This document shows positions 1 through 64,000 of a stretch of 64,000 nucleotides of DNA, in pieces (within the stretch, counting starts at the first letter, position 1; each line of letters starts with the position of its first letter). Both the position numbers and the translations under genes were made by a program. This DNA is from a virus (Duplodnaviria; Caudoviricetes), in IMG/VR virus record IMGVR_UViG_3300014059_000008, positions 27,416 through 91,415 of that record; one strand, 5' to 3'. The notes below the pieces were generated by a model, which worked only from the letters and a program-made list of their open reading frames with translations, ran no database searches and was not told the DNA's origin.

Positions 1-212
1 GTCAGGATGGTAGGCCACAAGCGGCACCATCTGCTGCCCTGGCTCCACGTACAGACCGCGCGCCCGTGCTTCCTCTGCCGTGACTTGGTTAAGACCATTG
101 GCCCCATCGGCGCACACTGCAGCGCCCAGACCAGTGACCCGGATCACGTCCTCTTGTATCTCTGGCACTTGGCCCCATGCCAGCATCAATGCGAGTGCTT
201 CAGCCATCATCC

Positions 213-1151
213 TCAGCCTTTCTTGGCTGCTAGCTCCTGATGTGCCAGCGATGCCAGTGCAATTTCTTTGGCGAGCGGGTCGGGGAATGTCTCGGCCAAC
301 TCGCGGGTGAAAGTCTTGCGGTTCTTGGTGTCTACTCGCGTGCCATCTGGGCTTATGGAGTCCTCACCTGGGAATGGTAGGCCATGGAGCGCACCGAAGA
401 TCACAGGTGCTGCAGTGCGGCTTAGAACGCAGACCGCTATCTGAGGTTGCCATGGGTTTGGCATATCTGGATCTTGCGGGCAGAACTCAGCCACCGCTGC
501 CTTGCTAGACATGAGGGCGGACATCATCCCAGCAAACGTGTCACGCAGTAGCAGCAGCAGTCCGGAGCTTGCGGAGTCAACGCAGACATACAGCGTCCCC
601 GACCCGCGCTCATGCCGCTGCAGCAGCACCTTGCCGCCGTCCTGCAGAACATAGCGCCGCACGTGCTCGCCGATGTAGGAAGCTGAGGCCGGGAACGTGA
701 CGATCGGGCTGGGCGGTATGGGCGCGACTTGCTTTGCGATGAAGGCATTCACCACAACCATGCATCCGTCATTGGTTCTGCAGAACTCAAGCGCCTTTGC
801 CCATGATCTGCAGACCTCTTCATCATCTGCAGACGCATCAGGCGGCAGCACAAACCGCAGCTCGCTATCAGCCAGGATGTCTAGCTGTGCCCATTTGCCA
901 GTGGCCGCGCTCGACATGACAAACTCCGCGCTGACTTGCTTGTAACTGGCGCAGTCCTGCACGCTAGGCTCTAGGCTTCCCATGTTGCTTGCGTCGAACA
1001 TCTCACAAGCTCCATGGATCGCAGTCTCTGCAAAGCGCTCTCGCAGAACTACCAGCGGAACTAGCCGCCGGACGCGCTCTTTGACGCGATGCACACAGTC
1101 GCGGCAGTTTGATGCAGCTGGCTTCTCTTGCGTGGGTTGTTCCTCGGTCAT
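213..1151 (-). CDS. hypothetical protein (N-terminal CxxC)
   Basis: 312-aa ORF overlapping the stop of the upstream gene (ATGA coupling). Confidence 0.75.
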   Translation of the reverse strand: MTEEQPTQEKPAASNCRDCVHRVKERVRRLVPLVVLRERFAETAIHGACEMFDASNMGSLEPSVQDCASYKQVSAEFVMSSAATGKWAQLDILADSELRFVLPPDASADDEEVCRSWAKALEFCRTNDGCMVVVNAFIAKQVAPIPPSPIVTFPASASYIGEHVRRYVLQDGGKVLLQRHERGSGTLYVCVDSASSGLLLLLRDTFAGMMSALMSSKAAVAEFCPQDPDMPNPWQPQIAVCVLSRTAAPVIFGALHGLPFPGEDSISPDGTRVDTKNRKTFTRELAETFPDPLAKEIALASLAHQELAAKKG

Positions 1152-1594
1152 TTCTTTTTCTTCCTGCCGCGCACTTTACTAAAGCTCATCGAGTGGCGGA
1201 CTTCGCTAGGGTCTGGGGGTCGCTTGTTAGACGATGGCTTTAGCGCAGCGGCCACGATCTTCTTGCGCATGCACTCCTCGGCTATCTTCCTGCAGTGCGC
1301 CAAGACTTCTGGGTCGCTTGCCGCAAAGACGATGATGCTGGCAAGCGAGTTCATGGCGAACCTGTGCTGAAAGGACCACATCCTCATGACGCCATTGGAG
1401 CGCTGAAATAGATGGCATAGGTGCTTGTACCCATATGCCCAATACTGCCGAGCACCTGGGCGCAGCTTCTCACGCACTGGAACGTCGATGCAGATCTTGG
1501 CGCTGATTCGTGATGACTTGTTCGGGTCTTCGTTAGTGACCCCGCTCTCAGCATCATCGAACGGGGTCTTCTTCTTGACGGGTGTGAATGCCAT
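1148..1594 (-). CDS. hypothetical basic protein
   Basis: 148-aa ORF starting 8 nt after a promoter-like element. Confidence 0.7.
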   Translation of the reverse strand: MAFTPVKKKTPFDDAESGVTNEDPNKSSRISAKICIDVPVREKLRPGARQYWAYGYKHLCHLFQRSNGVMRMWSFQHRFAMNSLASIIVFAASDPEVLAHCRKIAEECMRKKIVAAALKPSSNKRPPDPSEVRHSMSFSKVRGRKKKK

Positions 1595-1602
1595 GTTGAC
1601 GC

Positions 1603-1631
1603 AGCTTGGCAGGCTGTGTTTAGCGCGTCAA
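1603..1631 (-). promoter_or_regulatory. sigma70-type promoter, probably leaderless
   Basis: TTGACG-17nt-CAAGCT, then 8 nt to ATG at 1594. Confidence 0.6.
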
Positions 1632-2266
1632 GCTGGGAGTTTCAGATCGTAGCTGTAGAAGTCGGTGGTTGATCCGACTCCTGAGTCAACGCGCGCCACG
1701 TAGTCGAACACCTCTTGCAGGCGGCGACGATGCACGTCGTCAATGGCGCGAGCTAGGTCATCTCCTTCTAGGACTGGCGTGATGGCTCCCCGCATGTGGC
1801 CCTTACCGGCCCAGAACGCACAGGCAATGATCGCCCCGCTGCCAGATGCCGCCAGCTCAGTCTCTGGAATCAGATCAATCGTAAGGTCCCGTCCCACTTC
1901 GTAGACATCTGAGTTGATGGCCACCACAAGCGAGAGCAGGTAGCAGCCCGTGCCTCCAGCTTGCTTCTGCACTTCCGCGCCATTGGCCTCTACGATGGAT
2001 TTGATGCCATCGACTAGACCGTAAATGGTCGGCGCTTCGGCGTAGCTCTGCAGTAGCTTTGCTTGGTTGCGCGGGTCCTTCAGGAGCGTCAGCATGCGCA
2101 TGTCACCGCAGACCCCAAGCACGATGTCGGAGATCTGGCCAGCTGCTTTACTGCTCAGCACGATCGTCTTGGTTTGGTCGCGCTCAATCGTAGATCCGCA
2201 CGTAACCCGCCGGTCACTGCAGAAGTACGCTTTCCCGTTTGCTCGTATCGCTAGGATCAATGACAT
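1628..2266 (-). CDS. Ntn-hydrolase, proteasome beta/HslV-like peptidase
   Basis: N-terminal (M)SLILAI with Ser at the nucleophile position, SDRRVT, a downstream K and an ASGSG motif. Confidence 0.75.
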   Translation of the reverse strand: MSLILAIRANGKAYFCSDRRVTCGSTIERDQTKTIVLSSKAAGQISDIVLGVCGDMRMLTLLKDPRNQAKLLQSYAEAPTIYGLVDGIKSIVEANGAEVQKQAGGTGCYLLSLVVAINSDVYEVGRDLTIDLIPETELAASGSGAIIACAFWAGKGHMRGAITPVLEGDDLARAIDDVHRRRLQEVFDYVARVDSGVGSTTDFYSYDLKLPA

Positions 2267-2296
2267 CAGACGTTCCTCGGTTTGTTGTTGTGCTCG

Positions 2297-2653
2297 CTAT
2301 GGAGCGGTAGTGATGCGCGTAACAGTGCCGCACTGTTGCCAGTACCCAGCATTGCAGATGGCGCGGCGTACTTTCTGCGCAGCTCGTAGGCCAGCGTCTT
2401 TTGTGCGTGAGCCAATTGGTATCCAGTAGCTAGTGACAGTGGTTATTTCTGGCAGCGGCTCATTGAGTTTACTTCCAGGCACTTTGGATAAGACCTTATC
2501 GGCTATTGCCATGATTGCAGCTGTGCATGGTGCGCTCGTGCATTCCTTGACCACAACCAAGACAAACTCGGCCATGGCGTCTGGCATCTCTTCGATCTTG
2601 ATCTCGATGCGCATGCGTTCCTTGTGGTGAGTGCGCCCGCATGCCGTGGTCAT
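2297..2653 (-). CDS. hypothetical protein
   Basis: 118-aa ORF in the gene string. Confidence 0.55.
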   Translation of the reverse strand: MTTACGRTHHKERMRIEIKIEEMPDAMAEFVLVVVKECTSAPCTAAIMAIADKVLSKVPGSKLNEPLPEITTVTSYWIPIGSRTKDAGLRAAQKVRRAICNAGYWQQCGTVTRITTAP

Positions 2654-2673
2654 TTGGCATGCGGGGAGGTTAG

Positions 2674-3393
2674 CTACTCGACTGGCTTAGCTTCCGAGTG
2701 AGGTTCATCGCGCTTGGTGATGTCTGGGCATTTGATGTCATCCAGCACAACCGCAAGATGCAACCCCTTTGCCTTGCAGTACGCGAAAAGGGCCTCAACT
2801 TTGGCCAGCGCCTCGCTCGCTCCCTTGCTGTTAGTCGCAGCAAGCAAGCGATTCCAATTATCGTCGTCGGTGTCCGTAATGCACTGTAGTGTTCCTAGCT
2901 TGGTTGCCAGCTCCTCGATACGCTTCTCTTGCCGCTTGATGATCTTTTCCAGCGCTTTTGTGCTTGGCTTGTCTGAGAGAATAGTGCCGACCTGCAGTTC
3001 GGGCGCGATAAATCCCCGAGCTGGCTCGTGCAGCGCGCGAATCTTTGCCGCAGCTTCCTGGGTCTGGCTCAGAGTGTCCAGGCCAATACTTTTATTGGTG
3101 TCGCTTAACGAGCTCTCGATGCCTTCTTGTTTCTTCTCTTCCATGGTCTTTCTCTCCTCGTTTAAAGCCCAGCAATCAGCGCAGTCTAGTGAATCAGTGC
3201 CGCCGGAACTCCAGGGCACCATGCGCCGACAACTTGGGCAGGTGAATAGTCCACAATGTCTGCAGCCGTGTACCGTCGTGCATGCCCAGCAACATCCTTT
3301 GGTTATGCGCTTTGGCTTTCCGGTAACGCTTGGCCTCGTATTGATTATGCTGACTCGGCGGAACGTGGGGTTAATCAGTGCGTGCATTTTCAA
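2674..3393 (-). CDS. hypothetical protein, Cys-rich Zn-binding N-terminus plus coiled coil
   Basis: CxxC clusters followed by a helical region. Confidence 0.6.
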   Translation of the reverse strand: MKMHALINPTFRRVSIINTRPSVTGKPKRITKGCCWACTTVHGCRHCGLFTCPSCRRMVPWSSGGTDSLDCADCWALNEERKTMEEKKQEGIESSLSDTNKSIGLDTLSQTQEAAAKIRALHEPARGFIAPELQVGTILSDKPSTKALEKIIKRQEKRIEELATKLGTLQCITDTDDDNWNRLLAATNSKGASEALAKVEALFAYCKAKGLHLAVVLDDIKCPDITKRDEPHSEAKPVE

Positions 3394-3598
3394 TCACTTC
3401 CATCCAATCAGGTTCTACTGAGTAGCCGCCTGTTTTTCCTTTGACCAGTACAACTGGCGTCCCATGGCCGAGCGCCCAGCACGGGCTACGGGTCACGGTG
3501 TCGAATGTCTGCGCAGGTTGCCCATTGCCAGCCTGTACCGATGTAACTCGTACGGCGGTTCCGATCGGGTGGGTGGCGTTCCATTGTTCTGGGGTCAT
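3371..3598 (-). CDS. small phage hypothetical protein
   Basis: WNATHPIGTAV...TRSPCWALGHGTPVV pattern; coupled start and stop. Confidence 0.7.
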   Translation of the reverse strand: MTPEQWNATHPIGTAVRVTSVQAGNGQPAQTFDTVTRSPCWALGHGTPVVLVKGKTGGYSVEPDWMEVIENARTD

Positions 3599-4041
3599 GA
3601 TTCATCCTGCCCACGAAAGCACGAGTCCAGGTCTTTGCCATCGACGTTGCGCAGATTCGTGAAGTCTGGCTTGATCGCTACCAGTGGCCGCGTAGGTCGC
3701 GCTGCGGCTCGTGCAAATTTGCGGCGGATTAGACGGGCGATCTTGTTTGGGTTCATGACTCCCAGGAACTTGGTCACGATCTCGGCAAGCACGCGCTCGG
3801 CTGGCATCCGGTACACCAGCGGCGCTCTTGCTCTCTTGATCTTGGAAATCAGCTTGCGGACTTCCTTGCCTGAGACATGCCCCATGGACGTGCGCATGGC
3901 GCGGAGTTCGCACACAGCGTTCTCTAGGTGCTGCTTTAACTCTTGGGCGCCGACGATCTTCAGCGAGATCTGAACCTTGTACTCGCGCGGCCTTTGCGCG
4001 TCGGCTGGGTAGCGGATGAATGGGTAGTTGATGTCGTTCAT
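3595..4041 (-). CDS. hypothetical protein
   Basis: 148-aa ORF with overlapping start/stop coupling. Confidence 0.65.
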   Translation of the reverse strand: MNDINYPFIRYPADAQRPREYKVQISLKIVGAQELKQHLENAVCELRAMRTSMGHVSGKEVRKLISKIKRARAPLVYRMPAERVLAEIVTKFLGVMNPNKIARLIRRKFARAAARPTRPLVAIKPDFTNLRNVDGKDLDSCFRGQDES

Positions 4042-4244
4042 CAGCCCCTCTGCTTATGCCCACAGAACGGGCAGAAGTTGATGTACACCGTGGACTTATC
4101 AGGACGGCGCAGCGCTATCCCTGATATGCGCGTGGCCCCTGTGGTTAGGCTTGTCAGCTCGACCTCATGCAATCCACCGCGTGTGCTGTTCACTTGGTTC
4201 AAGCTGCTGCGTAGATGGTCGCAGCAGATTCCGTCATCAGGCAT
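4041..4244 (-). CDS. small Zn-ribbon protein
   Basis: CC...INFCPFCG motif. Confidence 0.7.
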   Translation of the reverse strand: MPDDGICCDHLRSSLNQVNSTRGGLHEVELTSLTTGATRISGIALRRPDKSTVYINFCPFCGHKQRG

Positions 4245-4247
4245 GGG

Positions 4248-4649
4248 CTATTCCTTCCACTTGTAATCTTCCCAATACTCATCAGCCGTCACCTTGGCCC
4301 ACTCCTCAGCAGAAGCTGGCAGACGCTTGACGACATCGGTTAGGACTTCCACCATTTCCATGTGGCGCTCATTGCATCCGCAATAGTCTGTCGGTGTCAC
4401 TAAATCACCAGGGCTGCATGCGCATGGTGACATCGTTTGAGCTAGCAGAGTCACTGCATCTTTGATCGCCGTGTCTTTGGTGAGGCGGCGCTTCTGCTGC
4501 GTGTACTTTCTAGGCGGCGCTCGGTAGACGGTGCATGTCTCAGTCGTGATGTCGAGCGCTTCGCTGACCGACTGCCAGTTCATTGTCTTTTGGCTCATGC
4601 TCCAAGCTCCGTGACAACTACCTGCATCGCTCTGCGGACTAGGGGCCAC
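4248..4649 (-). CDS. hypothetical protein (true start probably MSQK near 4598)
   Basis: ORF in the coupled gene string. Confidence 0.6.
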   Translation of the reverse strand: MAPSPQSDAGSCHGAWSMSQKTMNWQSVSEALDITTETCTVYRAPPRKYTQQKRRLTKDTAIKDAVTLLAQTMSPCACSPGDLVTPTDYCGCNERHMEMVEVLTDVVKRLPASAEEWAKVTADEYWEDYKWKE

Positions 4650-5245
4650 ATGGACGACATGAAATTACGGATGCCTGACTCGTATGTCGTGTGGCAATAC
4701 CACTCATAGGTTTCAAGCCGAACATCGCCAAGTTCATTGCGCACCATCTCGATGTAGTCATCTAGAGAATCTACGCCGTAGACATCAAACGCATCGTCAT
4801 AGAGCTTGCGAGCCAGGTCTTTGGAAATGTGCATCGACTTGCGTAGTGCAATGATGTCCGTGGTGATATTTCGGACCGTTGCAACTTCGTCAAACACTTC
4901 TGGCCTACTGCTATTCAGCTTGCCAGTAAGGTAAGGCGTATTCATCTGCAGTAGGTGATCAAGAAACGTAGTCTTACCTCCCGTGTCTTGCCACCGATAA
5001 GCCCACGTCCCATGAGAGGAGTGAACGCTCAGCAAGTACGTGCTGTCGATCGTGACCACCGCATAGTCGCCATCGAGCCGGAAGGTGAAGCGCATGACCA
5101 TGATGTCGCTTGGTCCGCTGAGTTTGCCCATGCTCAGCACTGCGGACATTTCCTTGGTTAGCAGGTGGTTAATGGTTGCGCAAAAGGCGTCAAACCATGC
5201 TGCGTTTAAGCTCCCTGGGAATATTGCAGGTTTCAGTAGAGACAT
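4595..5245 (-). CDS. hypothetical phage protein
   Basis: 216-aa ORF with GGGAGG RBS. Confidence 0.7.
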   Translation of the reverse strand: MSLLKPAIFPGSLNAAWFDAFCATINHLLTKEMSAVLSMGKLSGPSDIMVMRFTFRLDGDYAVVTIDSTYLLSVHSSHGTWAYRWQDTGGKTTFLDHLLQMNTPYLTGKLNSSRPEVFDEVATVRNITTDIIALRKSMHISKDLARKLYDDAFDVYGVDSLDDYIEMVRNELGDVRLETYEWYCHTTYESGIRNFMSSMWPLVRRAMQVVVTELGA

Positions 5246-5247
5246 GA

Positions 5248-5820
5248 CTAGCCCTCCCGCTGCATAAAGAAGTTACGGACTGCGATCATCTCGGCGTTGC
5301 GGTGCATGCTGTGAACAAAGATGAACGGCTGCTTTAGGTTGTGGCCATTGCAGGCGATGTAGTCTTCTGCTCCTTTTCGGGTAAGGAATGCAGCACAAAA
5401 CCAGTCGATATACTTGCAGCCCACGCGACGGAACGTGCGGCCACCGATCACCAGCGGTTCGTCTCCGTCATTACGTAGCCGATTCAGGACGACGGCTGTG
5501 TCTTTGTCTGCCTCTTCATAATCGCCATCGCTATCACTCACCCAGATCCAAAAGTCTTCATAGCCAGACTCAAGGCCATCAACGCGCTGCTTTTGGAAGA
5601 CAACGAACAGCGGGTCCTGGGTGGCTGCATTGTCCTGTGTCTTCAGGTTGGCGCTCATCTGGCGCAGTAGGTCTTCATTTGTATGCGCAACTGTCATGTG
5701 TACTGGCTCCGCGCTCTGTGGTTTCAGGCCCATCTCATCTAGGTATTCCGGTGTAGCTACCAGCTCTTTGGGGTAGGACGTGATGATGACACTGCCGCCG
5801 GGTTGTTCTTCGGTTGCCAT
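5248..5820 (-). CDS. Ead/Ea22-like phage protein
   Basis: TQDNxATxDPLFVVFQK and FLTRKGAEDYIACNGHNLKQPFIFVHS motifs; start moved to MATEEQ. Confidence 0.65.
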   Translation of the reverse strand: MATEEQPGGSVIITSYPKELVATPEYLDEMGLKPQSAEPVHMTVAHTNEDLLRQMSANLKTQDNAATQDPLFVVFQKQRVDGLESGYEDFWIWVSDSDGDYEEADKDTAVVLNRLRNDGDEPLVIGGRTFRRVGCKYIDWFCAAFLTRKGAEDYIACNGHNLKQPFIFVHSMHRNAEMIAVRNFFMQREG

Positions 5821-5822
5821 GG

Positions 5823-6107
5823 CTATCCTTGTTCTTTCTCTTGTGGCAACACTTCGGCCAACACTCCAAGAGGCAATGCATCCTTTGCTATTTCTTTGAC
5901 GGTCTGAATTACGCTCTCGTGACACCTGATAATTACAATTCCGGTTCCAGTTGGCCCATGCTTCACATCTACGCCGTGGTCCGTCATCGTCAAATTGAAT
6001 AGCTTTTGGTTGATGCGAATGCGCAAGTCATCAATAGATCCAGGAAGGATGACGCTATCGCACCAATCGGATAGCTCTTTCTTCAGCTCTGCGACTGTTC
6101 TTCCCAT
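5823..6107 (-). CDS. hypothetical protein
   Basis: 94-aa ORF with RBS. Confidence 0.6.
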   Translation of the reverse strand: MGRTVAELKKELSDWCDSVILPGSIDDLRIRINQKLFNLTMTDHGVDVKHGPTGTGIVIIRCHESVIQTVKEIAKDALPLGVLAEVLPQEKEQG

Positions 6108-6110
6108 GCC

Positions 6111-6305
6111 CTACTCCCCGCCCTCATCCGAAGCATCGTCCACGCAGTAATCCGCTGCCGACTTGCCGCGAATCAGCTCCTGCCGCCCAGTCCGCCGATT
6201 TGCCCGAGCATCAATCGCCTTGGCTCTGCTGCGGTCTGGCGAGTTCCTGCGAGTGCCACCGTGGATCTTGCCGCTCAGCTTCTCAACCTTGATCTGTCCG
6301 TTCAT
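6111..6305 (-). CDS. small basic protein
   Basis: 64-aa ORF with GGCAGGAG RBS, first gene after a promoter. Confidence 0.6.
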   Translation of the reverse strand: MNGQIKVEKLSGKIHGGTRRNSPDRSRAKAIDARANRRTGRQELIRGKSAADYCVDDASDEGGE

Positions 6306-6341
6306 CTTGTTTACTCCTGCCGGGGTTGACGTGATGACACT

Positions 6342-6385
6342 GGTGTAGTTTGTTTTCTCCGGGGTTGCAAGTCTTTTTGTGCAAT
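6342..6385 (-). promoter_or_regulatory. promoter with upstream A-tract in a divergent intergenic region
   Basis: TTGCACAAAAAGAC-TTGCAA-17nt-TACACC. Confidence 0.6.
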
Positions 6386-6411
6386 TATTTTAGCCGTAGC
6401 AAATCGCTACA

Positions 6412-7713
6412 ATGTTGTCCCAAAATGCTACGGTTGTGGCGTTGCATATGGGGCACTACCGAGTGAGCGCGTACTTGGCACAGCGCATGCGTATAGCCTA
6501 CGCCGAACCGTTAAACGTCCCATCTTGGGACATAGGAGCTGCGATGTTGAAGGATGTGCTGCGAGAGTTTGCATTGGCTGTTAAAGAGAAGGCTGGCGAT
6601 GTGGCCGATGCGCTGGCGGGTGCCGAGAAAACGCATGTGGTGTCGGAGCGCGCTGAGGTATTCAGGATTCCGATGCCTGATGGCGTTCCACTCCTAGCGC
6701 GAGTGACCACCAAGAGGCTGCGTGTAACGTATGACGGGATGCGAGATCCGCATCAATACAACTGCTACGAGATCTCTACTGCGGATAGTCGCGGCTGTAC
6801 CGTAAGTGGGCCAGGTCCTTTGTCTGATGTTCTGGGTCGGTTCATCTTCCGCGCGACCGGCGAATGCGACTACCTGCGAGTACGGCCAAGCGCTCTGACC
6901 TGCAGCGAGTGCGGTGGATGCGGCATTCTGGGCACTGAGCGCTGCAAGGTTTGCCGTGGGTCTGGCATGCTTCCGATTCGCGAGTGCATCCGGCACATTG
7001 CATTGAATCTGCAGAAGGCAGTTCCGGTAGATGACCACGATGCGCTCATGCACGTGGCCAACGCTGCCATGTTTGAGACTGACGAGTTTTATTCGATAGT
7101 GAGCGCAGAGTGGAAACAGGGCGGACCACTTGAGCTGCTGGATGCAATGCGCGCATGCGTGATCTTTTATCTTGGCGCGCTCGCACGGGTGAAAAGCATA
7201 GGGAATGTTCCGCAATTCAAGGCCTGTGACGCTGTACCTCCAAGCCCTATCACCTACTGCCAATTCCTGATGGAGAAAGCAGCAAAGGCAGTGGGCAAGT
7301 ATGCCGAGATGGTGCATAGCGTGACTCGCTCTATTCCGTACCACCGCTCCGAGTCTGCCCGCTTCATGGTCCTGATGGGCCTGGAGTCTCAGTCTGGCGG
7401 GCTAACGGTGGACAAGTTGGGCATGACGATCTTCACCGAGGTCCGTCCCGATGGCAGCGTCAACGTGCAGGACGCATGGTCGCCAGAGTTCTTCCGGCAT
7501 GTGCTGGCGGATACCGGGTCGCAGCTGCATGGCAATCTGCTAGCCGAGTACTGCGCTCGGGTTAGCGAAGTGACCTGGGCCATCGAGAGCACCGCGCAAA
7601 AGGCTGGGATGCTTCCAGGCGAATCGCTGGCGGCATTTATCGAGCGGCTGCGCACCGAGCGCAACGAAGCACAAGACAAGCTGGCGGAAGCGCTAGAGAC
7701 ACTAAACGGCTAA
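6412..7713 (+). CDS. hypothetical protein with DnaJ-like Zn finger and C-terminal repeat module
   Basis: CSECGGCG...CKVCRGSG; ends with GMLPGESLAAFIERL. Confidence 0.75.
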   Translation: MLSQNATVVALHMGHYRVSAYLAQRMRIAYAEPLNVPSWDIGAAMLKDVLREFALAVKEKAGDVADALAGAEKTHVVSERAEVFRIPMPDGVPLLARVTTKRLRVTYDGMRDPHQYNCYEISTADSRGCTVSGPGPLSDVLGRFIFRATGECDYLRVRPSALTCSECGGCGILGTERCKVCRGSGMLPIRECIRHIALNLQKAVPVDDHDALMHVANAAMFETDEFYSIVSAEWKQGGPLELLDAMRACVIFYLGALARVKSIGNVPQFKACDAVPPSPITYCQFLMEKAAKAVGKYAEMVHSVTRSIPYHRSESARFMVLMGLESQSGGLTVDKLGMTIFTEVRPDGSVNVQDAWSPEFFRHVLADTGSQLHGNLLAEYCARVSEVTWAIESTAQKAGMLPGESLAAFIERLRTERNEAQDKLAEALETLNG

Positions 7714-7740
7714 ACGGACACAGGACCTAGGGAGACGACT

Positions 7741-8508
7741 ATGAACGCGAAAACCATGTCGCTAGTACTTGATCGCAACGAACAATCGACGAGAACCATT
7801 GCGGAGCTGAAGCGATTGCTTCAGGAAAGCAACAACAGCTTCATTCGACTGCAGGCTCTAGTTGGATGCGGCCACCTAGATAAAGAGCAGACCGAGGCAG
7901 CGATCAAGACCATGATGGCCGAGCGTGAGAAGCTGGCCATTACCGGGCGCGAACACGCAGCCCTGATTAGCTCTCTCGATGAAGTTCCCCTTGGACAGGA
8001 CGATGGTGAATCCTACGCGGCGTATGCGCTGCGAGTCGGCGATGCGATGCGGGCGCTTAAAGACGACAAGAGCACGCTGCAGAAGGATCTTCACGAGGCC
8101 CGACTAGAGAATGGTCACAACTTATCGGTGGCCAAGGGACTGCAGCGGATCGTGGAGAATCGTGACGCTCAGATCGCACAGCTTAATGAATCTGCATCCT
8201 CTCTAGCTTCAGCGCTGACTCTTCTCGGGACCATGCACGATGGCGAGCTTGCAAACGAGTTTGTCAGTCGCATGGCCGATGAAAAGAAGCGGGTCACGCA
8301 GAAGCTCGACTTGATAGCCAAGGTCATTGAGCAGCTTCCCGACTCGATGCGGATGCAGCACGGGGAGACGTACGAGCCGTTCCTGCGGCGCATTCAGAAT
8401 TCGTATGTCGCTAATGAAGCAACTATTGCCCGCTACGAAGCTACGATCGAGTCGCTCAAGAACCGCGACGCATCCGGCGGACCCATTCGCAGACAAGCGC
8501 CCAAGTAG
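7741..8508 (+). CDS. coiled-coil protein with three repeat modules
   Basis: GGAG RBS; heptad character; GESYAAYALRV, GELANEFVSRM, GETYEPFLRRI. Confidence 0.75.
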   Translation: MNAKTMSLVLDRNEQSTRTIAELKRLLQESNNSFIRLQALVGCGHLDKEQTEAAIKTMMAEREKLAITGREHAALISSLDEVPLGQDDGESYAAYALRVGDAMRALKDDKSTLQKDLHEARLENGHNLSVAKGLQRIVENRDAQIAQLNESASSLASALTLLGTMHDGELANEFVSRMADEKKRVTQKLDLIAKVIEQLPDSMRMQHGETYEPFLRRIQNSYVANEATIARYEATIESLKNRDASGGPIRRQAPK

Positions 8509-8564
8509 CAGCCGCCACAACGACCTACCCTAGACTCGCCAGCTTCATGTGGCACACTTCACCC

Positions 8565-9053
8565 ATGAAGCTACTTCCCCTTCTACTTCTCCCCCTACTC
8601 ACATGCTGCGGCAGATCCTGGGACCTAGACCGCCCTGTCCGTGTTTCTGTGCTTTCTCGCGAGCTAAGCGCTGTGGCCATTGCAGGCTACTTCGAGAGCG
8701 CAGTAAAGCAGCTTGGCGGTACCGTATCGCCCACGGCGGACCAAGTGGTCTACGTGCGATACAACGCCACTGCGGACTGCCGTGGATGCACAGAGCTTAC
8801 AGTCGAGCATGTGGCTTACCATGATGACGAGATCCAGATCCTGCCCCGCATCATGGCAGCGCCAGCAGACATCCTAGAGCACGTCATCGCTCATGGCCTG
8901 GGTCATGTGCTCGGGTATGAGCGACATCTTCCAGCTGGAAAGAAAGGGGTGATGATGGGGCTTTACGACAACGTGCCGCCGCCTAAGTCGCGGTACACAG
9001 CAGACGACTTGGCGGCGATTGGAACGGGGCGGGTTAGTGGCGGGGTGTTTTAG
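8565..9053 (+). CDS. matrixin/metzincin-like lipoprotein lacking the catalytic Glu
   Basis: Signal MKLLPLLLLPLLTCC; HGLGHVLGYERH; Met-turn GVMM; YTADDLAAI. Confidence 0.7.
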   Translation: MKLLPLLLLPLLTCCGRSWDLDRPVRVSVLSRELSAVAIAGYFESAVKQLGGTVSPTADQVVYVRYNATADCRGCTELTVEHVAYHDDEIQILPRIMAAPADILEHVIAHGLGHVLGYERHLPAGKKGVMMGLYDNVPPPKSRYTADDLAAIGTGRVSGGVF

Positions 9054-9868
9054 GGCTGGGGCGTGGGACCGGCGATTGCTGCGATGTCTGCAGCGACGTT
9101 GCCGATGTCATGGCCCGAAGCGTTGATTCGCTTCAGCAGCAGCATGCGCTTCCGTGCTGCCACGATCTGAATCTCTTTGTTGATCTCGGATGGCTCTAGG
9201 CCGACTGATAGGTATGCCGTTAGTGCTGCCCATTCCCATGCTGTAGTTTCTACGGAATTGAGCGCATCCCATGATGGATACTCTTCCTTTGCCAGCAACA
9301 TATATGACGCCCACGCATCATACGCAATCTGACCAAGTGGTTTATCGACGGCAGACCGGTACTTCATTGCTGCCTTATAGGCAGTCTCAGTTTCACGCAG
9401 CCGGTCAAGCTCACTAATACCAACGGCAGTCTCGACGCCGATATCTCCGAATGGCAGCGGACATCCAGCCGCTTCTGATGCCGCCTGATGGAACTCTTCC
9501 CGGTCTGCCTGCCCGTTTCCGATAATGCCGTGGCGCATGATCTTCCACTTGCGATCGGCAATGGCAATGCAGAAGTGGCCGTCATCGTCTTTTACGATTG
9601 ATAGGGGGCATGGTGCCGGATTGGATGGTGCATCCTGGGCCGGGTTGGGATCTGGCACTTCGCTTGGCTGCTGGGGATAGGGCTCCGATGTCCCTTCCAT
9701 CGCGCGCAATACTTCTGGCGAATCTAGCCCCGTAGTCGGGATGGTGATGCGATTAATCAGCAGGTCCTTTTCCCAGTCTTTGAGCCCACCGTGAGAGTCG
9801 ATGAACCGAACGATGTCGCCAATGAAGCTCGTGTCCTGTGGTTTTCCGAAGTGCTTATGGTTTCGCAT
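9050..9868 (-). CDS. hypothetical protein, paralog of 9902-10984
   Basis: Shared LGQIAY and AYLSV...IQxxAARKR blocks. Confidence 0.75.
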   Translation of the reverse strand: MRNHKHFGKPQDTSFIGDIVRFIDSHGGLKDWEKDLLINRITIPTTGLDSPEVLRAMEGTSEPYPQQPSEVPDPNPAQDAPSNPAPCPLSIVKDDDGHFCIAIADRKWKIMRHGIIGNGQADREEFHQAASEAAGCPLPFGDIGVETAVGISELDRLRETETAYKAAMKYRSAVDKPLGQIAYDAWASYMLLAKEEYPSWDALNSVETTAWEWAALTAYLSVGLEPSEINKEIQIVAARKRMLLLKRINASGHDIGNVAADIAAIAGPTPQP

Positions 9869-9901
9869 TGCCGTTCCTTTGGTGTTGGGTTTATTGGCGA
9901 T

Positions 9902-10984
9902 CTATGACTTTGGCTCAGGCGCTCGCGGGAATCCGGCGAGTGAGTTGATGAATGTAGCCCTTGCTTGCATCTTTTCAGTTTCGGTTCCACCGTAAGTATC
10001 CAATTGCAGCATATGAAGCCTCTTTCGCGCGGCAATTGTCTGGATGTCCTTCTCGATGTCTTCCGGCGCTGACGACACAGAAAGGTATGCCCTGTATCCA
10101 GCCATGCTCCATTTGATCTGTTCTATCTGCGGCAAGGATTCCCACAATGCTACTCCGCCGTGCATGTTGAATCCCTCGTAGGCAATCTGGCCCAACGACT
10201 TACCGACACCAGCTCGGGCCTTCATGGCATTCTCGAACTCGCGCGACAGTCTGCACAGCCGCTGCTGATGTTCTTTGGTCGATATCTTTTCGGCCCAGAT
10301 CTCGTCAGTGGTTGGGATGCGCACTACATACGGGCCACCGGCATGGGCAACGGACCCATGCAGCAGCAGCGCCTTCTGGAAGTCCTCACCCTCCTTGACC
10401 TTGTGTCCGATCGTTCCATAGCTGCCGATCGGCCACTTGATGCCGCCGATGACAACGGAGAAGGTGCGGTTCTCTTCCTGGGTGATGGTAATGGGGCACG
10501 ATGGAGACGGCGCATCAGATTGCGTAGTGTTCTGGGCTTGGCTTTCCCAATTGCAAACACGCCCGATGAATAGCTTTTTCAGCTCATCGGGAATCATCTC
10601 GCTGTCGGAAATGAGTTTGGTTAGGTAGTCGACTACTGATTGCTCTGTGATCGGTTGGCTCATGCTGGCGTCCTTTGGTTTTATGGGCTGCAGCCCTTGG
10701 TTATCTGCGACTAGCTTCTCAATAACTGGCAGTAGGTTCGGAAGATCTACTACGCCAGTGTCTACGCAATACGTACCGGTGATCGCTGGGATGTCGCTCT
10801 CTGGGAACATCTCGGCCAAGAAACCGCCCATGGCCACCAGCATCTGCTCAAACGCCAGACGAGTGAACGGCTTGGCACCGAACTCCGCATTGACCTTTTC
10901 GTTTAGGTCTATGAGCGTCCGAAATACCTTTTTGCTGCAGGTCATGAGCTGGCCTCTCAGCTTGAAATCGATTGCTAGTTTCAT
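9902..10984 (-). CDS. hypothetical protein, paralog of 9050-9868
   Basis: Same shared blocks plus an extra N-terminal region. Confidence 0.75.
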   Translation of the reverse strand: MKLAIDFKLRGQLMTCSKKVFRTLIDLNEKVNAEFGAKPFTRLAFEQMLVAMGGFLAEMFPESDIPAITGTYCVDTGVVDLPNLLPVIEKLVADNQGLQPIKPKDASMSQPITEQSVVDYLTKLISDSEMIPDELKKLFIGRVCNWESQAQNTTQSDAPSPSCPITITQEENRTFSVVIGGIKWPIGSYGTIGHKVKEGEDFQKALLLHGSVAHAGGPYVVRIPTTDEIWAEKISTKEHQQRLCRLSREFENAMKARAGVGKSLGQIAYEGFNMHGGVALWESLPQIEQIKWSMAGYRAYLSVSSAPEDIEKDIQTIAARKRLHMLQLDTYGGTETEKMQARATFINSLAGFPRAPEPKS

Positions 10985-11634
10985 GAATCGCTTTCCTTCT
11001 GTTCAGAGTAAGCCCGCTTGCGCCCATTGGATACTGTCGCCCGCACAAGCTCTGACAACTTCTCAGTCCACTTGTCGGCAATGGCTTTAATCATTTGGTC
11101 CGCGCCATCATGGTTTCCGTCATCAATGGCGCAGAATAGAGCACCTAGCTCTTTCTCTAGTTCTCGTGGCTTAGCGCTAGCAGCCGCGATGATAGATGGC
11201 TCATGTGCGCGCACTTTTGGGTCACGAAAAAAGAACCGTGATGAATTAGAGTCTGCCACAAGAAGCTCTTGCATATGAAGCATGACGGATGGCGATACCG
11301 TTTTCTGTGTTTCCTCCATCGCATCTTCGATGTTTTGAATCTTGGGTAGCTCATCGATGGATGCTACGCAATGCACACCCATCGCATCGAATATCAGCCC
11401 CAAGTCATGAGCCCACGAAAACACAGCATCTGGCCGCGTGTCCTCCGCTGCCACTGGCCCACGGATGCAAGACTCACCGACCTCGTGAAGCGTCATGACC
11501 CCGCTTTCATCCTTGCGAATCTCGTAGACCATGCCGGGCTTTAGCGATGGGTCCGCGCCCTTGGTGATTCCAATGATGGCCTTGGTTTCATCGCTTGGAC
11601 GAATGACGATGCGGCCTACTGGTGTCGATGTCAT
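10981..11634 (-). CDS. hypothetical protein; C-terminus resembles the helical tail of defence-type ABC ATPases
   Basis: Start moved to MTSTPVG, coupled to the upstream stop; LGALFCAIDDG...SELVRA. Confidence 0.6.
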   Translation of the reverse strand: MTSTPVGRIVIRPSDETKAIIGITKGADPSLKPGMVYEIRKDESGVMTLHEVGESCIRGPVAAEDTRPDAVFSWAHDLGLIFDAMGVHCVASIDELPKIQNIEDAMEETQKTVSPSVMLHMQELLVADSNSSRFFFRDPKVRAHEPSIIAAASAKPRELEKELGALFCAIDDGNHDGADQMIKAIADKWTEKLSELVRATVSNGRKRAYSEQKESDS

Positions 11635-11894
11635 GCCTTCTCTTCTTCCTGCATCTGCTGCCAGCGCGTAAGCGTCACAATGGCCTCTTGGATATCCTTG
11701 CTGATGTCCTTCTGACCGCGCCCGCCTGCAACTAGCAGCTTCTTTATCGCGTGCTGCAGGCATGGGTCGGTGACATCGAACAACTTAAGAACTCGGTACA
11801 CATCGACGTGTGAGTACTTGCACGGCTTGTGATAGTGGCTGTAAACCTGACGGATGCCGTCTCTGGATAGGTCTGGTTTTGGGTCTGTGCTCAT
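11631..11894 (-). CDS. DUF3310-like small phage protein
   Basis: HY...DVYRVL..F.VTDPCLQHAIKKLL.AG.RG.KD...DI.EA pattern. Confidence 0.75.
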   Translation of the reverse strand: MSTDPKPDLSRDGIRQVYSHYHKPCKYSHVDVYRVLKLFDVTDPCLQHAIKKLLVAGGRGQKDISKDIQEAIVTLTRWQQMQEEEKA

Positions 11895-11897
11895 GGT

Positions 11898-12149
11898 TCA
11901 CCGGATCTGAATGCTAAAGCCGTGCGCTACTAGAGTCCTGACGCGCGCTGGTAGGTCTCGGTTCAGAACCTCAACGGTCACGACGGCAAACTCCGATTTT
12001 GTGATCGTAAATGCCACTTGAGAAGAGCACGGTCCAAGGCATGCCTGTAGTAGTGCGTGCTCTGCATCTGATAGCGTCTCGCCTTCACTGCAGTATGTAA
12101 GCACGCTACATTTCTTGCGCTTGCCATGAGGGCTGATGTTTATTTTCAT
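11898..12149 (-). CDS. hypothetical protein
   Basis: 83-aa ORF filling the gene string. Confidence 0.5.
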   Translation of the reverse strand: MKINISPHGKRKKCSVLTYCSEGETLSDAEHALLQACLGPCSSQVAFTITKSEFAVVTVEVLNRDLPARVRTLVAHGFSIQIR

Positions 12150-12153
12150 CGCA

Positions 12154-12492
12154 CTAGTCCTTCGGCTGAATCAGGCGAGCATCTTTTTCTGCTGCTGCAA
12201 TCTCTTCATCGCTTGGCAGCGGAACACTCGTTGATGTCTTTTGGCGGATAATGCACTGCCCTGAAACTCTCACTAGATGAGAGCCGCCGACCTCGATGAA
12301 ATACCATCCATCGCTACCATGCTGCGACTGCAACTGCCCCATCGTGCGACCGTGGTAGACGCGCTTTCCTCCGCTGTAACAGTCGATAATTGCAGGCTCT
12401 CCAAACGATGTCAGGTTTCCGTATTCTGCATCAGTGCATGCGCATAACGATAGGATGGCAGCTGCTGACATCATTCTCTTTATTGGTTTCAT
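12154..12492 (-). CDS. putative lipoprotein
   Basis: Signal ending LCAC; CYSGG...G motif. Confidence 0.7.
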   Translation of the reverse strand: MKPIKRMMSAAAILSLCACTDAEYGNLTSFGEPAIIDCYSGGKRVYHGRTMGQLQSQHGSDGWYFIEVGGSHLVRVSGQCIIRQKTSTSVPLPSDEEIAAAEKDARLIQPKD

Positions 12493-12515
12493 CGTCTCGT
12501 CCCTTCTCTTGGTTG

Positions 12516-12830
12516 TTAATTTTCAAACTCTAGCGTCCACGTCATTAGGCTATGAACGTCACTAGGAACCGACGCAACCCATCTCCGTTTGAACTCTTTA
12601 CCCAGCGCCTCTGCTTCTTGGTACGACAGCGACGTGCGAATCAGTATGTACAAATACGGAGCATGCAGCATGTAGAGAGATAGCTTTGTCTTGGCCCCGA
12701 AGACTTCAGCAGCTATTTGAATAGCCGTCACCAAGGCAGGGGAAAGATGTTCATGTGCAGAAATGAACTCTTTCTGCATTGCCGTCAGGGTTCCATAGGC
12801 TGCTGCTATTTCTGATAGCTGGGTAGTCAT
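12516..12830 (-). CDS. hypothetical protein of host-like type
   Basis: VFG...L.L...LYILIRTSLSYQEA...F...W pattern. Confidence 0.6.
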   Translation of the reverse strand: MTTQLSEIAAAYGTLTAMQKEFISAHEHLSPALVTAIQIAAEVFGAKTKLSLYMLHAPYLYILIRTSLSYQEAEALGKEFKRRWVASVPSDVHSLMTWTLEFEN

Positions 12831-13111
12831 GGCTGATACCTGCTCAGAACATCAATTACCGCGTCGTACATGGCGACCTCTCTGCGCTGGGCCGATGCGA
12901 TAGCCTTGTGCATGTCAGCTTCTTTTATGCGCTGCTTAGGAGCTAGCTTGCATCCTGCCTTGCGCCATTCTGCAGACGTTCCACGGACATATGCTTCTAA
13001 CATCTGCGTTCGCCCAGCAAGCGCTTCCGTGATGGCGGTTTTCTTTAGTTTTATAAACAGCAAAAGATCGCCAATGGTAAACGTCTCTTCCTGTGGAGTT
13101 TCTTGGCTCAT
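12827..13111 (-). CDS. hypothetical protein
   Basis: Start MSQETP coupled to the upstream stop. Confidence 0.6.
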   Translation of the reverse strand: MSQETPQEETFTIGDLLLFIKLKKTAITEALAGRTQMLEAYVRGTSAEWRKAGCKLAPKQRIKEADMHKAIASAQRREVAMYDAVIDVLSRYQP

Positions 13112-13989
13112 GCACTGCTCCGCGTCAAAGTGGCCACAAACATCTCGCGACACTTCACGCATCCAATCTCTCTGCCATCTGCATGACTAAGAGACACCGA
13201 CGCATCATAGACGGGCTTCTCATCGTCAGATCCACACATAGCACTCATGCCTGCGGAGAATGAGACGTGGCTACCATCTGCAGTCGAAACTGGTATGCCC
13301 TCTTCCTCGAACCACTCAGCTACAGCGCGCTTGATTGAGTCGCAGCACTGCGGAAGAACTTCGCGCACCATCTGCAGCAGCTTCTGTTTATCGCCTGCGT
13401 CGGATAATGGAATCCGATCCAGCCTTCGCTGCAGCAGTATGACCAGCATGTCCACACCTGGATCGTCCACCACTTGCGGCATGAACCGGATGAACTCGGC
13501 CACGCCACGATCCAGGATGCAGCTGGCAATCTGGTTGCGGAGCTTGCCGCCGGTTCTATCGTCTAGTTCCATCCACCATGCAAAGTCGTGCGGCTGCTTT
13601 CTGACGATGCCGAGCACTGCAACTTGCTTGGTTTTCGACAGAGTGGCGAAATTGCTCTGCGCAACTAAAGCATGCGCCTCAGCTCCGATGTCAGCGTCTA
13701 TCTCCCTGGCAAGTTCTAGCAGCTCTCCCGCGTAGTAATCCGATGCAGACTCTGGATCACTTAGAAACTCTCGGGCCAGTTCTGCGCATGTCAGCCGCAC
13801 AAGTTGACGCAGGAAGCCTGTCGCCTCTTTTTTGTGCCACTTAATTAAGCTCTGCGCCGTTGTCTCTTCTAGTCGGATGCACAGCAGCGGCATCTCTGAC
13901 TCTAGGTGCTCTTTCAGCCATGCTTTGAGTTGACGTGGATGTAGTCGGTCTAGGTGATCTCTTACTGTCCACATGAGCCTATCCTCCAC
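13108..13989 (-). CDS. hypothetical alpha-helical protein
   Basis: 293-aa ORF. Confidence 0.7.
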   Translation of the reverse strand: MEDRLMWTVRDHLDRLHPRQLKAWLKEHLESEMPLLCIRLEETTAQSLIKWHKKEATGFLRQLVRLTCAELAREFLSDPESASDYYAGELLELAREIDADIGAEAHALVAQSNFATLSKTKQVAVLGIVRKQPHDFAWWMELDDRTGGKLRNQIASCILDRGVAEFIRFMPQVVDDPGVDMLVILLQRRLDRIPLSDAGDKQKLLQMVREVLPQCCDSIKRAVAEWFEEEGIPVSTADGSHVSFSAGMSAMCGSDDEKPVYDASVSLSHADGREIGCVKCREMFVATLTRSSA

Positions 13990-14198
13990 TGCGCAAATCG
14001 TCGCCTTGTAGCCCTGTTGTGCATACGTCTATTCCGCGCGGCATCTTGGCGCTGCATCAGGACTAGAAGTTTCCTGGTCTGTCGCGGGGTCAGTTCTGCA
14101 TCATCCAGGTCTGCGCGCGATATGCCGGTCAGTATGCAGCGCTCGGTCAGGATGTCGTAGCGGCCATGCTGTAGACGATGGGCGGTGTGGGGCTTCAT
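13962..14198 (-). CDS. small basic protein
   Basis: Coupled ORF. Confidence 0.55.
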   Translation of the reverse strand: MKPHTAHRLQHGRYDILTERCILTGISRADLDDAELTPRQTRKLLVLMQRQDAARNRRMHNRATRRRFAQWRIGSCGQ

Positions 14199-14407
14199 CG
14201 CGGCGGCCTATTTTTCTTGGCCCACGCTGCGGTCAGCTTAAAAAGAGCCGTTTCTGCTTTCGATTGTCGATCGAGTTCTTCTTCAGTCGGGTCATCCACA
14301 GTGAGATCGTCAAGCTCCACAAGCAGGTCCAAAACCTTGTGTAGTGCGCGCCCCTGATCACAACTGGCCGACAACTCGACGATCGCTTGGACTTCTTCGT
14401 CATCCAT
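14195..14407 (-). CDS. small acidic protein
   Basis: GGCAGGAGG RBS; first CDS after the RNA cluster. Confidence 0.65.
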   Translation of the reverse strand: MDDEEVQAIVELSASCDQGRALHKVLDLLVELDDLTVDDPTEEELDRQSKAETALFKLTAAWAKKNRPPR

Positions 14408-14432
14408 CTACTTGTTCCTCCTGCCAGAACCA

Positions 14433-14507
14433 AGGTGCGCACCGGACTCGAACCGGTAATTCCCATCAACTAGTGATCGGCCTTTTACCAATTAAAGGTA
14501 GCGCACC
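14433..14507 (-). tRNA. tRNA-like RNA with non-canonical anticodon loop (central TAG, nominal Leu)
   Basis: GGTGCGC-TA-CCTT(TAATTGGTAA)AAGG-C-CGATC(ACTAGTT)GATGG-GAATT-ACCGG(TTCGAGT)CCGGT-GCGCACC-T; no CCA encoded. Confidence 0.8.
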
Positions 14508-14514
14508 AAAAGAG

Positions 14515-14598
14515 TGCATCGATCGGGTGATACATGAGGCAGAACGCTCTAAGGCCCAGCCGTAGATCTCCTGACGGCAACACAGCCCGACCGATGCA
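14515..14598 (-). ncRNA. structured RNA module: 13-bp closing stem with internal CAGGA-loop hairpin
   Basis: TGCATCGGTCGGG pairs with CCCGATCGATGCA (the G-U works only on the minus strand); inner GCCGT(CAGGAGATCT)ACGGC. Confidence 0.6.
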
Positions 14599-14599
14599 G

Positions 14600-14700
14600 T
14601 GGACCACCCAGGCTTTGAACCTGGATTATAGCAGCCGTTGGTGAGTCGCTTTCGCTGTGACTCTGCGCCGCTCTAGTTTTACCGGTTAAACTAGTGGTCT
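14600..14700 (-). ncRNA. tRNA-like RNA with anticodon arm replaced by a ~50-nt GAAA-capped insert
   Basis: AGACCAC-TA-GTTT(AACCGGTA)AAAC-[insert]-CCAGG(TTCAAAG)CCTGG-GTGGTCC-A. Confidence 0.75.
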
Positions 14701-14705
14701 GATTT

Positions 14706-14850
14706 GCCGGGATTGCCCACCCGGCCTGGGTTGAGAGGTCTTCCAATTCTCTGTCTGACCGCAACTCCGTCAGTTGAGGCCCTATCCGGCTTAGGGTTGC
14801 CTGCCTGTTTTTGGTACGAGTCCCACGTACTAGCGATGCGCAATATCGCT
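14706..14850 (-). ncRNA. array of six short hairpins
   Basis: AGCGAT/ATCGCT, GTACG/CGTAC, CCCTA/TAGGG, CTGAC/GTCAG, GAGA/TCTC, GCCGGG/CCCGGC. Confidence 0.55.
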
Positions 14851-14902
14851 GCCAGACTGTTACGATTTTAGGGTTCCAAAGCTGGTCATAACGTCATCCC
14901 TG

Positions 14903-14963
14903 CGACCCGTCCAGGGATCGAACCTGGGACCAAGAGCTTGCTCTACCGCTGAGCTAACAGGTC
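14903..14963 (-). ncRNA. tRNA-like RNA lacking the anticodon arm
   Basis: GACCTGT-TA-GCTC(AGCGGTA)GAGC-AAGCTCTTGGTC-CCAGG(TTCGATC)CCTGG-ACGGGTC-G; only 12 nt between the D and T stems. Confidence 0.8.
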
Positions 14964-15080
14964 AAACTACGCTCCGATGGTATCGATCATATCGAATGCT
15001 CGGAGCAACACATACCGCAAGTTTAGCCCAGACGGGCGCGCTCGATACCTTCACGCTAGACGACCGACCTCACTTGGGCA

Positions 15081-15109
15081 TAAGTACACAGGTTGCCTAG
15101 TAGTGTCAA
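15081..15109 (-). promoter_or_regulatory. promoter upstream of the ncRNA cluster
   Basis: TTGACA-17nt-TACTTA. Confidence 0.6.
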
Positions 15110-15114
15110 TATCA

Positions 15115-15561
15115 TTATTTCGGCGACCCGTAAGCCAACCATCCAGCATCGACGCCAAGAGCCGCTGCGATGCGCTCCACTACTGCCCGCGCTGGATCGG
15201 TGCGGCCTGATTCATAGCTTCCGACTACCGTGGGGCTTATCTTGGCAGCAGCGGCCAGCTTGCGGATGCTTATCTTGGCCATGGTCCGCGTGCGCAGCAG
15301 GCGATCTGGGAACGTATCTGCGGCTTTTGGTGCTTGCTTTTGCAGCGGCTGTACACGCGGCTCCAGCTCGTAGCCTAGCGCTGTCAGGATCTTTGACAGG
15401 GTGCCGATCTGCATTGTGGTTTTGCCGCCGAGCACCTGGGTGATGTTCGCAGGCGCGCAGCCCATGCGGCGTGCCAGCTCGCGGCGGCTGACTTTGTGCC
15501 GCGTCATCAGCTCGCAGATAATCTCTGTGATGGCTACTTGGGTGCGGTCAGTCATCGGCAC
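15115..15561 (-). CDS. XRE-family regulator with two HTH domains
   Basis: SRRELARRMGCAPANITQVLGG and SIRKLAAAAKISPTVVGSYESGRTDP. Confidence 0.85.
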   Translation of the reverse strand: MPMTDRTQVAITEIICELMTRHKVSRRELARRMGCAPANITQVLGGKTTMQIGTLSKILTALGYELEPRVQPLQKQAPKAADTFPDRLLRTRTMAKISIRKLAAAAKISPTVVGSYESGRTDPARAVVERIAAALGVDAGWLAYGSPK

Positions 15562-16046
15562 TCCCGAGCAAACTTCAGCGCTTCATCATGACCGTGCTGC
15601 CGGTCTGCTGCAGCTTTCTGTGCGTCCTCTAGCGTTGGGTGGATGTCAGACGGAAAGACGCTGTGGTTATACGCAAGAGCACCTTCACTTAGGCCGATAG
15701 CGCTTACCTTGTCGGTCGCCGCATAGTAAGCGCGCACTTCCTCGTAGCGCACTTTAACCATACGACCGCCCCGCTTCTCATGCGTAGGCTTCACGACTCG
15801 AAATCCGACAAAATGTATTGTGTCGCCAATCTTGTGCTTTGCCCAAGAGATGGCTACAGCTTTGTCGGCCTCGGACCTGGCTGCTGCAGCGGAAGACTCT
15901 GCTAGCTTTCTGGCTACTGCCTCGGTGGACTTGGGGCACTTGAGCATGTGCGCGTCGTATCCGGCCTGAGTGGTCCACTTGGGCTGTGGGTAGCGTGAAT
16001 CGCCGCACTTGTTTGGGCAGCGGTATGTGGTTGGTTTGGTGGTCAT
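15552..16046 (-). CDS. hypothetical protein with N-terminal Zn finger
   Basis: CPNKC...H...C. Confidence 0.65.
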   Translation of the reverse strand: MTTKPTTYRCPNKCGDSRYPQPKWTTQAGYDAHMLKCPKSTEAVARKLAESSAAAARSEADKAVAISWAKHKIGDTIHFVGFRVVKPTHEKRGGRMVKVRYEEVRAYYAATDKVSAIGLSEGALAYNHSVFPSDIHPTLEDAQKAAADRQHGHDEALKFARECR

Positions 16047-17776
16047 GCTTTTGCGCTCCTCTTGACTAATGGCTTTGCTTTCTTATTACGTGCCCACGGG
16101 TTTACTGGCTCAATTCCGCGCCTCGCTCTAGCTGATGCCACTGAAGATGAATCTATGCCTAGTGTTTTGGCTAGCTCATTATCTGAAACCAGACCAAGAG
16201 GTTGCGAGTCCCAGTCAATAAACTCAGCGAGCGCTCTAGGAAGTCCAAGCCGTTTTCGGGCCGCACTTACTGTGCTTTTGCAGATGCCAAATCGTTTAGC
16301 TAGTTCGATATTGGTAGCGTTTTCAAAGAGTTCCTTAGTCCATGTTACTTTTTTTACGTACCTGTTTTCCCCATTAATTCCGCGTTGTCTTCGTGCATAC
16401 GAAACTGCTGTTGCTGTTACATTTAGCTTCTTTGCTATTTCTGAGTCTGGCATTTGCCCAAGTGGCTGCTCATCCCAGTTGATCCACTTTCTCATGTCTA
16501 GTGGCCTTGTTTGGTAGTCCACTCGGGCTATGATCAACGCTAGCAGTTCGGGATCTTCCTTTAGCTCCCGCTCTGCCTGCTCAATAACTGCGATCGGTTC
16601 AGCTCCTGGCGTCTCATCTGCAATTTGACGCGCTCGCTCCCGAACCTCTGGCGACAGTGGCCGCATCAGATCCACTGCAGACACCAGCGCGTGATTGCTG
16701 CTGTTGTCCGTGAAGTCGAGCACTAGCAGGTCATCCTTCCCTTTTGCTAGCCGGGTCCCGCGTCCGATGGCTTGGCAGTAAAGCGCTCGGCTCTTGGTGG
16801 GCCGCGCCATGACTACGCATGATGTCAGCGGAAGATCCACGCCACGCAGCAGCAGCGCGCAGCTGCAGAGGAACTGGATCTTGCCCTTCTCGTACTGCTG
16901 CAGGATGCGCCGCCGGTCTTGCAACTTCATCTTGCCGTGGATGACAGCAGCCGACTTGGGCGCGTACCGATTGAATACGTCGGCCAGCGCTTCGGCGTGC
17001 GCCACGGTAGCTGCGAACACAATGGATGGCCGATCGCCTGCCAGCTCCATGCTGGGCCTCACAACTTCATGCAGCGCCTTCTCGTGAATCAGCACGCGCT
17101 CTAGGTCTGCATTGGAGTAGTCACCATCTACGGTCTTCACCTTGTCGAGCGTGACAGACTGAATGCGCACCAAGGTTCTGCGGATCGGTGACAGGTAGCC
17201 CTGAGTGATTAGGTCGCCCATGTACAGCGGCGTGATCACTTTCTCGAATACAGACCCAAGGCTCTTGCCATCTGCGCGGTCCGGCGTAGCGGTGCATCCA
17301 AACACGCGGGCGCTGCTGAAGTAATTAAGCACGTCGCTATAGGACGGGGCCACTCCCAGATCGGCCTCGTCGATGACTATCAGCGCAAAGGATGCCGGGT
17401 CGAACGTCTGCAGCTTCCCAGGGCTGCGCATAGACTGGATGGTGGCGCAGACCACATTGGGCAGGTGCCTTGGGTCTACGCGCTTCCTGCCTTGCTCTAC
17501 ACCTACGCTGAGTCCGGTCCGCTGGTCGATGACATCTGCAGCCTGACCCACTAGGTGCTCGCGGTCCGCAAGTACCAGGGTGCGCCCATGGTTCTGGTGA
17601 AACATGAACGCCAGCTCAGCAAAAACAAACGTCTTGCCTCCGCCAGTTGGGCAGACGAATAGAGCCGAGCGGCTGTCAGCTAGCGCGGTGGACGCCTCCA
17701 TGATCGCGCGCTCTTGGTAGTCTCGGAGTTTGGGTTTCACTTGGAACTCCTGCGACATGCTTCCAGGTTCATCCAA
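16043..17776 (-). CDS. superfamily 2 helicase with three C-terminal HTH repeats
   Basis: LRDYQ, PTGGGKT, DEAD, TATPDR, GVDLP and QAIGRGTR motifs. Confidence 0.9.
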   Translation of the reverse strand: MDEPGSMSQEFQVKPKLRDYQERAIMEASTALADSRSALFVCPTGGGKTFVFAELAFMFHQNHGRTLVLADREHLVGQAADVIDQRTGLSVGVEQGRKRVDPRHLPNVVCATIQSMRSPGKLQTFDPASFALIVIDEADLGVAPSYSDVLNYFSSARVFGCTATPDRADGKSLGSVFEKVITPLYMGDLITQGYLSPIRRTLVRIQSVTLDKVKTVDGDYSNADLERVLIHEKALHEVVRPSMELAGDRPSIVFAATVAHAEALADVFNRYAPKSAAVIHGKMKLQDRRRILQQYEKGKIQFLCSCALLLRGVDLPLTSCVVMARPTKSRALYCQAIGRGTRLAKGKDDLLVLDFTDNSSNHALVSAVDLMRPLSPEVRERARQIADETPGAEPIAVIEQAERELKEDPELLALIIARVDYQTRPLDMRKWINWDEQPLGQMPDSEIAKKLNVTATAVSYARRQRGINGENRYVKKVTWTKELFENATNIELAKRFGICKSTVSAARKRLGLPRALAEFIDWDSQPLGLVSDNELAKTLGIDSSSVASARARRGIEPVNPWARNKKAKPLVKRSAKA

Positions 17777-18507
17777 AAGTCAGTGCTAGTACCGAATGCC
17801 GTGGCAAGTCTGCGGGCTAGCTCTGGCGCTAGTGATTGCGTCCCAGCGACAATCTTGTCAATCAGCTCTGGGACCACGTTCATCCGGGTCGCTAGATCTG
17901 CATGCGACCAACCACGCGCAGCTAGCTCCTCTTTGACCGTATCGCCCACAATGGACTCTTGCTTCTGCGCTGGTCTGCAATTCCCATCTTTCCTGCGGTG
18001 CTCGCGCAGTTCCTCTAGCAGCGGGCGCAGCCACTTCCACTCCCCAGCAGTGAAAGATAGGTCTTCGCCAAAGTATCCGCGTCCCTGTCCTTTGATGGTT
18101 TGCTTGCTGAAGTCTTTGCTTGCAAGGTACGCGCTGACACCTGGGTCGCTTCCATGCAGCTGCGCGCCAAACTCTGCTAGCAGCTCACGCTCTGCCTTCA
18201 TGCGCTCTACGATGCGCTTGTCTTCTGGGTCTTGCCCAGATGGCGGCATCTGCAGCTGAACGTCTACGCCTTGCTGATCGGTTGCCATGACAATCCGAAA
18301 TTGCACATCGCGTAGCGCATTGATTGCCGCCTGCATTTCATCAATCGTCGAGAAGTATTTCGCTTCCTGCAGGATTGGTTGAGTACCGCTGCCGGGTGGA
18401 GGAACGGGCTGCTGAATCTCAATCAACAGCCTGAACTTTGCTTCTGGATGCGCTGCGAATCGACAAGCTAGCCAGTCTAATTTCGGCTGCATTACTTCGG
18501 CTCCCAC
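17737..18507 (-). CDS. protein with C-terminal HigA-like HTH domain
   Basis: GDTVKEELAARGWSHADLATRM...LARRLATAFGTSTDFWMNLE. Confidence 0.75.
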   Translation of the reverse strand: MGAEVMQPKLDWLACRFAAHPEAKFRLLIEIQQPVPPPGSGTQPILQEAKYFSTIDEMQAAINALRDVQFRIVMATDQQGVDVQLQMPPSGQDPEDKRIVERMKAERELLAEFGAQLHGSDPGVSAYLASKDFSKQTIKGQGRGYFGEDLSFTAGEWKWLRPLLEELREHRRKDGNCRPAQKQESIVGDTVKEELAARGWSHADLATRMNVVPELIDKIVAGTQSLAPELARRLATAFGTSTDFWMNLEACRRSSK

Positions 18508-18797
18508 GGCGACACCACGACCGAAGTTTCTACCTCACCGCTTGCGTTCTTCCTCTTGGTCACGCTGACTACCAGCACATACTCAGGGCATGGGATGGCC
18601 TTCCATGTGGCCAGCTTGGCGTCGAACTCTTCCTCTGACATGCCATTGATATCGATCTCTTCCACTTCGTCGGGCCGTGGCACGTTTCCGACCTTAAAGT
18701 GTCCCCAGGTGTTTTTTACAACCTGCCCCACTCTGATGTCTCGATAGCCGTCATAGATCTCGATAGCTGTTTGCATCGCCTGTACTCCTAGCCCCAC
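18492..18797 (-). CDS. hypothetical protein
   Basis: ~100-aa ORF. Confidence 0.6.
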   Translation of the reverse strand: MGLGVQAMQTAIEIYDGYRDIRVGQVVKNTWGHFKVGNVPRPDEVEEIDINGMSEEEFDAKLATWKAIPCPEYVLVVSVTKRKNASGEVETSVVVSPWEPK

Positions 18798-18823
18798 ATG
18801 AGCGGGGCTTGCCGGTATATGGT

Positions 18824-18997
18824 TTATTGCTTTGCCTGCTCCTGGTTGCTTTTCATTTCAACCCAGTGGTGGACATCTGGGCACGTTGCATTCATGTGCT
18901 TAGCCCACGCATCTGCCACATTAATTGCAACCCACTCGCCATGCCCTTGGTCGCCGGTTTTTCTGGTAATCCACGCCACTCTAGCCATCATATCCAT
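18824..18997 (-). CDS. 57-aa hypothetical protein (absent from the ORF track)
   Basis: MDMMARVAWITRKTGDQGHGEW...AKQ*, with AGAGGA RBS. Confidence 0.6.
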   Translation of the reverse strand: MDMMARVAWITRKTGDQGHGEWVAINVADAWAKHMNATCPDVHHWVEMKSNQEQAKQ

Positions 18998-19039
18998 GTC
19001 CTCTGTCTTTAAGCCCGCGTTACCGGGGCTTGCCGGTTG

Positions 19040-19681
19040 TTAACGCTTAATTTTGCTAGCTGCGCCCCATGCGGTAGCGCTTTTCCAAAATGTCGGCGCG
19101 TCGTAGTACTTAGTGACCAAGTGGTCCGCCAGCATCTCCAGGGTCTTGTGGACTGGTATCCCAAGCCGGTTCAGATGAAACCGCGTAAGCCCTCCGCGCT
19201 GTGGTAGCGCACCCGGTTCTGGCATTCCGATCACCAGCGCCCGCATGGCATCCTCATCGGTGCCGATAGCTTGGTACTCGCCAAGAGCCATTCCTAGCTC
19301 TAGCCGCGTGTCAAACCCCGGTCTGCTGTTTGGGTCGGTCTTCTCGCCAATGGCGTAGTCCAACCAGAAGACCTGGACCGAGCACCGGCTGATTTGCTTG
19401 TGCTCCCATGCCGCCGGGTCAAAGTCCGGGTACTGCTCCCGCCCTTGCGCATGAGTTAGACCAGACCCGAACTCGGGAACGCCAATGATGACATCTTTAT
19501 CGCCTAGCCATGGCCGGACTAGCTCGATAAGCTGCTCCCGCCATGGGGAGATCTGAGAGCCATTCTGCGGGCCTGGGGATGGGCCACAGAGCATGATGTC
19601 GCAAGTCCTAGGGTCGCGGTAGTTGGCAATGATCATGGCGGCTGTCCTTTGTTTTGGGGCACGTCGTGTGCCGATGTCCAA
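19040..19681 (-). CDS. nucleoside 2-deoxyribosyltransferase-like protein
   Basis: IMLCGP...WRE...WE...VFW...TRLELG pattern. Confidence 0.65.
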   Translation of the reverse strand: MDIGTRRAPKQRTAAMIIANYRDPRTCDIMLCGPSPGPQNGSQISPWREQLIELVRPWLGDKDVIIGVPEFGSGLTHAQGREQYPDFDPAAWEHKQISRCSVQVFWLDYAIGEKTDPNSRPGFDTRLELGMALGEYQAIGTDEDAMRALVIGMPEPGALPQRGGLTRFHLNRLGIPVHKTLEMLADHLVTKYYDAPTFWKSATAWGAASKIKR

Positions 19682-19772
19682 GACAACTACCGCGACTTTT
19701 TGCGCATGTCTACAAAAATGTTACAGAACCCGCGATTTATTTCATCCGTACGTTAAGTCACGCCGGGAACCG

Positions 19773-21380
19773 CTAGCGAATGGCCCTGCTATACCACTCC
19801 TCGGTTTGCATCATCATCCCGCCCGGCATCTCTGCGGCGTGCTGGGAAAGCATGAGCGCCCATGCTGTATCTCCATGTCCACCGTCTTTGGTGGTGTCTC
19901 GCTTCATCTGAAACAGGGGCTTTGACCCGTCGCGGGACACGATTCTGTGCAGGTTTAGAAGGCCACGTATCAGCTCGGCATTGTCGGGGATTCGCTGCTT
20001 ACCAGCCTCGAACAGACGCTTGCACCGGGTAGCCATGACTTCTTTTGACTGGATATTGAAATCGACAGCCATAACCCTCTCTCTGAACTCGGACACGAGC
20101 CGTTTGGCCATGTCTCGACCGATGCCGGTAGCGTCTACTGCTGCACGCTGCACGTTGTGCGTATTCAGCTCTTGGCGCACCCACTCTTCCTGCGTCGCAA
20201 AGCTAACACCGCGCCCCGTCTGCACGGTTTCATCCATCCAGTAGTTCTGGTCCTTGCCGATGACATATCCGTCGGGCGCATACCCAAGCCTGTAGTTTCT
20301 GACCAGGGCGCATGGATCAGCGCCAGATCTCGACGACTCTGCTACGTCGAGCCCCGAGAATGCCGCACATGCAGACCGATACCTAGCCAGCTCATCGCGC
20401 AGCTGGTAAGGCCCATAGGTCGCCTTGTCGATTACCTCTCGCGGGATGTACCGCGACGACGACGAGTTAAAGTTGCAGCAGTACTCTTCGTCAAAGATCT
20501 CCTGAAGACCGCACTCAGACCGGATCGCCTCGATTGCCGCCAGCTTGTCTTCTTCGGATGAGCCAGCCGGTGCGCCTTTGAGCGGGAAGCCATCACGCAC
20601 AGCCTGATAGATGTCGACCCGGTGTCGAGAGAAGTTCTTGCCAGCATCAGTCATGCTCAGCTCAAAGAACATGGTGTCGTCGCCGCACGGGGTGCCGATC
20701 ACTTCGATGGTGAAGCCTTCCGGGTAGCCAAGTGTCGCCATGGACACCGGCTTTGCAGCTGCCCAGATCTGCGCGGCGTACGGCATAACGCCAAACTCGT
20801 CGAGGATGACATGGCCCTCGAAGCTGCGGATCGTGCGCGGGTTTGCAGCGAATGCTCTCAGCTCTGCCCCATTGGCCAGCCTTACCCGGTCCGCTGATGG
20901 GTCGCCGAAAATCAAGTCGTCCTGATGTCGAGTGACTTTCTTGCGCTTGGTCTTTGAGTGGATGTGCGCAGTGTGGGCCGGTATGCCTTTCAGCTCGTCG
21001 CAGATGGCCTCTATGACCTCGGGCGTGAGCGGCAAACCGTGGCGCTTAGCGATGTCAATGGCTCTGTCGATGTCGTCCGGGATGCGGTCCCACCTCTGCA
21101 CATGCTCGGCACAGCGGCGCAGCATGTCGCGGGCCTGACGGTGACTGGCGCTGATAATGTTGACCGTTGCCCCGGTGGATGGGTCAAGTCTGCCAGTGCA
21201 TACGTCATAGCCGACAGCCTTACAGGCCCCGCTGAAGGTCGCGACCTCGGAGCCACCGATACGCCGCGACTTGACCATGATCTTCAGTCGCGACCTATCA
21301 GCCAGCCACCGCCGCTGGTACGCCACAAACGCCAGCGACGCCTTCTTGATCGACCCCGGAATATCACCCAGACCTGCCAC
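19773..21380 (-). CDS. terL: terminase large subunit (Mu gp28-like)
   Basis: YQRRW, KSRRIGGS Walker A, VILDEF Walker B, GTP.G, EEYCCNF, GLDVA, VDATGIG, HGDTAWAL. Confidence 0.92.
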   Translation of the reverse strand: MAGLGDIPGSIKKASLAFVAYQRRWLADRSRLKIMVKSRRIGGSEVATFSGACKAVGYDVCTGRLDPSTGATVNIISASHRQARDMLRRCAEHVQRWDRIPDDIDRAIDIAKRHGLPLTPEVIEAICDELKGIPAHTAHIHSKTKRKKVTRHQDDLIFGDPSADRVRLANGAELRAFAANPRTIRSFEGHVILDEFGVMPYAAQIWAAAKPVSMATLGYPEGFTIEVIGTPCGDDTMFFELSMTDAGKNFSRHRVDIYQAVRDGFPLKGAPAGSSEEDKLAAIEAIRSECGLQEIFDEEYCCNFNSSSSRYIPREVIDKATYGPYQLRDELARYRSACAAFSGLDVAESSRSGADPCALVRNYRLGYAPDGYVIGKDQNYWMDETVQTGRGVSFATQEEWVRQELNTHNVQRAAVDATGIGRDMAKRLVSEFRERVMAVDFNIQSKEVMATRCKRLFEAGKQRIPDNAELIRGLLNLHRIVSRDGSKPLFQMKRDTTKDGGHGDTAWALMLSQHAAEMPGGMMMQTEEWYSRAIR

Positions 21381-21385
21381 TATGG

Positions 21386-22168
21386 TTACTTCTTACTGGC
21401 CGTCTGCAGGTTTGCAAAGTCATCTATTGCCGGGATTATGTTGCCCTTTGAGTCACGTCGCTCGATGGGGTCTACCGGGCCACCGGGGAAGTGCATGCCG
21501 GTGACAAGGCGAGAGCGCACGGACTTTACCAGCTCGGCCTCCGCTTCTGGGCGCGGTCCGTCGTCATCTGCAAAGTTCTCGGCGATGACACTAGTGGCCG
21601 CGATGACCGCTTGCGCAGCACCGGGCTTGCCTGACATCGCCTGATGCAGCGCCATAAGCCGGGCCGCGTTTGCAAACTGGTAGTCCTGGCTATTCTGCCT
21701 TCTCGGGTCTGGCGGCAGAGACTGGATGTTGTTGATGAGGTTCATCACAGCCGCTGGGGTGTTCTCGGTGAATCCACACAGGCGAGCTAGCGACATGAGG
21801 ATGGTCGATGCTCCCGTGGGGTTCCCCTGCCCAAGTGCCGCCCGGTAGCACTGCAGGAACATGGCCACGATCTGCTCTTTGCTGACCGTCGAGCATGACC
21901 GGAATTGGTCAAGCCCGCGATCCATCATTGCGTTGGCCATCTTCATGGGCAGCTTGCGGTGGATAAAGCACGGCTTAGGGCACGCCTTGACGCCAGCAAT
22001 GCGGTCTTCTACGTCGTGATCCCGCATGAGCTTGGCCCGTATCTCACGCCCGTCGTAGCCCTGAGCAAGATGCTCCTCAATGGCTAGCAGGGTTTGATCG
22101 TCAAGCTGCTCTGCGGTCCACCCCTCTGAATGATCGTCAGCGGGTGCCGGTTCTCTTTTTTTGGCCAT
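21386..22168 (-). CDS. hypothetical protein, possible terminase small subunit
   Basis: Helical protein directly upstream of terL; call rests on position only. Confidence 0.45.
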   Translation of the reverse strand: MAKKREPAPADDHSEGWTAEQLDDQTLLAIEEHLAQGYDGREIRAKLMRDHDVEDRIAGVKACPKPCFIHRKLPMKMANAMMDRGLDQFRSCSTVSKEQIVAMFLQCYRAALGQGNPTGASTILMSLARLCGFTENTPAAVMNLINNIQSLPPDPRRQNSQDYQFANAARLMALHQAMSGKPGAAQAVIAATSVIAENFADDDGPRPEAEAELVKSVRSRLVTGMHFPGGPVDPIERRDSKGNIIPAIDDFANLQTASKK

Positions 22169-22187
22169 GGGTCACGCAGCCTTCGCG

Positions 22188-22802
22188 TTACCTCTGCCTG
22201 CTGAGTAGATCCAGCGCTGAGCCGTACTGTGGGCTTCCAGTCGAGAGTGTGCCCGCGCAGTAGATGGACACACCGTCGTCAAACTGGTTCTTGCCGCAGA
22301 TGCAGTGGTGCCGGGTCGCAATCTTGACCATCACCCCTTGCGCCTCGACGTGGGCAATCAGCGCATCAGCTACCGAGCGCGCGATGCTTTCCGGCGTAGT
22401 CAGCCGTCGAGCAAACATCTTGACCAGCCGGTTCATGTTTCCAACGGGTACGGTCCGCCGGTCGCCAGTCCCCAGGTGCTTGGGGATGTACGCAATCTTG
22501 ACCGCCACGCTCATCGGCTGCAGGTGCTCGGCGCAAGTGCTAGCAGATCCCAGGCTTCTGACGGTGACAATGTTCGACGTTGGCAGCGACACTCGGTATG
22601 GGCTCGTGCATTCCGTGGTATGCGCCAAAACATCGGCGGCATTTTGGAAGTAACCTTCGGTAGCCCGTAAATGCGATTGTGCTGCGTTCTGAGCCGTGTC
22701 TAAAACGAGCCGTTCCCGCTCCTCTGGTGGGATTCCAAGCTCGTCTAGCAGGCTTTCTAGGATTGTTCTAATGCGGTTCTCGTCTCTCATGTGTGCCTCC
22801 AA
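22188..22802 (-). CDS. folE: GTP cyclohydrolase I-like protein (divergent)
   Basis: STCAEHLQP, IAYIP, RLVKMFARRL, GVMVKIATRHHC. Confidence 0.8.
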   Translation of the reverse strand: MEAHMRDENRIRTILESLLDELGIPPEERERLVLDTAQNAAQSHLRATEGYFQNAADVLAHTTECTSPYRVSLPTSNIVTVRSLGSASTCAEHLQPMSVAVKIAYIPKHLGTGDRRTVPVGNMNRLVKMFARRLTTPESIARSVADALIAHVEAQGVMVKIATRHHCICGKNQFDDGVSIYCAGTLSTGSPQYGSALDLLSRQR

Positions 22803-23097
22803 TGTGGCAATGAGAGCTTAACGAGATATAAAAACTTGCGCTATCTCAAAATGTAGTCGATTGATGGATGGGTAATCGGATTACTTCAGGTGTTCGCGCA
22901 GCAGCTGCTTAGACACGGTGCGGTCGGTAATCCACATCAGCCGCCTGAGTGCGTCCGCGATTGAGTCAAAGTAGGCGCGCTGCTTTCCGGTCCAGCAGAT
23001 GCAGTGCGCCTTGGGGTCGATGTGGATTTTTACAAGCATGGCACTCGATGCAACGCGGCAACCGCATCGAACTCCTCTTCTGTGAATACGACTGGCA

Positions 23098-23454
23098 TCA
23101 GTCCATCTCTTGCCCAAGGCTCATGACCACTTCGCGCTCAGTGACCACGCCGTTATGGACTCGCAGCCCTGTTAGACTGTCGCCGCCTTCCCAGATTACC
23201 AGCAGGTCTGCGCTCCCTTGCGTGTACGACAACGCGCGAAACAGAGCCTCCTCATCGTTTGCGCATTCCCCGCACCACTCGACTTGCCCGATCTGGAACA
23301 CATCAAACGCCTGGTTTAGCTGCTTAATGTCGTCGATAAAGCATCGCGCGGGCATCTTGCCGCGTAGCTCAGTCGATGCCTTGGCTAAGTCAGCGGCGTT
23401 TATTGTGAGCTTTTCGGTGCCGATGTATTTGATGCTGGTGATGTTGTACGCCAT
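23098..23454 (-). CDS. hypothetical protein
   Basis: GGCAGGAG RBS; WEGGDS motif. Confidence 0.7.
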   Translation of the reverse strand: MAYNITSIKYIGTEKLTINAADLAKASTELRGKMPARCFIDDIKQLNQAFDVFQIGQVEWCGECANDEEALFRALSYTQGSADLLVIWEGGDSLTGLRVHNGVVTEREVVMSLGQEMD

Positions 23455-23664
23455 GGTCCGCTCCTGCCTATGTGTTGCGTCCGTAAATCAGCGGCTTAAG
23501 TCGAGCCCGTTGTTTGGCTTTATCGTCTTCCGTAACAGATCTGCCACTTAGCAATGCAGCCACGGTTTCAGAGACGACCAAGTATCCGTCCCGCGCTGCA
23601 GCTGCAATGCCTCTCAGCTCCGTGCGCTTCCTGGTGATGCAGATGCGATACGGGTTTCCTGAAC

Positions 23665-23961
23665 TCATAGCTCACTGCTGCCATTTTCGATGACGTATTT
23701 CAGATACCCAGTATGGTTGACACCAAATGCAGCATCACTCATGGACCGCCGCGCTGCTTCATTGGCTTCCCATACTACTTGGGCCAGTTCTTTTGTGATC
23801 GTCAGACCGCCATGTATGGCATTTCCTAGCGCAGACCGCGCTGGCTTACTCATGAATTGCAGGTATCCATCGTCGCGCACACAGTCTAGCGTAAACAGGT
23901 AGGTCTTCCCGCCGTTGGGGTAGGTGAAAACAATCTTGTCGCCCGGCTTCCATTCTTTCAT
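23665..23961 (-). CDS. hypothetical protein
   Basis: Start MKEWKPG with AAGGA RBS. Confidence 0.6.
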   Translation of the reverse strand: MKEWKPGDKIVFTYPNGGKTYLFTLDCVRDDGYLQFMSKPARSALGNAIHGGLTITKELAQVVWEANEAARRSMSDAAFGVNHTGYLKYVIENGSSEL

Positions 23962-24129
23962 CGTCGTGTCCTTTTCCTTGGTGTGGCTATTTTCTGCGAA
24001 GACTTTTGATAAGCGCCGCCATGCCTTTGGCTGCTGGTGACTCGCGGATAATCTGCGATGCGCCAACTACTACGGCATCGACTCCGCGCAGCATGGCGCG
24101 CTTGCGGCTGCGCTTGATTCTAGTCTTGG

Positions 24130-24561
24130 TCACTTCTGCACGCCCTCCCAGAACCACACCCAGCGCCCGTGTTGCTCGCCGTAGATCATGACCGTTGGCT
24201 GCCATGACGCGCATACCATCCTCCATTCCGCTGGCGTCTCAGGCTCAACGGGCATCGTTATCGCAGTGTCTGGACTGTTCACGCCTACTTGGTGGCTGTA
24301 GGTGACTTGGCGCAGCAGCTTTGGCGCTTCGTGTATCTGGTCTGCAATCTTGATTGCTTCGGCTTTTACTTCCGCCCACGTCTTTCCGTGTGGCCTAAAA
24401 TGCCGCGCCTGTGCTTTGAACAAATCGCAAGCATCGTACATGCCTCCGTTGAGCCCTTCCCACTCGCCGTGCGCTTTTAGAAACTCAGGCCAGATGAACG
24501 ATTTGTTCACGCCTAGGTTTTCTCGGTCGTGCTTCTCTGCGTCAAATTCTCTGAAGCTCAT
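24130..24561 (-). CDS. hypothetical protein
   Basis: Coupled 143-aa ORF. Confidence 0.6.
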   Translation of the reverse strand: MSFREFDAEKHDRENLGVNKSFIWPEFLKAHGEWEGLNGGMYDACDLFKAQARHFRPHGKTWAEVKAEAIKIADQIHEAPKLLRQVTYSHQVGVNSPDTAITMPVEPETPAEWRMVCASWQPTVMIYGEQHGRWVWFWEGVQK

Positions 24562-25034
24562 GCTTCACCAGTTCCCTTGCGCGGCCCACTCTGCCCCAAC
24601 TTGTCCAGCTGCAGCCCCTGAGTTATCGCAGCCCAGAAGATATCTGCCGGGCATGCGCCTTGTCTGCGCTCTTTGATGTAGTTGACCGCCTCAACCAAAC
24701 TCATCCCAACGTAGCGACACAGGTACGCAGCCACCAAAGCAACCGAGCGACTTTGACCGACACCGCAGTGAACTAGGACGCATCCTTTGGCGATATGCTC
24801 GGCGATGAATGCAAATGCTGCATCTAGGTGTTTCTCTAGTCCTTTCTCGCCGTCTCGCAGGTCAATCATGTGGACCGGAACGCCAGCGGGTACTGCGGGC
24901 GCTCCATACTGCTCGTCCCATGGAGCAGTGGCGAGAAGAGAGACAACAGCGCAGAAGCCTTCCGTTGCCCTGGATGCGACATCTCCAATGGCTAGGCGGT
25001 CAGTGATGAAGCTGTAGTCGCCGGGCATGATCAA
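24558..25034 (-). CDS. dual-specificity protein phosphatase
   Basis: VLVHCGVGQSRS (HCx5R) active site; AYL...A...IK..R. Confidence 0.9.
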   Translation of the reverse strand: MIMPGDYSFITDRLAIGDVASRATEGFCAVVSLLATAPWDEQYGAPAVPAGVPVHMIDLRDGEKGLEKHLDAAFAFIAEHIAKGCVLVHCGVGQSRSVALVAAYLCRYVGMSLVEAVNYIKERRQGACPADIFWAAITQGLQLDKLGQSGPRKGTGEA

Positions 25035-25243
25035 TTCATCCCCGTTGTTTTCACAGACCCGGCATATTTCAGATCGAACATTGTGTTCTCTCCGGGCACC
25101 TTCACTACATCGAACCGGTGATTCAACTCTACATCGGCAACGATGATCTCGCTCGGTACGCTTCCATTCTCAAGCTCAGTCAGCAGCTTGTTTATTGCGC
25201 GCACCATAATAACTGGCAGCATCTTTTGCTCGGCCTCGGTCAC
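25031..25243 (-). CDS. hypothetical protein
   Basis: Coupled ORF. Confidence 0.5.
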   Translation of the reverse strand: MTEAEQKMLPVIMVRAINKLLTELENGSVPSEIIVADVELNHRFDVVKVPGENTMFDLKYAGSVKTTGMN

Positions 25244-25980
25244 TTAGCACCGTCCTTTGCTGCAATCTTCGCCAGCTTTGCCTCAGCTTGTGCCATGGCA
25301 TCCATGAGCGTTGCAGCTTCGCCCATGCGACCTTGTGCCCACCACCCCCAGCCTTCGTGCCCGGTTTCTGGGCATGGCATTGTGGTGTAAACCACGTACG
25401 CCTGCACGTCTGCATCCTCATGTTTCTTGTCGCCCCAGATCCACTTGCCTTCGACTAGGCACATGGGGATGGGGTTGAGGCCATCGCAATAGCACGATGG
25501 ATCGAATACGATATTTTTGCGCGCCCAAGCCAGCACAGCTGATGCGTCAATTTGCCCGTCTTTGTCTGCCGTTGGGAATGGTTCGCTGTCTTTGATGATG
25601 CTTGCCTGAGCATCGGAGACAACATCTGCGAGTCTAACGTCAACCAGCTCCCAGCAATCGGCCTCGCCCATTGGTGGGCTGTCGTCGCAGCCAAAGTCGA
25701 TGATGTCTTGTTCATCAATCAGCTGGTCAACTTCGATGGTGCGCATTTCACCGACGCGCATCTTGCGAACAAAGTCCGCGATATTCTCCCGCACTGCATC
25801 GTCAGAATGCCCGTGATTCTGTGCGATGAGCTTTTCACCAGCAGCAAACTCCGCGATAGCTTCATTTATCAAAGCATACGCATCGTCTGACGTTTCTTGG
25901 ACGCATTCACCGTCTTGATACCACCCGTATTTTTCCATCAGCTCACATCCATCCTTCCGCCTATAGCCCCAGATTCCCAC
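25240..25980 (-). CDS. acidic hypothetical protein (likely start MEKY near 25938)
   Basis: ORF coupled to the ATPase stop. Confidence 0.65.
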   Translation of the reverse strand: MGIWGYRRKDGCELMEKYGWYQDGECVQETSDDAYALINEAIAEFAAGEKLIAQNHGHSDDAVRENIADFVRKMRVGEMRTIEVDQLIDEQDIIDFGCDDSPPMGEADCWELVDVRLADVVSDAQASIIKDSEPFPTADKDGQIDASAVLAWARKNIVFDPSCYCDGLNPIPMCLVEGKWIWGDKKHEDADVQAYVVYTTMPCPETGHEGWGWWAQGRMGEAATLMDAMAQAEAKLAKIAAKDGAK

Positions 25981-26963
25981 GCATGCCCGAGTGAATAGTC
26001 TTTCAGCCAGTGCTCTAGTGGTTCTTGCTCTACGCGATTTAGCTCCGTGTAATCAAATGGACGCTCCACTACTACGACATCTTCCGGCGTCTCTGAGAAC
26101 TCGCTCACCATGCCAGGGTTGTTTGTGGTCATGACAATCTGGCAGTACTCGGATGCGCGCTTGATCACATCGGCCAGACGGTGAAGCATGTCCGGGTGAA
26201 GTCCGGCGTCTGGTTCCTCTAGTAGCAGGATGCCTGGGTTTTTACGCCACAGAGGCCCCATAAGAAACGCCAGCAACCCAAGGTAGGTGCGCATGCCTGA
26301 AGACAAGTTCTTTGTCAGCACTAAACGTCCGCTTTTCTCCCTCAGTCCTACCGTCGGAAGGTGAGCCAATGTATTGACGATCTCAAACCCTCGGAAGTCG
26401 CCGTACATGGCCTTGAACTCGTGCGTAATCTGCTCTGTCAACATCTTGTCGCCGCCATGCACTGCAGCTGCAAAATACGTCTGCCCTGCCCTGTTGAACT
26501 TGTGAATGTCGAGCATGCAGCGCATCTCGTCGCGCACTTCGTAGGCCATTTCCTTGCGAGCGATTCCAGATACACCGTGGAACTCGTAGGACAATTTCCG
26601 CTGGCCTTCGGTCTTCGTGATCTTCTCGCTCTCTAAGTAACCCTGCCTACGCTGCTGCATCTGGTGAGCAATGACGATCTCGCACTCTGACTTAGACTCA
26701 TCGCTTACTGTGTCACCTTCCATCAGCGCATGGACTTTGATGTCTGGATTCTGAACATCGCGCGCCCATTCGTCGTCGTACAGGAACGGCATCTCATGGC
26801 TGCGCCCATTGGCGAAGATGTTGAGCATTTCCAGCGCCATCAGCACAGTGCTTTTGCCTGCCCCATGCGGGCCTATCAGCACAGTGCGGGGCTTTAGGTC
26901 TAGCGTGACCGGGGTTGGTCCGAAGCTGCGCAGACCGCTAATCGTTATCGACTTGATTCTCAT
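25938..26963 (-). CDS. ABC/AAA_21-type ATPase (COG4637-like)
   Basis: GLRSFG, GPHGAGKST, LSSGM signature, LLLEEPDAGLHP, TTNNP, SLGHAWESGAIGG. Confidence 0.85.
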   Translation of the reverse strand: MRIKSITISGLRSFGPTPVTLDLKPRTVLIGPHGAGKSTVLMALEMLNIFANGRSHEMPFLYDDEWARDVQNPDIKVHALMEGDTVSDESKSECEIVIAHQMQQRRQGYLESEKITKTEGQRKLSYEFHGVSGIARKEMAYEVRDEMRCMLDIHKFNRAGQTYFAAAVHGGDKMLTEQITHEFKAMYGDFRGFEIVNTLAHLPTVGLREKSGRLVLTKNLSSGMRTYLGLLAFLMGPLWRKNPGILLLEEPDAGLHPDMLHRLADVIKRASEYCQIVMTTNNPGMVSEFSETPEDVVVVERPFDYTELNRVEQEPLEHWLKDYSLGHAWESGAIGGRMDVS

Positions 26964-27373
26964 CGTCCACTCATCCTTTTTAGGATTAGATCTAGGCGCT
27001 TACGTAGCGCTGTCACTGACTCTACCGTCTCAAACTTCAGGACCACTTCCGGGCCATCGACTATCTCTCGGAGCATGTGCGGGCGCGCGATGGACTGCAG
27101 CCGGATCTCTTGCTGGCCCGTGGTCATCAGCACCCGGCCATCGCCAAAGCACACGGCTGTGACATTGCCTTCGGCCTGGATGCTGCGCTGGATTGGTAGC
27201 TCCCGCTGGCCTACCGGCTGCTGCTTTGGTCGCGCCTTGTCCGCTTTCGCAATGCGCTGCACGCTAGAGCGGCTTACGTCGTACTGCCTAGCAACTACAC
27301 CCTGACGCAGCCCAGACCGCGCCCCAAGCGCAATAAGGGCTCTTTTGGCGTATGGGATGCGCTTAGATCGCAC
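26960..27373 (-). CDS. HTH-containing protein
   Basis: GLRQGVVARQYDVSRSSVQRI. Confidence 0.65.
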   Translation of the reverse strand: MRSKRIPYAKRALIALGARSGLRQGVVARQYDVSRSSVQRIAKADKARPKQQPVGQRELPIQRSIQAEGNVTAVCFGDGRVLMTTGQQEIRLQSIARPHMLREIVDGPEVVLKFETVESVTALRKRLDLILKRMSGR

Positions 27374-27746
27374 GCTTTCCAGCTCTTAGGATGTTGGCGG
27401 CTTGGACCACGATGTCATCGCTTATGCCGTCGAATCCATGCGGGAAGTCTCTTATCAGCCGATAGGATTCATCGACCTCCACAGCGCGCTTGTGGTCATC
27501 GAATGGGCCGATGTACGCGTGCAACTTTTGGCCGATCATGTCATAGCCCCGCGTCCGACTCAGCCACGCGCACGGGTAGTGATTCACGGCCTTGACTTGA
27601 AACTTCACTCCGACGTGGTCTTCTATGATCTTGGCATCCGACCAGGATATTCCATCCCACAGCGCTACTTGGTCGCCGACCTTCAGAGAGCGCAGCCACG
27701 CGCGGCGCTTCTCGGTCACTTTCTTGGTGAGCACAGGTGCCGTCAT
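27363..27746 (-). CDS. hypothetical protein
   Basis: 127-aa ORF. Confidence 0.6.
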   Translation of the reverse strand: MTAPVLTKKVTEKRRAWLRSLKVGDQVALWDGISWSDAKIIEDHVGVKFQVKAVNHYPCAWLSRTRGYDMIGQKLHAYIGPFDDHKRAVEVDESYRLIRDFPHGFDGISDDIVVQAANILRAGKRAI

Positions 27747-27749
27747 CGT

Positions 27750-29387
27750 CTACCCCTTCGGCTTGTCAGCCGTCAAAATCACCACAGGGATCTGCGTCCC
27801 CTCAAAAGCCCCGTCGAATCGCTTAGGCCATGCGAGTTGAAAGCCCGGCAGTAAGTCCTTGCCTACCGATGAAACGGGCAACACAGCTACAATGCGCCCA
27901 CCTGGGGCCAGTCTTGCAGCTGCAGCTTCCAGGTGAGCACGCCAGCGACCTTCTGAAAACGGCGGGTTCATCACGATCCGATCGTACTGGTCCCAGGTCT
28001 TCCCTGACCAATCCAGGAAGTCTGCGCAGACCACCGTGTGGCCCTTGACTTCCAGGATCTTGGCGCGGAGTTCTGCCAGCTCCACGCATGTGATCTTGCC
28101 AGCGCCCACGATGTCGGCCAGCGCTCCGTTGCCAGCGCTCGGCTCTAGCACCTTGTGACCATCCTGGATTCCAGCCAGCTCGACGACTGCAGCGGCCACT
28201 TCTGGCGGGGTCGGGTAAAACTGGTGGGCCTTCTGGTCCGGGATGCAGCCCGAGTTTATGACTTGGCGGATGGCTGGCAGCGGGTCATATCCGAAGTTCC
28301 ACGCATGAAGCGACTTGTCCCAGGTTCCACCCAGGCATTCGAGCACGGTCTGCACTTCATCCATGACCACCTTGGGCGTCGGAGTGATCGAGGTTCCGCG
28401 CTGGACAATGGCGGTCTTTAGAATTTCTGCGAACCTGTCGCCGTACCTGTCGCGCACGGAGTTTTCCACCGGCTTGCGTGCGTACTCGTAGCCAGCGAGC
28501 ACGTCGAGCACTGCAAACGGCAGCGGACGCATGATCTCGTAACTCACTGCCTTGGCTTTGCGCAGCGGCTTCTCTCTGTGCTCAGCTGGAATCGCATGCG
28601 GGTGAAGGCTGGCCAGCACCTGATTGAGTCGCCACGCCATATCGGGATGGACTTCCAAGTGCGCAGTGCCTTTTTTGTACAGGCGGATCTTGAGCGCGCC
28701 GCCATCAACTATGCACCATTCACCCCACTGGTCTTTTAGCTGCGCCATCAGCATGTTTGACGCGGTGTAGCGCGGCTGGTCCCGGCCCATGAACTTGGCG
28801 ATGACGCACCGTAAGTCGTTGATGAGTCCAGACTTGCGGTGCTCGGGGCTGGCGTACTCATTGAGCACATGCTCGATGATCATGCGCTTTGAGAATCCTT
28901 CGGGCTTATTGGTCACATGGGACCGCGACAGCCCGTAGAAGATGCCGTCTACCCGCTCGGCCAGAAACGTGGCGCGCGATGCAAACAAGTGGCCAAACGT
29001 CTCGCGCACCGTCGTCTCGTCGAAAGCGGGGCACTTCATCTTGGCGATCTGCTCTTGCCACTCGTCGCGCCGCTTCTGGGGCATCACCGACAGCACGTCG
29101 GTTAGATCCATCGCGCGCTTCCAGTAGTCGGCATTCAGCGCAGCTACCGCACCATCACGACGGAACAAACGCTCCACGTCGTCTTTGCCAAGCCGATTAA
29201 AGTCTGACTTGTTGCCGTCAAGGAAGTAGCCAAGCGCCTTGCGCACCTCGGTTGAGGTAAACGCAACCACCGACTCAATGACCGCAAGTTCGGCGCGGTA
29301 CTGCGCGACCAGCTCAGCGATCGGGTCGGACTTCTCGATCTCGCCGCTACGAAAGTACTCTTCAGGCTCTAAAAGCGTTGCTTCCAT
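27750..29387 (-). CDS. DUF4942-family DNA methyltransferase
   Basis: QFYPTP, VLEPSAGNG, IVMNPPF; N-terminal LSRSHVTNKPEGF and YKKGTAHLEVHPDMAWRLN. Confidence 0.85.
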   Translation of the reverse strand: MEATLLEPEEYFRSGEIEKSDPIAELVAQYRAELAVIESVVAFTSTEVRKALGYFLDGNKSDFNRLGKDDVERLFRRDGAVAALNADYWKRAMDLTDVLSVMPQKRRDEWQEQIAKMKCPAFDETTVRETFGHLFASRATFLAERVDGIFYGLSRSHVTNKPEGFSKRMIIEHVLNEYASPEHRKSGLINDLRCVIAKFMGRDQPRYTASNMLMAQLKDQWGEWCIVDGGALKIRLYKKGTAHLEVHPDMAWRLNQVLASLHPHAIPAEHREKPLRKAKAVSYEIMRPLPFAVLDVLAGYEYARKPVENSVRDRYGDRFAEILKTAIVQRGTSITPTPKVVMDEVQTVLECLGGTWDKSLHAWNFGYDPLPAIRQVINSGCIPDQKAHQFYPTPPEVAAAVVELAGIQDGHKVLEPSAGNGALADIVGAGKITCVELAELRAKILEVKGHTVVCADFLDWSGKTWDQYDRIVMNPPFSEGRWRAHLEAAAARLAPGGRIVAVLPVSSVGKDLLPGFQLAWPKRFDGAFEGTQIPVVILTADKPKG

Positions 29388-29558
29388 GCGGCAACACTTG
29401 CACGTGGCACTGACACAATCAACTATATTTCGTTATTGATACGGCGAAAAAGTGGCGCGCACCGTATGCCAGGCTGGCAGTTGTCAAGGATTCCTTTACA
29501 GCTCAATCTCGACGCATGCCCCGGCACCAAGTGCGCGCCACCCTGCTACCAGCTGCGT

Positions 29559-29921
29559 TTAGCCTTGGACAAAGACCTGCACGCTAACGTCCGTGGTCCC
29601 CTCAGCGATGGCATAGCCAAGGATGGCATCGCCCGAGCCAGCGGCCCGCAGCGCGCCCGTGCCATTGCTGGTGAGGTTGGCACCAAGAGAGCAAGCGCCC
29701 TGCAGAGATAGCAGGTGAGGCTCGCCACCCAGCCAGTCACAAGGGACTGCGGTGTTTTCGTCCACCGTGCCGGTGCAGATCCCGTGGGCCTTTTCGCCAG
29801 ATGCCGGAAGACGGATCTCGTACTCACCTGGGGCGCGGCTCTCACCGGTAAGCGTAAATAGCTGGTCATAAACCAGCGTCTCACCAGTGCGCGCATAGAC
29901 ATTCGTTAGGGACATGATCAC
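29559..29921 (-). CDS. putative virion decoration/cement protein (DUF2190-like)
   Basis: Small Gly/Ala beta-rich protein ending G.A..A.SGD.I.GYA. Confidence 0.5.
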   Translation of the reverse strand: MIMSLTNVYARTGETLVYDQLFTLTGESRAPGEYEIRLPASGEKAHGICTGTVDENTAVPCDWLGGEPHLLSLQGACSLGANLTSNGTGALRAAGSGDAILGYAIAEGTTDVSVQVFVQG

Positions 29922-29925
29922 TCCT

Positions 29926-30951
29926 CTACCAACAGACTATTTCTATATGGCCGGACGCACCATTGCCCCCGGCTCCCGAGTTAAAACCAAGCGGCGCTCC
30001 ACCGCCACCGCCACCGCCAGCACCGTAGTTTCCGCCGTTTCCGCCGCGCCCGCCAGCTGCGCCAGATCCACCAGCGCCACCGCCACCGCCACCCGTTCCG
30101 GGCATAGCTGCACCGGTAGCAGCTCCATTTCCACCTGGAGAGCCAGCTACGCCAGCCGCTCCGCCAGCGCCAGAGGTTCCGCCGGAAAGGCTGATGGCAG
30201 ATACCGTCCCGCCTACACCACCGTTTCCGCCTACGACGGTTGTAGATCCGCCACCTCCACCACCGCCACCTGGGGCTGAAAGGGCAAAGCTGGAAAATGT
30301 ACCCGCACCGGTTCCGCCGGACCCGCCAGACACTCCGACAAACTGAGCCGTCCCAGCTCCTCCACCGGCTGAAGTAGTTGTGCCGCCGCCGTTTCCGCCA
30401 GCGCCACCTCCGGCCCTCACATAGACGCCAAAAGTCGATGCACCGCCAGCACCGCCAGCTGTTCCGTTCGTGCTGTCTACGGTAATGGCTGGCCCACCAG
30501 TACCAGCTGCGCCTACGGAATAGGCCACGCTTGCCCCGAGCACCGTAGTTGGGATGCTGTTTTTTATCGTAAATCCACCCGGACCACCGCCACCGCCACC
30601 GGATGCGGTAGCGCCCCGCCGCCCCGACCCGCCACCGCCACCACCTCCGGTAGCCGACACATCGCAGATCGTCACGCCAGACGGCACGGTAAAGTTTCCG
30701 CTGCCGCTTGTCAGTAGTGTGTAGGACTTGGGCTGCAGCGGATGCCGGTGGTCTTCCCGCGCAGCTGCAGCGCTGACACCAGCCGTAGCCGTTCCAGGAG
30801 CCAGTGGAAGCGCAGACCCTACCGCAGCAGGTTGCGATGCGCAAACAGCCGCAGAAGCGTAGCCAGACACGCGGCAGAGCACACTTTCAGCAGCGGCTGC
30901 AGGAATCGCTAGTGCTGCTAGTAACGCGAGAGAACCTAGAATCTTTTTCAC
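29926..30951 (-). CDS. glycine-rich virion/fibre-type protein
   Basis: SGNFTVPSGVT...GGGGGGG...GGNGASGHIEIVCW; N-terminal signal-like stretch. Confidence 0.75.
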   Translation of the reverse strand: MKKILGSLALLAALAIPAAAAESVLCRVSGYASAAVCASQPAAVGSALPLAPGTATAGVSAAAAREDHRHPLQPKSYTLLTSGSGNFTVPSGVTICDVSATGGGGGGGSGRRGATASGGGGGGPGGFTIKNSIPTTVLGASVAYSVGAAGTGGPAITVDSTNGTAGGAGGASTFGVYVRAGGGAGGNGGGTTTSAGGGAGTAQFVGVSGGSGGTGAGTFSSFALSAPGGGGGGGGSTTVVGGNGGVGGTVSAISLSGGTSGAGGAAGVAGSPGGNGAATGAAMPGTGGGGGGAGGSGAAGGRGGNGGNYGAGGGGGGGAPLGFNSGAGGNGASGHIEIVCW

Positions 30952-32186
30952 GCCATAATCTCCTCTCCGATTTGCAGATAGATTGCTTCACCGTCGCACT
31001 GCCCGACACGCTGCGTGTACCGTCCCGACGGAATGCTGCTAAATGGCACCGGCATCCCGGCATCATCTCGATACAGCGTCCGATCGGGGAATCCGCTCAC
31101 GGGAACGCGGCCACTTCCCCACACAAGCGCCAGCCGGTTTGCCGTTGGCTGCGCTGGGGATACGATGCCCACCATGATCGAGGTTTCCAAGGTGTTGCCA
31201 AGGCATCTGCGGACCAAGATCGGGCTGCGCATGTACGCGCATTGGCCCTCGACAAAAGTGTCATCGGTGCGAACTAGCCACGGCCCGTTTTGCTGACTTT
31301 CTGGCTCTCCTCCTGCAATGTCACCATCGCTGGTAGCAAAAGAGACAGCCGATGCTTGATCAAAAAATACGCGCTCCGTTCCGGCACCGTTGGTCATGGT
31401 GATCGTGGTTAGCGCGAAATGGAAGCTGCAGCCGTACATCTCAGCGCGAAGTCCGCCTAGCTTTAGCGAGTCGGGGAATATGCACCGCGTAGCCTTGACA
31501 AGCTCTGTTGTGATCGTCTGCCCAAACTCCGAGTCAGTCGCTGTCAGGTAGTTGCTTTGGATTTCCTTGGTCACATACACCCGGTCAAAGACCAGCCGCA
31601 GGTCACAGCCGCCGCCATTGGCCACTCCCTCTACGATGTCGCAGTCCTCAAGCCTCACCTCGTACTGGTCCGTGCTGCTGCCTGGGGCGTTTGTGTCTAT
31701 GGACTGGATCGTGAGCCCTCTACCGCGCAGCTTGGATTCTTGAGAGCCGTCTGCAGTTAGACGCAGCTGGCCAAGGATGGCCCCGGCTTCAGCGATGATC
31801 GATATGGTTTTTGCAGCTGGAAGATCGCCGCCTCCATACGACCATGGGGAGATATGAATCTCGGCAACAGGCTCACCTCTGCCTGCGAGGTAGGCCAGGG
31901 CATCTGGAAGATCTGAGAATGGAGCGTCAATTGAACCATATTGAACCGTCGATGGCTCGCACTGCCCAACGTAGATTTTCGTCGGCAGAACTTTGGGCTG
32001 CACAGCCATGGCACCGCCGCCATCATTGCCGTAGTATGTTCCGGCTGGCAGCGATGGAAGCACCGGTATCGGAAACGCTCCAATCTCCCCCGCGCTGTCG
32101 GTGCCGATGTATGAGTCTGGATTTGTAAGCTGTTCACTGGGTGTTGACTTGGTGCCATCCCAGAGGAGGAGTGATCGGTAGCTCAT
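30948..32186 (-). CDS. putative virion structural protein (beta-rich)
   Basis: GSIDAPF..L..A motif and beta-helix-like middle; start MSYR after a promoter. Confidence 0.6.
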   Translation of the reverse strand: MSYRSLLLWDGTKSTPSEQLTNPDSYIGTDSAGEIGAFPIPVLPSLPAGTYYGNDGGGAMAVQPKVLPTKIYVGQCEPSTVQYGSIDAPFSDLPDALAYLAGRGEPVAEIHISPWSYGGGDLPAAKTISIIAEAGAILGQLRLTADGSQESKLRGRGLTIQSIDTNAPGSSTDQYEVRLEDCDIVEGVANGGGCDLRLVFDRVYVTKEIQSNYLTATDSEFGQTITTELVKATRCIFPDSLKLGGLRAEMYGCSFHFALTTITMTNGAGTERVFFDQASAVSFATSDGDIAGGEPESQQNGPWLVRTDDTFVEGQCAYMRSPILVRRCLGNTLETSIMVGIVSPAQPTANRLALVWGSGRVPVSGFPDRTLYRDDAGMPVPFSSIPSGRYTQRVGQCDGEAIYLQIGEEIMA

Positions 32187-32194
32187 GGCCCAGT

Positions 32195-32223
32195 AGGGTG
32201 CCACAAGCTGCGGACCATTGGAA
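32195..32223 (-). promoter_or_regulatory. promoter, probably leaderless
   Basis: TTCCAA-17nt-CACCCT-8nt-ATG. Confidence 0.45.
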
Positions 32224-32229
32224 GGTTGG

Positions 32230-32487
32230 TTACTGGCGACGAGAGAAGTGGTGCCCCAGCTTGGTTAGCTTGATCTCATACTCGGCTCGCAAACTGGCCA
32301 TGACCTGCATGCGCGTCACCCGAGAGGACTTCGGCATCTTAAAGCGCATGATACCGGCATCGAGCTTGGACCTGATCGCAGCCGTCAGCGAGATCACTTC
32401 CTGGTCGCGGTTTGCTTCCAGGTGCGCACGCAGGATCTTGTCTACTTGGTTGCGCGTGAGCCCAACGTCAAAATAGATGGCCTTCAC
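32230..32487 (-). CDS. small basic protein
   Basis: 85-aa ORF. Confidence 0.55.
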   Translation of the reverse strand: MKAIYFDVGLTRNQVDKILRAHLEANRDQEVISLTAAIRSKLDAGIMRFKMPKSSRVTRMQVMASLRAEYEIKLTKLGHHFSRRQ

Positions 32488-32543
32488 CTATACGCCAGAC
32501 TCATACATCCTGATGACTTGCTCGGCTTGCTCTGGGGTGGCCT

Positions 32544-33185
32544 TCATTTCGAGCCCACCTTGTCTGTGGCGATCACCCACACGTAGGGGTTTACATCCCA
32601 TGCGTCTGGCCCATAAAGCGCCGTCCATAGCAGCTGGAAAAGATACCGGGGGCGGTCCGTGCGATGCATTATGCGGGTCTTAAAAAACTCTTTGACTCCT
32701 TCGGCTAGCGCATCCTCATCTGTGATGTCTTGCAAGCGCTGCACTTTGATGCTGGAAATGGTGAGCACTGTCTGGCAATACTTGCGCGGCATGTGGATGC
32801 TGGGCGTGCAGCGGGCGATACAGTTCCTTGACGACGGAAGGTAGAAGACATCGGCCAGATTGCTTTCCCATGCTGCGCTCATATCAGCCGGCCACACGAT
32901 GCGGTTGCCTTCGTCGTACTCATCGACTGCGTACGTCTCACGCAGCCACAGCCTGTGACCGACCTTGCCATATGGGCAACCGGTGCCGCGACCGTCTGCG
33001 AAGAACGCTTGCGCCTTCGGGATGCTGTCGTTCTCCTTGACGCATGCGAACTTTAGCCCGTGCGGATTCCAGCCCTTAGCCGTCAGGATGCGCCGAGTCT
33101 GCGTCTTCTCTCCGCTTCGGTATGCGCGGGCCATTGGTGCTGCGACCAGCAATGGGTGCTCGGTCTTGTCAGTGCGGGGATTCAT
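32544..33185 (-). CDS. ASCH/PUA-like phage protein
   Basis: GEKTQTRR, CPYG..G.RLWLRET, PSIHMPR, RLQDIT..DA.AEG, W..NP.VWVI. Confidence 0.75.
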   Translation of the reverse strand: MNPRTDKTEHPLLVAAPMARAYRSGEKTQTRRILTAKGWNPHGLKFACVKENDSIPKAQAFFADGRGTGCPYGKVGHRLWLRETYAVDEYDEGNRIVWPADMSAAWESNLADVFYLPSSRNCIARCTPSIHMPRKYCQTVLTISSIKVQRLQDITDEDALAEGVKEFFKTRIMHRTDRPRYLFQLLWTALYGPDAWDVNPYVWVIATDKVGSK

Positions 33186-33418
33186 TAGTGCGCTCCCAGC
33201 TGTGGAAGTTGGTCGCACTTGGTCACTGGCGTGTACGTTCCCCATATGCGAGGCACCACCACAAACCGCGCCATGGTGCCGCACCGGTAGGAAAACGCCG
33301 CCATCATGTCCGGTACGCACATCAGGCAGAAGATGATCGTCAGTGCTAGACCGATGCGTTCTGCGGTCTTTCCTACGAACCACTCGCCGATCCAGTCGTA
33401 CTTTAATCGCTTTGCCAT
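33185..33418 (-). CDS. small membrane protein
   Basis: One hydrophobic segment; GGCAGGAG RBS. Confidence 0.6.
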   Translation of the reverse strand: MAKRLKYDWIGEWFVGKTAERIGLALTIIFCLMCVPDMMAAFSYRCGTMARFVVVPRIWGTYTPVTKCDQLPQLGAH

Positions 33419-33421
33419 TGG

Positions 33422-33688
33422 TCACTCCTGCCCTTTGCTTACAGCTGCCTGGAACTCCCACTTTCCGTTCTTTAGCTCTACGTCCCATCCCGCAGATCGA
33501 CACTCTTGAATGACGACCAAAATATTTTCGTCATCGGCTGCGATTAACGGTCCTTGCCCATACGTATAATATCTGACTACATCAGGAATGCTGCGCTCTC
33601 CTCTGCGCAACTGCAGAGTGAAGTATGTTCGTATCGCGTCGAGCTGGTCTTTTTTGAAATCGCTCTCAGCTTCTCTTGGTGTAAGCAT
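33422..33688 (-). CDS. hypothetical protein, paralog of 34044-34268
   Basis: M.TP..A...ENI......R..GW....G.W.F. Confidence 0.7.
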   Translation of the reverse strand: MLTPREAESDFKKDQLDAIRTYFTLQLRRGERSIPDVVRYYTYGQGPLIAADDENILVVIQECRSAGWDVELKNGKWEFQAAVSKGQE

Positions 33689-33713
33689 GGGTCACTCCTG
33701 CCTTGGTGAACAT

Positions 33714-34019
33714 CTAGCTAGCCTCTGAAAACGAGCGCAAATATGACAGCTCATCGTACAGAACACGCCTTTTCGCATCGTTCAATTTATCTGCAAATTT
33801 CATAGCCATCCACATAGAGGCCGTGGGTATTAGTCCGTCTGTGCTTTCAACATCATGCCGTCGGATCAGGATGTCTTTGCGGCCACTGCGCAACACGCGC
33901 CCAACTATCCGCTCCTTGCTTTCAATTGTCAGCCGATGGCATGGACTCATGACGCGCACTGCATTGGTTACTCGCGGCATCAGATTCCACTGGATTAGAT
34001 TCAGAGTCTTTCTACTCAT
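33714..34019 (-). CDS. hypothetical protein
   Basis: 101-aa ORF with RBS. Confidence 0.6.
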   Translation of the reverse strand: MSRKTLNLIQWNLMPRVTNAVRVMSPCHRLTIESKERIVGRVLRSGRKDILIRRHDVESTDGLIPTASMWMAMKFADKLNDAKRRVLYDELSYLRSFSEAS

Positions 34020-34043
34020 GGCGCTTTCCTTCCTGGGTGATTG

Positions 34044-34268
34044 CTACCTGCTAAACCGCCACGGTCCGTTACCGGTGATCTTCCATCCGACTGCGCGGTA
34101 TCGCTCAAGTATTGCGTTGATGTTCTCTGGGCTCCACGCGCTGCGCACCTTGTTCACCAGGAAGACGCCTTTCGACAAGTGGCTGTCGAAATGCTCCTCG
34201 ATGATGCGTTGCTCTGCGGTGTTCTTCACTGTTGCGTTCAATCCTGGTGCTTGGTCTGGGGTAATCAT
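34044..34268 (-). CDS. hypothetical protein, paralog of 33422-33688
   Basis: Same shared motif; GGGAG RBS. Confidence 0.7.
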   Translation of the reverse strand: MITPDQAPGLNATVKNTAEQRIIEEHFDSHLSKGVFLVNKVRSAWSPENINAILERYRAVGWKITGNGPWRFSR

Positions 34269-34276
34269 GGGGCTCC

Positions 34277-34522
34277 CTATTTCAATGGTCCTGTGGGTAT
34301 TGTCGCGCCCTTGGGCATAAACTGCTCATCTGGCTCGAACCCGTACCGGATGCAGATCGCTGATGAGTATCCGCTTCCGTTGCTTGTCGCGTCAGCCACG
34401 CGCTTCCATAGCGGGTAGATGTAGCGCGACCGACCCGTGCGCCTTAGGCTGTGAATCATGCGCCGGATTATCTCAGTCTCGGATGGCAACTTAGATACGA
34501 TGTCTTTGTAGGTTTCACACAA
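34277..34522 (-). CDS. hypothetical protein
   Basis: W..V......GSGYS..IC..YGF.PD pattern. Confidence 0.65.
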   Translation of the reverse strand: MCETYKDIVSKLPSETEIIRRMIHSLRRTGRSRYIYPLWKRVADATSNGSGYSSAICIRYGFEPDEQFMPKGATIPTGPLK

Positions 34523-35657
34523 AGTGATGCCTCACCGGGGTTGATGACTTACATGGGCCATAAAAAGGCGAACTACTCAGTGCTCTCGTATCTGAGCGAT
34601 GGCACAAATGATTTGCGCACTCCAAAATGCGACCGTATTGCCGAAGCGAAAAGCCGCACTCATGGCATGTCATGCAAAGCGGCACCGCTGCGGATGAAAC
34701 GGGCGCATCTGGCACCTCTGCAGCCTTCTTATCTGCCAGAACCTTGTCTAGCTCCTGCCACGTCATCCCGTGCGGCTTCAGTGGCTGGGGGCAGTCTTCG
34801 TACTGCCAGCGGTTATCTCCGTTATCGCCAGCACGCCGCCAGACTACAGGCTTCTGCGTTAGGTGCTTGAAACAGATTGATGTGTCTCCAGTGGGCGCGT
34901 CCCACCATTGGACATAGGCGATCATTTCTGGCGTCGGTACTACGTTGCGAAACTCTAGCTTGGCGTCCTTTGCATCGTTGGCTGGGTCTGGCTCGCCAAC
35001 ATCCAGAACCGGCGGCAGCACATGATCGGCCACCTCCTTGACCACCGGCTTAGTGTCCTCCTCTTCCCAGGCATCAAGTGTAATTCGCAAGCTGTCGCGC
35101 TCCTGGGACACCGTGGCTAAAGCAGAGCGAACATCTACCAGCTCGCCTTTGAGCTTGTTACGTTCTGAGCCTAGTCGCTCGATGAATCCTGCAATGTCAT
35201 CGCTTTCATCGGCTCCATATTCCAAAATGATCTCAAGCAATCGATCCAGCTTGTCTGCAGCCAGCCGATAGAACGCAACTTGCTTTTCAGCATCAGCAAT
35301 ACCGCGTTCATTCTTTTGCGCTTCGTCGGCAAGTTGCTGTTTAAGATATTCCCGCTCAGCCGTGACAGACTTATTGCTCGCCCGCATGTCCGTCAGCTCA
35401 GCACGCAAGTTGCGGACTTCCAGCTTCAGGTCTGCGTTTGATTCAAGTGTGTTCTTCACTCGGCGCGTCACTTCGCGCTCGACGTTGCGCTTTAACTCGT
35501 CGAGCTGGAGCTGTAGCAGCTGTAGCTTGTCCAGTATGGAGGTCTGCTCTGGCACTGTGACGGACACGCACTTGCAGCCTGAGTTATCGTCGCCACATTT
35601 GTTGCATATGTTATTGATCATCGTCATTTCCTTCCTCGGTAGAGTCCACAAACACAA
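34515..35657 (-). CDS. coiled-coil protein with repeat module and Zn-binding termini
   Basis: Heptads; YGADESDDIAGFIERL; CxxC at both ends. Confidence 0.75.
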   Translation of the reverse strand: MCLWTLPRKEMTMINNICNKCGDDNSGCKCVSVTVPEQTSILDKLQLLQLQLDELKRNVEREVTRRVKNTLESNADLKLEVRNLRAELTDMRASNKSVTAEREYLKQQLADEAQKNERGIADAEKQVAFYRLAADKLDRLLEIILEYGADESDDIAGFIERLGSERNKLKGELVDVRSALATVSQERDSLRITLDAWEEEDTKPVVKEVADHVLPPVLDVGEPDPANDAKDAKLEFRNVVPTPEMIAYVQWWDAPTGDTSICFKHLTQKPVVWRRAGDNGDNRWQYEDCPQPLKPHGMTWQELDKVLADKKAAEVPDAPVSSAAVPLCMTCHECGFSLRQYGRILECANHLCHRSDTRALSSSPFYGPCKSSTPVRHHFV

Positions 35658-35845
35658 TCCGTCGGTCGGATAGTTGTCTCACCCCGTCGGATGTGACCTG
35701 GAACATAGGCTTCAACACCATCGGAATGCGCACGGTCTTGTTTGGCTCAAACACACCATCTTCTATCTCATCGGCTACCAGGATGTTGTCCAGGCTCATG
35801 GATCGCAAGTCTTCAGGCGTTGCATCAGCAAGTATCCGCCCTTCT

Positions 35846-36310
35846 TCACTTTGCCCCATCGTCAGCCCCTTGCTTCATGATGTCGGCACGTGCTCGGTCT
35901 AGCGGCGCGGGCTCCGTGGTTGGGTAGGTCAGTACTTTGTATCCATTGGCTGCTGCATACTTCTCAGCAGCCCTGATGTATGCAGCACCGCCATGCTGCA
36001 GCCAGCGCAGCGCTACGGGAGTTTGCACATCTTCCAGCGTATGCAGCTCTCCAAGGTCGATGCGTCCATGCTTCACGATCTTCTGCGTTGTCTCGGTTCT
36101 TGCCATCACGATCGTGACATACGGGTCACGGCCAGCTAACAGCGCGTCGCGCTCAGCCTGGATCTCTGCGATGCGCTGTGCTGCCATATCGGAGGTCATC
36201 AGGTAGCAGCGCCGATTGATGTTGGTTTCCTCTGTGTCTAGTGCTGCCACTTTGAGGCTTACTTGCTGTGGGCTCATGGCTGTAACCTCGCTGCCTCTTT
36301 TCCGTGCCAT
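35846..36310 (-). CDS. hypothetical protein
   Basis: ORF in the coupled gene string. Confidence 0.6.
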   Translation of the reverse strand: MARKRGSEVTAMSPQQVSLKVAALDTEETNINRRCYLMTSDMAAQRIAEIQAERDALLAGRDPYVTIVMARTETTQKIVKHGRIDLGELHTLEDVQTPVALRWLQHGGAAYIRAAEKYAAANGYKVLTYPTTEPAPLDRARADIMKQGADDGAK

Positions 36311-36630
36311 GTCTCGACGATGCGCGGATTCACAACTTGTGGATCACGCTCAAGTCTGCGGATGCGCTGGCGAGCTTCCTTTTCCGATAGGCCCCGGACT
36401 ACCTGAGTCAGCATCGGACCGCGATACCTGCCACCTGACCGCGCCGCTGCGCGCTGTTGCATCGTCGCGTTGGCCAGATCTGGGATCTGGTACTCAAGCC
36501 GCAGTTCGTAGCCGGTGGCTTTGGCCTGTTCCTGCATGGCCCTGGCTTCTGCAATCGCGCGCTCATTGGCTAGGTGCGATGCGCGGATTGCTCGGGCTAG
36601 CTTTTCTTCCGTAGTCAGCTTGGCGCGCAT
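36274..36630 (-). CDS. hypothetical protein
   Basis: 118 aa; GAGGT RBS. Confidence 0.65.
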   Translation of the reverse strand: MRAKLTTEEKLARAIRASHLANERAIAEARAMQEQAKATGYELRLEYQIPDLANATMQQRAAARSGGRYRGPMLTQVVRGLSEKEARQRIRRLERDPQVVNPRIVETWHGKEAARLQP

Positions 36631-36675
36631 GAATTAAACCTCACCGCCAGTTGCTTGATTCGCTTCCATGCACTG

Positions 36676-36718
36676 ACTCTGCACCGCTCAATTTTACGAT
36701 GCAAGTCTTTTTGTGCAT
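36676..36718 (-). promoter_or_regulatory. promoter with A-tract
   Basis: TGCACAAAAAGAC-TTGCAT-17nt-CAGAGT. Confidence 0.6.
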
Positions 36719-36728
36719 GGAAACACGT

Positions 36729-36926
36729 TTACCGTCTGAAGAAAGTTAGCTTACGCTCTGGTGTGACTTGGATTCCGGCTTGCTTCAGGTCCTTGCGAAC
36801 CGTGGTCACTCCCAGCCCGAACCGCTCCGACAGCTGGGCTGGCGTCATGTCTGGGTTATCTTGGGCAACCGACAGCATGCGCTCGACGAGTTTTCGCGTG
36901 TCATCTGCTGAGGATTGGGCTCTCAT
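36729..36926 (-). CDS. small HTH protein
   Basis: MTPAQLSERFGLGVTTVRKDL; start moved to MRAQSS. Confidence 0.65.
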   Translation of the reverse strand: MRAQSSADDTRKLVERMLSVAQDNPDMTPAQLSERFGLGVTTVRKDLKQAGIQVTPERKLTFFRR

Positions 36927-37786
36927 TGTGGCACCTCGCGGATTTTCAGATCGGGTGGAATCTCCGACATAGAGCTGCCCTTTTTGCTGACAATCCAGTA
37001 GGGCTGTCCATTTAGCCATGGTTTCGCGCCCAGCTGCTTTACAAACACTGGCACGCCAGCGGCCTTGCACTGCGCTACGGTCTGCCGCGCCCATGCCAGA
37101 TCGAAGGGTCGCGCATTGTGGCCTGACTCGCCGCCTACGATGATCCAGTGTAGCTTTCCTGCCGATAGCGCGTCGTAATACACACAAGCTAGAGATTCCG
37201 CTTTCCGGCCCACTTCGATGCGATTCCAGTCAACGGGGCCTACCTGTGGCTCCTGCGAAACAAACCGCACCTTGGCCGGAATCTTAAACAGCCACAGCAT
37301 GCGATCTTCTGCCGCCTCTTGGTTCTCGACCGTGCATCCCATCCACACGTTCTGCGGCATGCCCGCACGCCAGCTATCTGAAATCATCGCCATGACGTTC
37401 TGCGGCCTCTTGGTGAGTAGCAGCCAGTCAAGGTTAGGCGTTGCCTCGATCAGCGCCCACAAGCGCAGCCGCGCAGCGTTTACGGCATCCGCGCTTGGAC
37501 CGTGGTAGTCCTCAAAGACATCGGCCAAAGATGCGCAGAAAACCCGGTGGCGCTCACCAGCTTCCTTGGCTTTGCGGTCCCATAGCAGGGGCTGTTTCCA
37601 CATGGATTCCGAAGCAATCTCGCGCGCTGCGCCAGTTCCCCAGGTTTCAATTCCCTTGGATCTAGCGATGCGTACCGGTGCCGCATGCTCGGCGTAGCAG
37701 TGCTTACAACCAGCGCTGACCTTGGTGCATCCGCGCCACGGATTGAAAGTATGAGTCGCCCATTCTATCGAAGTATCAGCAGCCAT
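36923..37786 (-). CDS. DUF5131 (phage Gp37/Gp68) family protein
   Basis: TSIEWATHTFNPWRGCTKVSAGCKHCYAE, VFCASLADVF, LLTKRP, WIIVGGESG..ARP, FVKQLG. Confidence 0.9.
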   Translation of the reverse strand: MAADTSIEWATHTFNPWRGCTKVSAGCKHCYAEHAAPVRIARSKGIETWGTGAAREIASESMWKQPLLWDRKAKEAGERHRVFCASLADVFEDYHGPSADAVNAARLRLWALIEATPNLDWLLLTKRPQNVMAMISDSWRAGMPQNVWMGCTVENQEAAEDRMLWLFKIPAKVRFVSQEPQVGPVDWNRIEVGRKAESLACVYYDALSAGKLHWIIVGGESGHNARPFDLAWARQTVAQCKAAGVPVFVKQLGAKPWLNGQPYWIVSKKGSSMSEIPPDLKIREVPQ

Positions 37787-38438
37787 CGGTTCCTGCCTTT
37801 CCGTCCAGCTCTTTTATAATTGCGTCGTACTCGGTCATGGCTTTGTCGTGAACTAGCTTCACAAGCACCTTGTGACGGATGGTAAACGCCCAGTCTCTGA
37901 GCTTGGCCGCTGTCTGCACTACTTCTGTGTACTTCTCGGTAGCCTGTTTCGCTTCGGCTATGGCGGCGCTTTGGCTCTCGACTGTCTTCAGTGCGGCGTC
38001 TAGCTTTGCTCCGCGCTCGTTGGCCATACGCTCCATGCAGATAAGATCGCTATGCGTTTTTGAATACGCGCTGCGGACCCCAACAAGCTGCTGTTTCAGG
38101 TCTGCAACTTCAGCTACAAGCTCAGCCTTTTGCGCTGTGCAGATCATCTGCATCCGCTCAATCAGCTGCAGCGGAGTCTCATTCCCAAGCTGAGCCATGA
38201 TGCCGCTGTACTTGCTCTTGGCTTCGTCTAGCTCGACTTGCAGAGAAGCGACTAGCTCTGATAGGCGGGCTACTTCCTTGGCCCCATTACCGGCCAGCAC
38301 TTTGTCTACGATGGCGTTTTCCAGGTCTGATGTCAGCCGTCGGATGGTTTCCGATGCGCGATCAAGTCCCTCTTGGCGTTCCACGGCTAGACGATACTGC
38401 CTAGTGATAAACGCCGCCGTTGTCTCGTTTCCGTACAT
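37776..38438 (-). CDS. coiled-coil protein with repeat modules
   Basis: YGNETTAAFITRQ; LGNETPLQLIERM. Confidence 0.75.
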   Translation of the reverse strand: MYGNETTAAFITRQYRLAVERQEGLDRASETIRRLTSDLENAIVDKVLAGNGAKEVARLSELVASLQVELDEAKSKYSGIMAQLGNETPLQLIERMQMICTAQKAELVAEVADLKQQLVGVRSAYSKTHSDLICMERMANERGAKLDAALKTVESQSAAIAEAKQATEKYTEVVQTAAKLRDWAFTIRHKVLVKLVHDKAMTEYDAIIKELDGKAGTDGC

Positions 38439-38456
38439 GCCTTTAAGTGAGGCGTG

Positions 38457-40895
38457 CTAATTCAGCGCCCGCCAGCGCTTTTTGATGTCTTCAGCTTCTC
38501 GCTCTGCAGCGATACGTGCATCCAGATCGTTCTGCCCTTGCCGAATCAGCGCCACGGGATCACCGCTGCATCTGCCGCTCTTGTTCGCTTCGGCCAAGAT
38601 GGCGGCTAGCTCCGCGCGGATACGGTCGCGGTCTGCGGTTATGGTGGAAAGCTCCGCCAGTTTTCGCTCTAAGCACTGTTTAACGCTTTCATTTCCCTGC
38701 ATGCCAGCCGCTGCCGCTAGCGAATAAATCTGCGCGTAGTCATCTTCATATTCTCGCAGCCTGCGTGTTTCCTTGGCTAGCTCCGCGCTCAGCTTGCGTA
38801 CTTCCTCTTGCGCGCTGTTTTGCTCCTTAACCGCCCACACATGCAATTTGTGAGACTGGTCGTATTTCTTATTGGCTTCATCCAGCGCCTTCCGTAGGAA
38901 CGTATTTGAGTTCCCTAACCGAGTCACAAAGTCGATAACTGGACCGTTCTCGCTTTCTGGGTTCACGATCTTCGCAATCTCGCTCAGCTCCGTTCTGGCT
39001 CTCAGGCTTTCCGCTCGTGCAGTCTTTAGTTCCTCAGCGGACCGCAGACGGGATTCCTCGTATGAGCGCTGTATCTGCTTATTGGCGTTTCCCATCTTCA
39101 GGCTCTCGCTAGCAGCGTCGCAGCGCACCTTGTACAGCTCTGCATTCAAGCGCTCGATGAACGCGCCGATCTTCTCTCCCTGCTTTAGTCCGCCAGCCTT
39201 CGCTGCGCCATGGATCGCGGTCAGTACTTTTTGCAGCCGTGCGACCGTCTGGTCTTTGCGCTTACTCTCGGCGCAAATGCGATCGATGAACCATCCAAGA
39301 GACTCGCCATCAGTGCGACCGTTGGCTTTCGATATGTCGTTTGCTTCCTTGGTGTATGAGTCATTGGTTTTAGCTACAGCTAGTAAGCGCGTAAACTCCG
39401 CATCCATCTCTTTCTTTGCCTTGGCACGGTCATTTTTTACTGACTGTAGTTCGTCATGCGTTCGCGTCATGAACTCAAAGAGCGTTTCATCCTCCATGCG
39501 TCCAATGCCATCGGCGACTTTGTAGGCGTACTCCATAACGCTGTCGTTGCCTGCAGCCATAAGGCTCACACGCTCCGCCTCTAACTCTCGGATCCTCTGC
39601 AGCTTCTCCTCGTGCCAAGCGCGGACCTTCAGCAATTCCTGGCCTTTGTCTTGCGCATCTTGCTTCCACATCTTCAGGGCCTCACCGGCCTCAAACGCGC
39701 GCGTGCCTTCCTTCTCAATTTCGGCATCTTGGCGCTTCAGAAAGTCGATTACCGATTCGCCTTCTTCCGCTCCGCACTCTGACGCTTCTGCTGCAATCGC
39801 CGCCATCCGCGCAGATAGACCGTCAATGCGTGCGATGTCATCAGAGTGAGTGCTGTTTAGCTTGGCAATCTCTGCAGCCTGCCGATCCATGAAGCTCCAC
39901 AGCGTCTCATAGTCAGCGCGTCCGAGATCGTTCGCGCACTTCCACAGCTTCTTCATGTTCTCTTCGGATTCCGAGTTAATGCGGTTGGCGCGCTCCCGCT
40001 CGCGCCGTGCTTCCTCTTTGGCTGTGGCTAGGTCGCCAAGTACGCGCTTAATAAACTGCGCATGAGTCTCATCGGGTAGGACTCCGTACTCTTCAGCTGC
40101 TGCCTTTGACTCAGCTTCGCCAGCCTTTAGGTCTTCTACCTGTGCTTGCAGCGCAGTTATGCCGGGCTGCGACACATCGAGCGCCGTCTTTAGGAAGTCA
40201 CACAGAGACGCTTCATTGGTCCACCCATAGACCTCATTCCAGCCGTGCTTCCGTGCGCACTTTCGCACCTCGCCAAGCTGCTTTTCTAGGCTGTCAATAC
40301 GCGCCGCGCTTCCAAGTAGCGTTTCGGTTGTCTCGCTCAGCAGCTTGGAATATCGGCCCTCTTCGGCCTGCAGTTTAGCCTTCATGTCTTCGGCTAAGCG
40401 CTGCGCTACCTGAAGAGAGTCCCAGACTCGCACCATGTAGTCTGTCATCAGCTCATCTGGTATCCGCCCATTTTCCATCGACACACCATGCCACTCGTCC
40501 ATCAGCGCGCGATCGTCTCGAAGTGATTTGATGGTGGCGTCTTTGGTCTTCAGCTTTTCCTGCATGTCTTCCGCGAAGCGCTGCGCCACTCCGAGCGAGT
40601 GCCAGACGCGGACCATGTAGTCTTCTACCGGTTCTTCGTCAACGCGCCCGTTTTCCTCTGACACTTCTCGATGCTTTGCGACAATGCCTTTATAGTATTC
40701 GAGCGCCGCCCCGTTCTGGTCATTTGCATAATTCAGCGTCGTGACCCGAGTTATAAAGTCGCATAACAATTCCCGGCCTTGTTGCCATCCGTTGCTACTT
40801 GCTGCGCGCTCAATCTCTCCGAGCGTCTCAATCACTCGCTTGATCATCGTCTCACCGTTCCTTTTCCATTGTTTCGTTGCTATGCAGTCATCCAC
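38457..40895 (-). CDS. large coiled-coil protein with about 12 repeat modules
   Basis: 812 aa; repeated G-x3-(G/D)E(S/T)xxxFxxR. Confidence 0.85.
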   Translation of the reverse strand: MDDCIATKQWKRNGETMIKRVIETLGEIERAASSNGWQQGRELLCDFITRVTTLNYANDQNGAALEYYKGIVAKHREVSEENGRVDEEPVEDYMVRVWHSLGVAQRFAEDMQEKLKTKDATIKSLRDDRALMDEWHGVSMENGRIPDELMTDYMVRVWDSLQVAQRLAEDMKAKLQAEEGRYSKLLSETTETLLGSAARIDSLEKQLGEVRKCARKHGWNEVYGWTNEASLCDFLKTALDVSQPGITALQAQVEDLKAGEAESKAAAEEYGVLPDETHAQFIKRVLGDLATAKEEARRERERANRINSESEENMKKLWKCANDLGRADYETLWSFMDRQAAEIAKLNSTHSDDIARIDGLSARMAAIAAEASECGAEEGESVIDFLKRQDAEIEKEGTRAFEAGEALKMWKQDAQDKGQELLKVRAWHEEKLQRIRELEAERVSLMAAGNDSVMEYAYKVADGIGRMEDETLFEFMTRTHDELQSVKNDRAKAKKEMDAEFTRLLAVAKTNDSYTKEANDISKANGRTDGESLGWFIDRICAESKRKDQTVARLQKVLTAIHGAAKAGGLKQGEKIGAFIERLNAELYKVRCDAASESLKMGNANKQIQRSYEESRLRSAEELKTARAESLRARTELSEIAKIVNPESENGPVIDFVTRLGNSNTFLRKALDEANKKYDQSHKLHVWAVKEQNSAQEEVRKLSAELAKETRRLREYEDDYAQIYSLAAAAGMQGNESVKQCLERKLAELSTITADRDRIRAELAAILAEANKSGRCSGDPVALIRQGQNDLDARIAAEREAEDIKKRWRALN

Positions 40896-41062
40896 TCGGG
40901 CGCTTGCAGGCCATCTGGATACAAGCTCTGCGCCTTCTCGTAGGCACGATTCAGCGCGTCATGCAGGGCGCGCCGCTGCTGCGATGGCGGGTTGTGCATC
41001 ACCTCGACTGCAGCCCATGACAATCGCTTAGCTCTCTTGTATCTGTCGCGCGCTCGGCTCAT
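40880..41062 (-). CDS. small basic protein
   Basis: Start MSRARDRY. Confidence 0.5.
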   Translation of the reverse strand: MSRARDRYKRAKRLSWAAVEVMHNPPSQQRRALHDALNRAYEKAQSLYPDGLQAPEWMTA

Positions 41063-41171
41063 AGCGCCCCGACTGCAGCCAGCATCCCAAGTACCACCCC
41101 TGCCGCCATGGCATAAATCGGCCACGCTATCGGCCTACGAACCTGTACACACGCTTGCTCGATGATGATGG

Positions 41172-41402
41172 TCATGCGTTCCCCTCGTGTTCTGTCGATA
41201 GCAGCTCGTCGATGACTTGCATCATCGCCTCGCAGTTATGGCAGTAACCAGCGCGCAGCGTCTTTCCCGCAACGGACTCCCGCTTGTGCTCAGCATGCTC
41301 GGCCCGCACCGAGTGCATGACCTCGTACGCGCGATTTACAGCCGATCGGCGTTGCTCGACGAACTTGCGCACGATCTCGGCCCGCTTCTGAAACTCATTC
41401 AC
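41172..41402 (-). CDS. hypothetical protein
   Basis: GTG start with GGCAGGAGG RBS, downstream of a promoter motif. Confidence 0.6.
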   Translation of the reverse strand: MNEFQKRAEIVRKFVEQRRSAVNRAYEVMHSVRAEHAEHKRESVAGKTLRAGYCHNCEAMMQVIDELLSTEHEGNA

Positions 41403-41493
41403 GATAGAACCTCCTGCCTGTGACAAGTGGTGCCACGGCAGGTGGTTACTATGCAAGTTTTTTTGTGGGATTGTTTCGATTGCTGACTGGTTA

Positions 41494-41730
41494 CTAGCTG
41501 CTACTCGTCGATTTGTTGGAATCTTCGGAGGGCTTTACAGCGTCATATGCAGCGCCTACTACAGCTGCAGCACCTGATAGGATTGCGCCAGCCACTCCCA
41601 GAATGCTGGGGCCGCTGCTGCTGTCTTCATCCGGTGGCGCTTCGTCGTTATCGTCTGGCTCTGGACCGTCGAGCGTGATCTCAATCTTGACGGTGTTGCC
41701 TTGGACGGTGACAGAATCAACACCGGACAC
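41494..41730 (-). CDS. small membrane-associated protein
   Basis: Acidic linker followed by a hydrophobic helix. Confidence 0.5.
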   Translation of the reverse strand: MSGVDSVTVQGNTVKIEITLDGPEPDDNDEAPPDEDSSSGPSILGVAGAILSGAAAVVGAAYDAVKPSEDSNKSTSSS

Positions 41731-42305
41731 TAGCGGGGCTCTAGCTGGTTGATCTGCAGGATGTGGGTGCCGGGCTTGGCTTTGACGATGACCACCGATA
41801 GCTGCGTCACTTCGCTGGAACTGGATTTCCCGCTGATGATGAAGCGCTGATCTGCCGTCTCTGCCTTGAACGTCTGCTCTACCCATTCCGGGTGAACACC
41901 AAAGAAGCGAGCGGGACGCACTAAGACCGTGACTTCACTGCCCTTTGCTAGATCCAAAATGAATGATCGCGGCAAACCGTCACCAGCTGCAGTGTGGTTC
42001 CCGGTCCATGTCATCTCGCCGCAGCCTTCTGGCTTGGTGCAATGAAAGGCGGTCAGCGCCTTGGTGGGGCACGTCGGCATGCTCGCGGTAGGATCCGCAC
42101 GGGTCCACCCGTTGCTGACGTTGATGCTGGCGTCATTGTTGATAACCGGCGACGGTGTGCATGGCGCGGCCTTCATCGCGGTCTGCATCTCGTACTTGAT
42201 CGGGTCGGTTCCCGGCCACTGACCGCTGGCGACCATGGCGCACCCTGACGCCAGCAGCAAACCCATCATCAGCATCGCAACAGACAATCCTCGTAAAGTT
42301 CGCAT
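41730..42305 (-). CDS. putative lipoprotein
   Basis: Lipobox LASGC; GAGGAG RBS. Confidence 0.75.
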   Translation of the reverse strand: MRTLRGLSVAMLMMGLLLASGCAMVASGQWPGTDPIKYEMQTAMKAAPCTPSPVINNDASINVSNGWTRADPTASMPTCPTKALTAFHCTKPEGCGEMTWTGNHTAAGDGLPRSFILDLAKGSEVTVLVRPARFFGVHPEWVEQTFKAETADQRFIISGKSSSSEVTQLSVVIVKAKPGTHILQINQLEPR

Positions 42306-42307
42306 AA

Positions 42308-42493
42308 CTACTCCTCTGTTCGTTGTTTTGCTGCAGCACCTGGACCACCCAGGAGCTCCAGATCTTTGCGCGCGGCTTCGTTCACTGCCTTGCGCTTAGC
42401 TTCGATCTCTTTGGCGTGTGCATCCCACGCCTCTTTTCCGGCTTCGATCGCCGCGATGGCAACCTTGGCAATGCCCACCAGAACGCTGGTCAT
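42308..42493 (-). CDS. small helical protein, possible lysis accessory
   Basis: Start MTSVLVG, coupled to the lipoprotein stop. Confidence 0.55.
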   Translation of the reverse strand: MTSVLVGIAKVAIAAIEAGKEAWDAHAKEIEAKRKAVNEAARKDLELLGGPGAAAKQRTEE

Positions 42494-42741
42494 GGCTTGA
42501 TCGCTGGCACGAACTCTTTGCACGGCCCAGACTCTGCAGCCTTCACCGCTTCCGCAAGGCCATCCAGCGAGCCCGTGGCCGCAACTACCGCGCTTACGCA
42601 GTCCACACTGGCTGGGCACTGACCGGGCACCTTGCAGTTCGATACAGCGCGAATCCGCATCGCATCCAGCCGCTTGAGTAGAGCCATCTCGCCAGAGCAC
42701 CCAGATAGCACAATGGCCGTCACCGCAATCATCACTCGCAT
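42490..42741 (-). CDS. small Cys-rich lipoprotein (spanin candidate)
   Basis: Lipobox LSGC and four further Cys. Confidence 0.6.
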
Positions 42742-43613
42742 CTCATCACCAGCTTCTGTTCGAACTCGGTCTGTTCTGCTGGGCTCAGTCCTAGCACCTT
42801 GGGGATGTTGCCCGCTAGAATCTGGGCCACAGCATTGCGCTCCAATCGGCTCAGCGTAACAGCTTGCAGCCGGTAGTCCTCAAACGCTTCTGCGCAAAGC
42901 GGAACCCAGCCGCCCACAATCTCATAGATCACGTCGGCATAGGCACGGATCTCGCTCTGCGCGTGGCCGTCCTTGCGCAGCCTTAGGAAGTGGAGCAGGT
43001 TGTGCAGGTCAATCTTCCAGTACCACTCGGTGTAGGTATTGAGCGTCAGCGACAGCCGCGCCGTCTCGCGCGCTACCTGGGGCCTGCTATCGTCCTGTTT
43101 GTTACCTTCGCCGTCGTCATTTAGAAGCATGCCGTACAGCTGGCAAGCGTCCTCGGAATTGAGAATCAGCCCTTGCCGCACGATGTCGGCATCGACCTTA
43201 TCCAGCACGCCGCCGCTGCCTTGCTTGTTTGTCAGCGACTGCCCTGCGATGCGCTCCAGCTCAGGGATGTAAAACTCGCTCGCAAGAATCGAGTAGCGCG
43301 CCGACAGCTCGTTGACCTTGGCCGTGCGATGCCTGATCCACTGCCGCGCCACGAAGATCGGCAGCTTGACATGGAGCTTGATAGACGCCATCTCAAGCGG
43401 GGACGTGTGATCTTTGCGCATTAGGTAGCGGATCAAACCTCGATCGCTGCTGACGCTCTTGGTTCCCGCTCCATACGAGACGCGCGCTGCTTGAACGATC
43501 GCGCTGTCGTCTCCCATGTAGTCGATGACCCTAATGAAGCCATGATCTAGCACATTGTGCGGCTCCCCCAGGATGCCGTCTAGGTACGGGCTTCTAGTTC
43601 GCGTGATTCGCAT
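42732..43613 (-). CDS. thyX: flavin-dependent thymidylate synthase
   Basis: [41 protein letters not shown]...HAQSEIR. Confidence 0.97.
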
Positions 43614-43775
43614 TGAGCCTCCGCCTCATCTCGCGGTCATACGCTTTGAGCACAAGAGGCGGAACACTTGCGCGATCTACAGCTGGTGGCCATCGGCTTG
43701 GGTCTTCATTAAACCAGTCCGGCGTAGTGAGCTTGCGCGCCTCTTTGTCATCGTCTCGCCACTTTTGTAGGTCGG

Positions 43776-44423
43776 TCATTTATAGCGCCTCCATAGACGC
43801 CCTAAGCTGTTTACATTTACCGAGTCATCACGATCGCCTACGCGCGGCCTATTAGTCGCTACGACCCCGATATCATCGCCGATCCGGCCCGCATAGTCCG
43901 AGTGCGCTGCATTCATCAGCAGCAGGCTCTTGACCGCTGGCGATGGCGAGATCCACGGTACGAATGCATCACCGTTATGCGCCATCCACCCGGCCATCAC
44001 CAGCCGCTTGCACTCGTCGATTCCCGACTTGGGACTGCGCGAAAACAGCACGCTAGCGGCAGGGTTGAACTTGCCATGCTTGAGAGTCAGCAGCATAAGC
44101 GCGCACAGGTTCGGGCTCTTGTAGATCTTACCCAGTGCTGCGTAGCTCTCATCGACAAAGCCAGCGCACTTTTTCAGCAGCTGATTCCGTGCGATGACCT
44201 TGGCATGCGTTGCGTAAAACTGCGGGATGGGGTCCGGCATCCTAGTCTTACCGGCGCAGCAGCTCACGCCAGACTCTGCATTGCGCTCTGTGCATGACTC
44301 ATCATGCTTAAACCAATGTACCGTCACCCACTTTGTCGATGCGTAGTCTAGGACTCGCACCGTATATACTGACAGCGAGGTCCTAAAATCCCCCTTGCTG
44401 TAGTTGATCCAGATCACTCGCAT
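43776..44423 (-). CDS. hypothetical protein
   Basis: 215-aa ORF. Confidence 0.6.
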   Translation of the reverse strand: MRVIWINYSKGDFRTSLSVYTVRVLDYASTKWVTVHWFKHDESCTERNAESGVSCCAGKTRMPDPIPQFYATHAKVIARNQLLKKCAGFVDESYAALGKIYKSPNLCALMLLTLKHGKFNPAASVLFSRSPKSGIDECKRLVMAGWMAHNGDAFVPWISPSPAVKSLLLMNAAHSDYAGRIGDDIGVVATNRPRVGDRDDSVNVNSLGRLWRRYK

Positions 44424-44443
44424 GTATAACCCCTGCCGGTGGT

Positions 44444-44950
44444 TTACTGACGCTTTGTTGGCTGTGTCGGAATGCGAATCATGATGGTCTTGTCGTCGAT
44501 GACCCGCCTACGCTCCAACACGGCGTTGTTTGAATTTCCCTCAATGGTGCTGATCCTCGTTAGGTCGCCGCGCTTCACAATCCCGCAGTGCGAAACCACT
44601 CCCTCTTTGTTTGCGAAGAACACCACATCGCCCTCTGCAGCTCTTAGGACGTTGTGAGCCCATGGAATCTGGCGGACGTTGGCCAAGAGCATGCGCGCTG
44701 ATAAGGAGCACTGCTTACGCTCGATGATTCCAAAGTGCCATAGTAGCCGCGACAGAAACCCAGCGCACCACTTGTCACCGGGACCACCTCCAAGCCACTC
44801 TACAGACCACGCCTGCACTGGCCCGCAGTTTGCGCCGCCTTGCTCTTTGAGGCCCACCAGCCGGTGCGCTAGCTGAAGTGGGCTCTCGGCCTGCTTTACG
44901 GCCTCTTCGATTTGATGCTGGTCGCTTTTGCTCTGCAGATCGTCGCTCAT
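44444..44950 (-). CDS. CHAP-domain amidase (endolysin candidate)
   Basis: E.GG.N.G, WCAGF, GDVVFF, HCGIV, TIEGN. Confidence 0.85.
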   Translation of the reverse strand: MSDDLQSKSDQHQIEEAVKQAESPLQLAHRLVGLKEQGGANCGPVQAWSVEWLGGGPGDKWCAGFLSRLLWHFGIIERKQCSLSARMLLANVRQIPWAHNVLRAAEGDVVFFANKEGVVSHCGIVKRGDLTRISTIEGNSNNAVLERRRVIDDKTIMIRIPTQPTKRQ

Positions 44951-45001
44951 GGTCCCACCGCCGAAGTTAAACGGCCAGTCTATCAGCGGTGAGCATAGTT
45001 G

Positions 45002-45733
45002 TCATCGGAGCATCCCAGCGACCAGCAGTCCGAAGGTGACTGCGAATACCGCTACGGTTAGCGCGCCTTTCCGCAAGTGCGCGAGTTGTGACCGCTCTTG
45101 GTGCAGACCGAGCACGTTCGGACCGTGCCCGAGCTGACCTTGGCTTTGGCCTTCGGAGCGGCCTTCACTTTGGCAGCGGGCTTGGCTTTGGTGGCCTTGG
45201 TTGCTTTCGACTCTTTGACTTCGGACTTCTTTGCTTTTGCCATGGTTCGTATCTCCGTGTTTATGAGTGACTGACTCGTTAATAATTCGGTCTCCGTCTT
45301 TCACTTTGCAAGCGAATTGTTGCTTACGCGCAAGATTGCGCACTCCTACCCTATCAATGCAGCTCTGGCAGCTTAGATTTCCATCTGCTGCCTGTGCCTT
45401 AAAGCAAGACTGACATAGCCCTTGTGCCTTGGCTGCAAGTCGTCGCTGATAGCAATAAGTCGCTGTCACTTTTGCGCATCTCTTGCACTTCATTTTTCCC
45501 GGCATGCAGCGCATCTTGGTGCATACGACGCAGTGACCGATCGTATTGGCCACTTGCTTGCGCTGGTCAAAGATCTCGCGGTGGTCTTCAGCGCAGACCA
45601 CGCACATCTTGCGACCAGGTGCCGGTGGAGTTCTCACGCAGCGGCTGCAGAGCCCTTTGGTCTGGGCCTTGTGCTTCCTGTTTTCGCGGTAGACCTTCCA
45701 TTGAGCGCGCAGCTCGTCATGGTCCGCGCTCAC
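45002..45733 (-). CDS. multi-CxxC Zn-finger protein
   Basis: Three G(L/H)CxxC...CxxC units; GTG start coupled to the upstream stop; the ORF runs across the next gene. Confidence 0.65.
   Translation of the reverse strand: MSADHDELRAQWKVYRENRKHKAQTKGLCSRCVRTPPAPGRKMCVVCAEDHREIFDQRKQVANTIGHCVVCTKMRCMPGKMKCKRCAKVTATYCYQRRLAAKAQGLCQSCFKAQAADGNLSCQSCIDRVGVRNLARKQQFACKVKDGDRIINESVTHKHGDTNHGKSKEVRSQRVESNQGHQSQARCQSEGRSEGQSQGQLGHGPNVLGLHQERSQLAHLRKGALTVAVFAVTFGLLVAGMLR
45058..45243 (-). CDS. histone H1-like Lys/Ala-rich protein with zinc knuckle
   Basis: KATKAKPAAKVKAAPKAKAK plus CSVCTKSGHNSRTC; GGAG RBS. Confidence 0.8.
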   Translation of the reverse strand: MAKAKKSEVKESKATKATKAKPAAKVKAAPKAKAKVSSGTVRTCSVCTKSGHNSRTCGKAR

Positions 45734-46206
45734 AGCATGTTTCCTTTGTTGTCTGTTGGCCAGCGGACCTTGTTCCCATGCGCATCGCATGGCCAGCAGT
45801 ACGGCCTAAAGTATGGCCTGTACTTCACTTCAGTTTTTGATGTCATCCAGATCTGTAGCTCTGCGGATGTCAGAATTTCCACTTTCACGCTGTCATACTT
45901 GAACATCCACCACGCGACTTCTTTCATTGCTTCGCTCGATGGATAGCCAGGGCGCATGCGCGGATTGATTTCGCGCAGCACAGCTTGCAGATTCATACCC
46001 TCTTCGCCCGCAATATCACTCAGCGCGCTAGATAGCTCGTTCGTGGTGGCAACGTAGCAGAAGCTGCCATCATTGCGACGCTTGCTGTAAACGCAACCGA
46101 TACCCATGTTCCAGCCCTTGCGCGCTAGCCACATGCGGATCTCGTCTATCGATATGCCTTGCGCCTCATCTAGCTTCTGTTCTTCCTCGGTCAGAAATGC
46201 CATCAC
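45730..46206 (-). CDS. hypothetical protein
   Basis: Coupled ORF. Confidence 0.65.
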   Translation of the reverse strand: MMAFLTEEEQKLDEAQGISIDEIRMWLARKGWNMGIGCVYSKRRNDGSFCYVATTNELSSALSDIAGEEGMNLQAVLREINPRMRPGYPSSEAMKEVAWWMFKYDSVKVEILTSAELQIWMTSKTEVKYRPYFRPYCWPCDAHGNKVRWPTDNKGNML

Positions 46207-46901
46207 TCGTCTTCTTTCATTGCCATCTTGCAGGCTTCCGACAGCGTGTCTTTGTCCAGGCTGCGCAGTCCGCCTTCCAGCGCTTTAATGGCCGCATCTG
46301 GGTCTGATTGCGACAGTGCGTTGATGATGCCGGTTAGCAGCTTCATCTGCGCACCGGTCACAATCAGGTGGGTATCGACTACCGACATGAGCTTTGGCGT
46401 TACTGCCGGGTCAGACATGCCGCGTAGCCTGACTGGCAGCACATTCTTGGCTGTGATCACCGCATGGCAAAACATGCACAGCGGAATGACTAGCAGGTCA
46501 GAGCACTTCTGACTGACGCCGCGCTCTCCTCGGTGGTCCGCCTCAGTGTTGCCGTGCTGTACTGCGCCGTGAAACTCGCAGTTTACGCAGCGGTGCGATC
46601 TGACATAGCGCAGATAAGCATCACACCTAAACCGCGTCTGCGTCTTGGGCTGCGCGGCTGGCTCTCGATGAACTGGTGCTTCGCTCTCGTCCTCTACCTC
46701 TGGCATTGGAGCAAGCGCTGCAGTCTTTGCCCTGGTCCGCACGGGCTGAACTTTGATCGCTGACACGCGCTCCTTGGAGCTGTCCGCAAAGCGCACAAGG
46801 TAGGACTTCTCGTAGACCTCTTCGATCTCGCCCAGCCGGTCCTTTTTATTGGCTCCTACTGGCTTGACGATGCACGTTTCTCCCTCCTCTAGGCCCCTCA
46901 C
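46203..46901 (-). CDS. DUF968/HNH-like nuclease
   Basis: YLRYVRSHRCVNC...ADH...G.SQK.SD...IPLCMFCH. Confidence 0.7.
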   Translation of the reverse strand: MRGLEEGETCIVKPVGANKKDRLGEIEEVYEKSYLVRFADSSKERVSAIKVQPVRTRAKTAALAPMPEVEDESEAPVHREPAAQPKTQTRFRCDAYLRYVRSHRCVNCEFHGAVQHGNTEADHRGERGVSQKCSDLLVIPLCMFCHAVITAKNVLPVRLRGMSDPAVTPKLMSVVDTHLIVTGAQMKLLTGIINALSQSDPDAAIKALEGGLRSLDKDTLSEACKMAMKEDE

Positions 46902-47158
46902 TTGGCAGCTCCCTTCCGGGCCTTGCGCTTGGCATCAATGCGCGCTAGCTCAGCTTTGACCTTAGCTCGCTCGGCAATCAATTCCTTGCAGGCTTTGGCG
47001 TACAACGCTTCCAGGTCATCACCATCATCGGCATGCGCTCGGACTAGCGCCCGCTTGCCGCCGATCGCCATGCTCAGTTTCTTGGCCTTCTCGCGCAGCA
47101 TATCGCGGCGCTTCTGGGTCGAAGTTGCCATCCGCTCAGATCCTTGAATGATTCTCAT
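46898..47158 (-). CDS. small basic protein
   Basis: Coupled ORF. Confidence 0.6.
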   Translation of the reverse strand: MRIIQGSERMATSTQKRRDMLREKAKKLSMAIGGKRALVRAHADDGDDLEALYAKACKELIAERAKVKAELARIDAKRKARKGAAK

Positions 47159-47496
47159 TTTCCATTAACCGTAATGTCAGAAGCATCGGCCTCTTGGACT
47201 TCACCAGCTACGGAACCGCCGTCACTCGTAACCGTAGTGAATGAGCCGCGCCCTTTGGGGCCATTGTGCTTGACCGTGGTGATGCTATTTGGGCAGCGAA
47301 CTACGGAAACGACTCTGCCGTTGATCTTGACTACGTGCGCCGTGCAGTCGTCTAGCTCTGGCACCTGCGACAGCTCTGGCTTGGGGTGAGCGCGCTCATA
47401 ATAGACGGCAATGACCATGAACACCGCAATGATCACCAGAGCAGCAAAAGACCCCCACGGAAAGTCTGCTGATGACCTTCTTCTGTAGTTACTCAC
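47155..47496 (-). CDS. membrane-anchored protein
   Basis: N-terminal TM segment; DC...VVRCPNS.TT motif. Confidence 0.7.
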   Translation of the reverse strand: MSNYRRRSSADFPWGSFAALVIIAVFMVIAVYYERAHPKPELSQVPELDDCTAHVVKINGRVVSVVRCPNSITTVKHNGPKGRGSFTTVTSDGGSVAGEVQEADASDITVNGK

Positions 47497-47532
47497 GTTG
47501 CACCCCCAGGAACCGTCTATTCTTGGTTGCCA

Positions 47533-48036
47533 TCAGTTCCGCTCCTCAATGCTATCGTCGTAAACGATCTCCCGCACTGCTGTGAGCGCCTTCTTTGCCT
47601 CTGGGGTCACGCTTGGATTGCCGATCTTTTCCAGCTCATCCGAAGCGCACAGAATCGCGAAAAACACACGTCCGGTAGCCGGGATCTCGTGCGCTATGGC
47701 AATCAGTGACTCGTACTGCGACTTGGTGATTGCTGCTGTGTCTGCGTCGCGGTCTGGCTTCTTCTCGACCAGGACCGCAACGGCTGCAGTACACCGCGCA
47801 AGCACGCCGCAGACCAGCACCATCACCGCGCCCACGATGCCGATGGATATCAGGTGGCTTGCAGACTTGATCCAGCCTAGCGCCAGCATCGCCACGTTAC
47901 ATGCCGCCAGCGTGATCGGCACCCCGTAGTACAGCCACTTGATTTGATTCAGGTAAACGCCGCGCGACTGCACTTCCCGTATCGCCCACGATGCATGACG
48001 CTCTCGAAGTAGCTGCAGACACCTAGCCCTGGTCAT
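47533..48036 (-). CDS. membrane protein with two TM segments
   Basis: Two hydrophobic segments. Confidence 0.7.
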   Translation of the reverse strand: MTRARCLQLLRERHASWAIREVQSRGVYLNQIKWLYYGVPITLAACNVAMLALGWIKSASHLISIGIVGAVMVLVCGVLARCTAAVAVLVEKKPDRDADTAAITKSQYESLIAIAHEIPATGRVFFAILCASDELEKIGNPSVTPEAKKALTAVREIVYDDSIEERN

Positions 48037-48907
48037 TACCCGCCCCGATGCTTTTCAGCCAGTCTGTGATCGGCCCACCGCTACGCTCGCCAGCCTTCAG
48101 CGCTGCAGCCTTCAGGGCATCCACCGGCACCTTGGCCGCATCGAACATGCGCTTCTTGGGCTTCGGTTGCTTCTTCTCTTCTGGCTTCTGCAGCTCCGCC
48201 TCTTGCTTCTCTAGCGGCAGCTTGGCGATGCGCGCCGCTCGCGCCAGCGTGACCTTGCCATCGGAGTACGCGCGCAGCACTGGCAGCGATGCTTCCATCA
48301 GCGGCTCATGCACTCGCCGCACTTCCTTGGCCGGGGCGACTAGGTGCTTTGCCACGTCATCCCAGGACCATCCAGCCGACAGCATGTCACGCACTGACAG
48401 CTGGTCTTCGTAGGCGCTGGTCCGCGATCGGTTCGCGTTCTCGCCGACAAACGCAGCCTTCATCTCGGCGTCAGTAACCTTTTCGTAGGTGGCCCGGATG
48501 CGCGCCTTTGCCAGCACTTCCTCCCCGCGCTCGCGCCAGATCTTGATTGCCTCCATGAGCGCATGCACGCGACGGTTGCCGTAGATCACCTCTAGGACCG
48601 GCTGGCCCTCTTTCGCGTCGTCCGTGCCCCGGTATGCGTCTTGAATGAACGCCAGTTGCGGATCACCGGTCACGTAGTCGAGGCCCGTCTTGCGGAACTT
48701 GATCGGCGTATCGATCGGCTTTCGCGCCTCTACGATATAATCGACCAGCGCTTTGAACGCTGGATTGCGCATCGAGTACCGGAACTCATCCCGCCGGTCG
48801 TACAAGTAGTGCTTCGGGTCCATGATGGACCGAAGCGCAGCTGGATCTACCGCGATCCCGTTGTCATTGACCCTTACCGCAACCCCTAACCAACTTCGTT
48901 TTCCCAT
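48023..48907 (-). CDS. ParB-like protein
   Basis: VIYGNRRVHA, ENANRS and a following HTH; start moved to MGKR with RBS. Confidence 0.75.
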   Translation of the reverse strand: MGKRSWLGVAVRVNDNGIAVDPAALRSIMDPKHYLYDRRDEFRYSMRNPAFKALVDYIVEARKPIDTPIKFRKTGLDYVTGDPQLAFIQDAYRGTDDAKEGQPVLEVIYGNRRVHALMEAIKIWRERGEEVLAKARIRATYEKVTDAEMKAAFVGENANRSRTSAYEDQLSVRDMLSAGWSWDDVAKHLVAPAKEVRRVHEPLMEASLPVLRAYSDGKVTLARAARIAKLPLEKQEAELQKPEEKKQPKPKKRMFDAAKVPVDALKAAALKAGERSGGPITDWLKSIGAGNDQG

Positions 48908-48927
48908 GATGCCTCTCTCCTGCCGGT

Positions 48928-49137
48928 TTAGTTTTGTGCTGCTACTTCGGATGTTTGGCGCTGAGGTTTTCGACAGCCCCGCTCGCACAGCACAAGCGCA
49001 ACCAAGAGCAACGCGGCTGCGCCAAGTCGCGCCCACGGTCCCAGGTGAATGTGCCGTGGTGAGTAGCTGACGGTCAGGCAGTCGGAAATACTCGGCCTGC
49101 CAATGATGTTTCGTGAAACGGTCAGAGCTTGTGGCAT
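48928..49137 (-). CDS. small membrane protein, probably leaderless
   Basis: ATG 7 nt after TTGCAT-17nt-TAAGGC; one TM segment. Confidence 0.55.
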   Translation of the reverse strand: MPQALTVSRNIIGRPSISDCLTVSYSPRHIHLGPWARLGAAALLLVALVLCERGCRKPQRQTSEVAAQN

Positions 49138-49193
49138 GTCGCAAGCCTTACAGCTGGCTCGCTTGCTATGCAAGGCTTTTTTTGCAGATGATG

Positions 49194-49436
49194 TTACAGC
49201 GCTGGGCAGTGGCCGCCATCAGGAGGACGACATACGCAGCAGCCAGCCTCGCACACTCCCCAGATTGACGGGGTGCATGTGTCGCCACACGGCTTGCAGC
49301 TCTTGGCCATGTCAAGCGCTGGCTTGGCCACATCAATCGGCGTAGCGCTGGCATCTTTCCCAGGTGGCGGCAGTCGATAGCATCCCAAACTGAGCGCTGC
49401 AGCCGTCGCAATTACTAACGCAAGAAATGATCGCAT
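49194..49436 (-). CDS. small Cys-rich lipoprotein
   Basis: Lipobox SLGC, DMA linker, eight further Cys. Confidence 0.75.
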   Translation of the reverse strand: MRSFLALVIATAAALSLGCYRLPPPGKDASATPIDVAKPALDMAKSCKPCGDTCTPSIWGVCEAGCCVCRPPDGGHCPAL

Positions 49437-49615
49437 GAATCCTCTTTGGCCATGTTTGTGGCAGTCAGCAGCTTTGCAAACGCGAGTAGCTGCCGTTCTG
49501 CGGATCTGTGTGCCAGATCGTGATATCGCATCCTGGCTAGCGTGTCTGCGTCTTTTCAGTGCTGGATTGCTGCGACTGCGTAGGCGCTGGCCGAAGTAGC
49601 GTGCATCTTGTCACC

Positions 49616-49644
49616 TTGCGTAAGGTTGTGTGCTTTGGCAGTCT
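49616..49644 (+). promoter_or_regulatory. promoter, probably leaderless
   Basis: TTGCGT-17nt-CAGTCT-7nt-ATG. Confidence 0.6.
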
Positions 49645-49651
49645 AGTGGAC

Positions 49652-49900
49652 ATGCCCGAGCCGACCATTACAGCCAGCCCCGATGGATCTACAATAACAT
49701 GGAGTTGCACCCGCGAGCAAGCCATCGCCATTGCGGTGGCTACTCAGGACCGCAAGATCGAACAAGCCGAGCCCGTCCTGCGTGCGCTCATCGGCTCCCC
49801 AGCTTGGAAACAGCAGACCGGCGAAGGAACACCGGGGCCGCTGTCACAAGCCGAGGTAGAGGAGTTCCGGCTTACAAACAACTACCCCGTGATCCCTTAA
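49652..49900 (+). CDS. 82-aa hypothetical protein
   Basis: Isolated plus-strand ORF with its own promoter. Confidence 0.6.
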   Translation: MPEPTITASPDGSTITWSCTREQAIAIAVATQDRKIEQAEPVLRALIGSPAWKQQTGEGTPGPLSQAEVEEFRLTNNYPVIP

Positions 49901-50442
49901 TCGTTCTCGCCCTTCTCGGGGAACATATGCGCTTGCCGTGGGTCCGCCCCATCCTTGGCCTTGGCGGCGCGCTTGTCACGCTCGCGATCACCAGCAATCA
50001 GCTCATCTTTGTAGACCGACGCCAACGCCTGAGCAATGAACCCCGCCTTGGCCCCGATGGCCTTGCCGGTCTTAGCCACCATGTCGGCGGCTTCTTTGAT
50101 CTGGCCCGCTCTGTTTCGGTGGCTCTCGATGTCATTTGCCGTATCCAGCGGATTTTGCTTGCTGGACTCGACAACGCGCCGACGGTTCTCGTCACACCCA
50201 AGCATCTGGGAGTCAATGATCGTAAGGCTCTCGGACACAAGCTCTAGCGCAGAGAGCGCGTCTTGCAGCTTGCCGATCGCTTCCTCCATGCGCTGCGCTG
50301 GCAGCTTGTCATCCTTGCCGCCTGACATCGCTGCCTTTGCCGCATCGGTCAGAACTTTGAGCGGGTCGCCTTTGATCGTGACTGACTTGCCGCAGCTCGA
50401 CATCGTTACCGACTCCACTACAGGCTTAGTTGCTTTCTTCAT
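49897..50442 (-). CDS. hypothetical helical protein
   Basis: 181-aa ORF ending DPRQAHMF. Confidence 0.7.
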   Translation of the reverse strand: MKKATKPVVESVTMSSCGKSVTIKGDPLKVLTDAAKAAMSGGKDDKLPAQRMEEAIGKLQDALSALELVSESLTIIDSQMLGCDENRRRVVESSKQNPLDTANDIESHRNRAGQIKEAADMVAKTGKAIGAKAGFIAQALASVYKDELIAGDRERDKRAAKAKDGADPRQAHMFPEKGEND

Positions 50443-50461
50443 GGGCTCTCTTCTTTCGTAT

Positions 50462-50483
50462 GGGGCACCCGCTTAGGTGCCCC
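50462..50483. other. intergenic GC hairpin
   Basis: GGGGCACC-CGCTTA-GGTGCCCC; no U-tract. Confidence 0.55.
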
Positions 50484-50493
50484 GGTTGTGGTC

Positions 50494-51705
50494 TTACTTC
50501 TTACCGCGCAGCACGTCGCCGCGCTCGATGTAGGCGCGGTTCCATGCGTACATGTCTGCACCTTGGTACGTGGCTTGCGCGTCATCGTTAAGCGCATCCA
50601 GTTCCTTCTGATTCTTTGCCGATTCCAGGCGAGTGAAGAGCGTCACTGGTGCGCTAGGCGTCGCAGCCTGCTCTTGTGCTACCGGTGGCGCTGCTGCAGC
50701 AGCTGGCGCGGCGGTCTGCGCTGGCTCTGGCTTCTTTGCCTGGGTCTTTTTCTTCTCGGCCTCATCTGCCTTGGCTTTGATCTTGGAAGTCAGATCGCCT
50801 GGCTGGTCGCTGCCTTCATCTTCGGCTTTCTTTTCGGCCATCAGCTGCGACCACTTTGCATCACCTTGCTTGATCGTCTGGTAGATGGCGCGCAAGATGG
50901 GCATGTCCTCTAAGCCAATCTCGTGTCCGAGGTATTCTTTGATGTCTGCTGGCGAGACACCCAAAACTCCGAAGATATCAAACAGCACCTTGCGTTGCTT
51001 GTCTGGGTCTTCCTTGTCAATGGAACCTTGCGTTTTGAGCACTTGCTCCATGCACTCTTCCACGATGTCGCCTGGGAGCATGCGGAGCACCTGCTTACGC
51101 AGCGCTTTGCTGATCATGCTGGCTTGCTTTTGCTGCGTCTCTTCATCGGTCGCCCACAGCGTATAGGTGATATCTCCATAGCTGTTCTTGCGCGATGAAA
51201 CTGGCTCACGTCCCTCCGTGAACTTGCGCTCGACTTGCTTGATAATCACCACGTCCGCAGAATAGGTAAGATTATTTTCCAAGTCTGTGGCAGAGACACG
51301 CATCACGCGGCGCTGGTCATCGTCATGGATGACCGCCTCTTCTTCTAGGACGTTTGTGAAACAGCGCAGCGCAGCTTCCGCAAAGCGAATCGACGGTCCT
51401 ACGACGTAGTTATCAACCATCTTGTTCGTCTCGGGGTCTTTCTTTTTTCCCTGCTTTTTGGCGTACCGAGCAACGGCTGCAAACCCAGGACGACGGCACT
51501 CTTTCAGGATTCGCGCTCGGAACTCATCCATGTCGCGCGGGTTTTTCATGGCCAGCGCATATCGAGCCTGCACTACTGCGCGGCTTTGGGCTTCCACCGC
51601 TGCCGCGATCGTGGCTTCCATGCTGTTGGCTTGCGCAAGTGCAGTGTTCCCGGCTGGTACGATCTCTGCATTGGTGTGTACGCGGTCTAGTGCTGTCGTG
51701 GTCAT
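50494..51705 (-). CDS. putative ssDNA-annealing/recombination protein
   Basis: A...PRD...ARY...GPSIRFAE motif; coupled to the YqaJ exonuclease gene. Confidence 0.55.
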   Translation of the reverse strand: MTTTALDRVHTNAEIVPAGNTALAQANSMEATIAAAVEAQSRAVVQARYALAMKNPRDMDEFRARILKECRRPGFAAVARYAKKQGKKKDPETNKMVDNYVVGPSIRFAEAALRCFTNVLEEEAVIHDDDQRRVMRVSATDLENNLTYSADVVIIKQVERKFTEGREPVSSRKNSYGDITYTLWATDEETQQKQASMISKALRKQVLRMLPGDIVEECMEQVLKTQGSIDKEDPDKQRKVLFDIFGVLGVSPADIKEYLGHEIGLEDMPILRAIYQTIKQGDAKWSQLMAEKKAEDEGSDQPGDLTSKIKAKADEAEKKKTQAKKPEPAQTAAPAAAAAPPVAQEQAATPSAPVTLFTRLESAKNQKELDALNDDAQATYQGADMYAWNRAYIERGDVLRGKK

Positions 51706-52511
51706 TTGATCCTCACTAGCAGAGGTCTATCCCCTGCGATGTTTGTCCGGTATGTAACTCGACCGCCCGCCCATTGTGCGCAGCTCGCCGATCCAAGATG
51801 CTGCCGGATTCGATTGCGCAAAATGTCGTGCTTGGCTTTCATCTTCTTTATCGCGTCGGACTGACGGTTGTGCTTTAGCGCCATCGCCACTAGCTGCGCG
51901 TCGGCCTCGACTGTCTCCCCGCGATCTGGGTGCATCGCTCGCAAAATGGCCGTTGCTGTCTCGCTTCCGTCGAGCGTTGGCATCACGTTTGCGACGACGT
52001 GCTCAAACCAAAACGTCCTGCAGATAGTCAGGACGTTATCTATCAGCTTCTGGTCCCGATCGATCCTGATAATCCGTGGGTCTGTCGAGCATATCAGCGC
52101 CACAACGTCCGTGTGCTGAAAGCCCGTCACCATCATTTCCAAGTTGCATTGCAGGACCACGTAGTCAGGTGCTCCATGGTCCCAGTGATCGGCCATGTAC
52201 CGACCGACTGCCTTGGCCTGCACATTAATGCAGTCTTTCATCGCCAGCGCGTCCGGCGTGGCTGCTATCCAGCTCTCTGCGCCGATCAATGTTGGCGACT
52301 TGGTGAGCTTGCGCCCCGTCTTGTCCGCGTACCACTGCAGCAATACCGGCTCTAGTAGGTGTCCCATCTCTGCGGCGTTGCTGTCGTCTCGCTGAAGCCA
52401 GCCCTTTTTAGAACCCCAGATGTCGAGCTTAGTCTTGAACGGGTCAAAGCCGCAGACCGCTGCTACTTCGGACGCTCCTAGGTAGCTCTTGCGTGCTTCA
52501 TGATCAAGCAT
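51702..52511 (-). CDS. YqaJ/lambda-exonuclease family nuclease
   Basis: R..YLGASEVAAVCG, G..LEP, ATPDA, QAK, Y..QC. Confidence 0.9.
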   Translation of the reverse strand: MLDHEARKSYLGASEVAAVCGFDPFKTKLDIWGSKKGWLQRDDSNAAEMGHLLEPVLLQWYADKTGRKLTKSPTLIGAESWIAATPDALAMKDCINVQAKAVGRYMADHWDHGAPDYVVLQCNLEMMVTGFQHTDVVALICSTDPRIIRIDRDQKLIDNVLTICRTFWFEHVVANVMPTLDGSETATAILRAMHPDRGETVEADAQLVAMALKHNRQSDAIKKMKAKHDILRNRIRQHLGSASCAQWAGGRVTYRTNIAGDRPLLVRIK

Positions 52512-53331
52512 GCTGCCTGCATGGCTCGCCTACCTTGAGCCCACACCCGCTGCAGCTGTGGCCCTCATGCTTAGCACCCACCATCAGGGTGAAGCTGTAT
52601 CGGTGCTCTCGGCCAGCCGCTGTGTCAAGTGTTAGGTGCCCACCCTGAAAGTCGATGGTTGCTGCCTCGAACTTCTGTCCCGCCTTGAACTCTCCAACAT
52701 CCTTGGTGAGTTCTACACCGCTAAAGCAGACATCATGCTCGCCGATCTGACAGATGTCGTCGGTGTAGGTAAATGGCAGCGCGCTTGTGGTTTCCGTACC
52801 TGTGGCGACAGACATCTTCAGCTCGCAGCCAGCCTTAAACGCGCGCAGCATAGACGCGCACTCACTTGCCCGTGGCCGTGCTCCGATCTCGTCCATGCTC
52901 TCTAGCAGGAACTCGCGAAAGCCTGCGCACTGCGCCATGTACGGCTCTTGCTGAAAGATGCGGTCTAGGTATTGCTCATTGCTCTCTTCCGTCTTCTCTT
53001 CTTTGTCATCGTAGAAGAAATTGAGCTTTGCGATTCCGGTTTGCTTTGGCAATCTTCCGACGGTGAATCGAATCCATCCAAGGTCTTTTCCGTCTCTGAT
53101 AGTGAGTCTCGCTCCACTCTCAATGGGACCGACGCTTCTGCTGCATTCTTTGCCATCTGCGCCGATGTACGACACCGAGTTATTCTCTCGGTCATACTGA
53201 ATCAAGCCATGTCCTACGTCTTGGTTAGGCCCGCACTCGATGTCACCATTTACGAAGTGGTCTACAGAAAACCCCTGCGTAAGGCTCCATCCGCCTTCGA
53301 TCTCGCACTTGTTAGCTTTTCCCCGTGTCAC
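52504..53331 (-). CDS. hypothetical protein
   Basis: 275-aa coupled ORF. Confidence 0.65.
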   Translation of the reverse strand: MTRGKANKCEIEGGWSLTQGFSVDHFVNGDIECGPNQDVGHGLIQYDRENNSVSYIGADGKECSRSVGPIESGARLTIRDGKDLGWIRFTVGRLPKQTGIAKLNFFYDDKEEKTEESNEQYLDRIFQQEPYMAQCAGFREFLLESMDEIGARPRASECASMLRAFKAGCELKMSVATGTETTSALPFTYTDDICQIGEHDVCFSGVELTKDVGEFKAGQKFEAATIDFQGGHLTLDTAAGREHRYSFTLMVGAKHEGHSCSGCGLKVGEPCRQHA

Positions 53332-53663
53332 TTGCTCGCCCCCTTATAGATTGCTTTCCAGGTCCACACAAACCGACCCACAACGGCATACGTTGCCGTC
53401 GATCTAGAATCCTGATGTTGCTCTACCCATGTTTGCTGCCACGTCGTAGTGACTAGCTCCCAGCCTTCGATCAAAGACTCTGGATCTGTTTCTGGCGGTT
53501 CCGGAGCTAGTGGCACAGCGCAGTCGGGGCCTTTGTCATCGCTGACGGTGATTGCGTATTTCATTGGATCACGCAGACCAGACAAGCATTCCAAAGCACA
53601 CTTCAGGCTGTGATCCGTAGTGCTTTGTAAGCACAGCAATCTGCTCCGAATATAGCCGGACAA
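53328..53663 (-). CDS. hypothetical protein (start likely near 53564)
   Basis: ORF in the gene string. Confidence 0.5.
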   Translation of the reverse strand: MSGYIRSRLLCLQSTTDHSLKCALECLSGLRDPMKYAITVSDDKGPDCAVPLAPEPPETDPESLIEGWELVTTTWQQTWVEQHQDSRSTATYAVVGRFVWTWKAIYKGASK

Positions 53664-54021
53664 TCTTTGTCTTTTGTTCAGCGATCATCACTTCGGTGAT
53701 CTGGTAGTAACCGGGTGTCTCTTCATCAATTACACCAGCGTCGTTTGGGTACCAGATATCGCTTCCATCATCGGGAAGTGCCTCGGAACAATCTGTTAGA
53801 TGACACAGTGCTTCTTTGATTTCGTCTTGAATTGCACTCTGCTCTACGGCGTCAACTTGCATGCTATAGGATCGAAGCTCTATTTTCTGTCCACAACTTT
53901 GACAGAACTTTCCATCCTGGCGTTTGCCACAGCATGCGATTGGACTCATTCCATACTCTGTCCTCTTAGGACACACAAACTTCAGGTATGCAGTGACTCT
54001 GATGTTTATTTCAATTCCCAT
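53569..54021 (-). CDS. hypothetical protein with Zn ribbon
   Basis: CCG...FCQSCG. Confidence 0.65.
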   Translation of the reverse strand: MGIEINIRVTAYLKFVCPKRTEYGMSPIACCGKRQDGKFCQSCGQKIELRSYSMQVDAVEQSAIQDEIKEALCHLTDCSEALPDDGSDIWYPNDAGVIDEETPGYYQITEVMIAEQKTKIVRLYSEQIAVLTKHYGSQPEVCFGMLVWSA

Positions 54022-54196
54022 GTCTAGTACCTATCCAGGTCGATGACCTGCAGATTGCGCTTCGTAAATCCAGCAGCCTTGCCAGCTTGACGTGCCACGT
54101 ATTGAGTGGCGAATCGGCGGGACGCTCGCAGCATTCCGAAAGCGTCGTACCAGCAGAATCCGCCGACAGTGAACGGCTTACCCGAGAGTCGTAACA

Positions 54197-54583
54197 TCAT
54201 GCAGCACCTGTCGAGCACTGCGCCATCATCCGGGCTGCTACTTTGACCGGCCCAGCGCTCAGAACTAGCGCAGCTTTACGCGCCGCTCTGACAGCTGGGA
54301 TCTGCGTGATTCCTTCAGCGATGGCCTTCTCAAAGCTGGGCCGTGTCGCCGCCATGGTGCGCAGCATGTCTTTGCGCCACTCGGTGTAGCGCATCTGACG
54401 ATCGCACTGTTTCCTAGCTTCCAGCTTTGCATGGTGGGCTAGCTCCGCGACGTACTCGTAGTCAGGATTGACCGCACCGTGCTTGTCCTCCCAGTCAATC
54501 GCCTTGTTAGTCAGCTCCTCTGAGTAGACGAACAGGTCCCAGAACTTGCACCCAACAAACCCACATCCGCAATCGGTAGCCAT
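54197..54583 (-). CDS. hypothetical protein
   Basis: Start MATDCGC. Confidence 0.55.
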   Translation of the reverse strand: MATDCGCGFVGCKFWDLFVYSEELTNKAIDWEDKHGAVNPDYEYVAELAHHAKLEARKQCDRQMRYTEWRKDMLRTMAATRPSFEKAIAEGITQIPAVRAARKAALVLSAGPVKVAARMMAQCSTGAA

Positions 54584-54584
54584 A

Positions 54585-55019
54585 TTAGCGACCCCCAAAG
54601 GAAAAGACGATCGGACGCTCTGAATCAATCCGCCGGTCCGACATCAGGTGATGAATGCTCACCAGAACCGAGCGCTTGATTCGCGAACCATTCATCAAGT
54701 ACTGCGCGCTCGCCTTGACTTGGCGAACTTCCTTCATGACCCGCGCTGCAATGAAGCTAACCAAAGACCCCAGCATCATCTCGATACCTGGGCAGATGCG
54801 CTCCAGGTCGATGGTCTTGCTGACGTAGCAGTTGAAAGCCGACTCATCGCAGGCGACCAGGGCGCGCACGCCGTGCTGAACTACATCCATCGAGCGCTCA
54901 ATTACGCGGTGATACCAGCAGCCAAGCGTGGGAAGACGGCCCAGCGCATCGGCAATCGCGCTACGAACTTGATAACCTGGGATGGCGAGAAGGATTTGAG
55001 CGGTGCGGTTCGTTTCCAT
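54585..55019 (-). CDS. hypothetical protein, probably leaderless
   Basis: ATG 6 nt after the promoter. Confidence 0.65.
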   Translation of the reverse strand: METNRTAQILLAIPGYQVRSAIADALGRLPTLGCWYHRVIERSMDVVQHGVRALVACDESAFNCYVSKTIDLERICPGIEMMLGSLVSFIAARVMKEVRQVKASAQYLMNGSRIKRSVLVSIHHLMSDRRIDSERPIVFSFGGR

Positions 55020-55025
55020 GCCCTC

Positions 55026-55068
55026 AATCTGCCAAACTACCGCACCACTTGCAAGTGTTTTTGTGCAA
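55026..55068 (-). promoter_or_regulatory. promoter with A-tract
   Basis: TTGCACAAAAACAC-TTGCAA-17nt-CAGATT-6nt-ATG. Confidence 0.65.
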
Positions 55069-55096
55069 GAAAGTGTCTTGCCGTCGGCAAATAGTT

Positions 55097-55999
55097 TTAC
55101 TCGCGGCTGTTTTGCGATTGCCAGACTAGGCTTTCAACGCCAGAAACACCGGTCTGCTGCAGTTCTGGCACGTTGACCTTTTGCCAAGACCAGCGCAGCG
55201 CTTGCTCGATGTCCTGCGGCTGCGGGATATCCTCGTCTTGCAGGTCCTTACGCAGCGACACCAGCACGAATGCGTTTGTGACGTTGGTTCTGCCGGTTCG
55301 GAGCATGGTCGCTACCGAGTCCGCGCCGCGTACCCCAAGAAACCCGAGGTTGTTATAGATCTCGGTGAGGTTTGCATACTTGGCTAGCAGCGCTTTGGCC
55401 GTGACCTCGCCGACACCTGGACAGCCTTTGATGTTGTCGGCGCTGTCGCCAGCGATAGCCAGGAAGTCCGCGATCTGCGCAGCGTAGACCCCGATCTTTT
55501 CCCGCACCGCTGTGGCCCCGCGCACCTCTTGCCAGCCGATCTTATCCCGCCAGATCGCACCGGTCAGAGGACGCGCTAGCAGCTGGTAGAGGTCCTTGTC
55601 CCGCGTGTAGATTAGTACGTCCATCTCTGGCGGCAGTCTCGATACAGCCGTCGCGATCACGTCGTCAGCTTCGCCGTGCTGGCTGTAGATCGTGTGGATG
55701 CCAAGCGCTCGGCAGCACTTGATCGCCAGCTCGATTTGCTCGATGTGGCGCGCGTCTTTGGGTGGCCTGTTGGCTTTGTACTCAGGGCAGAGCCTCTTGC
55801 GCCAGTGCGATCCCGCTGGATGGTCGAAAGCTGCTAGCACATGCGTAGGCCGGATGAAGTTGATAGCGCGCCGCAGTCCCATCATAAACAGCGACGATGC
55901 AGCGTTGTAATCGAGGCTATCCTTTGAGACATGCCAGCATGCGTCTAGCATCGCGCGCCCGTCTAGGACTAGCAGCTGCATTTTTTCTGGCGCGGTCAT
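55097..55999 (-). CDS. 5'-3' exonuclease / flap endonuclease (Pol I N-terminal-like)
   Basis: LVLDG, AFD, WR....YKANR, EADDVIAT, DKDLYQL, GDSADNIKGCPGVG..TA. Confidence 0.92.
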   Translation of the reverse strand: MTAPEKMQLLVLDGRAMLDACWHVSKDSLDYNAASSLFMMGLRRAINFIRPTHVLAAFDHPAGSHWRKRLCPEYKANRPPKDARHIEQIELAIKCCRALGIHTIYSQHGEADDVIATAVSRLPPEMDVLIYTRDKDLYQLLARPLTGAIWRDKIGWQEVRGATAVREKIGVYAAQIADFLAIAGDSADNIKGCPGVGEVTAKALLAKYANLTEIYNNLGFLGVRGADSVATMLRTGRTNVTNAFVLVSLRKDLQDEDIPQPQDIEQALRWSWQKVNVPELQQTGVSGVESLVWQSQNSRE

Positions 56000-56202
56000 C
56001 GTTGCACCTGTGGGCATCGGCCTTGGTATGGGCTTTCGTCTTGGCCGTGCAAGTTCCGGTAGGCTTCTGTGAACACGCGCTCGCAGTCTAGGTTGGGGCA
56101 CATCTGCGCGGCACCTTGCTTGGCATTGCGCAGCTCAGCCTTGCATGCGTGGCAGTGTCCGCAATCGTGTGGCTCTTGGGTGTTCTGGCTCATCGTGGCC
56201 AC
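55996..56202 (-). CDS. small Zn-binding protein
   Basis: Multiple CxxC; coupled ORF. Confidence 0.55.
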   Translation of the reverse strand: MATMSQNTQEPHDCGHCHACKAELRNAKQGAAQMCPNLDCERVFTEAYRNLHGQDESPYQGRCPQVQR

Positions 56203-56723
56203 CGATCCAGGATCTTGTGCAGGGGGTTTGTCAGCTCGATTTTGAGCGCTGGGTCTAGGTCTGCGGTCCGCACTGACTCCCCGACCCCGCGCTTGACTAG
56301 CAAGTTTTCCGACCAGCGCAGCGCGTAAACGCCCACATCAAAGCGCACAAGCAAGAGCCCCAGCTGGCCCTCATCATGTGCGTCCTGCAGGTGTGCTACT
56401 TGCTCGTCTGTCAGCCCAGACCTACCCAGCGCGTTACCGTCCACCGACTTGGCCTCGATGGCGACGTACTCCCACTTGCAGAGGTTCCCGCCAAGAGCCA
56501 CCCAGTCCGCGCCGCTTCTTGCCGTGGGCGAAAACACGGTGCGCCCTTTGAGCTTTCCAGCTGCTGCATGGTCTGGGTTTAGCTTGTCGATGCGCCGGAA
56601 TAGCCCAGAACGCAACGCCTCAGGGAACACCCACTTGCCCAAGTACTTCTCAAACTCCGCGCCGCTACTCTTTGCTTTCTTTCCTGCCTCTCTCCTGATT
56701 GCCGATGTCATGTCTTGCTCCAT
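56190..56723 (-). CDS. RecU-like Holliday junction resolvase
   Basis: G..FE, ADW, AIEAKS, Q..HL (PD-(D/E)xK pattern). Confidence 0.75.
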   Translation of the reverse strand: MEQDMTSAIRREAGKKAKSSGAEFEKYLGKWVFPEALRSGLFRRIDKLNPDHAAAGKLKGRTVFSPTARSGADWVALGGNLCKWEYVAIEAKSVDGNALGRSGLTDEQVAHLQDAHDEGQLGLLLVRFDVGVYALRWSENLLVKRGVGESVRTADLDPALKIELTNPLHKILDRWPR

Positions 56724-57364
56724 ATGGTTCCGTAGTCCTTAAAAATCCTGCTAAACCGGTGCTGCCTCGGTCCAAAGTACACCAGCGCACTGGCAAACGT
56801 CGCGCTCTGTCCTTCGCAAAGGTGCTCTCCCACCATCTTGACGCGGGGCCTAACCGGTGGCTTAACACCGAGCGCTGCTGCTTTTTTGGTCTGTTCTTCG
56901 TGGCGACTTTTGAGTGCGTCCACCGTCTCAAGGAATTTCATCCGTCCGCGCCACGCCAGCCACAGGTTGACGCCCATCTTTACCTGCCACCATTCCGTGT
57001 CTACGCGGGCCGGGACCAGGGCGATAATTTCACAGCCGCGCCGCGCTTCCATGGCAATCTTTTCGGCGCAATCCGGGAGCGCATCCCCATAGGGCGGATT
57101 GGCATAGATGAGGCAGTCGGTCGGCCATGGAATCACCAGGGAGTTTTCCGGTAGCATGACTGAGCGCTTCGCGGGCACTAGCGAGAAGGGATTGGAAAAC
57201 GGGTCGAATCCTATCTCGTCGAAAGCGCAGACTAGCTCGATGACATCCCGGCTCGTACACCAGTGCTCCGACTGGCTTTCGAGCATGACCCGGTGCTGTG
57301 GGTGAATCGGGGCCGGGTATTCCAGCGGCACCTCTGGGAAAAGCACGCCTTGCGAATCAGTCAT
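56708..57364 (-). CDS. phage N6-adenine DNA methyltransferase
   Basis: W.T, DP.S, YANPPYG, LVPARVDTEWW, GR.KF, F.SALVY. Confidence 0.88.
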   Translation of the reverse strand: MTDSQGVLFPEVPLEYPAPIHPQHRVMLESQSEHWCTSRDVIELVCAFDEIGFDPFSNPFSLVPAKRSVMLPENSLVIPWPTDCLIYANPPYGDALPDCAEKIAMEARRGCEIIALVPARVDTEWWQVKMGVNLWLAWRGRMKFLETVDALKSRHEEQTKKAAALGVKPPVRPRVKMVGEHLCEGQSATFASALVYFGPRQHRFSRIFKDYGTIWSKT

Positions 57365-58166
57365 TGATCTTCGCCTGTAGCTCTGACCGCCGTGGGATGC
57401 GTGCCGACAACGCCTCTAGCTCTCGCATGCGGGCCTGGATCTCGTCCGCTGTCAGCTTGGCTGCGCTCTTGTCGTCGATAGGTTTCACCTTCTCGGCAAG
57501 CCCCGCGAGCATCGCCGTGATCTCCGCGCTCCGGTTCACCTTGGCCTTGTACTCGGGCTTGGTCCGTGGTGCCGGTAGCTGCTTTGGCGCGGTCCCAGAT
57601 GGTAGCGCGGCGCGTGCGACCTCTTCTGGGAAGTAGTGCGCGGCCACAGGGTCCGTGGGCTGCAGCGTTCCCTCTTTGACTGCAGCACGGATCACGGCCT
57701 CAGATCTGGCCTTGTCGTGGCCGATCGAGACGATCTGCTTTGGAAAGATGCCATTGATGCGGTTTTGCGCGCAGATCTCCTTGTAGGCAGCATCAAATGC
57801 TTGGCGCTGGGCAAACTTGTCTCCGTCAGTATTTCTAGCCACTCCCCATGCTCTAAGCGCCTCATCGGTAGTAATGAACGTGTCAGCCTCAGAAGATCCT
57901 GAAACCTGCGCATAGGCTATGGCTACCGGTGGCCGCCCATCTGGCAACCGAGCAATGATATGCGGCAATCCAACATTGCCAACCACTTCATTCTTGCATC
58001 GCTCAACTGCATATCTGACCGCCCTGTCTCCATATACAGACAAATCTGCTACTACGTATTTAGCCACTGCCCGTGACCATTTAGCTCCTCCGCATAACTC
58101 GGATAACACACCAAGTAGTTCTACCGTTTCAGCCGTAATTGGATCGTCTTGACCTGGGTTGCTCAT
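57357..58166 (-). CDS. putative replication accessory/helicase-loader-type protein
   Basis: Directly downstream of the initiator; I...DGRP...A.A...AF..AY pattern. Confidence 0.5.
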   Translation of the reverse strand: MSNPGQDDPITAETVELLGVLSELCGGAKWSRAVAKYVVADLSVYGDRAVRYAVERCKNEVVGNVGLPHIIARLPDGRPPVAIAYAQVSGSSEADTFITTDEALRAWGVARNTDGDKFAQRQAFDAAYKEICAQNRINGIFPKQIVSIGHDKARSEAVIRAAVKEGTLQPTDPVAAHYFPEEVARAALPSGTAPKQLPAPRTKPEYKAKVNRSAEITAMLAGLAEKVKPIDDKSAAKLTADEIQARMRELEALSARIPRRSELQAKIND

Positions 58167-59254
58167 TTATTCTCCATATCAATCGCGTTTTGCTTTCGTC
58201 GTTGTTCTTGTAATCGCATGTCTCGCGCTACTTCAAACATTGGATTGCTTGCGGTTCGTTCTTGATCTCGTGCTTCTGTGGCAGTGACCTGCCTGCCTGT
58301 CCGTGTCTCAGTCAGCAGCTTGTGCCAGTGCATTTCAAGCAATCCAGGCGAGTGCTGCGCCCGTACGTACATCGCATCGCTGTGGTGGACATAGCGCCGC
58401 GCAACCTCGCATGCTTCACCGATGGCCTGATCTTCCGACATATCAGGCGATCGGCCTTCGATGGCCATGACTGCAATGCGGGCGAAGTGGGTGTTGGTCC
58501 GGGAGTCTCGTAGGACTGGCACCGGTTCACCGCTCGCACTGCGATAAACGCTTCCAAACGCTTCCAGGTAGGCTTGAAATATCTTCGCTCCGTTAGTTAC
58601 CTGCCTAGCCTGTTTCGCGCCTTGCGAGCGCACTGGCTTCGATTTAGCCGTATCTGCCAGCTGCAGTGCAAACCCCTGCTGCAGATCTGGCCCAGGCAAG
58701 TCAGAGCGCGGAGCGGTCTGAGCTTGGCCGGGAAATGTATTTTCTTTATGTATTCTTCGGGACGGGTCGGGACGGGTCGGGACGGGGGGCGATAACACCG
58801 TGCGAACTTCTTGCGTAACTACGCTGTCAGTCACGCCGTTAGTTACGGTGTCAGTTACTCCGTTCGTTACGCCGTAACGCGAACCGTCTTCTTTTCCGCT
58901 CAGCCTCGATAACTTGCGATCTCTGTACCTTTGTTGCCGCTCAGATGCGGCCTTGTTGGCAGCTTTTCGTTCTTCGCTACTTGGTTGGTAGCGCAAATAA
59001 TTTGTGATCTGAAATTGATCACCTAACTCCGTCCAAAGTCCGACTTTGCACAGAGTTTGGACGCACTTAGGTCCGACTTTGGGCTTCTCTAGGTAGCCAA
59101 AGAACACTTTAAGCATGCTTCTCGGGAACTCCCCGTCGTTGGCTTGCTTATTGCATTCCGCGATGGATACGACCCACAGCCTGAACTCTGCGTCCGTTAG
59201 GCCGATGATCTTGACGTGGCCTGGGGCGGCATCATCTAGCTTGACCCAGCTCAT
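58163..59254 (-). CDS. phage replication initiator protein
   Basis: MSWVKLDD...H.KI..L...FRLW, GLW...I.NY..YQPS, R.R, VTNGVT repeats, PVPTRPDP. Confidence 0.75.
   Translation of the reverse strand: MSWVKLDDAAPGHVKIIGLTDAEFRLWVVSIAECNKQANDGEFPRSMLKVFFGYLEKPKVGPKCVQTLCKVGLWTELGDQFQITNYLRYQPSSEERKAANKAASERQQRYRDRKLSRLSGKEDGSRYGVTNGVTDTVTNGVTDSVVTQEVRTVLSPPVPTRPDPSRRIHKENTFPGQAQTAPRSDLPGPDLQQGFALQLADTAKSKPVRSQGAKQARQVTNGAKIFQAYLEAFGSVYRSASGEPVPVLRDSRTNTHFARIAVMAIEGRSPDMSEDQAIGEACEVARRYVHHSDAMYVRAQHSPGLLEMHWHKLLTETRTGRQVTATEARDQERTASNPMFEVARDMRLQEQRRKQNAIDMENK
58757..58880. repeat. short tandem repeats inside the initiator gene (candidate origin/iterons)
   Basis: 3x TCGGGACGGG, then ~12-bp period GTTAC/GTCAC repeats, next to an AT-rich patch. 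Confidence 0.5.
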
Positions 59255-59517
59255 GCAGGACTCCGAACCGGCTCAGGTGGCGGCACGTCTGATGCGCCAG
59301 TAACATACGCAAAGCCCTGGTCGCCAAGCTCCATGCGCATCACGCGCAGCAGCACGCTAGACGGGGCACGCTGGCCAGAGCAGATCCGACTGATTGCGGA
59401 GTGGGTCACGCTGCAGCGCTCGGCAAACGCGCGCATGGTGAGACGTTGAAGTGCAAGAACGGCGTGAAGCCGGTTGCCTTGTAACTGCGGGGTAGGTGGT
59501 CTTTTTTGTGGTGTCAT
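59251..59517 (-). CDS. Cro/XRE-like HTH regulator
   Basis: TMRAFAERCSVTHSAISRICSGQRAPS. Confidence 0.8.
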   Translation of the reverse strand: MTPQKRPPTPQLQGNRLHAVLALQRLTMRAFAERCSVTHSAISRICSGQRAPSSVLLRVMRMELGDQGFAYVTGASDVPPPEPVRSPA

Positions 59518-59600
59518 CCATGGCATTGTGTGCCGCTGTCACCACGCTATTGCAAGGGGATTTTTGCAGAAGCTGCGCGCTTCCGAGGGTGGCCTGGGAA

Positions 59601-60167
59601 CTACGGGACCGACACTAAGGCGTTAAGCTGGGGCGATGCTTTGACGTGCAGGACGCCCTGAGTGTAAATTCCTGAATCGTTCTTTGCCATTAATGAACCG
59701 GTAAATGGATTCACGAATATAAACAATGGCCTAAACTGGTTGTCGTATACACTTCTCGGCTGTGCGTAGTTGTTGATATCGCTAAATCCAGGTCCTTTTA
59801 GCGTTGTTCCGTCCCACCCGCGCGACGTGTAAAACAAATCACCTCGAAACTCGCCGATGTCTTGCTCAATTGGAAGCGCAACACCATGTGGAGCAATGAT
59901 GTTTGATTTGTTATTTGCACCTGTCACGTTTGGCACCATGTAATCTGGTGGAGTAACAAGATTAAACTTGCCGCTCAATATCAAGTGTCGGTCAAGGTAA
60001 TCCATGGACGAGTCAAGCGTTGCAGTCGCGCCTATTGGAATCACCAGCTCAATCCATTTTTCATTGCCGCCAGTGGGCCACGAGGTAGGCGTGGTGCGAT
60101 TGCTAAAGCTGCCGGTGCCGAAGTCCGCTTCGACGCCATGCGATGCCCGTGCGTCTCTGTTCCTCAT
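59601..60167 (-). CDS. putative tail/baseplate-associated structural protein
   Basis: Beta-rich; similar to 60167-60643. Confidence 0.55.
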   Translation of the reverse strand: MRNRDARASHGVEADFGTGSFSNRTTPTSWPTGGNEKWIELVIPIGATATLDSSMDYLDRHLILSGKFNLVTPPDYMVPNVTGANNKSNIIAPHGVALPIEQDIGEFRGDLFYTSRGWDGTTLKGPGFSDINNYAQPRSVYDNQFRPLFIFVNPFTGSLMAKNDSGIYTQGVLHVKASPQLNALVSVP

Positions 60168-60643
60168 TAGCTGCGCTCCTTCAGCTGCGTCGAGCCGATA
60201 ATCTCAAGATACCCGTAGCCCGCTTCCTTCTCGGCATACATAATCCCGCTGCCATTGATGAAGATGCCAAGTGAGGGACTAAGCGCCCATCGTCCACCGA
60301 GGCGGCTGTAAATCACGCGCGTCCCTCGGTCGCGGGCAAACTGGAAGTCGCCAGATTCACCGGGCCGGATGTCGCGGAGTGGGTCAAAGAAGTAGTTGAT
60401 CGTGATCTGACGGTCGCGCCAGTCCTTGCCCAGATCAATCTCAATCGGGGTTAGGCCGGTGGCGGGCTGGGCTAGCGCCACTTGGACGGGGCCACGGTCC
60501 CAGCTTACCAGGACGTTGCTTAGCCCAGTCGCAAGAGTGTTGCCTGTGCCGCTGCCGCGCTGGTCAAATAGTGATCTTTGGATTGCGTTTAGGACAAAAG
60601 CGGGAACCCGCTGCAGCGGGCCGAAGTTTACAAGTAGCGCCAT
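60167..60643 (-). CDS. putative tail/baseplate-associated structural protein
   Basis: Start moved to MALLVNF; N-terminal VPA..LNAIQ motif. Confidence 0.55.
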   Translation of the reverse strand: MALLVNFGPLQRVPAFVLNAIQRSLFDQRGSGTGNTLATGLSNVLVSWDRGPVQVALAQPATGLTPIEIDLGKDWRDRQITINYFFDPLRDIRPGESGDFQFARDRGTRVIYSRLGGRWALSPSLGIFINGSGIMYAEKEAGYGYLEIIGSTQLKERS

Positions 60644-60690
60644 GGCCCCAGAATCGCAGGACTGCGGCCATGGTGCAAGTAGGCAGGGGG

Positions 60691-61428
60691 CTAGTGCAAC
60701 TCGGACATCTCGGCAAACTCTGAGACTTCGTATCCAGCCATTCGCATGACTAGGTATTCCTTGTCGTAGTCGGCCTGAATCGTTACGGGGCCGCATGCAC
60801 CAAGAGGCGGTCCGGGGTCGTTTTCATAGAACTGGTAGTATTTGGCAGATGGAACAAGAGGGATTGTCTCGTCTGCGGTCACTACCATCGCAAACATGAC
60901 CGGCCTAACCGATTGCGAGTCGCAGTTATTCTGCCCTCTTGGCTTCATGCGCACCGACCACGTTCCAATCAGCGTTTTAGATGAGCATGTGCCATATGGA
61001 AGACGAATTTTACGCACCATCAAAAACGGCTGTATGCAGTTTGCGTCGTAATAGTAGACACTGCCGAATAGCTCTTTCGGAAACAAATTCTTGGGAACGC
61101 AGCGCACTCTCCCGTCGATGGTCTGCATTGGCTCACACGCCGTATTGATCTTAGAATCCCACAGCCCCATCGGCGCATTGATAGCCACGCTTTCAGACAC
61201 TGGGATGCGCGGCCTGATACGCGCCCCAGGTGGAATCGGAGCAAGCGCCAAGTCTGGCGCAGCGGTTGCCATGTCTACTGCGTGAGCGCCACCGTCAACG
61301 CCACCGTCGTCCGTCAGAGCCTGACTTAGAGCGCCCGTTCCGCCGCCACCGATGCACCCGGTAAATGGGAGCGCGCTGGATACCACAACAGATCCTAGAA
61401 ACAACCACATCTGATAAAACCGTCGCAT
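60691..61428 (-). CDS. secreted/lipoprotein of myxobacterial type
   Basis: Signal ending FTGC; DGGVDGG, DMA and PDLA linker; WDS...C.....DG..RC.P...Y.DANC module. Confidence 0.7.
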   Translation of the reverse strand: MRRFYQMWLFLGSVVVSSALPFTGCIGGGGTGALSQALTDDGGVDGGAHAVDMATAAPDLALAPIPPGARIRPRIPVSESVAINAPMGLWDSKINTACEPMQTIDGRVRCVPKNLFPKELFGSVYYYDANCIQPFLMVRKIRLPYGTCSSKTLIGTWSVRMKPRGQNNCDSQSVRPVMFAMVVTADETIPLVPSAKYYQFYENDPGPPLGACGPVTIQADYDKEYLVMRMAGYEVSEFAEMSELH

Positions 61429-61437
61429 ACTTCTCTC

Positions 61438-62076
61438 TCAATCCTCTAATACGTCTCTGTCGGTTAGACTCGCATCGTCATCGGTTAGAAACCCGGTTCC
61501 GAGCGTTCGGGCACAATGCCCCTGCACCGTGATAGGCTTCCACGCTGCAATGATTCTGTCGAGCACATCTATTTGCCCGATTGTTTTGATAAAGGCAACA
61601 GGCACACCGTAGGCGATCACAAACATCCCCGAGCGCGAGTAGCCTAGCAGATCGAGGCCGGCTGCCGTGTTTTGCGCTGGGGTCACGTTGCCGACACCGA
61701 CCACCTTCTCTAACTCGTTTGCGATTTTCCACAGCCGCGCGTCAGGTCGCTTTTGGGTGTGGGATAGCAGTCGGCCTTGGCGCTGCTGCGTGGTTAGTGA
61801 CTTGTCTGGCTGCAGTCGATACCAGCGCTCATGCGTAGATAGCAGGTCTTCTGGGGTCGAGGTCTGCGGCATGATGTTTTTGATCACGGCGCTGATGGCC
61901 ATCGAGATTCCGGCAAACACCGTCCCGACAAAGCGGTTCTGCCGCTTAAACACGGAGTCGGTGTTTTCGGTGAAAGCGCCTCGACCATAGGCCCGGTCCA
62001 CTTGGCCGGTCATCTCGTCGATGCGCTTCTGTTCTTCTGGCGTGGGGCTAGTTAGGGAGACTGGGAATCCGCTCAT
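61438..62076 (-). CDS. putative baseplate/tail protein (DUF2313/YmfQ-like)
   Basis: PQTS...LL..HER.Y.L.......R..RL and I...KP motifs. Confidence 0.55.
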   Translation of the reverse strand: MSGFPVSLTSPTPEEQKRIDEMTGQVDRAYGRGAFTENTDSVFKRQNRFVGTVFAGISMAISAVIKNIMPQTSTPEDLLSTHERWYRLQPDKSLTTQQRQGRLLSHTQKRPDARLWKIANELEKVVGVGNVTPAQNTAAGLDLLGYSRSGMFVIAYGVPVAFIKTIGQIDVLDRIIAAWKPITVQGHCARTLGTGFLTDDDASLTDRDVLED

Positions 62077-62126
62077 GCTGGGAATCTAGCACGGGGCGGG
62101 CTACCAGCGCTTGTACGTCTGCTTGG

Positions 62127-62708
62127 CTAGTTGTTATCTTTAACAAATTCGTCAGTACTAGGCAGACTATCAAGCCTGTACGACTTTGTTAGTCGCACCG
62201 GAAAGTACCCGCTGGTTTCGCATTTCTTATCAGAGAATCTACCAGACGAGTGGTTTTGTTTTTGAAACCCTTTGTAGACTTCAAATACACCGAGATCTAG
62301 ATCTACCACATACGCATATTCACAAAACAATGAGTCATTTGCAAACTCAATACTTAGCCGAACGCCAGGTACGTCATTGTACATTACATGACCTAAAATA
62401 CCTGCGGCAAGCCTCCGATCTAGTTGCGGGTTTTTCCTGTCAAATTCGTTCCCTACTTCCATTGATACATAGTCGTTTGCTGGGTCCGCTCCCGCGTCAA
62501 TCCATAATTGTTTATACTCATCATTAGTGATTTCCTTTAGAGCGCCAACTTTCTTCTTGAAACGATCTAGATTGTTACTCGCAATAATTTTGCGCATCGT
62601 ATCAATAACAATAGTTCCCTGTCCTTCTGGGTACCCATCAAATTGACCATACTGAGCAATCTTAAATTTTCCATCTAGAACTACGCACGTTAGGCTTCTC
62701 GTTCCCAT
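62127..62708 (-). CDS. hypothetical phage protein, low GC
   Basis: MGTRSL...AQYGQFDGYPEGQG...LFCEYAYVVDLD; visibly AT-rich DNA. Confidence 0.75.
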   Translation of the reverse strand: MGTRSLTCVVLDGKFKIAQYGQFDGYPEGQGTIVIDTMRKIIASNNLDRFKKKVGALKEITNDEYKQLWIDAGADPANDYVSMEVGNEFDRKNPQLDRRLAAGILGHVMYNDVPGVRLSIEFANDSLFCEYAYVVDLDLGVFEVYKGFQKQNHSSGRFSDKKCETSGYFPVRLTKSYRLDSLPSTDEFVKDNN

Positions 62709-62736
62709 TGGTATTCTCCTGCCTGTTAGTTGTAAA

Positions 62737-63006
62737 CTACGAAAACTGTTTCAGCGCAGCCCGCAAGCCATCAAAGGTGTGGGTCTTGGCTAGGTCTGCA
62801 CGCCTATCTAGCATCATCCGTCCCGTGCTCGGCCACCATTCCACAACCAGACTCAGCCGCTTGAACGCCCAGTGCTGGCCATCGTTTAGGACGCGCACGG
62901 TGTAGCCGTACTCTGCTGCGAGCTTCTGCACCATGGACTGACGGCGCACCCAGTCGCTTACGGGCTGACGGATGGTGTGCCATGGGCGGGGTTTGATGGT
63001 GGTCAT
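62737..63006 (-). CDS. hypothetical protein
   Basis: NDG.HW....EWWPSTG motif. Confidence 0.65.
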   Translation of the reverse strand: MTTIKPRPWHTIRQPVSDWVRRQSMVQKLAAEYGYTVRVLNDGQHWAFKRLSLVVEWWPSTGRMMLDRRADLAKTHTFDGLRAALKQFS

Positions 63007-63012
63007 TGAGCG

Positions 63013-63381
63013 TCATCCCTCAAGATCTATCGGCCACACCTTATGCTCGGATGCATCTGTAAGCATGTGCCCAACATGGTCAGTGCATGACTCTGTATAA
63101 TCGTCATACGATGCACCGCTAGCTGCTAGACGCCACTCAGCAGGCTTTCCGCACGATTCTCCATGAAACTGTTTAGCCACTGATTCAGCCGTCTCAAACA
63201 ACGCATCAGCCGTCTTGCATCGTCCTGGTTCATATCGTGTGCCGCATCCCAGGTGACACGAATTTAGGTGAGTCACAGCGGCCTCATTTGCAGCGCGCAG
63301 TTGATCGGATTCTTTAATGAAGCAGCATGTGGCTTTAGATGGTGTGGTCATGTTCATTGCTCCGTGCAAAGTGAAGCGCAT
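63013..63381 (-). CDS. Cys/His-rich hypothetical protein
   Basis: ORF with CGKPAEW...C..H. Confidence 0.6.
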   Translation of the reverse strand: MRFTLHGAMNMTTPSKATCCFIKESDQLRAANEAAVTHLNSCHLGCGTRYEPGRCKTADALFETAESVAKQFHGESCGKPAEWRLAASGASYDDYTESCTDHVGHMLTDASEHKVWPIDLEG

Positions 63382-63407
63382 CCCGGTGATGGGATGCGCG
63401 GGTGTTG

Positions 63408-63998
63408 CTACTTAGAAGATGAGAACTGCTTTGCGCAACGTCTGATGTCGGCAAGTGCAAGTTCGTCGGTGGCGTAGAATGATGGAATACGCCCCGTGCT
63501 TACTCCGTACAAAATAGCACCGGCGCGCGCGGGACCGTGCTTCCTTTCAAGGGCCTGACCGCTCTCTCCTGCGATCGTAATCGCCCACCCAGCGCGGCAG
63601 TGCGTGGTAGCGCAGGTGTGCCATTTCTTCATTTGTAGCGACCCGGCTCCACTGTCGATTACTTCTGCGATCTTCTTGTCCAGATTGGCAATTATTGGCG
63701 CATCAGGGTAGGCGTCCCGGTACTTTGCGCGACGCTTCGCATATCGCGCACGTTGACGATCTGTAAATGGACCATCAATGGCCGATTTCGTATGGTTCGC
63801 GCCGATGAGGTCCGCGCCGCTGAGGTCCGCGTCGCTGAGGTTCGCGCCGCTGAGGTTCGCGCAGCTGAGGTCCGCGTCGCTGAGGTCCGCGCCGCGGAGT
63901 TTCGCGCAGCTGAGGTCCGCGCAGCTGAGGTCCGCGTCGCTGAGGTCCGCGCCGATGAGGTTCGCGTCGCTGAGGTTCGCGCCGCGGAGTTTCGCGCA
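63408..63998 (-). CDS. pentapeptide-repeat protein (5' end outside the window)
   Basis: Manual translation: A(D/N/K)L(S/R/I)(G/D/C) repeats run in frame into the MKKWHTCATTHCRAGWA domain. Confidence 0.9.
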   Translation of the reverse strand, partial: CAKLRGANLSDANLIGADLSDADLSCADLSCAKLRGADLSDADLSCANLSGANLSDADLSGADLIGANHTKSAIDGPFTDRQRARYAKRRAKYRDAYPDAPIIANLDKKIAEVIDSGAGSLQMKKWHTCATTHCRAGWAITIAGESGQALERKHGPARAGAILYGVSTGRIPSFYATDELALADIRRCAKQFSSSK

Positions 63999-64000
63999 GC
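63795..64000. repeat. 15-bp tandem repeats encoding pentapeptides
   Basis: GCTGAGGT(C/T)CGCG(C/T)C-type units. Confidence 0.9.

Follow-up and report, generated by a model that had tools for sequence, protein, structure and literature searches.

Positions 14408 to 15114 of the window hold, as judged from comparison with relatives, one copy of a mosaic non-coding RNA cassette that is found in phages of wastewater, sludge, soil, and fresh water. The window is the whole 64,000-nt stretch that was analyzed and is part of a 91.4-kb IMG/VR record of a wastewater phage. The cassette occupies a gene-free gap of ∼0.7 kb (14408–15114) between a double-HTH gene (15115–15561, minus strand) and a small ORF that begins at 14407. 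Protein coding of the gap was considered and rejected because open frames are not kept among relatives and indels are not multiples of three. Along the minus strand, a promoter-like motif and a leader are followed by tRNA shapes that alternate with hairpins, a layout which was described in a sequence-only reading and which is real and conserved in relatives. Because the modules tRNA-X and tRNA-Y of relatives also cannot decode, non-decoding tRNA shapes appear to be a maintained feature of the cassette family, with the window copy looking partly eroded.

The window does contain three tRNA-shaped elements (tRNA1, tRNA2, and tRNA3), which lie together far more closely than expected by chance. Of four T-arm motifs with a 5-bp stem in the genome, counting both strands, three fall within a 530-nt stretch of the cassette. 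Acceptor, D, and T arms are kept in all three elements, as had been claimed, with a 7-bp acceptor, G18G19, and TTCRA; the exceptions are A1·C72 in tRNA2 and the lack of A14 and G10 in tRNA3. A decoding arm (5-bp stem, 7-nt loop, U33, and purine 37) is found in none of them.

Homologous cassettes are present at loci L004, L193/L208/L210/L212, L200/L201, L195/L197, and L117, and contigs of runs X2, X6, X10, and X16 cover parts of the cassette, with gaps in their coverage being no evidence of absence. Every copy in the family begins with the same promoter-like motif and leader, and a tRNA-shaped module comes next. Beyond this first module, conserved hairpin modules are interspersed with further tRNA-shaped ones, and the set of modules differs among relatives through exchange, loss, and gain. 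The minimal unit, from an unrelated Mu-like phage (L117), consists of the promoter-like motif, leader, tRNA-X, a hairpin, and a terminator; the units of L117 and L200 both finish at their own terminator-like hairpin. The only canonical tRNA in the family is tRNA-Asn(GUU), which is intact everywhere except in the window. X16 is an RNA library, and its contigs span the leader, tRNA-Asn, and the 84-nt/hairpin portions of the version in a relative; they are weak evidence of RNA, given that DNA can occur in such libraries and contigs cannot show RNA ends.

The promoter-like motif (15081–15109, minus strand) begins 5 nt past the stop codon of the upstream HTH gene and consists of TTGACA (15104–15109), a 17-nt spacer, and TACTTA (15081–15086). 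The elements from which a promoter had been proposed are present and recur in relatives, where TTGAC(A/G)-N17-TA, with TG before it, is in the same place in L193/L208, L200, L197, L004, and L117. The −10 element is poor: TACTTA matches TATAAT at two of six positions, and because of this a consensus scan called no promoter at TTGACA-17-TACTTA.

The conserved leader RNA (14964–15080, minus strand) is ∼110 nt in length and includes invariant blocks GCGTGAAGGTATCGAGCG-GCC and TCCGAGCA-TCG...ATCGATAC-ATCGG. Its identity is 99% to L208, 97% to L200, and ∼74% to L117 of the unrelated Mu-like phage, and it is covered in contigs of all four runs (X2, X6, X10, and X16). In every copy, a tRNA-shaped module is directly behind the leader, 7–13 nt away. 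Two incompatible folds with mutually exclusive pairings of the ATCGATACC segment are predicted for the leader; covariation was sought for both folds and found for neither, and no Rfam family matches the leader.

Comparison with relatives indicates that tRNA1 (14903–14963, minus strand), the remnant of a tRNA-Asn(GUU), is an ordinary tRNA-Asn with a recent 11-base loss. It scores 44.9 bits against the Rfam tRNA model (RF00005; cut-off of 29), and in the alignment the acceptor, D, and T arms are present but the anticodon arm is a short linker of 4 nt versus the 15 expected. Missing are the loop and the 5′ half of the anticodon stem, which fall within an apparent 11-nt deletion (GGAGCCTGTTA). The deletion is private to this record, with four assembled relatives and contigs of four runs being intact. 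At the same position, an intact tRNA-Asn(GUU) is in L004 (63.6 bits), L208 (63.4 bits), and L200 (58.9 bits), as well as in L193 and L201, and the missing 11 nt are present in contigs of X2, X6, X10, and X16. Relative to L004, the acceptor stem of the tRNA-Asn has a compensatory change (G6-C67 vs. A6-U67). The view that the anticodon arm of tRNA1 was altered by design is refuted by the private deletion and the intact relatives. The sequence-only reading had held that intact tRNAs here in relatives would speak against it, and for tRNA1 these were found (L004, L193/L208, and L200/L201 at 58.9–63.6 bits, and the four runs). Such readings call for caution: what looked most remarkable, a tRNA without an anticodon arm, appears to be an ordinary tRNA-Asn that carries an 11-nt deletion private to this record.

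The second element, tRNA2 (14599–14700, minus strand), has a GAAA-capped arm of 43 nt composed of 6 bp, a 3 × 7 internal loop, 5 bp, a 3-nt bulge, 2 bp, and the GAAA loop. Its cloverleaf has a fold z-score of −4.2, with 0 of 200 shuffles folding as well, and it carries canonical bases in the D loop (A14, G18G19, and A21) and T loop (TTCAAAG). No match to the Rfam tRNA model was found for it even at E ≤ 10. ARAGORN finds tRNA2 solely under relaxed, intron-allowing settings, and the call is weak alone because such settings yield 41 calls in the 91-kb genome. The arm is identical in all carriers (L004, L208, and contigs of X2, X6, and X10) and its GNRA-capped insert helix is unchanged in samples from 2015 to 2025. 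In the window, a private U72→C change unpairs position 1:72, which is A·C rather than the A-U of relatives. An intron-containing tRNA was rejected, as the insert is ∼26–31 nt and a group I intron needs ∼200 nt or more with a core. No Rfam intron family matches the insert, and the position of the "intron" called by ARAGORN is inconsistent between the window and L004. A search for miscalled proteins with the spurious ORF across tRNA2 as the query found nothing.

Between tRNA1 and tRNA2 are a spacer (14804–14902) and a hairpin block (14703–14803), both on the minus strand. The spacer has two small hairpins (AGCGAU/AUCGCU and GUACG/CGUAC), and at least three alternative modules, this one included, can occupy its place: it is nearly identical to that of L004, other sequence replaces it in L208 and L200, and contigs of four runs are without it and join 14803 to ∼14898. 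In the hairpin block, flanking CCCUA/UAGGG and GCCGGG/CCCGGC are kept in the window, L004, L208, and L200. Hairpins between the conserved flanks vary and are still paired (UCGCGG/CCGCGA in L004 vs. UAGCGG/CCGCUA in L200). Beyond tRNA2, positions 14508–14598 (minus strand) comprise an 84-nt stem-closed RNA (14515–14598) and CUCUUUU (14508–14514). The 84-nt RNA, which is also found in L208, is closed by a 13-bp stem, encloses a GCCGU/ACGGC hairpin, and has a fold z-score of −3.0. Relative to L004, the closing stem stays paired through two double changes and one single change; fold and pairing thus confirm this element as it had been drawn from the sequence alone.

The last element, tRNA3 (14433–14507, minus strand), is a 75-nt cloverleaf called as Leu(TAG) by ARAGORN at default settings, under which not a single call is made across 1 Mb of other phage loci. 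It has no match to the Rfam tRNA model even at E ≤ 10. Its loop is ACUAGUU (C33 and U37), its anticodon stem has a G·G mismatch, and it has C10-G25 (without G10), lacks A14, and has U73. The version in L208, L210, L211, L212, and X2 shows only two differences, U34→G and U38→C, both in the loop. An amber suppressor was rejected as an identity because reading by CUA is lost in the L208/X2 variant. Downstream is a conserved trailer (14408–14432, minus strand; TTGGTTCTGGCAGGAGGA) with a Shine-Dalgarno sequence. The trailer is identical in the window and L208 and precedes different first genes, a 70-aa ORF in the window and an Rce1-like gene in L208.

Modules of relatives further define the family. 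Despite a shortened arm, tRNA-X scores 54.1–56.6 bits against the Rfam tRNA model. The arm is either a 12-nt mini-arm (CUCG-GACG-CGAG or CUGG-GACG-CCAG) or a 16-nt arm. Across four distinct sequences, 76 of 76 pair cells are paired and three pairs are changed on both sides, two of which are in the mini-arm; the D stem is kept by a compensatory change. The T arm and 3′ acceptor strand of tRNA-X are invariant across backgrounds in which leaders are ∼74% alike. A search of ∼185,000 species genomes of bacteria and archaea, and of IMG/VR, found no exact copy of the 3′ half of tRNA-X, which is therefore not a piece of a host tRNA. A second module, tRNA-Y, reaches 40.6 bits, and its loop is 6 nt long. 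In relatives, tRNA-X and tRNA-Asn are almost back to back (9 nt apart). The window copy is a reduced version without tRNA-X, which its closest relative has, and this apparent loss means that tRNA-Asn now adjoins the leader; L004 is likewise without tRNA-X. The claim that all three anticodon arms are altered by design survives only in part. The arm of tRNA2 is the same in all carriers and tRNA-X and tRNA-Y recur in the family, but because of the deletion in tRNA1, the loss of tRNA-X, and U72→C in tRNA2, some of the supposed design is recent erosion. With three private defects, the window copy may no longer work.

Searches of GenBank phages with the region, tRNA2, tRNA3, and leader returned a 23-nt chance match only. 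IMG/VR searched with DNA patterns and the helicase protein, and species genomes searched with DNA patterns, yielded no cassette relative, and a spacer pattern found nothing in JGI metagenomes. Another DNA pattern searched in metagenomes yielded L117 as the sole true relative; ∼120 other matches were irrelevant, falling on a conserved motif in genes for ABC-transporter ATPases. In IMG/VR, 63 loci with distant relatives of the helicase have neither the leader nor tRNAs. Contigs with a DHHA1 gene all end ∼170–230 nt into the cassette, and no full copies were gained from them.

A processing model, to which we give somewhat less than an even chance, proposes that host tRNA-maturation enzymes cut one transcript of a mosaic, promoter-led cassette at its tRNA shapes. 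RNase P, RNase Z, and the CCA enzyme recognize the acceptor, T arm, and elbow, and the C4 RNA of phages P1 and P7 and the CI RNA of P4 are matured by RNase P. [quoted passage not shown] The cassette would be transcribed as a single RNA, on which enzymes would read the acceptor, T arm, and elbow and ignore the anticodon. Cleavage at each 5′ end would fall to RNase P, and each 3′ end would be matured by RNase E or Z together with exonucleases and the CCA enzyme. These cuts are predicted to free the leader, its 3′ end now defined, along with the hairpin RNAs, stable RNAs of tRNA shape, the downstream mRNA, and, in relatives, tRNA-Asn. The tRNA shapes would be handles for processing and stabilization, with anticodon arms free to shrink, grow, or bear a payload. 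In favor of this model, a tRNA shape comes right after the conserved leader in all homologous cassettes, including the minimal unit of L117, pairing in tRNA-X is kept by two-sided changes, and the loss of tRNA-X in the window still left a tRNA shape directly behind the leader. Other features count against it. Punctuation alone does not require the near back-to-back arrangement of tRNA-X and tRNA-Asn. A handle needs little of the D arm, so that the D stem of tRNA-X, kept by compensation, hints at a role for the whole L-shape. Near-invariance of tRNA2 and tRNA3 among carriers means that selection cannot be read from them. Transcription could terminate ahead of tRNA3 at hairpin-plus-U-tracts within the cassette, and the poor −10 element and the three private defects of the window copy would likewise weigh against the model.

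In an alternative that we consider unlikely, the tRNA-shaped RNAs are themselves putative effectors that act as decoys or sponges for anticodon nucleases, tRNA-modifying toxins, or other tRNA-binding factors. The shapes would be uncuttable or unusable because a tetraloop or long arm replaces the anticodon loop. Consistent with this, tRNA-X keeps its entire L-shape including the D stem, and all of its versions have a tetraloop hairpin as the arm. In an alignment of 95 nt, the two positions at which variants of tRNA3 differ are both within the 7-nt loop (chance of ∼(7/95)^2 = 0.005), a pattern that recalls anticodon-loop changes by which phage tRNAs evade nucleases (PMC10264068). Both defenses that cut tRNA anticodon arms and phage tRNAs acting against such defenses have been described (PMC11464382, PMC11555353, PMC12445682). 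Yet none of the relatives has a defense or counter-defense gene linked to the cassette, the window phage and L004 do without tRNA-X, and sponging leaves the invariant leader and conserved hairpins unexplained. A broader proposal, which we rate as possible though rather doubtful, is that tRNA bodies are deliberately without a decoding loop, by way of the tetraloop mini-arm in tRNA-X and a payload arm on the "tRNA scaffold" of tRNA2. These bodies would be stable, trans-acting L-shapes, for example uncleavable decoys, and the leader would be a new RNase P-matured RNA acting in cis or trans.

It is also improbable that the cassette is simply a decaying tRNA array, a former cluster (Asp, Asn, Tyr, and others) in which only tRNA-Asn is needed, the other shapes are pseudogenes, and hairpins are leftover spacers. 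Decay would fit the fresh damage to the window copy (the 11-nt tRNA-Asn deletion, tRNA-X loss, and A1·C72), the failure of tRNA2 and tRNA3 against the Rfam tRNA model, and a degenerate 68-nt tRNA-like piece of L004 that ARAGORN finds under relaxed settings only. It would also fit the Asp-type D arm of tRNA-X, the GUC retained in the tRNA-X loop of L117, and the GUA in the loop of tRNA-Y. But decay does not predict that all helices of tRNA-X are kept over four sequences with three two-sided changes, two in the shortened arm, nor that its T arm and acceptor are invariant when leaders are ∼74% identical. Nor does it account for leader and hairpin modules conserved across unrelated phages, or for a well-formed, GNRA-capped insert helix in tRNA2 that is identical from 2015 to 2025. 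Least probable is that the leader is the working part, a cis-acting regulator of read-through (put-like antiterminator or riboswitch-like), and the tRNA shapes are cargo. No other piece is conserved as widely as the leader, which lies immediately after the promoter-like motif and has two mutually exclusive pairings of one segment; hairpin-plus-U-tracts precede tRNA3 and the cassette runs into protein genes. This very unlikely scenario is opposed by the lack of covariation in either fold, the lack of a match to any Rfam family, and the units of L117 and L200, which close with their own terminator-like hairpin.

Several known systems resemble parts of the cassette. In phage T4, a tRNA cluster and the stable "species 1 and 2" RNAs (rnaC and rnaD) are on one transcript, from which host tRNA-processing enzymes excise them. 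The likeness is that of a phage locus of tRNAs and extra small RNAs, with co-transcription and excision being a proposal for the cassette; however, members of the T4 cluster are mostly decoding tRNAs, whereas the cassette has only tRNA-Asn as a canonical tRNA and it is broken in the window copy. In MALAT1-mascRNA, RNase P cleaves at a tRNA-like structure to form the end of a functional RNA. Like P1/P7 C4 and P4 CI, MALAT1-mascRNA is similar in having an RNase P-made end, but these are single units rather than arrays and are without sequence homology or demonstrated structural homology to the leader. For the leader and hairpin modules, which are conserved, we know of no counterpart. The tRNA genes of phages are commonly viewed as supplements for codon usage or as replacements for tRNAs cut by defenses. 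The locus points to a third use, in which non-decoding tRNA shapes are kept by selection and shuffled with a leader and hairpins among unrelated phages.

The TMERs of murine gammaherpesvirus 68 join a tRNA-like element to hairpin RNAs, and the tRNA shape directs processing by tRNA enzymes (PMC4337559). Both are viral non-coding genes with a non-decoding tRNA shape and hairpins, an analogy of layout only and not of homology. Unlike the cassette, TMERs are Pol III units of a eukaryotic virus, each with one tRNA-like element and pre-miRNA hairpins. If the tRNA shapes are handles, the cassette would be a bacterial-virus counterpart of mitochondrial and TMER tRNA punctuation and a natural version of the engineered tRNA scaffold. 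YrlA has a D arm, T arm, and acceptor-like stem, with a long helix at the position of the anticodon arm, and some are cut by RNase P and receive CCA (PMC4201824). A tRNA-like domain with a long helix in place of the anticodon arm is the shared feature, but YrlA is encoded beside Ro60 (TROVE), both of its ends are in the long stem, and its acceptor stem is closed. YrlA, or a bacterial Y RNA in general, was rejected as an identity because TROVE and RtcB are absent from the 91-kb record (control genomes gave matches), there is no match to Rfam Y-RNA, and acceptor stems are open-ended. Nuclease-escaping phage tRNAs (PMC10264068; PMC11464382; PMC11555353) have altered anticodon loops, just as variants of tRNA3 differ in the loop only. 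Those tRNAs keep a 7-nt decoding loop and work in translation, whereas tRNA-X, tRNA-Y, and tRNA2 cannot decode. If the shapes are decoys, they would be a new kind of counter-defense.

Other identities were tried and rejected. An ARAGORN search for tmRNA found none in the whole genome. The elements are not an attP with a host tRNA fragment, as they are whole cloverleaves rather than 3′ pieces and no integrase is beside the cassette. A sponge of the CsrA/Rsm type, raised in another first-reader note, is not supported by the count of GGA, which is 10 in the 677-nt cassette versus 12.7 ± 3.1 in mononucleotide shuffles. A connection with queuosine or 7-deazaguanine was suggested by the Asp-, Asn-, and Tyr-like modules with GUN anticodons and by the GTP cyclohydrolase I of the phage, but it was dismissed because the phage has no TGT/DpdA, QueC, or QueD.

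This phage non-coding locus, a cassette of tRNA shapes and hairpins, is genuine, conserved, and not random. It occupies a 0.7 kb gene-free gap on the minus strand, between a double-HTH gene (15115-15561) and a small ORF starting at 14407. The IMG/VR phage record, 91.4 kb long with the window at its bases 27416-91415, encodes a terminase, helicase, and HTH regulators; across the gap, no open frame is kept between relatives. All copies open with a promoter-like motif and a leader of ~110 nt, followed directly by a tRNA-shaped module. The motif has a perfect -35 element, but its -10 element matches at only two of six positions and a consensus scan gives no promoter call; it is nonetheless retained in relatives. 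Elsewhere in the window, a GTP cyclohydrolase I gene (22188-22802, minus strand; Pfam 78.9 bits) is two genes upstream of the terminase gene. As neither TGT/DpdA nor QueC or QueD turned up in the phage record, this gene does not represent an obvious 7-deazaguanine pathway.

The three tRNA-shaped elements recognized in the sequence-only reading are all present, each on the minus strand. tRNA1 (14903-14963) scores 44.9 bits against Rfam tRNA and has 4 nt in place of the expected 15 of an anticodon arm. tRNA2 (14599-14700) folds as a cloverleaf (z = -4.2) with a 43-nt irregular GAAA-capped helix as anticodon arm, and is found by ARAGORN only at relaxed, intron-allowing settings, which have very little specificity and give 41 calls over 91 kb. 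tRNA3 (14433-14507), with an ACUAGUU loop (C33, U37) and a G.G mismatch in the stem, is the sole call in the whole genome at default ARAGORN settings, which yield none across 1 Mb taken from other phage loci. Neither tRNA2 nor tRNA3 matches Rfam tRNA. Three of the four T-arm motifs of the genome fall within the cassette stretch, so the clustering of tRNA shapes is not due to chance. The remaining T-arm-like motif (CAGCG TTCAAAG CGCTG, about 48758, minus strand) is inside a protein gene and probably arose by chance. Short direct repeats connect modules: GATCACTAGTT in the tRNA3 arm (14468-14478) is similar to GACCACTAGTT at the 5' end of tRNA2 (14689-14699), and CGG(CT/TA)TGTGTTGC is in the leader (15005-15017) as well as in the 84-nt stem-closed element (14577-14589).

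Contigs with the same cassette (L004; L193/L208/L210/L212; L200/L201; L195/L197) were reached through homologues of the helicase and HTH proteins that flank it; sequence-pattern and GenBank searches mostly returned nothing. One more carrier, the Mu-like phage L117, came from a metagenome pattern scan; the cassette aside, it has no similarity to the window. Parts of the cassette also occur in public sludge, soil, and freshwater runs and in a metatranscriptome of wastewater. Metagenomic ABC-transporter loci (L010-L129) are unrelated to the cassette; in many soil bacteria, CGTGAAGGCATCGAGCGCGCC, one base off a word of the phage leader, is conserved as a coding motif of the transporter ATPase genes and is a trap for pattern searches.

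The window leader is 99% identical to that of L208, 97% to that of L200, and ~74% to that of L117, in which leader and tRNA-X form the minimal unit. tRNA-X has an Asp-type body (54.1-56.6 bits) and, instead of a decoding arm, a mini-arm of 12 nt (4 bp plus GACG) in L208, L200, and L197 and of 16 nt in L117. Across four distinct sequences, every one of the 76 pair cells is paired; at three pairs both sides have changed, two of these within the mini-arm. No variation occurs in the T arm or the 3' acceptor strand, and this 25-nt segment is absent from ~185,000 species genomes. As judged from these sequences, tRNA-X at least is kept by selection across different phage backgrounds. The L117 version (L117:4389-4459, minus strand) has G3.U70 and A73, the pattern read by AlaRS on minihelices, and the others have A3-U70. 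In L004, the slot between leader and tRNA-Asn, occupied by tRNA-X in other relatives, holds a degenerate 68-nt tRNA-like piece (L004:6393-6460), called as Trp(CCA) by ARAGORN at relaxed settings only.

The armless tRNA1 is no evolved mimic but a tRNA-Asn(GUU) with a deletion private to the record that holds the window. For this element, relatives show what the sequence-only reading had named as refuting it, intact tRNAs at the site: the arm is canonical in L004, L193/L208/L210/L212, L200/L201, and contigs of runs X2, X6, X10, and X16 (an RNA library), with scores of 58.9-63.6 bits in L004, L208, and L200. Relative to the window, the X2 contig has 11 nt, GGAGCCUGUUA, inserted at 14938, and contigs of the other three runs continue with the same letters. 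The window cassette also lacks tRNA-X, unlike its closest relative, and a U72->C change is private to its tRNA2. With these three differences, the window copy looks partly eroded. To speak of three designed anticodon-defective mimics overstates what this copy holds, but at the level of the family the core of the sequence-only reading stands: non-decoding arms on tRNA bodies recur in different forms.

The remaining modules vary in presence. tRNA-Y, found in L200/L201, has a 6-nt loop (GUAAAA; 40.6 bits in L200). A hairpin block is common to the window, L004, L208, and L200, with a middle hairpin that is swapped yet still paired. The 43-nt GAAA-capped arm of tRNA2 is identical in the window, L004, L208, and three runs; some X2 and X16 contigs have an unlike 73-nt piece in its place. 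The closing stem of the 84-nt element (14515-14598, minus strand) stays paired although the window and L004 differ in it by two double changes. tRNA3, present in the window, the L208 group, and X2, differs between the window and the other two at two positions only, both in the 7-nt loop with C33/U37. In both arrangements, a hairpin and U-tract precede it and a conserved TTGGTTCTGGCAGGAGGA follows, and then differing genes. L208 has an additional 120-nt stem-closed element. The closest relatives have two protein genes that the window lacks: a DUF2158 gene of 149 aa (L208:2893-3342), which follows the 84-nt element and precedes tRNA3, and an Rce1-like (CPBP) gene (L208:3485-3997) after tRNA3. 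Protein genes thus come and go within the cassette.

We tentatively prefer a model in which host tRNA-maturation enzymes would cut a single transcript at every tRNA shape. The cuts would free the leader, hairpin RNAs, and stable L-shaped RNAs and, in relatives, also tRNA-Asn. Such processing fits the constant association of the leader with a tRNA shape, the minimal unit of L117, and the window, which after loss of tRNA-X still has a tRNA shape behind its leader; it also fits anticodon arms that are free to vary. Conservation of the whole L-shape and the confinement of tRNA3 variation to the loop are consistent with tRNA shapes that act as decoys, which we consider unlikely. Decay of tRNA genes is similarly doubtful: fresh damage in the window copy and degenerate pieces such as that of L004 are in its favor, but selection on tRNA-X in different phage backgrounds is not what simple decay predicts. 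That the leader is a cis-regulator of transcription is improbable.

Among known systems, the T4 tRNA cluster, which includes additional stable RNAs, and the RNase P-matured phage RNAs C4 and CI come close in layout. Herpesvirus TMERs (PMC4337559) and YrlA Y RNAs (PMC4201824) are also among the closest, although membership in the latter is ruled out by the lack of TROVE and RtcB genes and of a model match. Phage tRNAs that escape anticodon nucleases keep decoding loops (PMC10264068, PMC11464382, PMC11555353), unlike tRNA-X, tRNA-Y, and tRNA2 of the cassette. When tested, cassette elements did not qualify as tmRNA, intron-bearing tRNA, attP fragment, or CsrA sponge. The literature searched describes no phage system arranged in this way, though one may exist. 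Joined to a conserved leader, the family's non-decoding tRNA shapes form a new variation on known tRNA-linked non-coding RNA systems and merit experimental follow-up.

Eight contigs with an upstream DHHA1 gene (L195, L197, and L202-L207), seven of which come from the same run series, end ~170-230 nt past DHHA1, either inside tRNA-X or where it ends. Strain heterogeneity or repeats may therefore break assemblies at the tRNA-X module.
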